Assembly: GCA_002269645.1 (NCBI GenBank)
Contig: NIVC01000616.1
Location: 62,001-126,000 of the forward strand
DNA from: Macrostomum lignano
Lineage: Eukaryota
DNA: 64,000 bases
Reading direction: 5' to 3'
This document shows positions 1 through 64,000 of the stretch, piece after piece (the stretch's first letter is position 1; the number at the start of each line of letters is the position of its first letter). Under the pieces are notes generated by a model, which saw nothing but the letters and a program-made list of their open reading frames with translations, ran no database searches and had not been told where the DNA came from. Made by a program: the position numbers and the translations under genes.

Positions 1-2433
1 CTACTGGTTTGGTCAACCGACGTGGATGAACACCTGAGAAGACTGGAGGAAATATTCAGCAAGTTGCGGCAAGCAAATTTGTGCCTGAAGCCCCAGAAGT
101 GTCACTTTTTGCAAAAGCAAGTGAAATTTCTCGGTCACACGCTGTCGGCTGCTGGCATCAGTACCGATGAGGAGAAAGTTCAAGAAGTGAAGAACTGGCC
201 AACACCGCGATCCTCGACGGAGCTGCATTCATTCTTGGGCCTGTGTGGCTATTACAGAAAGTTTATTAAAGATTTCGCCGCAATAGCAGCGCCTCTAACT
301 CGATTGACAACAAAAGACGCAAAGTTTGAATGGAAAACGGAACAGCAGCTGGCGTTCGAAACATTGAAGGAACGAATGACAAGTTCAGAGGTTATGGCTC
401 ATCCGGATTTCTCCCCGGATGCCGGAGAGTTTATCCTCGATACTGATGGCAGTTCGAAGATGGGCATAGGAGCGGTACTTTCTCAAGTCCAGCCAGATGG
501 AGCAGAACGAGTGATCGCCTATGGGTCCAAGACACTAAATCAAGCCGAACGCAACTATTGTACGACTCGTTTAGAACTACTAGCGGTTGTGACTTTCATC
601 ATGAAGTTCAGATACTATCTGCTTGGAAAAGCGTTCTGTCTGCGAACGGACCACAGCAGCCTGCAATGGTTAAAAAACTTCAGTGACGCCGAGGGACAGG
701 TTGCTCGCTGGTTGGAGAAGTTGGCTCCATTTCAGTACCGCATCGTTCACAGACCAGGTCGATCGCATGGCAACGCGGACGCAATGTCGAGGAAGCCAGT
801 ACGGAGACATTTCGGAGCGGAGACATGCCCGGCATGTGCGCAGCATCCAGAAGGACTAAATGCAGTCGAATTTGAACGATTCTCAGCCGGCAATCTGGCA
901 AGCGAGCAGGATCAAGACGACGATTTGAGAACAGTAAAGGAAGCGCTTGGCTCAAACCCAGTTCCAGATAAAAGCGAGACAGCTTGGAGTCCACTGGCTA
1001 GAGCCGTCTGGACTCGAAAAGACGACCTGGTGCTGCAAGAGAACGTGCTCCTTGTGAGAAACAAAGACAGGCGCGATGAGTATCAAATGGTGCTGCCACG
1101 AAAGGCATTGGATCGTATCTTGAAAACCCTACACGAGGGAGTGGGAGGTGGCCACATGGGCTTTGCGAAGACAAAATTTAAAGTGCTTCAGCGCTACTGG
1201 CGTCCAGGATTGTCTCGTGCCATTGAAGAATATATTCGCGGTTGTGCCACCTGCTGCAAGTCAAAGCCGGGCAAGCGAAACCGAGCACCCCTGCAACCGT
1301 TGACATTCGCAGCACCATTCGATTGCGTCATGATGGACATTGTCGGGCCGCTACCGCGGAGTAAGGCTGGAAACATTTATCTCCTGACAGTCCAAGATTC
1401 GTTTACGAAGTGGCCTGACGCGTACCCGCTTCGCAACCAGAAGGCAAGGACGGTGGCAAGGGCGCTTTTCAATCGATGGATTAGCCAGCATGGGTGTCCG
1501 AGTACTTTGCACAGCGACCAAGGAAGAAACTTCGAATCGCAAGTGATGCGCGAAATGTGCAGGATACTCGAGATCCGCAAGTCCAGAACAACAGCTTATC
1601 ATCCGAGCGGAAATGGACAAGTAGAAAACTTCAATAAAAGTTTAAAATCCATCCTCAAGTGCTGCCTAGAGGACTCAGGACGAAACGACTGGGAAGAATT
1701 CGTCAGCTCTGCGTTAATGGCGTACCGATCAAGCGTGCATCGAGCAACGGGTTATACTCCCCACTACATGGTCTATGGCACGGAGATGCGCCTACCGATA
1801 GACTTGACTGACCAGCCGCCACAGCCTGTCGATTCGCATGTAAATTTCGTCAAGGAGCTAGAAGACAAATTGCAGACAGCTCATCGCGCTGCTCGACAGC
1901 AGTTGAATACTTATCAGCGGCGACAGAAGGACCAGTACGATAAAAGAACCCGAGGATCCGATATTCAGGAGGGTGACCATGTCTTCGTCTACAGCCCCGC
2001 CCTGAAACCAGACGAAGCCGCAAAGTTTCACGTAAGCTGGCTCGGCCCAGTGAAGGTGCTCGAAAGAAGATCCGAGGTGCTCTTCAAAGTGGAAAACCCG
2101 TCAAATCGTAAAAAGTCGAAGTTCGTCCACTTCAACAACCTCCGGAAGTTCGCTCGACCGGCCGCCCTGGAAACACCAGTTAGGACCGCGGCACCGCCGG
2201 AGGTGGTCGACGAGACGGACTCGGAGACAGAGGCGGAATGCGAGACTTGGACTCGGCCTCAACTGATGCCGCCACAGGACGCCGAGGAAGTCGCCGAGGT
2301 GCTGGAAGAGCAGATGGAGTTGGTTGACGACCCGCAGCCTACTCATAACCCGGTGGAAGCTGCACCTGAGCCTCGAAGGTCCGGAAGGTTGCGACGGCCG
2401 CCGGATCGCTACGGCCAGCCAGTGACATTCTAA
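1..2433 (+). CDS. pol: Gypsy Pol polyprotein, C-terminal part (RT end, RNase H, integrase)
   Basis: Frame open from base 1; KCHFLQKQVKFLGH, RNase H ILDTDGS...ELLAVV...TDHSSL, integrase HHCC (HEGVGGGH, CATC), DDE (MDIVG, SDQG, VENFN), GPF/Y-like GPVKV. Confidence 0.97.
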   Translation, partial: LLVWSTDVDEHLRRLEEIFSKLRQANLCLKPQKCHFLQKQVKFLGHTLSAAGISTDEEKVQEVKNWPTPRSSTELHSFLGLCGYYRKFIKDFAAIAAPLTRLTTKDAKFEWKTEQQLAFETLKERMTSSEVMAHPDFSPDAGEFILDTDGSSKMGIGAVLSQVQPDGAERVIAYGSKTLNQAERNYCTTRLELLAVVTFIMKFRYYLLGKAFCLRTDHSSLQWLKNFSDAEGQVARWLEKLAPFQYRIVHRPGRSHGNADAMSRKPVRRHFGAETCPACAQHPEGLNAVEFERFSAGNLASEQDQDDDLRTVKEALGSNPVPDKSETAWSPLARAVWTRKDDLVLQENVLLVRNKDRRDEYQMVLPRKALDRILKTLHEGVGGGHMGFAKTKFKVLQRYWRPGLSRAIEEYIRGCATCCKSKPGKRNRAPLQPLTFAAPFDCVMMDIVGPLPRSKAGNIYLLTVQDSFTKWPDAYPLRNQKARTVARALFNRWISQHGCPSTLHSDQGRNFESQVMREMCRILEIRKSRTTAYHPSGNGQVENFNKSLKSILKCCLEDSGRNDWEEFVSSALMAYRSSVHRATGYTPHYMVYGTEMRLPIDLTDQPPQPVDSHVNFVKELEDKLQTAHRAARQQLNTYQRRQKDQYDKRTRGSDIQEGDHVFVYSPALKPDEAAKFHVSWLGPVKVLERRSEVLFKVENPSNRKKSKFVHFNNLRKFARPAALETPVRTAAPPEVVDETDSETEAECETWTRPQLMPPQDAEEVAEVLEEQMELVDDPQPTHNPVEAAPEPRRSGRLRRPPDRYGQPVTF

Positions 2434-2847
2434 TGGGTTACTCGTCATCGTGAAGTCTCATCAGTTTCATATGCGATTATCGTTAAAAGCCAGAAAAATA
2501 TTTCGCGAATGCGTCATTCATCATAAATACGAGTACTTCATCAATGCATCATTCATCATGAGTACGAGCAGTTCGCCAATGCGTCATTCAAGAAATTCGT
2601 TAATGCGTCATTAAGTCATTTTAATCGCATCTTCATCGAAGTTTTGACGAGAATCAAATTTTGCCTACAAAATCTATGCATCGGTGGAGGGTATTCGGAC
2701 TGGCATCCGGTGAAAACTCGAATTTGCGCTGGGACTTTACGATGCAGGGCCACGGTCCGAGGAGATGACGCTCTGGCAAGAGGGGAGCAGGAGTAAAATC
2801 TGGAGTCAGGGACAGTGTGTCGCAGGTTTGAGTACGTTGCTTTGCAG

Positions 2848-3795
2848 ATGGATTTGTACGCTGTCCTCCAAGTCGGACACACAGCCGAACGTGCCGAGAT
2901 CAGGCGAGTCTATCGACAGCTAGCGCTCTTCTGGCACCCGGACAAGCACCCGGACAAGGAACTCGCAGGACGCCGTTTCCAAGAAATTGAGACTGCTGGT
3001 AGAATTCTATCGTGTCCATATCGCCGAGCGATGTACGACCAGTTGGGCGATAAATCAATCCCGTATGACGAGGCTGTAACCTTCGCAATGACGTTCATAC
3101 CTCCTACTGGTGTAAGAATGCCGGCGGACATCAAAGAGGGAGCACAGCAAAGGCGAGAAGTTGAAGAAGCTCAGCGCAAGGAAGCTGGTCTCAGGCAGGG
3201 GAGACAGGGACAGAGGAACGATTACGAAGCGGATGGCTACATTCTAATCTCGGACGACGATGAGAGCGAGGAGTCGGATGAGTGTAGCATCGACACAGAA
3301 GAAGAAGACGAGTTGCTGGCATCGGATGGCTCCTCCGGAAGTAGTGAGTCAGAAGCTATGGAGATCGATGTACCGGAAAGCAAGGAGGTTGTCTCACATC
3401 GCGCGTCGGGAGCAATATGGGATGATGAAAAGCTGTCGTTATCGGCAGCTGCGCGTCAGCTCCGCCATCGTTTGATGAAGCATATTTTGGCTGGACAGTC
3501 GGACGGAATCGTGTCAGTGCTCACGGCTATGAGACGGCTGTTTCGAGACTCACAGCGAGAACCGAGGAGCGCACTGTCAGTGGTCCTGCTGCAGGCGTTG
3601 TTCTTCATCCGCAGAGATATCGCTCCGGTAAAGCGTCAGAGAGCAGGCCGCCGTTACTGGTCTAGGCAGAGTTTTGATTGTTTCGTCCGACAGCTCTGTC
3701 ACGAGCTCATCCCGCTGTTCGGTTTGCGCCGGCCCGGCAGGCTGCTCGAGGTCCTGAAAAGCTGCGTCGGTCTCCCTGGACTTCGGGTTCGCTAG
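2848..3795 (+). CDS. J-domain (DnaJ/Hsp40-like) accessory protein inside the Gypsy element, 315 aa
   Basis: DLYAVLQV...IRRVYRQLALFWHPDKHPD...FQEIETAGRILS...RRAMYD is a complete J-domain with HPD; then an acidic tract and a helical C-terminus; ATG preceded by the acceptor-like ttgctttgcAG. Confidence 0.85.
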   Translation: MDLYAVLQVGHTAERAEIRRVYRQLALFWHPDKHPDKELAGRRFQEIETAGRILSCPYRRAMYDQLGDKSIPYDEAVTFAMTFIPPTGVRMPADIKEGAQQRREVEEAQRKEAGLRQGRQGQRNDYEADGYILISDDDESEESDECSIDTEEEDELLASDGSSGSSESEAMEIDVPESKEVVSHRASGAIWDDEKLSLSAAARQLRHRLMKHILAGQSDGIVSVLTAMRRLFRDSQREPRSALSVVLLQALFFIRRDIAPVKRQRAGRRYWSRQSFDCFVRQLCHELIPLFGLRRPGRLLEVLKSCVGLPGLRVR

Positions 3796-3918
3796 GGTGC
3801 CCAGTTCCGATTCATACTGTATTTTCTGCTTACTTGTATGTATGTTGTTACGCTCGTACTGTATGGGTTTATTTGCATGCTAGTGGGGTCAAGCTTCCTG
3901 GGGAATGGCTCAGCAGCT

Positions 3919-4410
3919 GTGCGGCGGCCACGTGCGCTTCCTGCCGGCTTCTGCGGCGGCCACGTGCGCTTCCTGCCGGCTTCTGCGGCGGCCACCGGCG
4001 CTTCCTGCCGGCTTCTGCGGCGGCCACCTGCGCTTCCTGCCGGCTTCTGCGGCGGCCACCTGCGCTTCCTGCCGGCTTCTGCGGCGGCCACCTGCGCTTC
4101 CTGCCGGCTTCTGCGGCGGCCACGTGCGCTTCCCGCCCGGCCATCTGCGCGCCTCGCCCGGCCGCCTTCGCGTCTTGCCGGCCACCTGCGTGCCCTGCTG
4201 GCCATCTGCGCGTCCTGTCGGCAACCTGCGCTTCCTGCCCGGCCATCTGCGCGTCCTGTCGGCAACCTGCGCTTCCCGCCCGGCCATCTGCGCTTCCTGT
4301 CGGCAACCTGCGCTTCCCGCCCGGCCATCTGCGCTTCCTGCCGGCCACCTGCGTGTCCTGTCGGCAACTTGCGCGTCCCGCCCGGCCATCTGCTCGTCCT
4401 GCCGGCCGCC
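3919..4410. repeat. GC-rich tandem repeats (~32-bp GCGGCGGCCACCTGCGCTTCCTGCCGGCTTCT, grading into a related unit)
   Basis: Directly visible; produces overlapping spurious ORFs in many frames. Confidence 0.9.
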
Positions 4411-4658
4411 TGCGATGGTTTTCTGTGCCGCCAGCTTTGAAAGCCTATTCCGTGCCCCGTGGTTGCTCCTGACGAACTCGCGTGCAGAATACTAGTACCT
4501 TTTTCATATTTCTCTTGCGGCAACCTTTTTTTTGCTTTTCCCTGTTGCATTAGTTTGTTCCCAATTTTTTTGTTGTTTTTGATAGTTTATTTCGCTTTGT
4601 TATTTCAAAATTTTTTGTCCCAGTCGCCGTGGTTCGAGCTCCGCCCTGTTTTTTTTGT

Positions 4659-4670
4659 AGGAGGGGAGGG
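4659..4670 (+). other. Polypurine tract of Gypsy element 1
   Basis: T-run then AGGAGGGGAGGG immediately before TGTAGT. Confidence 0.7.
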
Positions 4671-5540
4671 TGTAGTGCATGCGCCCTTGTCAGTTGGCAG
4701 GGCGCGTTGCACTTTGGGGCTGGTTGGGGGGGTTGGCGGGCGTGGCAGGGTCTGGCCCCGGCCGGGCTTTGCGCGTGCCCCTCCCCAGCCGTGCCCCTGC
4801 CCCGTGCTCAGGGCTGGTTGGCTGCGGCCGGGCCAGCTTTGGCGCGGGTGCAGCCCCTCCCCCCTTAGGCGGGGTTTTGATTGGCTGGGCCGGCGTGGTT
4901 TGTTTTGGTGAGCTTAGCCGGTGGGGCCGTCTGCCCCAGGGTTTGGGTGCTATTTATGGTGCGACTCTGGCTCTTGCCCACCACCTGCGTGCTTTTTGTG
5001 TTTTGGTGTGCTCCGAGAGTGCAAGCGCGAGACCTGATAAAAGAAACAGCAACATTAGCTACTTGGATAAAAGAAACACAATAGCCTAATTGAGAAGAGT
5101 CTTGGAGAATTAAGAAGAAGTCGGAAACTGCGCTTGAGACCAGCGAATAATAAACGGTGAACAGTCATCTGGCCACTGGTAAGCCGCCTGCTGTTTGAGT
5201 CCTTTCTTTCCGGGAAGCTTGCTAGGCCGAATTCTTGCCAGAGCGTCATAACGCCGGGAGACCATATAGCTTCTGTAGTACGGTACCGTTTACCATATAT
5301 ATTGCGTACGCCTTACGGTATAGAGAATAGAAGCACTCGAGAGTGTCACCACACCTCAAGCCGCAGCGTGAACTCTGAGTGTCACAACACCAGAGGGATC
5401 GAATTATTATCGCAGAGCGTCGCCACGCCTGCTCGTCGTATTCATAAAAGTACAGACAGAGCGTCACAACGCCTGTTATTTCACATATAATATATATTGT
5501 ACTCGGGACTGGGCACCCAAGCCGACCCGGGTTACAACAT
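4671..5540 (+). repeat. Putative 3' LTR of Gypsy element 1 (end uncertain)
   Basis: Starts with TG right after the PPT; TATA-like stretches at ~5295 and ~5490; partner LTR is outside the window. Confidence 0.5.
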
Positions 5541-5879
5541 TTTGTTTAACTTCAGCATAGAAGATTTTAACTATTATGCTGGCCTTACCATCGCACAGCT
5601 GATTCTGGAGCAAGCCGTGCTTGCTTTAGTCTATGTGACGGAGGCAGACAATTCAATTGGAATGATTGAACCGCCGACCAAGCAAAAGACGTGGCTTTGG
5701 CGGCTTTGGCAGCACTGATCAATAACTATATAATAAACTGATTTTTTGGTAATTGGTGCACTCTGCGGGTGCTTTGTAACACTAAGCAATTTAAAAAAAT
5801 TATGCCTAAATTTTTGAATAGCTTTTGAATACGTAAAAATAGCTTTAAAGATTGCAACAATTGAAATTAGAAAGGTTAA

Positions 5880-6209
5880 GAAGCAACAAGCTTTTGGTGT
5901 CGTAAATTGGCCAATTAACAATTTACCACTTGAAGCACATTTGCCCGGCGGATATCAGTTTTGTGGTCCAGGTACTCAACTACAAGCTAGGCTTGCAAAG
6001 GGACGAGGAATTAATCGGCTTGACATTTGTGCATGATTCACGACGTGGCCTATGATAAAAATTCTGACGTGCAAGAGAGGTTTAAAGCGGATAAGCTGTT
6101 TGTATTTGGTGCACAAGAGATTGCCCACGATCCATCTACTGGTTGGAGAGAAAAGCTGCTGCGAAGTTATAGGTTATGCATGCAAGTTAAGCAACGCTTT
6201 GGTGCTTGA
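5880..6209 (+). pseudogene. Parvovirus-VP1u-like PLA2 domain gene, frameshifted
   Basis: NWPINNLPLEAHLPGGYQFCGPGTQLQARL...INRLD / shift / CMIHDVAYDKNSD...RFKADK. Confidence 0.8.
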
Positions 6210-6245
6210 AAATGCACTCATACAATACGAGTATGCAGCTAGCTC

Positions 6246-6900
6246 ATGATTCTACATTTACGAGCTATTATTGCTGGACCTTCAAACTCGGGTAAAACTG
6301 AACGGACTTTGCGTTTGCTGACTCAACGAAAAGAATTATTTGATAAAAACACGCCTTGTTTGGTGCAATGGATCAAGTTTGAAATCAGACGAGCAACAAC
6401 AAATTAGAACATGCTGGGAAAAGACTGGCCTTGGCCCTATCGTTTTTGTGCCCGAATTTACGCCGCAGATGATTAATTGTTTTTTACCACACGATTTGCT
6501 TGTTGTTGATGACTTGCGAAGTGAGATTGCTAAGTTGCCAGAATTTACGAGCGTACTAGTATGTTTACAAAGCATGCGCATTATATTCCTTTGACTGGTC
6601 TGTATCTTTGACAAGGTCTTTTTAACCCATCTGATCCAGAAGCGCGCATGCGAAGTTTATCAGCTAGTTATATTTGTCTAACTCGTAGTGTGCACGATCG
6701 AACCACAGTTAAACATCTCGGTCGACAAATAATACTCAATAATACGATCAAAGAAAAACTATTGGGGTCGTGTTTGGGCAAAAGCAGACTTGGATGCTTA
6801 CGTTTCCTGGCAACCGTACGCGTCTGGTACAGATGAAAAATTTGCCTGGCTTTTACGAAATTCAGGTGAAAAACTATTGGGTTAGAACTACCAGTTACAT
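6246..6900 (+). pseudogene. A32/FtsK-like packaging ATPase, frameshifted
   Basis: Walker A IIAGPSNSGKT at the start, Walker B LLVVDDL, then SASYICLTRSVHDRTTVKHLGRQ. Confidence 0.75.
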
Positions 6901-6949
6901 TTAGGGAAGCTTTCAAATTTGACTTTTAGAAGAAACTTTCTGGATTAGT

Positions 6950-7412
6950 CTCGGAAAAAAATTACCAAAGCCTACCGCTGGCAGTGTACTATTGTGTTCT
7001 ATCGCCTGGTGATTCTACAAGACTTGTTTCGCTATCTATCTATTTATCTATTTTTGGAGACTATCTTCAAAAAACGGAAGGAGAGATTGTACATCAAACT
7101 ACACCAATATTGGTTGAGAAATCGTATTTGGCACAATAACAAAATTTACTTGGATGATGTGTAATCGAGTATTAAGCAGTGGGAAGTACATCAGTACCGT
7201 TGCTTCGAGTTGTGGAACTCCGACAAAAGAAAAACGGAGAACTTGTACGCAATAGCAGTGCATTGCGAACGCCCTGCTATTTGAAAACAAATCGAAAACA
7301 AATCCAAGAGATTTCTATTCGACTGTCGGACCAGCGCGGAAAGCCGTTTAATTTTCATCCTAAAGCACACGTTTTTTTCGTACTGCATTTTAGACGTAGG
7401 TCTAACTTATAA
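6950..7412 (+). pseudogene. Minor capsid (penton) gene remnant
   Basis: C-terminal PLLRVV...ISIRLSDQRGKPFNF...FVLHFRRR matches the Polinton penton tail. Confidence 0.6.
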
Positions 7413-7539
7413 GCAAAGATTAATTGTTTTAAAGAAAATTTAGTGAATTTCTTTTGTAAGAATGAGCGAACTAACAGAAAAAGGAAAACGAAATGCTCGC
7501 TTGTTGTGTCAATGTGCTTTTCTACTTCAAATTGTGTGT

Positions 7540-7886
7540 TGGCTAAAGCATCCAAAGCAGAGAAAAAGTTTTTTTTAAATACTTTCAGAGTCTGAGATAC
7601 GGTGTCTAGTAGACTGTTTAATATTATTAGTGGTCATAATAAAATTAGTAACAGTAACAAAAGACGACTTGAGAAGCATCGCAGATATATAAGTTAGCTT
7701 TTGGAACAGAAGACTCCAATTACTGCAAAAAAGAAAATTCTTGTCCAGCACGGAGGATTTTTACTTTTTTGGCTCCAATAATTGCTGCTCTACCAGTTAA
7801 AAGCACTGCGCTTGGGATAACGTCTGGAGTAGTTGGTACCGCCGCGGGAGGAGCAAATGTAATACGATCAATTAAACGAAAGTAGG
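7540..7886 (+). pseudogene. Basic core-protein-like gene remnant
   Basis: KKKILVQHGGFLLFLAPIIAAL: basic tract, GG, then hydrophobic segment, typical of Polintons. Confidence 0.6.
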
Positions 7887-8691
7887 AATGCGAGCTAAGG
7901 AGAGTAGTAGTTTTCAACGAATGTACCATTAGTACCTGAATCTGTATCAATCTACATGTCAGGGTGTAGAGCAAGGACAACCAGCTGAGGTACCTCGAAA
8001 AACTGAGACATGCCTCAAGATGCTCTTTCAAAAAATATGATGGAAATGAGAGATCAAATGGATAACTTGGACAAGGAAATCGAAAAGGAGCGGATTGGAA
8101 GACAAACTTTTAAAATTGCGCAGAGTCTATCGCGCAACAACGAGGACAAGGACAGCGAACCGCTTGTTCGCAAAGGAACTAATGTAAGAAGTAATACAAG
8201 TGGCAAATTTCTAAAGTTTTTTTTACCATGCTTCGAAGCTCTCACGCAAAGTCTATTTTCGGACACGAATGCAGAACCAATGCCGGCTAATCTGACTGAT
8301 GTCGAGATACAAGATCTCATGGAATGTGTTGTTCAAGACAAATCGCTTAAGTGACACAACCGACTAAAACAATTTTTATGATTTTAATGATTTTAAAATG
8401 CATTTAAAATGCACAGGACTTTCATAGCTATTTGTAATGTAAATCAAGATAGAAAATCATAAACAGCGCGACACGAAGACGCAGCTCTAATCCAAATCCT
8501 CTATACTAAAAATATAAAGCTATATAGCTTCTATAGTAGCTGTTACTATTACTGAAAAGTACATATCAATGTGTATAAATTTTCTAAATAATTATCTAAG
8601 TACTAAGAATAGTAATGCTAAGAATATGCTAAACAATTCATAAAGTTTTATATCCCGTAAACCAGACATGCTCATTTAAGGACAACACTAC

Positions 8692-8833
8692 TTTTAGTAA
8701 TCCTAAGGCTCATCTCAGATACACAGCGAATGATCATCCTATGACCCATTGTCCTATTGTTGCGAACAAAACGGTTTTCAGTACTTATTTTTCAGTTCTA
8801 AAATAAGGTGTTAACCAAAATTTGTCAACCTTG
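8692..8833 (+). repeat. ~140-bp dispersed direct repeat, copy 1 (copy 2 at 10120-10260)
   Basis: TTTTAGTAATCC.AAGGCTC.TCTCAGATACACAGCGAATGATCATCC...TTTGTCAACCTTG occurs twice. Confidence 0.9.
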
Positions 8834-9332
8834 CCCCTGCAATTGCAATTGCCGCATTTGCAGTTGAAAACGTGAAGGCCAGACGAGTTTACAATGAGAA
8901 GCGAGGGTGTGGAGAACAATGGGGCGCTGCATGGCATTGACAGTGCAAGTGTTGACTTCATCTGACAATGCGCTAGCCAACTTGGTGAACAGCGGCGGAC
9001 AAGCAGAGACCCTGTGGAGTAAACAGTTTTGTAATTCATAGATGACTGCGATCTGGGGGATGCTTGCTATCTTGGGGATGTTTTTTAGGGGGAATGCCTG
9101 CTATCTTTGCAAAGGCTTTATTTGTATAATTGCCACATCGCTGCTCACGGATGATGGAGAATGCCCCATCACTGCCTACGGATGCTGGAGAATGTCGATC
9201 ACTGCCTACGGATGATGGAGAATGATCCATCACTGCCTACGGATGCTGGGGAATGTCGATCACTGCCTACGGATGCTAAAGAATGCTCCATCACTGCCTA
9301 GGGATGCTGAAGAATGACCATCACTCCCTACA

Positions 9333-9632
9333 CATACATGCGCAACAGTCGGCCGAGTCGGCCGATCCGGCCGACCGATTTGGCGGCCAACCAAGGAAGT
9401 CGCAAAAATGCCCACCCGAAAAAAACCACCAAGTAGTAGTACTAAGTAGCTGACGAGGCATTTTGGATTTTTAAGACAGTTATAGTTACTCCTGCCGTTT
9501 ACCCAAAGTTGCGTTTATTTTGCTTTCGGGTTTTTTTTACATGTAAGTCGCATTTTTGGCCAAAAACTACGTCGCATTTTTGTTAAAACTAAGTCGCACG
9601 GCCGACCGAATTTTGAACGTTGCGCATGTATG
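9333..9632. mobile_element. hAT-type MITE, 300 bp
   Basis: 14-bp TIR CATACATGCGCAAC / GTTGCGCATGTATG; 8-bp flanks TCCCTACA / TCCCTATA. Confidence 0.8.
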
Positions 9633-9732
9633 TCCCTATAGGTGCTGGAGAGTGCCCATTCACAGCCTACGGATGCTGGAGAATACCATCACTGCCTACG
9701 GATGCTGGAGAATGTCGATCACTGCCTACGGA

Positions 9733-9904
9733 CATACATGCGCAACGTTGGGAATCACTCGGCCGTTTCTATTGGCAACACACACATGTAAGTCGCTATT
9801 GGCTGAGAGCAGTCACGTGACTACTATTCCGTCCCATAGCGACTTACATGTGTGTGTTGCCAATAGAAACGGCCGGGTGAATCCCTAGGTTGCGCCCAAG
9901 CATG
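9733..9904. mobile_element. hAT-type MITE, 172 bp, with internal 40-bp hairpin
   Basis: Left TIR CATACATGCGCAAC, degenerate right end GTTGCGC...CATG, exact 8-bp TSD CCTACGGA; inverted arms 9760-9799 / 9836-9875. Confidence 0.75.
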
Positions 9905-10119
9905 CCTACGGATGATGGAGAAGGATCCATCACTGCCTACGGATGCTGGAGAATGTCGATCACTGCCTACGGATGATGGAGAATGATCTATCACAGCCTA
10001 CAGATGATGGAGAATGATCCATCACTGCCTACGGATGCTGGAGAATGTCGATCACTGCCTACGGATGATGGAGAATGATCCATCACTGCCTACGGATGCT
10101 GGAGAATGTCGATCACTGC

Positions 10120-10260
10120 TTTTAGTAATCCGAAGGCTCGTCTCAGATACACAGCGAATGATCATCCTATGACCCATTGTCCTATTGTTGCAAAAAACAG
10201 TTTTCAGTAACTTATTTTTCAGTTCTAAAATATGGTGTTAACCCAAATTTGTCAACCTTG
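10120..10260 (+). repeat. ~140-bp dispersed direct repeat, copy 2
   Basis: Near-identical to 8692-8833. Confidence 0.9.
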
Positions 10261-11379
10261 TCCCGAGACTCATTGTATGGAAGAGGGAGTTCGTGAGTTT
10301 AGGCACCGACTTATTTTCCTCTGCTCCTTTCATTCCCTAGCTAGTCACTAGGCTAGAGTGCCAAAGGCGAACTATTCAGATGCATTAGATGATCAAGAGA
10401 CGATCTTGTACAACAGACGTAGATATAAACATAATTCCTGCTTGAAAGCATATAATGGCAGTGTATAAATAGAATTGGTAATTAATAAACTCACCAAATT
10501 GAGCTGCTTGCCAAGACACTGATGAATTCAAACAGTAGCCTACGAACGTAGCAAGTGGTTCAGGCTGCAGTTCTAAACACATCTTTATAAGGGCTAGCAG
10601 GCACCCCAACCCCACCCTTCGATCGATCGATAAAATTTAGAATAGACTGCGCACGGGTTTGGCCAGGGTAAGGAAATTGCCATGTCAGTCACCCCCGACC
10701 TCCCCCAGGTGTGGTGGGCCCCTCGCAGCTGCCTATTATGTATTGACCGATCGATATATTGTGCGAGATGAAATGTAGATCTCAGCCTAATTAGCGCAGA
10801 AACGAACCCCACCCTGTCTAATGTGTTAATTAACCGTGCACACAATGAGCTGGCTCTTTGAATTTCATGATTTTCAGTGAGATCTAGTTTACTTCGCTTT
10901 GGTTGCTTTTGATTTGAATTTTGCACGTCAATTTTCACTTCATGTTGCATGAGTCGGTGACTCATTTGAGTTGATTGTACCCTGTGGGCCTGAACGAGAT
11001 TTTGAAAAACCTGCGTCATTTGCATTTTCATTTGTGATTGACTAAGCGTGCACAGAAATGACTTATTTGAGCCTGCTAATTAAGATAATTGAGATTGAGA
11101 AATGGGCAAGGGTTGCTGACAACAAACTTGGTTTATTTTGATAACTTTTCGAGAATTAGTCTGTGTAAGTGAGCTCATTTCAGTAGCTCTGTCAATGCTC
11201 TAGGGTGGCTGTTTTCAATTTTGTTGAGTATTGTGTGCAAAAAAACAATATATTATACTCGAATGTCGAGAACACACCTGGGTCGTATTGCACATCTTCG
11301 CCTGAGTTCCCCTTCAAATTCGGCTTGTGCACCAAAAACGTATGCATCTCCCTCTGTCCTCTATCTCCGCCCTCTCCCG

Positions 11380-11700
11380 CCCTCTTCTTCCGCTTCTGCC
11401 CACCGCTCTCACCTACCCTCTCTTTTCCCTGGCCTGCCCTTTTCCTCCGCCCTCTCCCGCCCTCTTCTCGACCTCTTCTTCCGCCCTCTACCGCCGTCTT
11501 CCTCCGCCCTCTCCCGCCCTCCTCTCGACCTCTTCTTCCGCCCTCTCCCGCCGTCTTCCTCCGCCCTCTTCTTCCGCCTTCGCCCACCGCCCTCTCCCTC
11601 CCCCTAGCCTGCCATCTTCCTCCACCCTCTCCCGCCCTCTTCTCCCGACCTCTCACGCCGTCTTCCTCCGCCCTCTTCCTCTGCCGTCTCCCTCCGCCAT
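11380..11700. repeat. C/T-rich low-complexity repeat
   Basis: CCGCCCTCTCTTCTT-type degenerate units. Confidence 0.85.
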
Positions 11701-12344
11701 CTGTTCTTGTGTTCTAAATTTTATTTTTAGTTTTGCAGCATTGTAAAATGATTTTCAGAAAGTTAAGTTTAAATTTTACAGCGGAAATTAGTTGTGATTT
11801 CTGATCGAACAGTGCAAGTCTCATAAAAATCGGTTAAGCCGTTTTTTATCTAATCGATTACATAGAGCCAAACTAAAAATTTTTCACCTGGGAACCAATG
11901 ACTGCCGTTAGTACATGTATTTGATTTTTTAAAGACGATGCACTGGAAGGCGAATTTGACAGGGCGAAGTTGCAAACTCTCATTTGATACGAGTATGTTT
12001 GCTGATGCGGTCGGAAAAGTAAAACAAAAAATATTATATTTTAAAATGAATGTCTTTCATAATATGCTGTGGAAGAAGACTGTTAAATAAAATGATATTT
12101 TTGAGTAAAATAATTTTTAAACAGATTTTGTTATAGTTTAAGCTGAACTTCAACTATAAATGGACAGTTGGTTAATAATGTATCTGTACAATGTAGCAAT
12201 GACCTGCTACCCCTCTGTCATGCAATAGGCTTGACAGAGGCTTGACTTGCGATCTGGGGGGATGCTTGCTATCTTGGGGATGCTTTTTTAGGTGGAATGC
12301 CTGCTATCTTTGCAAAGGCTTTATTTGTATAATTGCCACATCGC

Positions 12345-13200
12345 TGCCTACGGATGCTGGAGAATACCATCACAGCCTACGGATGCTGGAGAATACAATG
12401 ACTGCCTACGGATGCTGGAGAATGATCCATCACTGTCTACGGATGCTGGAGAATGATCCATCACTGTCTACGGATGCTGGAGAATGCTCCATGACTGCCT
12501 ACGGATGATGGAGAATGATCCATCACTGCCTACGGATGATGGAGAATGATCCATCACTGCCTACGGATGATGGAGAATGATCCATCACTGTCTACGGATG
12601 CTGGAGAATGCTCCATGACTGCCTACGGATGATGGAGAATGATCCATCACTGCCTACGGATGATGGAGAATGATCCATCACTGCCTACGGATGATGGAGA
12701 ATGATCCATCACTGCCTACGGATGATGGAGAATGATCCATGACTGCCTACGGATGATGGAGAATGATCCATCACTGTCTACGGATGCTGGAGAATGCTCC
12801 ATGACTGCCTACGGATGATGGAGAATGATCCATCACTGTCTACGGATGCTGGAGAATGCTCCATGACTGCCTACGGATGATGGAGAATGATCCATCACTG
12901 TCTACGGATGCTGGAGAATGCTCCATCACTGCCTACGGATGCTGGAGAATGATCCATCACTGCCTACGGATGCTGGAGAATGATCCATCACTGTCTACGG
13001 ATGCTGGAGAATGCTCCATCACTGCCTACGGATGCTGGAGAATGATCCATCACTGCCTACGGATGCTGGAGAATGATCCATCACTGCCTACGGATGCTGG
13101 AGAATGTCGATCACTGCCTACGGATGCTGGAGAATGCTGCAGCACTGCCACTGGATGATGGAGAATGCTCCATCACTGCCTACGGATGCTGGAGAATGTC
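12345..13200. repeat. 31-bp minisatellite, second array
   Basis: Same unit as 9140-10120, preceded by the same ~100-bp leader (12243-12345 vs 9041-9140). Confidence 0.92.
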
Positions 13201-13989
13201 TGAGTGCTGCTCATGAATAGTGTTTTATCCTTGCTCATTGCCATTAGGGCTAAGTACATAAGTTTATGCGAGTATTTTAAATATGAAAATAATTCTTCCA
13301 ACAAGCAATGCGTCAAAATGTTTTTGACATTATCAACTAAGAAAATTATTCTAAATATATTTTTGAAATCTTGGAATTCTTTTAAATTCGTTTTTGAGTC
13401 AACAGTTCCCTAAACTTGTCCTAAATTGACTGGAAGAACAAAATGACAAAATAGTACAAAATGCCTTTAGAAAAAAGCAAAACAACAAGCATCAAGTAAA
13501 ACGCGGATGTCAAAAACGATTATTGGAGAGCGCTTTCGCCGGTGATGTTTCTTGGAAAATATAAAGGAGCTGAGGAAGAACCGGCACCGAACAGCGAGCT
13601 GTAAAATAAACAGTTTTAATTGGGAAGACAGCAAGAACAAAATACTCTACCTAGAAGCAACGAAAAAGTAAATTAAAGCATTCGAAGGCACAAAACTGAC
13701 ATTTACAACAAACAAAGCGATTTGGCTGTAGCAAGCATAATAAAAGTGCATTGCACCTCATCTGCTTTGGAAGATTAAATAAATTATTAACAACTTCATA
13801 ACAGGCATTTAATCTGCCACCATTTTTACGATACTGTACTATGAATATTTATTAGAACAGATATCCAATTCAGGTAACAACATGAAAATTTTGGTTGGTA
13901 GGTTGACGAATATTCATAGCTGATATGCCTCGGAGGTCAACAAAGCTACCGTAAGCATTGAGTCTTAGAAAACTAGGATCAAAAGGGAA

Positions 13990-15590
13990 GAGACAGCAGG
14001 ATCAGGGGGCACAGCAGGGTCAGGGGACACAGCAGGATCAGGGGGACACAGCAGGATCAGGGGGACACAGCAGAGTCAGGGGGACACAGCAGGGTCAGGG
14101 GGGACACAGCAGGATCAGGGGGACACAGCAGAGTCAGGGGGACACAGCAGAGTCAGGGGGACACAGCAGGATCAGGGGGACACAGCAGGGTCAGGGACAA
14201 AGCAGGATCAGGGGGACACAGCAGAGTCAGGGGGACACAGCAGAGTCAGGGGGACACAGCAGGGTCAGGGGGACACAGCAGGGTCAGGGGGACACAGCAG
14301 GATCAGGGGACACAGCAGGATCAGGGGGACACAGCAGGGTCAGGGGGACACAGCAGGGTCAGGGGGACACAGCAGGGTCAGGGGGACACAGCAGGATCAG
14401 GGGGATACAGCAGAGTCAGGGGGACACAGCAGAGTCAGGGGGACACAGCAGGATCAGGGGGACACAGCAGGGTCAGGGACAAAGCAGGATCAGGGGGACA
14501 CAGCAGAGTCAGGGGGACACAGCAGAGTCAGGGGGACACAGCAGAGTCAGGGGGACACAGCAGGGTCAGGGACAAAGCAGGATCAGGGGGACACAGCAGG
14601 ATCAGGGGACACAGCAGGGGCAGGGGGACACAGCAGGGTCAGGGGGACACAGCAGGGTCAGGGGGACACAGCAGGGTCAGGGGGACACAGCAGAGTCAGG
14701 GGGACACAGCAGGATCAGGGGGACACAGCAGGGTCAGGGGGACACAGCAGGATCAGGGGGACACAGCAGAGTCAGGGGGACACAGCAGGATCAGGGGGAC
14801 ACAGCAGGATCAGGGGGACACAGCAGGGTCAGGGGACAAAGCAGGATAAGGGGGACACAGCAGGATCAGGGGGACACAGCAGGATCAGGGGGACACAGCA
14901 GAGTCAGGGGGACACAGCAGAGTCAGGGGGACACAGCAGGATCAGGGGGACACAGCAGGATCAGGGGGACACAGCAGGATCAGGGGGACACAGCAGGGTC
15001 AGGGGGACACAGCAGGGTCAGGGGGACACAGCAGGGTCAGGGAAACACAGCAGGGTCAGGAGGACAGAGAAAGGTCAGTGAACACAGCAGGGTCAGGGGG
15101 ACAGAGAAAGGTCAGGAAACACAGCAGGGTCAGGAGGACAGAGAAAGGTCAGGGGGACACAGCAGGGTCAGGGGGACAGAGAAAGGTCAGGGGGACACAG
15201 CAGGGTCAGGGGGACAGAGAAAGGTCAGTGAACACAGCAGGGTCGGGGGGACAGAGAAAGGTCAGGGAACACAGCAGGGTCAGGAGGACAGAGAAAGGTC
15301 AGGGGGACACAGCAGGGTCAGGGGGACAGAGAAAGGTCAGGGGGACACAGCAGGGTCAGGGGGACAGAGAAAGGTCAGTGAACACAGCAGGGTCAGGGGG
15401 ACAGAGCAGGGTCAGGGGGACACAGCAGGGTCGGGGGGACAGAGAAAGGTCAGGGAACACAGCAGGGTCAGGAGGACAGAGAAAGGTCAGGGGGACACAG
15501 CAGGGTCAGGGGGACAGAGAAAGGTCAGGGGGACACAGCAGAGTCAGGGGGACAGAGAAAGGTCAGGGAACACAGCAGGGTCAGATCCGA
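13990..15590. repeat. 20-bp minisatellite (GGGGGACACAGCAGGGTCAG) just downstream of the PICK1 stop
   Basis: Direct reading; right part switches to a GACAGAGAAAGGTCAG variant. Confidence 0.95.
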
Positions 15591-15635
15591 CACAAGCCGA
15601 TCGCAGAAGCGGCACTGAGAGTCAGGATACGCAGC

Positions 15636-18600
15636 TCAGTCCAGCTGCAGCAGCGGCTCATCAAAGGTCGCCCCGCTGGCAGGCCGGTGCAGCCCCGTTC
15701 GACTCTGTGAGCGACCTCCGTCGACTTCTTCCCCGGCGCCGCCGCCGTCGGTGCAGTCCAGCATTTCGTCGTCGCGCTGAGAGGCGCCGAACTCGTCCCC
15801 GTCATCATCATCGCCGAACTCCTCGTGTAGCGGCGTGGTGCTCTGGTACTGGAACGTGTTCTTAGTCAGGTCCATCTCGATTGGGAAAATTCTGCACGCC
15901 TTCATCATCTCGTGACAGTCGGTGTGGTAGGTGCTCATGGCCTGCACGAGGCGCTGCAGCTGCGAGACCGTGTCCTGAACTGCGGGGGCGAGTGGGATCA
16001 CGGAGACTCGTGCTCAAACTGAGGATCTGGGAGATGCTTTGCTCAAACTGAGGATCTGGGAGATGCTCTGCTCAAACTGAGGATCTGGGAGATGCTCTGC
16101 TCAAACTGAGGATCTGGGAGATGCTTTGCTCAAACTGAGGATCTGGGAGATGCTTTGCTCAAACTGAGGATCTGGGAGATGCTTTGCTCAAACTGAGGAT
16201 CTGGGAGATGCTTTGCTCAAACTGAGGATCTGGGAGATGCTTTGCTCAAACTGAGGATCTGGGAGATGCTTTGCTCAAACTGAGGATCTGGGAGATGCTC
16301 TGCTCAAACTGAGGATCTGGGAGATGCTCTGCTCAAACTGAGGATCTGGGAGATGCTCTGCTCAAACTGAGGATCTGGGAGATGCTTTGCTCAAACTGAG
16401 GATCTGGGAGATGCTCTGCTCAAACTGAGGATCTGGGAGATGCTCTGCTCAAACTGAGGATCTGGGAGATGCTCTGCTCAAACTGAGGATCTGGGAGATG
16501 CTCTGCTCAAACTGAGGATCTGGGACAGCGGCTTACCATGCTTATTATCCAGCAGCTCGATCTTCACCAGCACATCGTTCCGCATTTTGGCGAACCGGGC
16601 TCGGGCCTCTTGGCGGCAGCGCAGAATCAACCTGTGGTTTGAGGGGCAGATAAAAAGTGGTTCTTGGGGGCGGATAATGGATGATTCTAGGGCGGATAAT
16701 GGGTGATTCTAGGGCGGATAATGGGTGATTCTAGGGCGGATAATGGGTGATTCTAGGGCGGATAATGGGTGATTCTAGGGCGGATAATGGGTGATTCTAG
16801 GGCGGATAATGGGTAATTCTAGGGCGGATAATGGGTGATTCTAGGGCGGATAATGGGTGATTCTAGGGCGGATAATGGGTGATTCTAGGGCGGATAATGG
16901 GTGATTCTAGGGCGGATAATGGGTGATTCTAGGGCGGATAATGGGTGATTCTAGGGCGGATAATGGATGATTCTAGGGCGGATAATGGGTGATTCTAGGG
17001 CGGATAATGGGTGATTCTAGGGCGGATAATGGGTGATTCTAGGGCGGATAATGGGTAATTCTAGGGCGGATAATGGGTGATTCTAGGGCGGATAATGGGT
17101 GATTCTGGGGCGGATAATTGGTGATTCTAGGGCGGATATGGGTGATTCTGGGGCGGATAATGGGTGATTCTAGGGCGGATAATGGGTGATTCTGGGGCGG
17201 ATAATGGGTGATTCTAGGGCGGATAATGGGTGATTCTAGGGCGGATAATGGGTGATTCTAGGGCGGATAATGGGTAATTCTAGGGCGGATAATGGGTGAT
17301 TCTAGGGCGGATAATGGGTGATTCTGGGGCGGATAATTGGTGATTCTAGGGCGGATATGGGTGATTCTGGGGCGGATAATGGGTAATTCTAGGGCGGATA
17401 ATGGGTGATTAGGCGGAAACAGGGAAAAGGACATAAATTTAGTGATTACTGTAACCTCACCTGTACTCATAGTTCCCCGTCTCCACTCTGTACAGGGGCT
17501 CCTGCAGTGCAATGTAGCTGTACTCTTCATCGTCCATCTCCTTCACCTTGAGGCAGTAGGACTGAAACATCAAATTATTTGATGTAATTACGATCTGTCA
17601 TAACAAAAACAAGATTAACAATAACTATAAATAACAGTGAGTGTAAGCTTACCAAGTATTCAAACTTGCTATCCAGGTACTTCTTAATTGTCAGTTTGGT
17701 ATCTGGCACAGCCTTAGTAACAAAGGTGTTCATATCGCTGATCATCTGAAAAATTTATATTAAATAAAAGTATTAAAATGGCCGATATGTACCGCATACG
17801 ACGTAACTATGCAGGAAACGCATAGCAACAAAAGATGACCAAAGTCAAGTCAGCTGACCCCCATGACGTGTCTTGATCCCACGACAGGGCTTGACCCTAT
17901 GACAGACATTGACCCTATGACAAACCTTGACCCTCAGGACAGGGCTTGACCCCCCCCCCTTGACAGGGCTTGACCTCCCTTGACAGGGCTTGACCCCCCT
18001 TGACAGGGCTTGACCCCCCCTGACAGGGCTTGACCTCCATGACAGGGCTTGACCCCCATGACAGGGCTTGACCGACCCCCATGACAGAGCTTGACCCCCA
18101 TGACAGGGCTTGACCGACCCCCATGACAGAGCTTGACCCCCATGACAGGGCTTGACCCCCAATGACAGAGCTTGACCCCCATGACAGGACTTGACCTCCC
18201 ATGACAGAGCTTGACCGACCCCCATGACAGGACTTGACCCCCAATGACAGAGCTTGACTGACCCACATGACAGGGCTTGACCGACCCCCCATGACAGGGC
18301 TTGACAGACCCCCATGACAGAGCTTGACCGACCCCCCATGACAGGGCTTGACCGACCCCCATGACAGGACTTGACCCCCAATGACAGAGCTTGACCGACC
18401 CCCCTTGACAGGGCTTGACCCCCCCTGACAGGGCTTGACCTCCATGACAGGGCTTGACCCCCATGACAGAGCTTGACCGACCCCCATGACAGAGCTTGAC
18501 CCCCATGACAGGACTTGACCCCCCATGACAGAGCTTGACCAACCCCCATGACAGGACTTGATCCCCAATGACAGAGATTGACTGACCCACATGACAGGGC

Positions 18601-21600
18601 TTGACAGATCCCCATGACAGAGCTTGACCGACCCCCATGACAGGGCTTGACCGACCCCCATGACAGGACTTGACCCCCAATGACAGAGCTTGACCGACCC
18701 CCATGACAGGGCTTGACCGACCCCCATGACAGGGCTTGACCGACCCCCATTTCAGAGCTTGACCGACCCCCATGACAGAGCTTGACCCCCATGACAGAGC
18801 TTGACCCCCATGACAGAGCTTGACCCCTATGACAGAGGTGGTCCGCACCGGTTTGATAGTTCTCAAGCAGTCGATGGCCGCCTGCTCCATCCGCCTGTGG
18901 ATGCTGCCAAAGTGCGAGAAGGCCTCTGAGGCTCGCGGCTGCGGCTCCTTCACCCCGATCTCGGAGAACACCTCGCCGAAGGCCCGTTGCACCTGGCTGA
19001 GCCGGTAGAAGGACTTGATGAGCGCCTTGGCATGGTTCATCAGGCCGAAGAACATCCCGGCTGTGCTGTTCATCTCCTCCAGCTTCTTGATGAGGCCGTC
19101 TGCGGAGGATTGAGGATGCTTGCTACGTATTCATGTTCATAACTAAAGCTGTTATTTGGATGGGTTTCCTACATACATGTAAAGGATCGGAACTCCCAGA
19201 TTCAGGGGGTGGACTCTCAGTTTTGGATGTGGACTCTCAGATTCGGAATGTGGACTCCCAGATTCAGGAGGTGGACTCTCAGATTCGGAATGTGGACTCC
19301 CAGATTCAGGAGGTGGACTCTCAGATTCGGAATGTGGACTCCCAGATTCAGGAGGTGGACTCTCAGATTCGGAATGTGGACTCCCAGATTCAGGAGGTGG
19401 ACTCTCAGATTCGGAATGTGGACTCTCAGATTCGGAATGTGGACTCCCAGATTCAGGAGGTGGACTCTCAGATTCGGAATGTGGACTCCCAGATTCAGGA
19501 GGTGGACTCTCAGATTCGGAATGTGGACTCCCAGATTCAGGAGGTGGACTCTCAGATTCGGAATGTGGACTCCCAGATTCAGGAGGTGGACTCTCAGATT
19601 CGGAATGTGGACTCTCAGATTCGGAATGTGGACTCCCAGATTCAGGAGGTGGACTCTCAGATTCGGAATGTGGACTCCCAGATTCAGGAGGTGGACTCTC
19701 AGATTCGGAATGTGGACTCTCAGATTCAGGAGGTGGACTCTCAGATTCGGAATGTGGACTCTCAGATTCGGAATGTGGACTCTCAGATTCGGAATGTGGA
19801 CTCCCAGATTCAGGAGGTGGACTCTCAGATTCGGAATGTGGACTCCCAGATTCAGGAGGTGGACTCTCAGATTCAGAATGCGGACTCAGAATTTGAGGCA
19901 GAACAGCCAGCACACCCACCGTTGACCAGGATAGCGCGGGACAGCCCCAGTGCATCAGCCGTAGTGCTGGACATGGACTCAACCACTCGGTGCTTTGCCT
20001 TCTTCAGCACTGAAAAAATAAGTAAATAAATAGCACTGAATTAATTTTAATAAAAGCAAATTGTTTTTTATTAAAAAATCGTTTCATACTACTTACCTAT
20101 ATCCAAAGACTTGCCCTGCTTGGGGTCGGCGTGAAGACAGTTGTAGCCAATGGTTACTTGGCTCTGCGAGTGTTGGCAATATTATAGGTGTTTAGTAGGG
20201 GGCTAAAAAGCACCCTGGCTCTGGAAAAGCACTCTGGAACTATAATCTCTTTAAGACTGAGAAAGCACTCTGGAACTAAATTTCTCTGGCTCTGAGAAAA
20301 CTCTGTAACTAAATCTCTCTGGCTCTGGGAAAGCACTCTCGAACTAAATCTCTCTGGCTCTGGGAAAGCACTCTGGAACTAAATCTCTCTGGCTCTGTGA
20401 AAGCACTCTGGAACTAAATCTCTCTGGCTCTGGGAGAGCACTCTGGAACTAAATCTCTCTGGCTCTGGGAGAGCACTCTGGAACTAAATCTCTCTGGCTC
20501 TGGGAGAGCACTCTGGAACTAAATCTCTCTGGCTCTGGGAAAGCACTCTGGAACTAAATCTCTCTGGCTCTGGGAAAGCACTCTGGAACTAAATTTCTCT
20601 GGCTCTGGGAAAGCACTCTGGAACTAAATCTCTCTGGCTCTGGGAAAGCACTCTGGAACTAAATCTCTCTGGCTCTGGGAGAGCACTCTGGAACTAAATC
20701 TCTCTGGCTCTGGGAAAGCACTCTGGAACTAAATCTCTCTGGCTCTGGGAAAGCACTCTGGAACTAAATTTCTCTGGCTCTGGGAAAGCACTCTGGAACT
20801 AAATCTCTCTGGCTCTGGGAAAGCACTCTGGAACTAAATTTCTCTGGCTCTGGGAAAGCACTCTGGAACTAAATTTCTCTGGCTCTGGGAAAGCACTCTG
20901 GAACTAAATCTCTCTGGCTCTGGGAAAGCACTCTGGAACTAAATCTCTCTGGCTCTGGGAAAGCACTCTGGAACTAAATCTCTCTGGCTCTGGGAAAGCA
21001 CTCTGGAACTAAATCTCTCTGGCTCTGGGAAGGCACTCTGGTACTAAACAGTTGCTACAATTCTCTGCATTTTAGAAAGCTTTGATATTACTCAAAAATC
21101 TCAAAGTCAATCCTTTACTCAGCTCACCTTGAAGCTCTGAATGAACCTGGCCACCTCCACTTTACTTTTGGACTTGACGCTCTGCCCGTTGACGCTGACG
21201 ATTTCGTCGCCACTTTTCAGCGTGCCATCCCTAGCGGCGGGGGTGTTGTCGAAAATCTGCACAACGTACAGGCAGGGACAGTAGGGCGCCCCGCCACCGA
21301 TGCTGATCCCGATCAGATTCTGCCCGTCCTTCTCCAGGGTCACCACGCCGGAGGTGACCCGCATGCCCCTTGAGCGCGAGTGTGAAAAGTTTCAATCAGT
21401 TGGATCGCTAGCAAATTTACACTTAAAAGCTTTTATTAAAAGTACTTGCACCGCTTAAGTGCATGCAAGAGATAGTTTATTTAAATGATGAAATTTCACG
21501 ATTTTGGATATCTCAGTTTTATATTCCGGATGTGAACTCCGGGAATCAGAATATGAGCTCTTAGATGCAAGAGAGGTTATTAGATTCAGATTCAGTATGT

Positions 21601-22192
21601 GCATTGAGGTTCAGTGAGGGCTTTTTAGATTCTGGGTATGGGTCCCTCAGTTCAGGGTGTGGGTTCTTAGATTCAGAATGTGGGTTCTTAGATTCAGAAT
21701 GTGGGTTCTTAGATTCAGAATGTGGGTTCTTAGATTTAAGGTGTGGGTTCTTGAATCTAGGGTGTGGGTTTTTAGATTTAAGACATGGTTTTAATGGGCT
21801 CAGAGTTCTATGTTCTAGATAGCTTTTATAAAACTACATTTTTACATTAAAAAAGACTGATTTTACAACCACATGATGAAAGCATTTTTATGAAAAAAAA
21901 CGACAGCACAAAATATCAAATAAGGACAAACCAAAATTGAACTAGACATAACTGGCCAATGGTTTGGTAAAAGCAGAGACCCTAGCTAATTCAAAAGAAA
22001 AATAAAGTTTCTCTATTCAGAAGCACACTACAAAGTAAAAGAAGTAATCAAGGATTAAAAATGTTTAGCTAAAAAGTCAAAGTTTATTTGTTACCTGCGA
22101 TCTTGAGCAACTTTGCTAAGATCATCCCTATCAGTGGGATCATCACAGTAAGTGCTCAAGGGCAGATAGCCAGGTGGTATGTTAGGCTCCAT
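15636..22192 (-). CDS. PICK1: PICK1 (PDZ + BAR domain), 9 coding exons, 459 aa
   Basis: Exons 22192-22095, 21368-21128, 20163-20097, 20009-19920, 19099-18849, 17745-17653, 17561-17461, 16631-16537, 15979-15636; all GT-AG with consistent phases; LIGISIGGG PDZ loop, ADALGLSRAIL, KAVPDTKLTIKKYLD, YCLKVKEMDDEEY, LILRCRQEAR match PICK1. Confidence 0.97.
16009..16524. repeat. 29-bp intronic minisatellite (PICK1 intron 8)
   Basis: TGCTCAAACTGAGGATCTGGGAGATGCT(T/C). Confidence 0.95.
16667..17412. repeat. 22-bp intronic minisatellite (PICK1 intron 7)
   Basis: GGGCGGATAATGGGTGATTCTA. Confidence 0.95.
17858..18832. repeat. ~19-24-bp intronic minisatellite (PICK1 intron 5)
   Basis: CATGACAGGGCTTGAC(CGA)CCCC variants. 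Confidence 0.95.
19190..19890. repeat. 21-bp intronic minisatellite with 42-bp higher-order dimer (PICK1 intron 4)
   Basis: GTGGACTCTCAGATTCGGAAT alternating with GTGGACTCCCAGATTCAGGAG. Confidence 0.95.
20215..21045. repeat. 35-bp intronic minisatellite (PICK1 intron 2)
   Basis: GCACTCTGGAACTAAATCTCTCTGGCTCTGGGAAA. Confidence 0.95.
21640..21785. repeat. Short 21-bp intronic repeat (PICK1 intron 1)
   Basis: GTGGGTTCTTAGATTCAGAAT, ~5-6 degenerate copies. Confidence 0.85.
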
Positions 22193-22315
22193 TATTTATT
22201 CTGCTTGTAGCTAACTAAAATCTGGTAGGTGGAATTGGTGAAGTGCATATCATATTAGAAAATGTGAAAATGAAATGCATTAGTTTTGTAACATAAGCTC
22301 TGCATATCTCTTCTT

Positions 22316-23228
22316 AGTAGAAGGCATGAGGGAGCTTCTGGGACAAAATTTTTCACATCCTCCATAATCCCATTAAATCCATCCATATTATCTCTGACAG
22401 AATCAGAAAAAAAGGGGGGTCGCACTCGCTCACAAAACGTCCTCCATAATCCCATCAAATCCATCCATATTATCCCCGACAGAATCATGAAAAAGTGGAG
22501 GGGTCGCACTTGCTCTGAAAACTTCGAACATAATCCCATTAAATCCATCCATATTATCCCCGACAGAATCAGACAGTGGACACCTGTTATGTTCACTGAC
22601 ACTGACATAATCCACTGACATCCACCCATAGCATCTTCGAAACAATCAGAAAAAAAATCTGCATTCTTCTCCCCACATTCAATCCGAAGCGGCGAAACCA
22701 GATCCCTAAGACTTTAAATTATCAGCGCAGGGTCCTTACCCTTTGAAAAAAAAATAAATTCTCAATAAAAATGTTTCCAGTCGTCTCTCCAGGTTCTTAT
22801 TATACTCAGCCTCATCCATTGTACAAATCCAAGTACCGATGCAAACTAGAATGCAGCGAGTACATGAGAAAATATTGGCCCAACGTTGATATCAATGATA
22901 TGATATCTAGCTCTCCAAAGACACTGGTTTCATAAGTATGGAGTAACCTACGTAAAAGATTACGACAGCTACTATAACTTTGCAGAAATCATTAAGCAAT
23001 TGCGTTAAAAACTGAAAGGCCAAAAGGCCAAAAGGCCAAAAGGCCAAAAGGCCAAAAAGGCCAAAAGGCCAAAAGGCCAAAAAGGCCAAAAGGCCAAAAG
23101 GCCAAAACCCTTTTCATTTTGGCCTTGCGCGAGGCCGAAATCCTTTGCATTCTGGCCTTCACTCGAGACGGAATTCTTCCCCGGCTGGGCTCAGTTAAAG
23201 TGAAAATCTCTCTCCCCCCACGCGCGCT
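22316..23228 (+). repeat. Left terminal inverted repeat of the Polinton
   Basis: Imperfect reverse complement of 36252-37238; ~80-bp subterminal repeats and a GGCCAAAA run. Confidence 0.9.
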
Positions 23229-32709: not shown

Positions 32710-33894
32710 TTATTTTTTGTTGAACCGCGAAAGCAGAAGCTCTCTCGCCCTCTTATCGATGTATTTTCTCTCAAGCATTTTGTCCAGGATGTTGAAAAAT
32801 TCTTTTCTATTCTCGTCTTTCATTCCGGTCTTTGCCGCTCCTAGAAGAACCGCTACTCGCTTGTAGATTTCAGCTATTCCTTTTCCAGATTTGGGTGGTT
32901 GGTCTTGAGGTTGTGGAGTTGGTTGGGCTTGTAGCTGCTGGGGAGGTGATGCAAAAGACTGCTCACTTTCAGAGATGGAACTGTCATGTGGTGCCTGTCT
33001 TTGTTGAGGTGTGAAAACTCTTTGCTTGATTCTGTTCATTCGATCTGGAGAGTGTTGTTCTAAGTGTTGCCAGTCTGTCGGGTGATCATTTTTATATTTA
33101 GCTACTTGAGTCGGATCTGCATTTTCCAGTTGCCTGAGTACTTGTTCTTCTGTGAAATGTTGCTGCTGTTGTGGCGATTGCTGTTGTTGCTGTTGTTGTT
33201 GTGGTTGTTGTCTTATGACCTCTTCCTGATCCGGCAAACCAAACCATTGTTTAAAGTATTTGTATTTTCTAAATCTGTTCAAGACAATCCAGTTTTCATG
33301 TAAAATTTTCAAAACACCGTTGTTCTTGAGCATATCTATATCCCTATCGAGAGCAAAGGTAACAAGATCTTTGTAATTTTTGAGCTGCTTTTTAGACGTA
33401 TTCTCTAGATTTTTAGTCATGTAATCAAGTAAAGTTTGAGTGAACTGGATTCTTTTAGTTTTTGCGCCTTTATTGATTGAAATGTTTTCCTTTGTCACTT
33501 CAATGTTGTAATCCGCCGGTTCCCCGGTAATATTTTTTCGCCAGGCGCTAATTCCAAAAATATATTTTCCATCATCCACTACGGGGCCAAAAAAGTTATC
33601 CGTCACTTTCATCTGCACCGGTTGTCCTGGTTCCTGAGCCTGTGGTTGTCCTGGTGAAGATGGGATTTTACCCAATGTGTTTTGCAAGTGGCTCTCTTGA
33701 ATATCATCAACTGCTTCCTTCACAGTGTCGAGGTTTTTCTTCGCTTCTGTGTATCCGGGTTTGTGAAATTCGGTGGCTGCTTGGACAAACTCATTGTAGG
33801 ATTGTTGCTCCTTATTTATTAGCCCGGTAACTCGTTTCTCTGCTTGTGCTAGCTTCTCCAATTCAGATATCTGCTGTGTACTTTTTCGCTTCAT
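32710..33894 (-). CDS. Conserved Polinton protein of unknown function, 394 aa, with polyQ
   Basis: C-terminal GKG...RVAVLLGAAKTG...EFFNILDKML resembles a common Polinton C-terminal domain. Confidence 0.7.
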   Translation of the reverse strand: MKRKSTQQISELEKLAQAEKRVTGLINKEQQSYNEFVQAATEFHKPGYTEAKKNLDTVKEAVDDIQESHLQNTLGKIPSSPGQPQAQEPGQPVQMKVTDNFFGPVVDDGKYIFGISAWRKNITGEPADYNIEVTKENISINKGAKTKRIQFTQTLLDYMTKNLENTSKKQLKNYKDLVTFALDRDIDMLKNNGVLKILHENWIVLNRFRKYKYFKQWFGLPDQEEVIRQQPQQQQQQQQSPQQQQHFTEEQVLRQLENADPTQVAKYKNDHPTDWQHLEQHSPDRMNRIKQRVFTPQQRQAPHDSSISESEQSFASPPQQLQAQPTPQPQDQPPKSGKGIAEIYKRVAVLLGAAKTGMKDENRKEFFNILDKMLERKYIDKRARELLLSRFNKK

Positions 33895-33924
33895 TTCTTA
33901 TTTTATTTTATTTTTAGTTAAAAA

Positions 33925-35211
33925 ATGAACGACCCACTGACACCAGTTTTCTACAAAATTAACAAGCCTATTTTGAGTGATGATAGCAAAATCAAAGCGA
34001 CTCAGGTAAGAGTTCCCAGTCAGGAAAATCAGAATGAAACTAATCTTGGTCCTGGCCAAACACTGACATTTACATACAATGGATGTTCGTCTTTGGTTAG
34101 TGTGCACAGTCTTAAGAGCGGCTTCCATATGACATTTCAATTCAAGACAAAGGGTGGTGCGGATGCGGCTTGTGCTAACGTTGACAAGCATGATGCGGAT
34201 GTGGCTCTGATCAGTAACTTTTGGGCGTACATGTTCAAGGAGTTTAGTGTATCGAATGGGAGCACTGAGTTGGAGCGAATCGCCAACTTTGGAATTGTCT
34301 ATGACGCTCATTGTTTGATCGAGAATCCTGATTTTATTCAGTTGAGAAGTGGTGCGGGTTTTATTGCAGATGAAAAAGAAGGAGATATCAATGACAGTGG
34401 CTATAAAAAGAGGAAGAAGAGATACAACTATGCATTGCAAGGTGCTGATGATGCTGCTAAGAACCCGCTGTATCGGTCTGTTGATGTATTTGTACCATTG
34501 AGATTCATGAGTGGATTCTGTAATACATTTAATCGACTGACTAGTAACTTTAGCTACACTTTTAAGATGACTAGAGATGATCGCAGTAGAGTGTTGTGGA
34601 CTGGGGCGGACCACACAAGGATGGAGGTGAAGCTAACCGGAATCGAGCTGTATTTGGAAGTCATTGAGTCAAAGACCGCACTAAAAGCAGACTATCTTAA
34701 GGCAATAGAGAAGGACATTGATGTTGCATACACGGCCTACATGTGTCGAGATGAGCGAAACGAAACTAGAACAAACATCTGCATTAAAGAGGGATCATGC
34801 AGCAATCCACAGTATATCATTATTAACATGAGAAACCCAAATAGCATTATACGCTACATGCATGGAGACGTGCGGTCCATTCAGCATGAAATCAGTGATA
34901 ATCTTTACCCTGCACTGCCACAAAATGGAGATTTCAGTCAGAACAAGATTAGCAAATTTTACAGCGAGTTGGTCGACTTGGCTGTGAAAGAGAACAATGG
35001 AATTGCTATCACTGCTCTTCAATATGGAACTCTATATCCGATGTTTGGCGCTGATGTGTCTGCCAGACAAATGCCTACTGATAACAGCCCTGTGAATATC
35101 GTGACTAACATTGAAAGGACTGCCGCAACACCCGTGGACCTGTACATTATCTATGCATTTGAGAGGAAGGTGAAGCTTAACATGATCAACAATTCATCCA
35201 GTAAAGTTTAA
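33925..35211 (+). CDS. Major capsid protein (double jelly-roll), 428 aa
   Basis: Beta-rich composition, FKEFSVSNGSTELE, VFVPLRFMSGF, NLYP, FGADVS; size and position next to the penton; no frameshift. Confidence 0.8.
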   Translation: MNDPLTPVFYKINKPILSDDSKIKATQVRVPSQENQNETNLGPGQTLTFTYNGCSSLVSVHSLKSGFHMTFQFKTKGGADAACANVDKHDADVALISNFWAYMFKEFSVSNGSTELERIANFGIVYDAHCLIENPDFIQLRSGAGFIADEKEGDINDSGYKKRKKRYNYALQGADDAAKNPLYRSVDVFVPLRFMSGFCNTFNRLTSNFSYTFKMTRDDRSRVLWTGADHTRMEVKLTGIELYLEVIESKTALKADYLKAIEKDIDVAYTAYMCRDERNETRTNICIKEGSCSNPQYIIINMRNPNSIIRYMHGDVRSIQHEISDNLYPALPQNGDFSQNKISKFYSELVDLAVKENNGIAITALQYGTLYPMFGADVSARQMPTDNSPVNIVTNIERTAATPVDLYIIYAFERKVKLNMINNSSSKV

Positions 35212-35234
35212 ATATTTTTTTGTGGGTGAAAAAA

Positions 35235-36098
35235 ATGGAAGCCATAGCCGAAAGACTAAACAACATTGTTTCTCACTCTAAGGAGAGCATTCCTATTACA
35301 ATAACCGGGCGAATTAATGACTCAAACGGGATGTTTGTTGAAAAATTAGAGCAGGCGATTCGCCTGGATCCAGGCGCTAATTACCATGTCTATATTAACG
35401 ACTTCACTGGTTGGTCAAACGTTCCCAATGTGATGGCAGCAAATAATAAGTTTTATTACAAATGGAAAGGTGCAGCAGCAGACCCTGTGGTATTCCATGT
35501 GAGCACGCAAAGTGTGGATACCTACAATAACTTTCTAGAAAATGTCTTTACTAAAAGAGGCCATTTTGAGACACCTGATGCGAGTAAGCCAGAGAAGAAA
35601 CTGTTCCCTGTCAAACTAACCTATGATCTCACTGTAATGAGAGTGGTCATGCAAGTTCACAAAGATGCGGAGGTTGAGTTTAAAGATGACACTTGGTATA
35701 GGGAACTGGGATTCGAGAAGAAAGTTTATAAGGCAGAATCCACGGCGCGGACCGCCACTCAAGCATCGGGGACCGTTAAAATGGCCCGGGAAAATGTAAG
35801 TGGTTTGTTCTTAGCACCCAATATTGCAGACATTGTAAAGGGTTTGAATATTCTAATCAGAAGCAATCTCAGTCTTGATTGGGTATTTAAGGGAAAGCGA
35901 ACGAATATTTTGTACAACATCTCTAACTCTGTTGCTGGAGGACAGATGCTGGTAGAGAAACCAAATCCAGTGAAAAGAGTAGTATTGAGTAATAAGGAGA
36001 TTCACGAGATTGTGTTACAGTTTGAGACTGAAGATGGGGTGGGTGTTGATTTCAACGGTGAAGAGTTTGTACTGACGTTGATCATTGAGAGAATGTGA
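35235..36098 (+). CDS. Minor capsid protein (penton)
   Basis: NNKFYY, IRSNL...NILY, terminal EDGVGVDFNGEEFVLTLII motif. Confidence 0.85.
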   Translation: MEAIAERLNNIVSHSKESIPITITGRINDSNGMFVEKLEQAIRLDPGANYHVYINDFTGWSNVPNVMAANNKFYYKWKGAAADPVVFHVSTQSVDTYNNFLENVFTKRGHFETPDASKPEKKLFPVKLTYDLTVMRVVMQVHKDAEVEFKDDTWYRELGFEKKVYKAESTARTATQASGTVKMARENVSGLFLAPNIADIVKGLNILIRSNLSLDWVFKGKRTNILYNISNSVAGGQMLVEKPNPVKRVVLSNKEIHEIVLQFETEDGVGVDFNGEEFVLTLIIERM

Positions 36099-36251
36099 GA
36101 AAATGCGTTCCCCTTTTAAGTATTCTTGCCGAGAATAGAGTGGTATGAAAAATGCGCGCATGTGTACTCAAAATCTCTTACCCCATTCTCACAGGTTGTG
36201 GGCGCGGGCGTCTCGTGTGTGGGGGAGAGGGGAGTGTATGTGTGTGGGTGC

Positions 36252-37238
36252 AGCGCGCGTGGGGGGGAGAGAGATTTTCACTTTAACTGAGCCCAGGCGA
36301 GGAAGAATTCCGTCTCGAGGGAAGGCCAGAATGCAAAGGATTTCGGCCTCGCGCAAGGCCAGAATGCAAATGATTTTGGCCTTTTGGCCTTTCGGTTTTT
36401 TAACGCAATTGCCTAATGATTTCTTCAAAGTTATAGTAGCTATCGTAATCTTTTACGTAGGTTACTCCATACTTATGAAACCAGTGAGGTTTAAGTGCTT
36501 GTTAATATTAGGGACATTGATATCAACACCGGGCCAATATTTTCTCATGTACTCGCTGCATTCTAGTTTGCATTGGTACTTGGATTTGTACAATGGATGA
36601 GGCTGAGTATAATAGGAACCTGAAGAGACAACTGGAAACATTTTTATTGAGAATTTAATTTTTTTTCAAAGGGTAAGGACCCTGCGCTGATGATTTAAAG
36701 TCTTAGGGATCTGGTAGCATGTTGTGGATTGAATGTGGGGAGAAGAATGCAGATTGTTTTCTGATTGTTTCGAAGATGCTATGGGTGGATGTCAGTGGAT
36801 TATGTAGGACACCTGTTATGCTCTGATTCTGTCGTGGAGGAAGGAGGATAGGTTAGGGGGATTATGGATGACATTTTGTGAGCGAGTAGGACACCTGTTA
36901 TGCTCTGATTCAGGGATAATATGGATGGATTTAATGGGATTATGTTTGAAGTTTTCGGAGCAAGTAGGACACCTGTTATGCTCTGATTCTGTCGGGGATA
37001 ATATGGATGGATTTAATGGGATTATGGAGGATGTTTTGTGAGCGAGTGCAACCCCCGCCCTTTTTTCTGATTCTGTCGCGGATAATATGGATGGATTTAA
37101 TGGGATTATGTTCGAAGTTTTTGGAGTAAGTGCGACCCCCCTTTTTTCTGATTCTGTTGGGGATAATATGGATGGATTTAATGGGATTATGGAGGACGTG
37201 AAAAATTTTGTCCCAGAAGCCCCCTCATGCATTCTACT
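36252..37238 (-). repeat. Right terminal inverted repeat of the Polinton
   Basis: Imperfect reverse complement of the left TIR; ends CTACT. Confidence 0.9.
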
Positions 37239-38069
37239 CTTCTTGATAGTAAAATTATTTTAATAAATGTTTAATACAAGGACAAAGTAGACTATATTTT
37301 TTAAAGAGACTAATAGTGCAACTTTTAATAAAGCATTTGTTTTTATTAATAGATATTACTATATTATAATATATCAAATATGTGTGATTAGTTATCAAGC
37401 CTATGGGCTAGTATTAGCTAGTTTTAGCTTAAGTATAATTATTTAGGCCTAATCCATTGGAATATTTGACTAGTTAACTATAGGATAGTATGGCATACTA
37501 GTATGATATGATATATAAAATTAGAGTATGTTATTATAGATATAAAATAATATTTGCAAGGCAAGATGATGACTCTAACCAAGTTAAAAAGGAAAATTCT
37601 AGGCTAAAAGACTGAGCTAGCCTATATGCACCTTTATAATATACAGCCTAATATAGTTTTAATATACTTCTTAATGATGAAACTAATAATATTGCTTAAA
37701 TTCTTACCACTATATACCAAAACCTATATTATAAAAAATTTCAGATTGTGTATTTAGTATACGAGACCTCATTTGTATGCCAGGTTTGTATGCTGATACA
37801 AAAATTTTTCTTTTTTTGTTCAAATTTGTCAAAAATATTGCTAAGATATACTTTGATTTATGCTAAAAATTGTTAAGTACCTTCTTATTCTTATATGCTA
37901 GGAAATCCTGGCATACATGTTGCCTTCCAAATGTGGTGATCCAGCGTAGCTAGCATAGGCTGCTCCTGGGATCCCCTCTTAGTCAGTTAGTGCTTGGGCT
38001 GCAGCAGTGGGAGCTGGGCATAGGGCTGTCCCTTCCTCCTCTTCCCTTGTGCAGGCTCAGGTGTGCAGC

Positions 38070-39068
38070 TGTCGCGGGACAGGGAGAGAAACTCTCTCCC
38101 CCTCTCCCCCTGGCGCAGTCTGCAATGGGCTAAAAATAGAAACATTAGTCAGTGGGATATTTCTCCTTTAGTACAGGCTTATTTAGTCAGCGGGAGTGAG
38201 AGCATAGCTCTCCGCCCGGGGTAGGATTTCGTGGGGTCTTGGTTGCACTCCTTGCATGCGGCAACATGCAAGCAGTGTACCAGCAGGCCATGCGGAGGCT
38301 GCATGATGAGGCAGATGTCTTATGGACATCTCCAAGATCGCTCCTGGCTCCGGGTAGTCCACGGAACTGCCATGGGATCTGCCACGGAACTGCCTCTGAG
38401 CTTCCCATTGGCCCTGAGACCCCCGAATTTTAGTATAAATACAGAGTAGGTGAAGGCCCAAAGAGACCATCCTCTCGGAGACCGCCTGCTTGGCTTCGAG
38501 CAAAGGCTAGTATTCCTAGATGCTTTTCCTAGATTAACTAGCTTAGGCAGATCGCTAGACGCTTTTCCTAGGGATAACCTGCTAACAAATCCTTGTTGCA
38601 GCTGCCATTTGCTCATTAAGATTGCCGCAGGTCTTTGTGTCATCAGCTCGCCAGACCTTCGACACCGTCTGGACCTGGTCTCGTGGCCTACAACCTACGC
38701 TGTTGGGCAACATCAGTAACACCTAATAGGGTTGGGACTTGTTACTGCGACACCAGTTGAGCTATTAGACGATATTTTAGGATCGGCCTGTGACCGTTAC
38801 TCACATTAATAAACGTTTAACTGACTTGTTTGTCTTATTTATTTTCTACTTATCAGTAGGCCTACCTAGGGGTAACCTGTCGAGGATATCACCTGTAGAC
38901 CTACAAGGTGGCAGCAACCCAACTACCAATACTCGGTTATTATCTAACTGTACTCAGTGGAGACTAAGAGGGGTTAATTCGGACCATAGTGCTAGACCAC
39001 TCAGGCCAGCTACCGGCCGTGCTAGATAGCGAGGACAGACAGAGGAAGCAGTAGGCACAGCCATAACA
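38070..39068 (+). repeat. Putative 5' LTR of Gypsy element 2 (left end uncertain)
   Basis: TGT start, TATAAATA at ~38436, AATAAA at ~38808, ends ...ATAACA one base before the PBS. Confidence 0.5.
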
Positions 39069-39069
39069 C

Positions 39070-39261
39070 TGGTGGCAGCGGTGGGATAACAAGACCTACC
39101 CGACCACCCAGGGAAATCCTTGTTCTATCTCAGGCGAAAGCCACGGCATAACACTGGTGGCAGCGGTGGGATATCAAGACCTACCCGACCACCCAGGGAA
39201 GTCCTTGTTCTATCTCGAGCCAGAAGAGCACCAGCCATAACACTGGTGGCAGCGGTGGGAT
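39070..39261 (+). promoter_or_regulatory. Three tRNA-Leu primer-binding sites (39070-87, 39155-72, 39244-61)
   Basis: TGGTGGCAGCGGTGGGAT is complementary to the tRNA-Leu 3' end ATCCCACCGCTGCCA-CCA. Confidence 0.85.
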
Positions 39262-39326
39262 CCGGTAAAATGACCACGTCAATCCTTCGTCCACCTACGT
39301 CTTAGTCTCACTTAGTAATCATAGCA

Positions 39327-40292
39327 ATGTCTATTGCCAGCAGTCGTGCTTCAATGGCACCACCTGACGATGGTGCTGGAGCAGGAGCTGAGGAACCGGT
39401 ACTAGGCGAACGTCTCGATCGTCTCGCCGATGCACTGGAGCGCCAGCTTGGTATAGGCCAAGTCAGGCAGCATGTTAAGATGGCCAAATACACGCCATCC
39501 CAAGACATCCGCACGTGGATCAAAGCCTTCGATCTTCGCTGCGATACCGAAGACATTCGTGCCTGCCACAGGAAGGCGGAGTTGCTCGCCAACCTTGACG
39601 TGCACACGGCGTATGCTTCGGTCTTGCGCCTGAACTTGCCAGATCATCTGGATTATGAAGAGTTTAAGGAAGCGCTGATTGAGAGATTCTCAAAGAGAGG
39701 CGGCTCACAGGAATTCCGAGAAGATTTCCGCTGCCGAACTCAGCGCAAGAACGAGGACATTGACGAGTTTGCAGATGCTCTCCGCGAACTCGGAGAACTC
39801 GCTTATCCTTATCTCTTGCCAGCTCAGCTCGAATCAGAACTTGTTGATCAGTTCCTGAAAGGTGTCAGAACTACAATTGAGGCGAGAGAACGGCTGTACT
39901 GGGGTCGTCCAGAGACTCTACAGGACGCCAAGTTCGCCTTCAAGCGCATCGAGACAGCGCGTGAGCTTGCTGCCCGCAGCAAAGACGCACCCTGTCGCAG
40001 CCTTGGTGGGGACAAAGCTACGGTTCCCCGACAGGACGATGAGCTTAAGAATCTAATCAGGCATCAGAATGAGGTTCTGCAGAAGCAGCAGCAGATGCTT
40101 GAGCAGCTTCTCAAGCAGACGCCAGCCGCACCTGTCAGAGATAGGCTGCAAGGCATTGTGTGCCACGAGTGCGGTAAACCAGGTCACAAGAGGCCTGACT
40201 GTCCTAAGTTCAAGGCTCAGAAGCCGGGAAACGTCCGGGCGGGGGTTGCCAACCAGGACCCTCTCCAGGGCCAACCCCCGAAGTCGCACTAA
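39327..40292 (+). CDS. gag: Gag with CCHC zinc knuckle
   Basis: CHECGKPGHKRPDC; QRKNEDIDEF, LVDQFLKG retrotransposon gag-like motifs. Confidence 0.92.
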   Translation: MSIASSRASMAPPDDGAGAGAEEPVLGERLDRLADALERQLGIGQVRQHVKMAKYTPSQDIRTWIKAFDLRCDTEDIRACHRKAELLANLDVHTAYASVLRLNLPDHLDYEEFKEALIERFSKRGGSQEFREDFRCRTQRKNEDIDEFADALRELGELAYPYLLPAQLESELVDQFLKGVRTTIEARERLYWGRPETLQDAKFAFKRIETARELAARSKDAPCRSLGGDKATVPRQDDELKNLIRHQNEVLQKQQQMLEQLLKQTPAAPVRDRLQGIVCHECGKPGHKRPDCPKFKAQKPGNVRAGVANQDPLQGQPPKSH

Positions 40293-43200
40293 AGCAGTCT
40301 GGAGAGTCTGGCGATACCGTAGACTCTTCTTTTGTAAATAATGTATATAACTCTGGTGCTGATCCTTATGTAACTGCGCTTATTTTCGGCCAACAGGTTC
40401 CCTTGCTTCTCGACAGCGGGAGCAGACTGAACCTGATGGGCCTTTCTACTTGGCGATTGTTATCGCGCAGTACTGCACATGCATGCGTAGTTACACCTAC
40501 TTATTCTGATCGTATTCTAACCTATGATGGTTCTGAATTACAGCTAACCGGTAAGGTTATGCTTGATGTTGTCTTCGGAGATTTCTCAGCTGAAGCTGAA
40601 TTCTACATTGTAAGCGGCGATCAGGAGAATCTCCTAGGCATTGATTTTATGAGGAAGCACTGTCGGACCTTGGAGTTCCAGACAGGAATGCTTACCCTCA
40701 CTACTGGTACTTGTGTACCTGTGCGCTATACGCGCCGTGAGCCAACCTCGTGCAGAGTCTATGTTGCCGGAAAACATCAGATTCCTGCTCGAAGTTCTGG
40801 CCTTATATCTGTGCAACTGGCACGTGGCAAAGAATCGAATTATGGAGTGCCAGCAGTGGTTGAACCACTCAGATCTGGACTCCGCGCTGGGCTTTCCCAG
40901 GTCCGCGCATCTGCAGCATTGGTAACGATGCATGAAGGCAAAGGCTACATGGAAGTCGTTAATCCTAACAACTTTCCGATTAATATAGCCAAAGGAGCCT
41001 TGGTGGGCCTTGCCACACCGCTCCGGACGCAAGACCTCGAGTACTATCCAGAACTGAAAGCAACACCTGTGCGTAAGTTGCACCTAGACGATAACATCAA
41101 TTCAGCCAGTGACGATTGGATCAATGAGATAGAGATAGGCGATTCGATCACGGAGGACCAGAAGTCCCAGGTTCGAGAGCTGATCAGAGAGTCGCGTAAT
41201 GCGTTCTCCACGCACACTCTTGATCACGGTCTGACTCACCTGGTGACCCATCAGATCGTCATGCGGGACGAGACTCCAGTTAGGATCCCAGCTCGCAGGG
41301 TCCCCCCGCACTTGCAGGATCAGGTCAATCAGCTACTAGATGAGATGCTAGAGAAGGGCTTGATCAGGCCATCTTATTCAAGCTACAGCTCTCCTATCTT
41401 AGTAGTGCCTAAGAAGGACAAATCTGTCCGCATAGTCCATGACTATCGCGAGCTGAATGAGAAATGCGAATATCGCCCGTATCCGTTGCCATCTATCCAG
41501 GAGACGTTTGCATGTCTCCGTGGATCTCAATGGTTCAGCAGCTTGGATCTTGCTCAAGGGTTCTATCAGATCCCGTTGCGTGAAGAGGATCGTTTTCGCA
41601 CAGCCTTCTCAGTGATCAATCGAGGTCAGTTTGAGTTCAACGTCTTGCCTATGGGGCTTCGCGATAGCCCTGGAGCCTTCCAGCGATGCATCAATATGCT
41701 GCTAGACGGTATCACTAAGTTCGCCTTAGGATACATGGATGACATTGTCATTCATAGTATTGCCTTCGAGGAGCACCTCGAACATCTTCGCGAAATGTTC
41801 AGGCGGCTCATTGAAGCCAATCTTAAGCTAAAGCCACGCAAATGCCATCTGTTTAAGACAGAGTTGCACTATCTCGGACATGTAGTCGATAGACGAGGCA
41901 TTAGGACTAATGAAGACAAGGTACAGCAGATACTAGACTGGCCGCGTCCTCAGACAGTCAAGCAGCTGCAGAGCTTTCTAGGTCTCTGTAACTACTATGC
42001 CAAATTCGTCAAGAATTACGCCGAAATTGCTGCCCCGTTGCATCAATTGACTCGGAAGAACCTTGTTGGGTTCAAGGGGCTCTGGACAGAGCAACACTCG
42101 AAAGCTTTCGATGAGCTCAAGAAGAAGCTGTGCTCTACTGAGGTCCTCGCGTACCCAGAGTACAACACAGACCCAGACACAGTCTTCGTCCTGGATTGTG
42201 ATGCCTCCGGTTTCCGAATCGGCGCCTGTTTAGGCCAGCGCCAATCCGATGGTGCGGAGCGGCCTGTTGCCTATTTTAGTCGGAAATTGCGCGAGCCTGA
42301 AACGAGGTACAACAACACCAAGCGTGAGCTTTTGGCCGTTGTTGACTCGATGAGGCATTTTCGATATTACTTAATCGGCAAGAGATTTGAGGTTAGAACA
42401 GACCACAGGGCTCTTCTTTGGCTCATTCGCCAGACTGAAGCCGAAGGGATCTTGGGTCGTTGGGTCGAACGGCTAAGTGAATTCGACTTTGCTGTCATTC
42501 ATCGGAAGGGAAGTTTGCACCAGAACGCAGACAGCTTATCAAGAAAGCCGGACGGTCCGGAGTTCGATGACTGTCGTCCTGGAGCACGGACACCCAACCA
42601 GACAGAAAATGAGGCCACTGTACCCTCAGCCCTCGGATTAGTCGAAGACGCCGACCAAGTAACATCCAGCAGTTCTGCCTCGCAGGAATCTCGTATTGCC
42701 GTCGCCGGCTCATCATGTTGTCCCTCAGTGGACCGATGTCCGACACCCGTTATCGCGGCCGTTTCTGCCGACTCAACATGTTGTTCCTCAGTGAACCGTT
42801 GTTCGGCTGGAGCGTCTGAGGCTGTCTGCCAGACTGATGCGACATGTTGTCCCTCAGTGGACCGCCGCTCGGAATGGGCAGCCAAGGTTGCTGGTTTAGC
42901 TGTGGACTTTGCCCCAGTTGGACGCCACACTACCGCACCTACGGCCATAGAAGCTGTTCGCCCTCGTGTCTCAGGTGACCTGACCGCAGGAATCCGGACC
43001 GACGACGCAGCAAGGCCATTATCTGCTTCAATAACGGAATCAGCGAACCGTAGCGTTAGTGAGGATGTCCCTCCACGCTGTCGTGTTCTGCTTAGTGATT
43101 TTCTGTCCGAACCTCTGAAGCGAGACCAACTGCTCCTCGAGCAGCAGAAGGACCCGGACATTGAGTTCGTCAGAAATCTTTTAGCGACTAGTTCGCCCAA

Positions 43201-44764
43201 GCCGTCCTTTGACGCCCGACTACGTCTTAGTAGGGATACGCGCAACCTACTAGGCTACTTTGATATGTTGCGGCTAGTAGACAACCTGCTCGTCTACGAT
43301 GAAGACATAGCAGACCGTCCACCGCGCATTGTGCTGCCGAAGAGTCTAGATGACCAGGTGTTCAAAGAGCTCCATGATGCTCCCTTGAGTGGACACCTTG
43401 GCGAAACTAAGACCTATCTTCGGGTTAGACAAAGGTTTTGGAGGCCGTCTTTGAGCAAAGCGGTTAAGGCCTACGTGGCCCGATGTCGAGTTTGCCTGGA
43501 GAGCAAGACTCGCCGTCGCGAAGCCGTGCCTGTGCAGAGCTTCCCAGTCTGTGAAGTGATGGGGCGGCTACACTGCGACGTTGTCGGCCCAATCTCGCAG
43601 CCTTCGCGAGCTGGCCACCGCTATATTCTGACGCTATGCGATGCTACTTCAAAATACCCTTTTGCGTTCCCTATGCGGAACCAGAAGACCAAGACCGTAG
43701 TCAAGATTCTTCAGGAAAGATTGTTTCCGGAGTACGGTGTACCAGCGTGGCTGCACACCGACCAAGGAACGAATTTCACTGGAAAGGACTTTAAGAAGTT
43801 TTGTGAGCTGTACGGCATTAGGCACACGACTACAACGCCGTATAATCCTAGTTCGAATGGCCAGGTGGAAAATCTCAACAAGACAATCAAGAGTGTACTC
43901 ACGTGCTTGCTGGAGAAGAATCACCAAGATTGGGATACCTTCCTCCCAGCATGCATGATCGCTCTGCGATCTAGCGTTCACCCGGTTACAGGGTTTACGC
44001 CCTACTTCTTGGTCTTTGGAAGAGAATTCCGGATGCCCATTGATAATGAGCTTCGGGTCCCACCTGAATATCCGGACTTGCCAACGTACGTCCAAGACTT
44101 CCAGAAGAGACTAGAGGAAGCTAATCAGTTAGCCCAGGACCGTGTGAAGCTGCATCAAGAACTTCGCGATGAACATTATGAGAATCGCCCGAAGGCCAAG
44201 CAGCTCTCACCGGGTGACCTAGTCTTCTTGAACAATCCAGTCTTAGATCAGTCTTGGGAAGCGCAGAAATTTCACAGACCGCGCAAGGCTGTGTATGAAG
44301 TAGTAGAGCGCAAAGGAGAAGTTGTCTACAAGATCAGACCTCGCCTCCGGAATCCTAGGGCTCGTCGAGAGGAGTTGGTGGTGCACCGTCGCAATATGCT
44401 ACCGGTTCCGCAAGCTGACTATCCAGAGCCAGCTGGCCGGGCAGCTGAGCACCGTGCTGGGCCGCCGCGTAAGCCTCGCGTTGCCATAGAAACCACTGCC
44501 TCTCAGAATACCGGCGAAGTCGCCGATGACGTTGACGAGCTCGATGACGATAATGACGACTGGGCTCCGCGCTACTTTCTGCGTCCGGCCGCAGCACTAG
44601 CAGCGATCCCAGAAGTCGCCGAACCTGAAATGAATAAAAATGGGGTAGCTGTTCATGAGCAACCTGAAACACCTAGGGACATAGAACAGCCCGAAGCGGT
44701 GCCCCGGACCCTCAGCCTGTTGCTGAGCGCCCGCGGAGAGACCGCCGAGCCCCAGATAGACTAA
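40208..44764 (+). CDS. pol: Gypsy Pol (protease, RT, RNase H, integrase), intact, -1 frame to gag
   Basis: LLDSGS, YMDD, VLDCDAS, HDAPLSGH/CRVC, HCDVVG, TDQG, VENLN. Confidence 0.97.
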   Translation, partial: VQGSEAGKRPGGGCQPGPSPGPTPEVALKQSGESGDTVDSSFVNNVYNSGADPYVTALIFGQQVPLLLDSGSRLNLMGLSTWRLLSRSTAHACVVTPTYSDRILTYDGSELQLTGKVMLDVVFGDFSAEAEFYIVSGDQENLLGIDFMRKHCRTLEFQTGMLTLTTGTCVPVRYTRREPTSCRVYVAGKHQIPARSSGLISVQLARGKESNYGVPAVVEPLRSGLRAGLSQVRASAALVTMHEGKGYMEVVNPNNFPINIAKGALVGLATPLRTQDLEYYPELKATPVRKLHLDDNINSASDDWINEIEIGDSITEDQKSQVRELIRESRNAFSTHTLDHGLTHLVTHQIVMRDETPVRIPARRVPPHLQDQVNQLLDEMLEKGLIRPSYSSYSSPILVVPKKDKSVRIVHDYRELNEKCEYRPYPLPSIQETFACLRGSQWFSSLDLAQGFYQIPLREEDRFRTAFSVINRGQFEFNVLPMGLRDSPGAFQRCINMLLDGITKFALGYMDDIVIHSIAFEEHLEHLREMFRRLIEANLKLKPRKCHLFKTELHYLGHVVDRRGIRTNEDKVQQILDWPRPQTVKQLQSFLGLCNYYAKFVKNYAEIAAPLHQLTRKNLVGFKGLWTEQHSKAFDELKKKLCSTEVLAYPEYNTDPDTVFVLDCDASGFRIGACLGQRQSDGAERPVAYFSRKLREPETRYNNTKRELLAVVDSMRHFRYYLIGKRFEVRTDHRALLWLIRQTEAEGILGRWVERLSEFDFAVIHRKGSLHQNADSLSRKPDGPEFDDCRPGARTPNQTENEATVPSALGLVEDADQVTSSSSASQESRIAVAGSSCCPSVDRCPTPVIAAVSADSTCCSSVNRCSAGASEAVCQTDATCCPSVDRRSEWAAKVAGLAVDFAPVGRHTTAPTAIEAVRPRVSGDLTAGIRTDDAARPLSASITESANRSVSEDVPPRCRVLLSDFLSEPLKRDQLLLEQQKDPDIEFVRNLLATSSPKPSFDARLRLSRDTRNLLGYFDMLRLVDNLLVYDEDIADRPPRIVLPKSLDDQVFKELHDAPLSGHLGETKTYLRVRQRFWRPSLSKAVKAYVARCRVCLESKTRRREAVPVQSFPVCEVMGRLHCDVVGPISQPSRAGHRYILTLCDATSKYPFAFPMRNQKTKTVVKILQERLFPEYGVPAWLHTDQGTNFTGKDFKKFCELYGIRHTTTTPYNPSSNGQVENLNKTIKSVLTCLLEKNHQDWDTFLPACMIALRSSVHPVTGFTPYFLVFGREFRMPIDNELRVPPEYPDLPTYVQDFQKRLEEANQLAQDRVKLHQELRDEHYENRPKAKQLSPGDLVFLNNPVLDQSWEAQKFHRPRKAVYEVVERKGEVVYKIRPRLRNPRARREELVVHRRNMLPVPQADYPEPAGRAAEHRAGPPRKPRVAIETTASQNTGEVADDVDELDDDNDDWAPRYFLRPAAALAAIPEVAEPEMNKNGVAVHEQPETPRDIEQPEAVPRTLSLLLSARGETAEPQID
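40226..40306 (+). promoter_or_regulatory. -1 programmed ribosomal frameshift signal (G GGA AAC + stem/pseudoknot)
   Basis: Heptamer in gag phase; pol frame (-1) open from 40208; stem CGGGGGTTG/CAACCCCCG 7 nt downstream. Confidence 0.8.
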
Positions 44765-44766
44765 TA

Positions 44767-45600
44767 ATGAATCCTAGAGCTAAATCTTATGTTGCTAGGA
44801 TCAGGGATGCGCTCGCCTCTTCAATAAGGCGCTTCTTTCCGCATTCCAGCACCATCATGAGCGAGGACGAGATGCCTCTAGAGCAGCAGCTCTCTCTGTC
44901 AGCTTCGAACGACTCTTTCGAGCCGATCGAGTCATCATCACCGCGTCCCGATGAAGGGCGGGTGAAGACCCAGCCAACGCCAATACCGTCTGGCCCGCCG
45001 GTTACAGCGCCCATCGGCATTACCCGCCGTACATTATTGCGAGTCGACACGAACGTCCAGGCTGTGGCCGGGCCTCAAACAGAGCCAACCCCTAGGAAGA
45101 CGGCCCTGTTGGAGAAGCCCCCGGCCAGAGGCCGGGCAGCGGCAGGACCATCGAGGAGTCGCTCCCGGCAGCGCGCGGCCAACTGGCAGCCCGCTGGACG
45201 GCCGACGGCCTTGGAAAGGCTGGGAGGGCGAAGCCGCTCCCCTCCTAGCAAGGTGGCACCGGCCAGCAGTGGCGGGACGGCCTGTAGCAGCCAGTCGCAG
45301 CCGGCCAGGGAGCCTATCAAGCAGATGATCGCGGCCATTCTGCTGAAAGCCGCGTATACCGGAGAAGTAACGGCCTGGTCCACACCGCAAACCATTGCAC
45401 TAAAGGCTATGGCCGAGGATGAGCGGCGCGCCCTCATCAACGAAGCCTTCACGAGAACGCGCTCTTTGCTCATGCCATATCGGCATTACGCCGTGGCGTT
45501 GGAGGCCGCAGTACGCAGAGCAGCTCAAGATCTCGGCCGCATGCCGGCCCTATCAGCCGAGGCCCTCGCTCTGCTGAATACGGCGAGGCCGGCCCATTAA
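44767..45600 (+). CDS. Non-env accessory ORF3 (disordered P/R/S-rich N-part, helical C-part); may start at 44858
   Basis: Begins 2 nt after the pol stop; uninterrupted; no signal peptide or TM segment apparent. Confidence 0.55.
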   Translation: MNPRAKSYVARIRDALASSIRRFFPHSSTIMSEDEMPLEQQLSLSASNDSFEPIESSSPRPDEGRVKTQPTPIPSGPPVTAPIGITRRTLLRVDTNVQAVAGPQTEPTPRKTALLEKPPARGRAAAGPSRSRSRQRAANWQPAGRPTALERLGGRSRSPPSKVAPASSGGTACSSQSQPAREPIKQMIAAILLKAAYTGEVTAWSTPQTIALKAMAEDERRALINEAFTRTRSLLMPYRHYAVALEAAVRRAAQDLGRMPALSAEALALLNTARPAH

Positions 45601-45987
45601 TGGAGACGCTCGTCTACAGTAGCTCATTGTGGGGCATAAGGCCTCACAGGCGTATTGGCAAGAAACCGCCAAAACCCGCCCAGTAAGAAACCACTCAAAA
45701 AACCACCAAGGGAAGAGTTTCCAACTGAAAAAACCACTGAACACTTGGCGGTTTCTTTCAAAGATTCCAGCCATGTTGAAAATCGGAATCATACATGCCC
45801 AACACCTGTCTGACCTGTCCGAACCAGACAGGTGAAATGGCTACCGGCCAAGGTAAGTCGCAAAATAAAAAATGGGAAAATGAAAAAAAATTAAGGGAAG
45901 AAAAAAAGGAAAGGAAGAGAAAAGGAAAAGAAAGGAGGAAGAAGAGAGGAGAAAGAGGAGAGAAAAAGAGAAAGAGAAGAAAGAACA

Positions 45988-46450
45988 GAGGAACTAAGTC
46001 GCAATCAGGAGGAACTAAGTCGCAATTGGGAAGAAGTAAGTTGCAATCAGGAGGAACTAAGTTGCAATCGGGAAGAAGTAAGTCGCAAACATGAGGAACT
46101 AAGTCACAATCAAGAGGAACTAAGTTGCAATCGAGAAGAAGTAAGTCACAATTAGGAGGAACTAAGTCACAATCATGAGGAACTAAGTTGCAATCAGGAG
46201 GAACTAAGTCACAATTGGGAAGAAGTAAGTCACAATCAGGAGGAACTAAATCGCAATTGGGAAGAAGTAAGTTGCAATCAGGAGGAACTAAGTCGCAATT
46301 GGGAAGAAGTAAGTCGCAATCAGGAGGAACTAAGTTGCAATCGGGAGGAACTAAGTTGCAATTGGGAGGAACTAAGTCGCAATTGGGAAGAAGTAAGTCG
46401 CAATCAGGAGGAACTAAGTTGCAATCAAGAGGAACTAAGTCGCAATCAGG
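45988..46450. repeat. 21-bp minisatellite built on TAAGT(C/T)GCAAT
   Basis: GGAACTAAGTCGCAATCAGGA / GAAGTAAGTTGCAATTGGGAA variants. Confidence 0.92.
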
Positions 46451-47760
46451 ATCCGCACTTCAGTATTAGCATCAGCTGATGGGCAAGATTCTATAGCAAT
46501 AGATTCAGCATGAGCAGTGCGCCGTTGTACAAATTCTGTCTCAAGATGTCTAGTTTCTTCATTCATTTCAAAAACAGCTTCTCTTTCAGCTAACATTATT
46601 TGAGAAGAGCAATATGCGTGGGTTGTTGCATTTGCACCATGAATCTCAATTTCTGCATTCTGCACAGCTAGATCTCTATTAGAAGCAACAACCTCTGGAT
46701 TTTGCACTGCCATTAACAGCCCCTCTCTGTGTGAGCTTGCTGAACATTGGGATGGTGGTGCTTCTAGTTCCCTTGAATGTGCTGCAGCTGCACCATCACC
46801 TGATCCCTGGGCTGCACTTAAGATTACTAGTAAATTTTCTTCTAATATCTAATGCGCACCAGAACAATCATTTACTTCTCCAGGAGTTACATGACCAAGT
46901 TTCTATCGTGTAAAGAGCAATGGCTTTTGCTCTTCAGCTGCAGAAACGGGGCACCAGTTGATGGAATAGTCTTCATGGCCTTTTTCATCCCATTCACGTG
47001 CAGGACTCAGTATATAGTCAGGTGCTGGTCTATCTTTAAGTGAAGTATATAATGACTCAAAGAATGTACACCGGTTGTTCTATGTACCTCTTGCATAAAT
47101 GATCATGTCGTGAATTCTATGTTGAATTATAGCAGTCAAATCCTCATTGATTGGAATTCTATTGACAAACGCAGGTCGCCTATTAGATGGGTGCATCTTT
47201 GCTAGACGTAACTTTGCAATGCTATTTAGGTAGTCTGCCGCATCTTCATTTCTTGAATAGTCTTTCTGATACAGAAGCATAAGGGCCATAGGACTTTTGC
47301 CATTACCATTCTTCAGTACATTTAGGTCACTTGGAAGTTGTTTACTTGCTGATTTGAAAAATTCGAAAATTGAAGATTACGATGCTCTAGCTGGTGCTTC
47401 CTTAGATAGTAGTCCTTGACCAGTTTTACCTGTATACCCCATTGCAGAGTCAGTGAAGTACATGTCTACTGTACTTATTCTATCCTTTGATGCAATTACA
47501 AAAAAATCAGTTTTTTCCTTCATTGCAGTGCGATAGAAGTCTGCAGAAAAAGTAATGACTGGTTTTATGAACTGGCCATGATATTCCTAGACACCAATCA
47601 GCAGGTAGTCACGTAGCCTTTGTGATTCTGTTGCTGTCAATGTAGATTTTCTCGAACATACAAGCTTTAATTCAACAAATTCCAAAAACTCTTGAGAGCC
47701 AAGATGGGGTCCATCAGTATTCAGCTCATTTATAACAAAAGTACACAATCTGTCTAGATC
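46450..47760 (-). pseudogene. Decayed protein-coding segment of unknown family inside the hAT-type element
   Basis: Long protein-like frames (DLDRLCTFVINELNTDG...MALMLLYQKDYSR...) broken by scattered stops and shifts. Confidence 0.4.
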
Positions 47761-49881
47761 AGTCTAACAGTTTATTGAAGCACAGCAGAAACATAGGGCA
47801 AGTAGTGCAATTTTGCAAGAAAAGCTGTACCTCATTCTTACTTAGCTGGACCTAAAATGCAAGTGACAAGTCTTTCTTTAGCTACAAAGGTTTACCAACT
47901 TGATTGTTGAAATGTTTTATCCAATGAAATGAATAAAGGTTACAATTTGCAAGTAGCTTAGTGAAAGCAACACTTACAACTTCCACAAGTCAGAGTTACC
48001 AGTGCCTGTACTTTTTTACTAAAGATATTTTTTTTGCAGTTTGCCTTCAGCCTTATCTGGTTGCCTTAAACTGAAGCTTTCTGTTTGTTAACCAAAAATC
48101 CAGCCCACATGAGGCCTATATATATACAAGTGTGCATATACAAGTTAGTTTGCCAGACATACAGTATAATATGTAAAGTGTAGCCAACAGGGTATATTGG
48201 TACAAGCTATAGTGCAATTTACTGAAGTCTAAAATGCTGCATAAGTGAATGATAAATCAATCAGGAAAGATAGTCAGGGCAGGAGAAAGGAAAGAGAAAT
48301 GAGGTACTTTTATTTTTCAATAAGCATAGCCATAAGCAAGGCGTGCCACCCCCCCCCCTCGGTCTTTCAGCATGGTGGCGAATAGGTAAGTTGCAAATCT
48401 GGACAAAACTAAGTTGCACCAGACAGGTGAAATTTTGAGGTTGGTCATATATGATCAGAATTAATGAAGGAACCCATCAAAAACTTTGGCAGGTTCTCAC
48501 AAAGCTTTGGATGATTCCTGCAGAATCCACCATTTACTATATTTCAGGAAACTGCTAAGAGAATCAAATTGAATTTCATTTTTAGAGGCCATTCATTTGC
48601 TTGAAATGTTCTTAATGTTTTAAAAATTTAACAAGTATATAAATATAAAGCAACTATGATTATATACTGTTCATATTATACAGTAATTTTATCCTGCATT
48701 TGTATGGTGACATTGTTTGTAACATGTAAATATCACTTTCAAAAAGTAGGAATTTAACAAAATATATATCTGCTACAATTTAACAGTTGACTTCATTTTT
48801 CAGCTACTGTTCTGGTCAGTTCTTTGCTTTCTTATACTTAGCCCTTACCCTAGTCAGGCCCATCATAGCAATATCTCGCCTTTTAAAATACGAGACAATG
48901 CGAGTGCATGATGCACCTTAACCATAATGCTTCATAGTGTAAACCCTATGACTGAGCTGCTAGTATAGTATGTTGTAATTGGACAGTATGATCAGATACC
49001 TTGATTGTCGATGCAAATATTATTTTGGATGGCACCAAAATCAGGCTCCAAATCACAAGTGAAAACGCAGGAAAAGTGCGAGAAAAAATGCACAGTCAAA
49101 AGAGTCAGTACTAAAGAGAAGGAAAGAAGTACAAAAAAGGTAAGAAGTTGAAGGACCAACAGCAGTCTGCTAAAGATTATAATAATAATAGTAATTCTTC
49201 CGATGACGACGAAATCTTGCTGCTTGCACTCTGTTGTACATCTAATGCGGCAGCTATAATGCAGCAAAATGCTTCCACTACTGCCAACTGCGCCATAAGC
49301 ACTGCTGCTGCTGCGGCGACATCTAAATGATTGGCCGCTTCTGCTACTGCCGACTGCGCCACGAGCGGTTTGAATGTGGGCACTTCCAACATGGCTTTGG
49401 TTGAAGATCCTGTAGACGAAACGCAAAGGGCCTTTAGGGTCATTGAAAATGTGTAAACCTTGTTGGTGGGGTCTGCAATTTAAGACCTCACAGACTGGCA
49501 TGATATCCGAGGTGAATATCTGGTTCGTCTTCTACGGTGGTGAATGGCTATTAAAAGGAAGAATAGTCAAAGTTGTGACCTCTAAAAGTTCTCATGCTGC
49601 TCTGCATATCAGAGTACTGTTAAAGGTCCCATTCAACGACGAACACTCGGCATGCGACTCTGTGCAGCTCTGGGTAGCTGTCCATTACAATGAACATGAA
49701 GTAACTTCGTGTAACTCTTGGTGAGACCTACGAAAGAGTCTTTGCAAAACACAAGCAGTGATGTGTAGGTTTCGTAAGTAGCGACAAGTTTCTTATTACA
49801 ATTTGTGCCTTTATTGCAGTACTACTGAAATATTACTAAAAATAATTTTTCACTTCTTTTATCTAGGAAGCAAGCTGCTAA

Positions 49882-50589
49882 CAGGCTCCAAACAAAACTG
49901 AAGCACTGCGGTCAGCCAATCTTGCGCTCAAAAACTGGCTCGTTGCAACCAACAAGCAAATTAAAGATCTCGAGAAAAAGCATGAGCAGCTTCTTCTCCA
50001 AATTGTCCAAGCTGAAGGAGCAGCTAAAGTTCTTGCTGACGTCTCAGCAATGATCAGCACTGCAGTAGATGGCTCTGCGGCTGTTGATTCTAATGCAATT
50101 GCCAATGTTGGCAACCAAGGTGGCAATGCAGATTCTGAAGACGATACTGAGAGTGATCAGCAAAAGCAGCTTGTGTGCCTTTCAGACAAAAATCAGGCTT
50201 TACGAACGCAAAAAATAACAAAAATGGATTCCAAGCGAATCCGAAAGTTGCTAACAGCTTTTTGATCCGTAAAAGCTCTTGTAGTCTCCAACATCGACGT
50301 CGATGGCAAAAAGGAGAAAGACGAGCTTGTACAAAAAGCGGAATCTTGTCTTATCTGCTGCCTTCTGCAGTCTCTTTTTACGGAGGCCAACTTTCTAGCG
50401 ACAAATTTTTCAGGCCGAAAAGTTGGGCAACGAGTTCTGGACGCACCCTGCCCAGTTAAAATTGAGGCTGTAAAGGAATTTTTGGCTCATTCCAACATTG
50501 CTGTAGAGCATCAGACTCTGTGTCTAGCATTTAAGCAGTGCCGTGCCACAGCCAGAGAGCAAATGCAGCCACAAAAACAGGCAATTTGA
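49882..50589 (+). pseudogene. Coiled-coil + BEN-domain-like ORF with one internal TGA (50263-65)
   Basis: LLQSLFTEANFLATNFSGRK...LD...KIEAVKEFL...KQCRATARE resembles the BEN consensus. Confidence 0.45.
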
Positions 50590-51834
50590 CGGGCCAAAAC
50601 ATCTGAATGGAAGGACAAACAACGCGCTGTTCAGAAGTCTGCGCTGAGTTACGCATCACAGGCATCACAATTTGTACCTAGTTGGGCTGCCTGCAGTCAT
50701 AGCAATAGTAATGGTGATGTCAGTCATGTTGGTGTCATGCTGGCTTCTGACAGCAATGCCATACTGCATTTGGAGAGTGACGATGTGCAACTGCTGCTAG
50801 TTTGTAGTCTATGACTTGTGAACTCAGGGTCTCCCTAAAACAAGTACCGCACCACCCTATTATTACTACATGTATTATCATTATTATTCTTAGAATTTTA
50901 CATTTTGAAGTAATAGAAAACTATAAATTTATGAAACACTTAAAGCTCAACAGAAAACTTTTTTGCGATGTCTTAAGTTATAAACCAATTTGTGTTAATG
51001 TGTAGCACTGCTGGGCGAAGCGATACGTGTTTTAGGGAGACCCGTGAACCCATTACGAGAGCCATCCCAAAAGTTTGTGCAATCATGCCACAGTTTGGAC
51101 TGACATCACAACAAACAGTTGATTTTTTTCAGGATGTCAAAATAAAATCCAATGAATGCAATGGCACATTCTGAGTGCCCAGGAAACTTGTGAACACTGT
51201 TTACAAATACCCAAATCACCCAGGTTTTCTAGAAGTCAGATGATCTCATTGAAGAGCTTATTCAGGCATTGCTACTGGCGCCCCTAGGTCCTCTGTGAGA
51301 ATTTGGTAGATGCTGGATACAAAGAATTTCACTAAGTTCTGCTATTTCTTTAGACATCTATTGTGGATTGATTTCTAGCAGACCACAGATGAGCTGCATG
51401 TTGCTCTCTGTCTGCACATCTTGGGGTCTCCCAGATTTTGGCTCATCCAAGGTTGAAGTGCAGCTGCTCTTGAACTAGTCCTACCACTTGTACACTACTT
51501 GAAATGAATCAATTGCACGAACTTTTGGGACCCAGTCAAACAAGCCGCTTTTTGCTGTCCATAACAGCTTTAACCCTTTATTGACTATCAGGGGTACATC
51601 TAGGGGTTTTAGGATAGGGAGGCCTAGTTGGGGCCTAGTAAAAACTAAAGGGACAGCATCTCAATTTTTTACTCTTTGTTGAGTTGTTTTGTTTTGTAAT
51701 TGGAAGGTTTTTGAATAAAAAGCATGCAAAGTAAACTTTAAGCACAAATTCATTTGACTACATGTTGACTTTTCCTGGCAGATCTTTGTCAAAAAACTCC
51801 ATTGGTTATTCTATCAGAAGATTTTATATATAAA

Positions 51835-52250
51835 TCACTATGAGAGGAGAGAAGTGAGAGGAGAGGGAAGAGAGGAAAGAGATAGTAAATAAGGATGAGA
51901 GAAGCGGAAGGAGAGAATAGAGATGAGAGGAGGATGAGATGAAATAAGAGGAAAGAGTAGATAGGAGAAAGTAGAGAAGTGATAGAGGAGAGTAGAAATG
52001 GGAGAGTAGAGAGATTAGACAGGAGAGATTATAGAGTGGAGATAAGTGAGCAGAAAGAAGAGATAAAAGTGAAATAGAGATAGAGCTATTAAAGAGGAGA
52101 AAGGAAAGAAAAGAGAGCAGAGACAAGATATGTGAGAATAGACAAAACAGAGGAGATAGAAGAGAAATATGTGAGAGCAGAGAGGAGAGGTAATGGGAGA
52201 GAGAAGTGGAGTGAGGAGAGAGGATACAAGAAGAAGTAGAATCGAGAGGA
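51835..52250. repeat. GA-rich low-complexity tract
   Basis: Direct reading. Confidence 0.85.
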
Positions 52251-55200
52251 TGTATTGCATTATAGATGTAGTGTTGACTATATAGTGCATTTACGCACAA
52301 GATTTTTATACCATCTGCTACGAGCTATAATCACATGTTACGTTCCATTTTTTACAACTTTGGTTTGGTCCACTAAAAATATATTATACTATTTTAATAA
52401 TACAAAGTGCACTATATTTTTGGCTTTAGCCTTGAAAAAGATAAACTCATGTTTTTTACTATTTGCACTTATTTGGATCATATTAAAATGCTTCAGGCTA
52501 TCCTTAAATGTTGTACTCTTTGTAGTCAATGATTATTGAAGTAGTCAGTGTTTATTACAGATATAGTACACTTCTATGTTACTCGTATTTGAACAATAAA
52601 TTTCAACATTAACATGTATATGAAAAATAGTGGTAACACAATAATTGTGCTCTACATAGGATCTGCAGAATAATTAGATTTCAATCAGTAGCTTCTTTTG
52701 CAGTTTCTGAAACGAATTCCACCCAGGAAACAGCCTGGTTTTTAAGTACACTGTGTCTTAGTCACTGTCTTTAAGTATGGCCATAACATAGGGGCCTATA
52801 TATAAAATATTATAAATAGGAACAATATAACGGCAACAAATAGAGGTCCCTATTTGTGTATACCAAATCTGTAGCCAGATATTATATGTAGCCGGATAAT
52901 CTACTGTTTCTAGTATTTTATAGTATTTTGAATGAAAATTATAGCAATAATAAAAAAACCATTAGGATTAGATTGATTTGCTTACATTTTGTCCTCTTCT
53001 ACTGGGCAACCATATTCATCATACATTTTAAAGAGAGACAATTGTTGCTATTAGCTGTTAACTTATAAGTAAATTTTAAAGCAAACAATAAACTAATGAC
53101 TTTGGGAAAGATTTTTATAAGCAGGTAACAGGCTACTTAGACACGTTCATAAAACTCCAACGAAAAGTAGTCAGACGCCGCTCCTGTGGTTCGTGGAAGG
53201 CTGGATTTCTGTGGTGGTACAAATAAATTGTAACCTTAATGTAATTTATCAGCAAAAAAGTTTTTATTGCGTTTTTTAATTTTTGCTTTTTTATTTTTAT
53301 TATTCTAATATTTTAGGTTTTTTTTACTTTGTTACCTTTTAGAAATTTTAAATTTTAAAGCAACAAGTTTAACGTTTTATTTCGATCGACGATCGATTTC
53401 TTAAATTGTAAAGGTTAAGTTGCAATTTGCTGTTTTATACCTGTATACTTTATATAATAAATATAGTACACATATTTTTACTTTTGTGTGCTTTCTGATT
53501 AATATTATTGATGAATCTTAGTCTTGAAGACATTATAGGATCAAAGCAACGTGATATGTAAGTTTCTTTGGTTAAGCATAGGCCTGCCTTTGCTTTGCTA
53601 TGTTGTTATGTATGACCTCAGGCCTAGCGTGCATTCTAAGTTGTATTTTAGATGATTTTTCAGTGGCGCAACAAGAAATGTAAAGACCCAACTAAAGGAA
53701 CTAACTAAAGGCAGCTAAAGACCCAAACAAAAATGGAGGTGCTAGTTCTGTTTTTGGTTAAAATATCAGAGAGAGAGAGAGAGAGAGAGTAGGCCCAGGC
53801 CTAAAAACATTCCAAAATTTGTGTTAGGATTCTTATGGATATTATGCATATAGGACATGCCTTATAGACCTTGTTGAATATAATATATTCCCAATCAATA
53901 GGCAAAAATTCCATGGCATAATCTTTCCACACCCAGGAAGGTATACATTGTGGCAAAAAATTCTGGTGCACTTCAACAAAAAATCTATGCAAAGTTGAAA
54001 AAAACTTCCAAAAGGTATGAAAATTCATTAGTTTTTTACTTTTGTTTCAATTGGACTTTTATCAATTTTTTAATGGTACATATATGGCGAAATCCAAAAA
54101 TGTAGGATAAAATAGTAAAACAAATCTGCGGACATTTGATGGAAAGTAATGTCTCTAAAAAAGGTTTTTTAAAGATAGATAGGTCTTAAAAAATAGTTCT
54201 GGATAAAAACTATTGTTTTCATGCTTTATATCATTGAATAAATAAGAATAAACCACAAAAAAAGCATTTTAAAAGTCTAAGTTGACCGATTTGCAATTTT
54301 TTGTTTCACTTTTTCATTATTAAACAATTAATTTTAAGACTTATAGGTTTAGAGAAAGCTACTAAGTTTGCCAGCAAACATCTTTCTTTAAAAGTAAATA
54401 TATTGCTAATTCCTTATTTCAAAATAATCTTTAAGTTGTTTTCTTTCATTTAAATATCAACTTGTATAATATTAGTGTTTGTAATATGCCTGTATTTAGA
54501 CTTAAAAATTTTGGGTAAAAAATGGTACCACAAAATATGACCCTGGCATCCAAATCAAATGCTTATTATATGCTCATTAAGCGATGAAAAACAATGAAAT
54601 TACATTAAAACATGTATCACCACGGCGCGTATGCAGGAAAAAAAGAATTTTCCAAATAGCTTCGATAGAAGCTAAGTAAAATGCAATTTTCCAATCCTTA
54701 TGGGAGTTTGTATGTTTAAATAATAAACTTACATTGAATACAATTTATTGCAAACAAACTCTATAAAATACATATTGTCAAGAGTACCAAAAGTGATAAA
54801 CAAAAACCCTTAAAAATAATGTTAAATATGTTGTAGAATTATAGAGTGTAACATTTTAAGATAGTTAAAGTTAATAAAATACATTATTTTAGCTTTTCTA
54901 TCATTTTCATTAGAGTCATTTTAGGTTGTAATTAAACTTACCATTTTAACAAATCATTTTATTAAAAATAAAGCTATACATAAATATTTTGTGCTTTTAT
55001 AGACTTTTTTACCTTTTTAAAACTTTAATAAGTTTATTTTATAGCTTTATTGCTTTCAAATTGCCAAAAAATGAATTTTCATAAAACTTGCCCCCGATTT
55101 TTGGATTTGGCCATATGGTATTACCCCTATGGATTTATTTATTTGGCTGATAGAGTAACCAAGGCTGCATTTATTGGCCAAGGCATGCTAAAGCCCCTGG

Positions 55201-55525
55201 TGCTTTAGCAAAAATGATAAAAATCATTTATTTTCACAACATAAAAAAGGTCATTTATTTTCACAAAACCAGTGTATTTTTGAAAATTAGCATACATTAA
55301 ATTTTTTTGGCATGCATTTGTAATTATTCAAGTTTTGTTAGGGTGTGCACCCAGCATGATCTAGACTATGGGGGTGGGCTAACTAGCCAAATTTGTGCTA
55401 GGAATTACTGCTATGGTTGCCATGCTATTAATATTATATTGTTGTTGCTGCTATTGGCCAAGGCAGTTGGCTACTAGGACTGCATAAGGCAAACCAGGTT
55501 AGCCTAGCATTCTGCACTGAGAGTT

Positions 55526-55920
55526 GGGCTCACCAATGAGGTAAAAGGCCTTTTTAGTTTAATAGATGGAATGGCAGCAAAGATTTTGTATTGCTTTGCA
55601 TGTATATTTATATTTATAAATAATACAAGGTTGTGGCGGCCAGACTACGCAACTGGCAATACCAGTGCAGCCGCACTGGAAACCCCCCCGCCAACCTCTG
55701 TCTAGCTGAGGTGGGGTGGTGGCGCACCGCACTAGCCGGCTCGCTAAGCCAAGGGGGTTGCGTAGCCAATCACGCCACGCCACATGTGCTCACCTCCCTA
55801 GGCCCCTTAATAATCTCGCGCTATTTTCATTTGTATAAATATATGCGCAATGCAGTGCAACATCTTTGCTGCCATTCCATCTATTGAAACTAAAAGGCCT
55901 TCCACCTCATTGGTAAGCCC
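55526..55920. mobile_element. Foldback/MITE-like element with ~100-bp imperfect inverted arms
   Basis: GGGCTCACCAATGAGG...AATAGATGGAATGGCAGCAAAGAT vs its reverse complement at 55822-55920. Confidence 0.6.
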
Positions 55921-57078
55921 GACGTGATCCAAACACACAACCTTTTGATTAAGGAGCCTAAGGAAATACAAAAAGGTAGTGTGGCATGATAGGCTATACT
56001 AACCCTCTCCCCCTAGCTTAGCAAGCTGGCAATAGGCTCAGTGGTCCCAGTGATGCGCAAATTTGCACCTGGTGCAAATGAGGTACAAATGCGCAAATTT
56101 TACAAAAATGGCACAAACTTTTTGCCACTGTATGGTGCAAATTTTTCACAACTGATTGGTGCAAAATTGGAGCTAAGCAGAGTTTAGCTAGTTTTAGAGA
56201 GTTTTTGGCCAAAATTTTAGGTATATGCCAAGTATTTTAAGAGATTAGAAATTTTATATTGCAACAATCAAGGACCTTTTTTCCATTGTTACATACAATT
56301 TTTACATGTATAATAAGAAAATAAGTGTCCTGTCTATTATTCTTTGGAACTTATTCCTTATTCCTTGGAAACTTGCAATCACACAAATATTTAGTACCTC
56401 AAATCTTTAAAATAGCATTTTATCACATTCAAATAATATATTTATTTTTTGTTAACATTCTTGTCACCTTTTAACCACTAGCTTTTTCTTCAAAATGTTA
56501 GACCTTTCATTATAAACTGGAAGACACTAGTACCTATTTTCAAATTTGTGCCTTCTACAAAATTCAAACCTTTGTATACCAGTTTTTGTGTTATAGATCA
56601 TGGAATTTTGTATTCCACTTATAACACAAAACAAGTCAAAGTTTTTGCATGCAGAAGGCATCCTAAAAAGTTGCAAAGTTGTCAAAATTGCTAAAAAGGT
56701 TCTTTATTGTCATTACATGGAAAAAAACTTTTGTATTTCAGAGTAAGCAACTTACCTGAAAAAAATTCTATTCCAAAATTGCCATGCAAGGATTCCATCT
56801 TGGCCTATCTATAGATTATAGTTATCTTAGTACCAATATATTTTGATAACAGTATAACACAAAGTAGCACAACCAGAAATTTTTCATCCTTGATCTAAAG
56901 TATTTATTGCTGAACTTGGCCAAATCTTCTAATTCTTAATCGCCTATAGGCTCACATAGTTAAAACTTTTGGTGGTCAGCACCGTTGGCTTCAGGTAGAC
57001 AAGTGCAAGCTGCAATCTTTATTCTATGAAATAAACAGACAAGTGAATAAATGTGCAGCTTCAATTTCCCACACTCAG

Positions 57079-60000
57079 GTCTCGATTCGGGCATCAAAAC
57101 TCCAACCAGCCCAGGCAGTCGCAGCTCCGGGCCAAAATTCAGCAGGATGCCAGGCAGTTCATTGCTAATCGAAAACGTCAAGGAATCAGCGATGCCAGAC
57201 AGTTGCTGCTTCAACGGAAGCCTGACCCTGGTGAGCTCAGCTGTTTGCTGCCTTGCTCAGTTGCTTACTGCTCCCAACTTCAGCTGTCCCAGTCCCTTCC
57301 TCTGTTCCATCTCAAAACCCATCCTCCATCCCATCTCAAACCCCATCCTCCATCCCATCTCAAAACCCATCCTCCATCCCATCTCAAAACCCATCCTCCA
57401 TCCCATCTCAAAACCCATCCTCCATCCCATCTCAAAACCCATCCTCCATCCCATCTTAAACCCCATCTCAAACCCCATTCTCCATCCCATCTCAAACCCC
57501 ATCCTCCATCCCATCTCAAACCCCATCTCCATCCCATCTCACACCCCATCCTCCATCCCATCTCAAGCCCCATTCTCCATCCCATCTCAAGCCCCATTCT
57601 CCATCCCATTTCAAACCCCATTCTCCATCCCATCTCAAACCCCATCCTCCATCCCATCTCAAACCCCATTCTCCATCCCATCTCAAACCCCATCTCAAAC
57701 CCCATCCTCCATCCCATCTCAAACCCCATTCTCCATCCCATCTCAAGCCCCATCCTCCATCCCATCTCAAACCCCATCCTCCATCCCATCTCAAGCCCCA
57801 TTCTCCATCCCATCTCAAACCCCATCCTCCATCCCATCTCAAGCCCCATTCTCCATCCCATCTCAAACCCCATCTCCATACCATCTCAAACCCCATCTCC
57901 ATCCCATCTCAAGCCCCATCCTCCATCCCATCTCAAACCCCATCTCAAACCCCATCCTCCATCCATCTCAAGCCCCATCCTCCATCCCATCTCAAACCCC
58001 ATCTCAAACCCCATCCTCCATCCCATCTCAAGCCCCATCCTCCATCCCATCTCAAACCCCATCATCCATCCCATCTCAAGCCCCATCCTCCATCCCATCT
58101 CAAACCCCATTCTCCATCCCATCTCAAACCCCATTCTCTATCCCATCTCAAACCCCATCCTCCATCCCATCTCAAACCCCATCCTCCATCCCATTTCAAA
58201 CCCCATCCTCCATCCCATCTCAAACCCCATCCTCCATCCCATCTCAAACCCCATTCTCTATCCCATCTCAAACCCCATCCTCCATCCCATCTCAAACCCC
58301 ATCCTCCATCCCATCTCAAACCCCATCTCAAACCCCATCTCAAACCCCATCCTCCATCCCATCTCAAACCCCATCCTCCATCCCATCTCAAACCCCATCA
58401 TCCATCCCATCTCAAGCCCCATCCTCCATCCCATCTCAAACCCCATTCTCCATCCCATCTCAAACCCCATTCTCTATCCCATCTCAAACCCCATCCTCCA
58501 TCCCATCTCAAACCCCATCCTCCATCCCATTTCAAACCCCATCCTCCATCCCATCTCAAACCCCATCCTCCATCCCATCTCAAACCCCATTCTCTATCCC
58601 ATCTCAAACCCCATCCTCCATCCCATTTTAAACCCCATCCTCCATCCCATCTCAAACCCCATCCTCCATCCCATCTCAAGCCCCATCCTCCATCCCATCT
58701 CAAACCCCATCCTCCATCCCATTTCAAACCCCATCCTCCATCCCATCTCAAACCCCATCCTCCATCCCATCTCAAACCCCATCCTCCATCCCATTTTAAA
58801 CCCCATCCTCCATCCCATCTCAAACCCCATCCTCCATCCCATCTCAAGCCCCATCCTCCATCCCATCTCAAGCCCCATCCTCCATCCCATCTCAAGCCCC
58901 ATCCTCCATCCCATCTCAAACCCCATCCTCCATCCCATCTCAAACCCCATCCTCCATCCCATTTCAAACCCCATTCTCTATCCCATTTTAAACCCATCCC
59001 GAAACCTCAAGCCCACAAAAACCCAAAACGCTGATCACCCAGCCTGCCCCGCATTCCCCAGTGCCCAACGAGGTCCCGGAGGCCCTGCCAGTCGCCGAGC
59101 CGCTGGTGCCGCTGCTGCTGCCGCAGAAGGTGATCGCTAACGACCGGTACCAGCCCCCGCCTCCGCCGCGCATTGACTTGGAATACGACCTGCCCCCGGC
59201 CCCGCGCTTTGTCGGCTCGCGCGCCGCCGCTCCCCCTGGCCAGCCTGTGAGATTTTTATCCCAGCACCAGCCGCCGCTGCCACGTCGTCGGCTGGCGACA
59301 GCCGCTCCCGTCGCTCAGCCGGCGCCTCGGCAGAATCTGCGCCCTGCGCCCCAGCTGCCACCGCAGCCTCATCGCTACGACCAGCCTCCTGGTCGTTACT
59401 ATCCGGATGAAGATTATTCAGTGGAGCCCGAGGACTTTGCCGAAGAGTATTACTACGAAAGTCCGGCTGGGCATGAATACACCGAAATCATTGACGATCT
59501 GGACGAGGATCAGCATCAGCCGCCTGTTGAAGATGAAATCTATGACGATTATGAGCCGTCCGAGTATGACTATGCTCATGCTGCTGAGATGGAGCCGCGC
59601 TATGTTCAGCGCCAGTCGGTTCGCTATGAGCAGCGGCGGCCTCAGTTTGAGCCTGGCTACCAGTACACCGAGCCGGAGCCAAGCGTTCGCAACGGCGCGT
59701 CGACAATGCGGCTGCACCTTCAGGAGCGGCGCCCTGTAGTTGCCGCTGCTGCCACCGCCGCTGTGCCGCGGGCTCCTCGACCGTCTCGCCCCAGGGCCGC
59801 GGCCTCAGCGGCTCTCTACGGTGGCGGCAGCAGCGGCGGTGGTGGCGGGGAGTTCTTCGACCGCCGCCAGCCCCAGTTCCGTCAAATTGATGCCGACGGC
59901 GATGTCGAAATGGTCGCCGCCATGTCAGAGCGTCGGCGACATCGGAGCCGATCGCCACAGCTGGCGAGGCCGTCGACGGCTTTTTCCGCCGCTGCTGCTG

Positions 60001-61000
60001 CTGCCGGTGCCCCGTCGCGGTCCAGCGCCGCTCATCGACAGTCGCACCAGGGTTTGTCGGGGCGCGCCGTCGCTGCTCAGCCTGCCGCTGCTGCTGCCGG
60101 TACTTCGTCGGGGCGTTCGACCGAGGACGTCGTCAAGGTTTGCGATTGTGTTTTATATTTTGGCGTAACATGTCTCCTGCTGGTAAGCCACTGTATAGAA
60201 TGATTTAGAGTAGGATAATTTCGAATTTTAGTAAGTTTTTTTAATTCATAAGCTTCATCGAAATTTCCCTTCCCAAACCCTTTGTTTTAAATACCTTACC
60301 CAGATCACAGATCTCAAATCCCAAACTGCAGATCTCAAATCCCAAACTGCAGATCTCAAATCCCAAACTGCAGATCTCAAATCCCAAACTGCAGATCTCA
60401 AATCCCAAACTGCAGATCTCAAATCTCAAACTGCAGATCTCAAATCCCAAACTGCAGATCTCAAATCCCAAACTGCAGATCTCAAATCCCAAACTGCAGA
60501 TCTCAAATCCCAAACTGCAGATCTCAAATCCCAAACTGTAGATCTCAAATCTCAAACTGCAGATCTCAAATCCCAAACTGCAGATCTCAAATCCCAAACT
60601 GCAGATCTCAAATCCCAAACCTAAGATTAACCAATCTGTCTTCCCTTGCCACTGGCACATCAGAGCGCCGCGCCAGACCACTGGGCTACGGCCTTCCATC
60701 TGGCTTACCCACCTTACCTGCTGTTTGATATTCCCACCTTCACAGGCCTATAAGGTGTCAATCAGCGGTCTGCACCACAGCGTCACCCGCGACGACATCT
60801 ACGAGCTGTTCTCGTCCGTTGGCTCGGTGCGCAAGTGCTCGATGCTGGGCAGCGGCAAGGCGGAGGTCGTGTTCCCCGACAGGGCTGAGGCCGAGACGGC
60901 AGTGAAGCGGTACAACAACCGCGAGCTGGACGGGGTGCCGATGCGGCTGCAGATTTCTATGGTTGGCATCCGACTGCAGTCGGGCAAGAGTTCCAGGTGA
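57079..61000 (+). CDS. POLDIP3: POLDIP3/SKAR-like RRM protein (first coding exon not identified)
   Basis: Exons 57079-57230 (SRFG...QDARQ...ISDARQ, DAR repeats), 59062-60137, 60746-61000 (RRM: DIYELF...AEVVF...KRYNNRELDGVPM); GT-AG and phases consistent. Confidence 0.8.
57308..58997. repeat. 24-bp intronic minisatellite (AAACCCCATCCTCCATCCCATCTC)
   Basis: Direct reading; fills the POLDIP3 intron. Confidence 0.95.
60305..60620. repeat. 21-bp intronic minisatellite (TGCAGATCTCAAATCCCAAAC)
   Basis: Direct reading. Confidence 0.95.
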
Positions 61001-62204
61001 ATTGACTGCCGAAACGTTTGGATTTGTTTGTTACTGCGTTGGCTTGTTCATTGGTTATATTTTCATTATTTTGCTTTAAAAATACCTTAAAAAACGCATG
61101 TTGTCTACTGTAAGTAAGTGAATTTGATAACAACAGTCTGTTAAATTGTATTGATTGTGCTAGGATTTACTAAATTGTATGATTTTTAGGTAAGTTTGCA
61201 ACATTCTCCCAATGAATATATTGTGGTCTTTATGACACTGCGCACTTTTCATCAACACACACTTGCTGTTCGTTGGCATTTAACCCTAATAAACCAATAA
61301 TTAATTAGGGCCTGCAGTGCTGCAGAATTCTGCCCGCGGAAATGAAATTCTGAAAAATTACACGCGCCTCAGTTATTTGGGCAAGTCTTGGACACAACTG
61401 CATTGCTGTGTGCAGTCATCACAACTCTATTAATAAATATCAGTGTTAAATAGTTCGATATCACAGAAGTCCTTGGGAGTACTATGGGAAGTACTATGGG
61501 ACATACATAGTACATACATAGGTGCATAGTCATTTATATATCAACCAGTTGATCGCAGGTCAAAATGGTTTATTCTGCAGTCTGCACTCGCTCGCGTGTT
61601 ATACCAATATCATGCATCCCGACTGTAGAAGAATCCTGTGCCCCTCAGTTTTTTGTTTTCAACTCGCCGTGTTTGCGAATTGCGATAATTAAGTACTCGT
61701 TGTTTATTGTTAGTTTTTATAAATGTCAACCAGAGGACAAAATTGTTCCGCCATTGATCAACTACAAAAATCTCCCTGACAACTGCATTAGTAGCGCTAT
61801 GAAGAATCTGAGTCTGGGTTTTTTGTGCGTATGCACCTTGAATTTTGAAATCGCACCCTGAAATTGAAAAAGTAGGTGCGGTCTCATGATCCATGCATTC
61901 TTCCCTTTAGTCTTTCCCTTTATACACTGCGTTAAAATAAGAAAAAAAAACAAATTGCATTCTGAGCCTCAAAATCTCACTTTGAAATTGGGCATTAGGG
62001 TGCGATTTTGCACCCTTGTCGCTGGCAAAAAACCCAGATCTGAGTGCGAAGGCCTGAATTTTTTTAAGCACGGACATTGCTATAGTTGAGCTTTAACTCA
62101 TGTTGCTATATATTTATATTATTATTACACATGTCCGTGTCCGTGCTTAAAAAATTTTGAGAGCTTCAGAAATGTTAAGAGCATGATGAAAAATCACGCT
62201 CAGG

Positions 62205-62560
62205 TGTCCTTACTCACCTGGTGCCACCTGTTGAAGGTGCCGACGGCGTCGGGGTGATGACTGAAGGCTCGAGAGACTAGCTGAGAATGTTCGGCAGTTG
62301 AGGTTTGCCCATTATTGAAGCTTGATAAGAAAAACCTGACATATTTTCAACAGAATGTCCATAGTCACCTGGTGCACCTGTTGAAGGTGCCGACGGCGTC
62401 GGGGTGATGACTGAATGCTTGACTGACTAGCTGAGGATGTCCAGCAGTTGATTTTTGCCCACTGTCGAGGCTTGATCAGCAAAACTAGAGAAATCCGCAT
62501 CAGGGTGTCCATAGTCACCTGGTGCCACAGCTGTTGAGGGTCCAGAAGCTCCACCTGGGG
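62205..62560 (-). repeat. ~150-bp tandem duplication/triplication with splice-like junctions
   Basis: TCACCTGGTG(C)CAC...TGTTGA occurs at ~62213, ~62365, ~62515. Confidence 0.75.
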
Positions 62561-64000
62561 GAAGGCCAGTGACCATCGAAGTCAGAACTGATGCAGACAC
62601 GTGGTCGACGTGCTGATGAAATTTGGAGACTTGGCAAGGCTGCACTGAGGCGCAGTGCTATTTGGCGCACAGGGGTGTACTGAATACACTAGCACTTATG
62701 GGAAAAATCCGACCTTCTGGCAGAATCGTCGAATATCTCGACGCTCCGGAGGGCTGGCGACTTGATTCTTGTTTGAGAAGGTGCGCAACAAAAAGTTAGC
62801 CCGTGTTCTTGAATTTCGTGTGCCTGCGTTGCTCCGTTCCGGCGCAGCAGAAAATTGTCGGGGGGGGGGATTTTTCGCCCCCTCTTGGTAGTTCGACGGG
62901 CGGAAAAATGACTTGGTATTCCTACTGTTAACAACCACGCTGGAAAAGAGATAGGAGAATCATGGATAGAGTTGGATTAAATCTACCACTTGTTGACCAA
63001 CTGGTTTCTGAATGAAAACTTCATCATTTTACCATTTTACCTCTTAGTTCGCACAGTCTTGTTCAAAAGAAACGAGCAGGACTTCAATTCAAGCAATAAG
63101 AAATCTCAGCGCTTGCGGAAATTCAATTCAAACGAAGTCCCTTTTCTATTGAAACAGATGAAATTCGATCTAGAGAAATTAGCCCCTAGAGAGCCTTGAT
63201 GATAGTCTGTCACTGTTGCTTATAATAGTATATTTCCGAGGCTGCTGCCCCACGATCTCTTCCTCGAATTCTGCTTCAACTTCATTGAGTTCATCCTCAG
63301 TCTTCTAGCAATTCGTCTTCAATCTGATCTTCAGCACTCATGTTGATTCTAGCTTCTCTATACCCTCTCCTCTCTACATTCCATTGCCCTCAGGTCATGC
63401 GCTGGGTTGTCTGGCCCTTATGGTAGCAATGTTTTCCGGCCCCTGGTCTAGCGCAATGAAACTGTTTATAGAATTGAGCATGGCAAATGCAATCTAAACT
63501 TGAGTTGCAGTCGGACAGGCAGGATTGTTTTCTTTGGCACGAAGCTTAGAAAAATAAAATGCAACGAAGACAATAGAAAGAGAGACCTGCGTGCGACCTA
63601 AAAAATAAAAAATATTGCAGTAATTTTCTTGACAAGTTCCAGATTCAATGCCATGCATTTTGTGACCCTGGCCCTCGGCCCGAGCCACTTCAGTCTCACC
63701 ATCAGGAGCCTCAAGGCTAGGTAGCATTGAGCAGGCTTGTATGAAAAAGAAAAAGCTCAGATGCTTACGTCTAGATGTCGCAAAATTTGCGCAGTCTCTG
63801 TATGCATTCAATTGCCTAATTGCTATGCCATTCAAGTTGAGAGGCCGGTTATGCATTGACCCACTCCCCGAAATTTAGGTTAAGAGCACGTTTTTTAGGG
63901 CTTTGTTTTGCAAGTAAGCAAAAACGTGCTCCCCGCCCCAGATTGCTTGTCTATAAATTCGACCGCCTCGAGCTCACAAGAGCCCCAAGACCCAAGACGG

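Follow-up and report, generated by a model that had tools for sequence, protein, structure and literature searches.

A Ty3/Gypsy retrotransposon at the start of the window (the whole stretch of Macrostomum lignano DNA analyzed here, 64,000 nucleotides) carries, between pol and its 3' LTR, an open reading frame (ORF3) for a J-domain protein. The sequence-only reading had taken this gene for J-domain cargo that a Gypsy lineage carries where env would lie, and that view is upheld: ORF3 is present in many copies, lies within LTR pairs, is retained in at least six families, and is under purifying selection. That it is a real, functional gene is close to certain. Our preferred reading of its role, to which we give a probability of about 45%, is that the ORF3 protein is a nuclear Hsp70 adaptor acting against SUMO- and heterochromatin-based silencing, so that the element stays transcribed. 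The word "domesticated," used for ORF3 in the earlier reading, has the direction wrong, because the element captured a J-domain and the host did not domesticate an element.

The Element That Carries ORF3

The window opens within pol; upstream of it lie the 5' LTR, PBS, and gag of the ORF3 element together with the protease and most of RT. With the adjoining contig DNA included, the complete Ty3/Gypsy element is 9627 bp long, and its parts follow in the order 5' LTR, PBS, gag, pol, ORF3, minisatellite, polypurine tract (PPT), and 3' LTR. There are 314 open codons in gag and 1528 in pol, which is in the −1 frame; a CCHC knuckle in gag and a DSG motif of the protease are present, and the Pfam domains are arranged as RT, RNase H, and integrase. 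An 18-nucleotide PBS-like sequence, which we take to be a match to tRNA-Lys, begins 3 nucleotides past the 5' LTR. The LTRs are 868 and 869 bp long, both are bounded by TG...CA, and the 5' copy lies 8.76 kb upstream of the 3' copy. By its LTRs and target site duplication (TSD), its PBS and PPT, and its gag-pol order, the element belongs to Ty3/Gypsy. This copy, of the family designated A, is intact and very young (LTRs 99.8% identical, 4-bp TSD). The features within the window, including the parts of ORF3, are the following.

1–2433, + strand: 3' portion of pol, from the end of RT through RNase H and integrase (Pfam RVT_1, RT_RNaseH, Integrase_H2C2, rve)
2838–2847, + strand: predicted splice acceptor with its AG abutting the ATG (sequence ttgctttgcAG; putative use)
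2848–3795, + strand: ORF3, 315 residues, class C J-domain protein (ORF call, Pfam, AlphaFold)
2848–3042, + strand: J-domain, residues 1–65 (Pfam DnaJ, E = 5.3e-18)
3205–3441, + strand: acidic disordered linker, 79 residues with 27 D/E and 4 K/R (AlphaFold, charge count)
3238–3264, + strand: SUMO-interaction-like motif YILISDDDE, residues 131–139 (pattern across families, post hoc)
3427–3792, + strand: C-domain, unnamed, five helices (AF2 pLDDT 91.3, pTM 0.84; aligned across families)
3920–4414, + strand: minisatellite of 32-bp/20-bp units in the interval from ORF3 to the PPT (repeat length differs among copies)
4659–4670, + strand: PPT (from the sequence)
4671–5539, + strand: 3' LTR, bounded by TG...CA; TATA-like box, 4951; donor-like GTAAG, 5179 (identity to the 5' LTR 99.77%)
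5540–5543, + strand: TSD, TTTT (flank comparison)

The boundaries from which ORF3 had been placed inside the element, namely the pol stop at 2433, the PPT at 4659–4670, and the LTR start at 4671, are confirmed, and ttgctttgcAG is present directly before the ATG. The sequence from 4671 onward is the 3' LTR and matches the 5' LTR at 99.77%, where a mismatch had been named as telling against ORF3 as cargo.

Two stretches of Polinton-like DNA are also present in the window. The first, at 5540–8400, is decayed, is apparently the target into which the ORF3 element inserted, and has a PLA2-like FCGPG motif near 5960 that was recognized by eye. The second, at 22316–37238, is a Polinton/Maverick-like element with long terminal inverted repeats and Pfam matches to PLA2-like, adenoviral protease, A32 ATPase, and double-jelly-roll domains; a polymerase-like gene split across two ORFs was recognized by eye at 25371–29103.

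Architecture of the ORF3 Protein

ORF3 is uninterrupted over its 315 residues (2848–3795, + strand). Residues 2–64 align with positions 1–63 of the Pfam DnaJ profile (E = 5.3e-18), the HPD motif is encoded by codons 30–32 (2935–2943) between helices II and III, and the best PDB sequence matches of the domain are the J-domains of DNAJB2, HCG3, and Escherichia coli DnaJ. The AlphaFold model comprises four J helices (block pLDDT 90–95), a disordered region (residues 122–198), and a folded helical C-domain. The complete J-domain first read from the sequence, with its four helices and HPD, is thus borne out by profile and model, and the same holds for the acidic linker and the helical C-domain without a known fold, on the evidence of the model, charge counts, and structure searches. 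With regard to class, a four-helix HPD domain of ∼63 residues is present; a G/F-rich region, a zinc finger, and a DnaJ C-terminal domain are absent, DnaJ being the sole Pfam domain to pass in ORF3. As judged from sequence and model, the architecture is that of a class C J-domain protein. The J-domain, the linker, and the five-helix C-domain are common to all families described below.

The C-domain has a net basic character (25 K/R and 8 D/E), with a basic loop encoded at 3631–3660. A K/R-rich loop recurs in all aligned family rows, and the family alignment places a conserved Trp with this arginine-rich loop. No Foldseek match to the fold was found at E ≤ 0.001 in the PDB or BFVD. The best VIA match (Z 8.1, rmsd 3.6, 98 aligned residues) is within the range of common helical arrangements, as is the second (Z 8.0, rmsd 2.2, 76 aligned residues), which is to B12-cap-like bundles; the lead from the ESM Atlas, DnaJ-X, scored 0.76, under the mark of 0.9. 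In searches of the genome and of protein databases, the C-domain was seen only among ORF3-like sequences.

No membrane segment was found in ORF3, where the maximum 19-residue hydropathy is 1.45 and falls within the folded helical bundle; the corresponding maxima (KD19) are 1.08–1.49 in the ORF3s of six of six families. ORF3 is therefore not env, and an env-like identity was rejected despite the env position.

Copies of Family A

A DNA search of the genome with ORF3 gave 33 matches, 24 of which are near full length at 98–100% identity. The reading frame is open through 315 codons in 20 of these 24; an internal stop interrupts one, and the remaining three are shifted by deletions. The HPD motif, whose conservation across copies had been singled out as informative, is intact in all 24. 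An LTR pair flanks ORF3 in 17 of the 18 family A copies examined with their flanks; absence of ORF3 from other copies had been named as contrary evidence, and these 17 carry it within their LTR pairs. Matching 4-bp TSDs, all different from one another, were found in 12 of the 15 copies with both ends located, so most copies are independent insertions and not duplicates of the assembly. ORF3 accompanies 25 of 28 matches to the family A integrase; of the other three, two end inside integrase and one has a LINE-like insertion behind pol. The family A copy with the insertion (L120, C33) has a LINE-like RT ORF directly behind pol, with no ORF3 in the stretch examined.

Distribution among Families

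A protein search of the genome yielded many intronless relatives of ORF3 at 29–36% identity. Families A, B, C, D, E, G/K, H, and I all have the gene in the interval that separates pol from the 3' LTR; apart from A and B, these families differ in their LTRs and PBSs and have pol sequences 42–55% identical to that of family A. Nine further J matches are ordinary host genes that are not in an element setting.

The RT trees were built from genome copies and database proteins, with no named Ty3/Gypsy reference RTs. In an RT-RNase H tree that leaves out L2, L3, K_C517, and out_C89, the ORF3 families make up one side of a branch (93/95). When 14 database pol proteins were included, the ORF3 families and two JGI pol proteins formed the starred clade (100/96), in a tree that leaves out L2, L3, K_C517, out_C89, out_C17, out_C73, out_C464, G_C441, E2_C1165, and C1_C1138; E3_C349 was left out of a further tree as too short. 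At least six divergent families, with ORF3s ∼30% identical, carry the gene in this one RT clade. Lineages L (C23, C1405, C4067, C272, C952, and C10) and M (C3200) lie inside the clade without ORF3, one ORF3-less lineage inside the clade has near-identical LTRs, and C2475/C109 retain only the TatD-like 3' end of the gene. The second Gypsy element of the window (39327–45600), which has gag, a 1442-residue pol, and its own 277-residue ORF behind pol, falls outside the ORF3 clade on the RT tree; no J-domain or C-domain match was found in the 277-residue ORF, and no LTR pair of this element was found in 36–52 kb.

Families A and B are 92% identical in pol (dS 0.25) but 69% identical in ORF3 (dS 1.2), a contrast between sequences that suggests exchange of the ORF3 module between lineages. 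Copies of family B are found at L040/L041 (C94) and L042/L043 (C2590). In a J-domain tree of 101 columns, the retroelement rows fall into two groups and not one, and the tree does not single out a host gene as donor of the J-domain.

A profile search of 1.84 billion proteins returned, among the matches listed, two chimeric M. lignano gene models with ORF3-type sequence, three Logan proteins and one JGI protein in which J-domain and C-domain are combined, a further protein from each of these two sources with a match on the C-domain side, and one full-length Logan cluster member; the remaining rows, inspected or judged by match range, are J-domain-only. The JGI proteins P0159 (pol) and P0006 (ORF3-type) both derive from a 7008-base contig, and each groups with family C on its respective tree; they are likely to be parts of one element of another organism. 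A homolog search with residues 60–315 of ORF3 gave none among 3996 candidates. In locus scans outside the genome, P0006 found no loci in metagenomes, the C-domain alignment and P0163 found none in viral contigs, and P0159 found four distant pol loci, all without ORF3.

Selection on ORF3

Values of dN/dS were obtained by the Nei-Gojobori method for 13 ORF3 pairs, with bootstrap 95% bounds. They range from 0.08 to 0.34 in 12 of the pairs, the remaining one being saturated at synonymous sites, and the upper 95% bounds are all below 1; several of the partners are dead copies, and the values are therefore biased upward. Between families A and B, the ratio for ORF3 is 0.18 (0.12–0.25) and is lowest in the J-domain (dN 0.094, dS 0.80). 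The A-versus-B value for pol, 0.43, comes from a broken copy and was hence not used as a baseline. Polymorphism within family A, with 7 synonymous and 9 non-synonymous distinct changes, is too young for a test of selection. Of 17 retroelement-type rows, 15 have the HPD motif. It is missing from family I (8 copies inspected), and yet the ORF3 of this family gives ratios of 0.29–0.34; recruitment of Hsp70 is therefore not essential everywhere.

Linker Motif and Additional Modules

The linker sequence YILISDDDE resembles the general consensus of a SUMO-interacting motif (SIM). The pattern [IV]x[IV][SE][DS][DES] occurs in 12 of 18 retroelement-type rows and in none of nine host J proteins, in a post hoc count on the same sequences from which the pattern was derived; shuffles of each matching linker yield it in 0.5–4%. 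Of the six rows without it, three belong to the chromodomain family, one to family I, and two are truncated frames. In a predicted complex of linker residues 118–158 with the SUMO of this genome, the score was 0.47 as compared with 0.02 for the best control, with runs agreeing in at least 87% of contacts and a partner pLDDT of at least 50. Of the solved pairs, 51 of 78 reached the pass mark, as did 2 of 108 mismatched pairs; in this benchmark, which is not of peptides, passes at 0.60 or less account for 5 of the 78 solved pairs and for all four passing mismatches. Structures of SIM-SUMO complexes have already been solved, so the pass may show likeness to solved complexes only. The model lends weak support to binding of SUMO by the SIM-like motif. 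An intronless SUMO-like gene (L160–L165) has seven equal-scoring matches in the genome.

In family E, a chromodomain (Pfam E = 1.4e-12; best PDB matches Swi6 and HP1) sits between the J-domain and the C-domain, and the SIM-like motif is absent there. The third aromatic position of the HP1/Swi6 cage is occupied by Val, which makes the reading of methyl-lysine doubtful. An ORF3 of this kind is found at L105:7436–7606; family E has ∼26 near-identical matches, its ORF3s are annotated in NCBI as hypothetical BOX15_Mlig001265 proteins, and the same order of J-domain, chromodomain, and C-domain recurs in a Logan relative (P0003). In families G/K and I, ORF3 ends in an added TatD-like domain, whose Pfam match (E = 4.9e-05) falls short of the curated cut-off; families A, C, D, E, and H do not have it. 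Extended genes of this type are located at L125:7099–8772 (family I) and in the G/K copies C525, C441, and C517.

Signals for Expression

An AG directly abuts the ATG of ORF3 in families A, B, C, F, and E and lies within 16 nucleotides in families D, H, and I. In G/K, the junction is AG|TG, and ORF3 has no ATG of its own (L089 (C441), L092/L093 (C525), and L133 (C517)). A GTAAG sequence lies 116–228 nucleotides after the TATA-like box in the seven LTRs measured and is preceded by A in G/K, where splicing is therefore predicted to create the start codon. About one GTAAG per LTR is expected by chance, and that of family I lies upstream of the TATA-like box. These signals predict a spliced subgenomic RNA that would join a donor in the LTR to the AG before the ORF3 ATG, an RNA of the kind that PMC5408684, in the available text, ascribes to the ORF3s of other LTR elements. 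Among 24 listed sequencing runs, 19 contain the stretch, and 14 of those are guessed to be RNA. Contigs of three guessed-RNA runs and of one run of unspecified kind span 2847/2848 without a joint or loose end, in a comparison for which the donor is outside the compared stretch and in which contigs drop rare forms, so that it bears neither way on splicing or expression.

A three-unit heat-shock element (HSE), perfect or with one mismatch, was found in none of 11 LTRs of the clade. The clade is therefore not among the heat-induced families of PMC12801592, and a heat-shock link of the ORF3 elements was rejected.

Proposed Function and Its Alternatives

In class C J-proteins, other domains choose the client and the HPD fires Hsp70, according to the available text of PMC10410713. 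For ORF3 we envisage the following steps. Splicing would join a 5' LTR donor to the AG that precedes the ATG and so produce a subgenomic RNA. Nuclear entry or chromatin binding would be provided by the C-domain's basic loop, and the acidic SIM-like motif, or the HP1-like chromodomain in family E, would address the protein to silenced chromatin. There the HPD would stimulate Hsc70 and a bound repressor would be released, in the manner of the SV40 T-antigen J-domain on Rb-E2F. SUMO-dependent silencing of transposons occurs in animals. The SIM-like motif, the HP1-like chromodomain, and the basic domain point to silenced chromatin, and for this reason nuclear anti-silencing is favored. The sequence-only reading had offered VLP assembly, RT activation, or counter-defense; as far as can be judged from this anatomy (SIM-like motif, chromodomain, and basic loop), counter-defense is favored over the other two. 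A fuller version, which we hold only tentatively, is that of a modular protein in which a captured J-domain is directed by exchangeable targeting parts, be it a SUMO-binding motif, a chromodomain of HP1 type, or a TatD-like domain, and would strip SUMO/heterochromatin repressors from the element's own loci by means of Hsc70. On the other side, acidic linkers can be plain spacers, and family I without HPD and lineages L and M without ORF3 count against an anti-silencing role, as do the two separate groups of retroelement rows in the J-domain tree. J-proteins act at chromatin in Arabidopsis (DNAJ1/2 with SUVH1/3, and SILENZIO). Because silencing, too, can be promoted by J-proteins at chromatin, anatomy does not fix the direction in which ORF3 would act.

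It is rather unlikely that ORF3 is instead a private co-chaperone for replication, bringing Hsc70 to Gag or Pol for RT folding, particle assembly, or uncoating. Hepadnaviral RT needs Hsp40/Hsc70, and an intact HPD J-domain adjoining gag-pol would suit such a role; env-like ORFs of plants have been proposed as replication chaperones in the available text of PMC7264820. However, this role leaves the family E chromodomain and the SIM-like motif unexplained, ORF3 is dispensable in close relatives, and the gene appears to move apart from pol (the A/B identities of 92 versus 69%), which is unexpected for a partner tuned to Gag or RT.

The chromodomain and the basic domain would equally fit a chromatin tether that guides integration, or a self-limiter that recruits repressors and so limits copy number, with Hsc70 as a remodeling aid. 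Chromodomains are known accessory domains of LTR elements (PMC6338049, available text), and the SIM of LANA recruits SUMOylated KAP1 and represses the KSHV genome (PMC12434695, available text). We consider this explanation improbable, since only one family has the chromodomain, which there resides in an ORF distinct from that of integrase, and since families A, D, and E are young, with ∼15–26 matches each.

The arginine-rich loop with its conserved Trp could also belong to a Rev-like or anti-small-RNA factor, in which the C-domain would bind the RNA of the element and aid its export or shield it from piRNA/siRNA. Loading of piRNA/siRNA complexes needs Hsp70/Hsp90 chaperones, and families G/K and I have a TatD-like nuclease fold (sub-threshold in Pfam); nuclease ORF3s are known in bdelloid elements from the available text of PMC5408684. 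No RNA-binding fold was recognized in ORF3, however, and the TatD-like domain is missing in A, C, D, E, and H, which makes a role of this type still less probable.

Finally, although relatives of ORF3 are publicly annotated as host "J domain-containing protein" and the gene occupies the env position, a neutral host retrocopy carried along by a single element, or an env-like gene, is an extremely improbable identity for ORF3, because ORF3 is kept across ∼30%-identical families with dN/dS well below 1, has no membrane segment, and has a C-domain confined to ORF3-like sequences; the one-off neutral retrocopy, which had been named as refuting the cargo reading, is excluded by the ratios below 1 (0.08–0.34) and by retention in LTR elements of multiple families.

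Relation to Known Systems

Non-env ORF3 cargo is already known as a kind, and a J-domain as such cargo appears to be new. The available texts describe DEDDy exonuclease and GDSL esterase ORF3s in LTR elements of bdelloid rotifers (PMC5408684), and sense aORFs in plant LTR elements (PMC7264820); an m6A demethylase is reported as cargo of orchid Ty3/Gypsy elements (PMC9289625). The present gene resembles these in being a third ORF located downstream of pol and ahead of the 3' LTR, in its family-specific gain and loss, in the swapping of modules, and in expression thought to proceed via a spliced message, but differs from them in its cargo, a co-chaperone that joins a J-domain to a SIM-like linker and an as yet unnamed helical domain. 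The available texts of PMC5408684 and PMC7264820 do not mention "DnaJ." Full-text literature searches, and searches of the M. lignano LTR paper and preprint by term, found no J-domain cargo in LTR retrotransposons, a scope that stops short of Biryukov et al. 2020, Repbase/Dfam, and preprint supplements, which could mention the ORF.

SV40 T-antigen chaperone activity disrupts Rb-E2F, according to a title cited in the available texts of PMC10410713 and PMC13254874. ORF3 is similar to the polyomavirus T antigens in that a parasite encodes an N-terminal HPD J-domain followed by an acidic linker and a candidate short motif for selecting clients. Unlike them, it has no LxCxE, origin-binding, or helicase domain, its motif is SIM-like, and its carrier is a retrotransposon. 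With class C J-domain proteins it shares the combination of a J-domain with targeting modules and the lack of G/F, zinc-finger, and beta-sandwich domains, and it differs in being element-encoded. The main text of a survey of 280,000 J-protein sequences (PMC10410713) does not contain the strings "transpos," "retro," "viral," or "chromo." Family E is like the chromoviruses as a Ty3/Gypsy element that encodes a chromodomain, but places it within ORF3, whereas the chromovirus domain is at the C terminus of integrase; no Pfam Chromo match was found in family A pol.

The available text of Ustyantsev et al. 2025 describes 137 families of M. lignano LTR retrotransposons, with heat-shock elements in LTRs (PMC12801592), and the ORF3 elements are probably among these families. 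Its heat-induced families bear HSEs in their LTRs, in contrast to the ORF3 clade, and its main text does not mention DnaJ, Hsp40, ORF, chromodomain, TatD, or splicing.

Significance

To our knowledge, few element-encoded counter-defense proteins are known for animal LTR retrotransposons, and ORF3 is a candidate that is clade-wide, is preserved by selection, and has a J-domain whose biochemistry is readily testable. Natural variants with and without the chromodomain, with the HPD lost, and with ORF3 lost can serve as controls. The host is amenable to transgenesis and RNAi, and LTR reporters work in it (PMC12801592, available text). Some "host" J-domain proteins of M. lignano in NCBI and UniRef are transposon genes, which corrects their annotation. 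If the modular anti-silencing reading is true, an animal retrotransposon would employ a strategy like that of T antigen.
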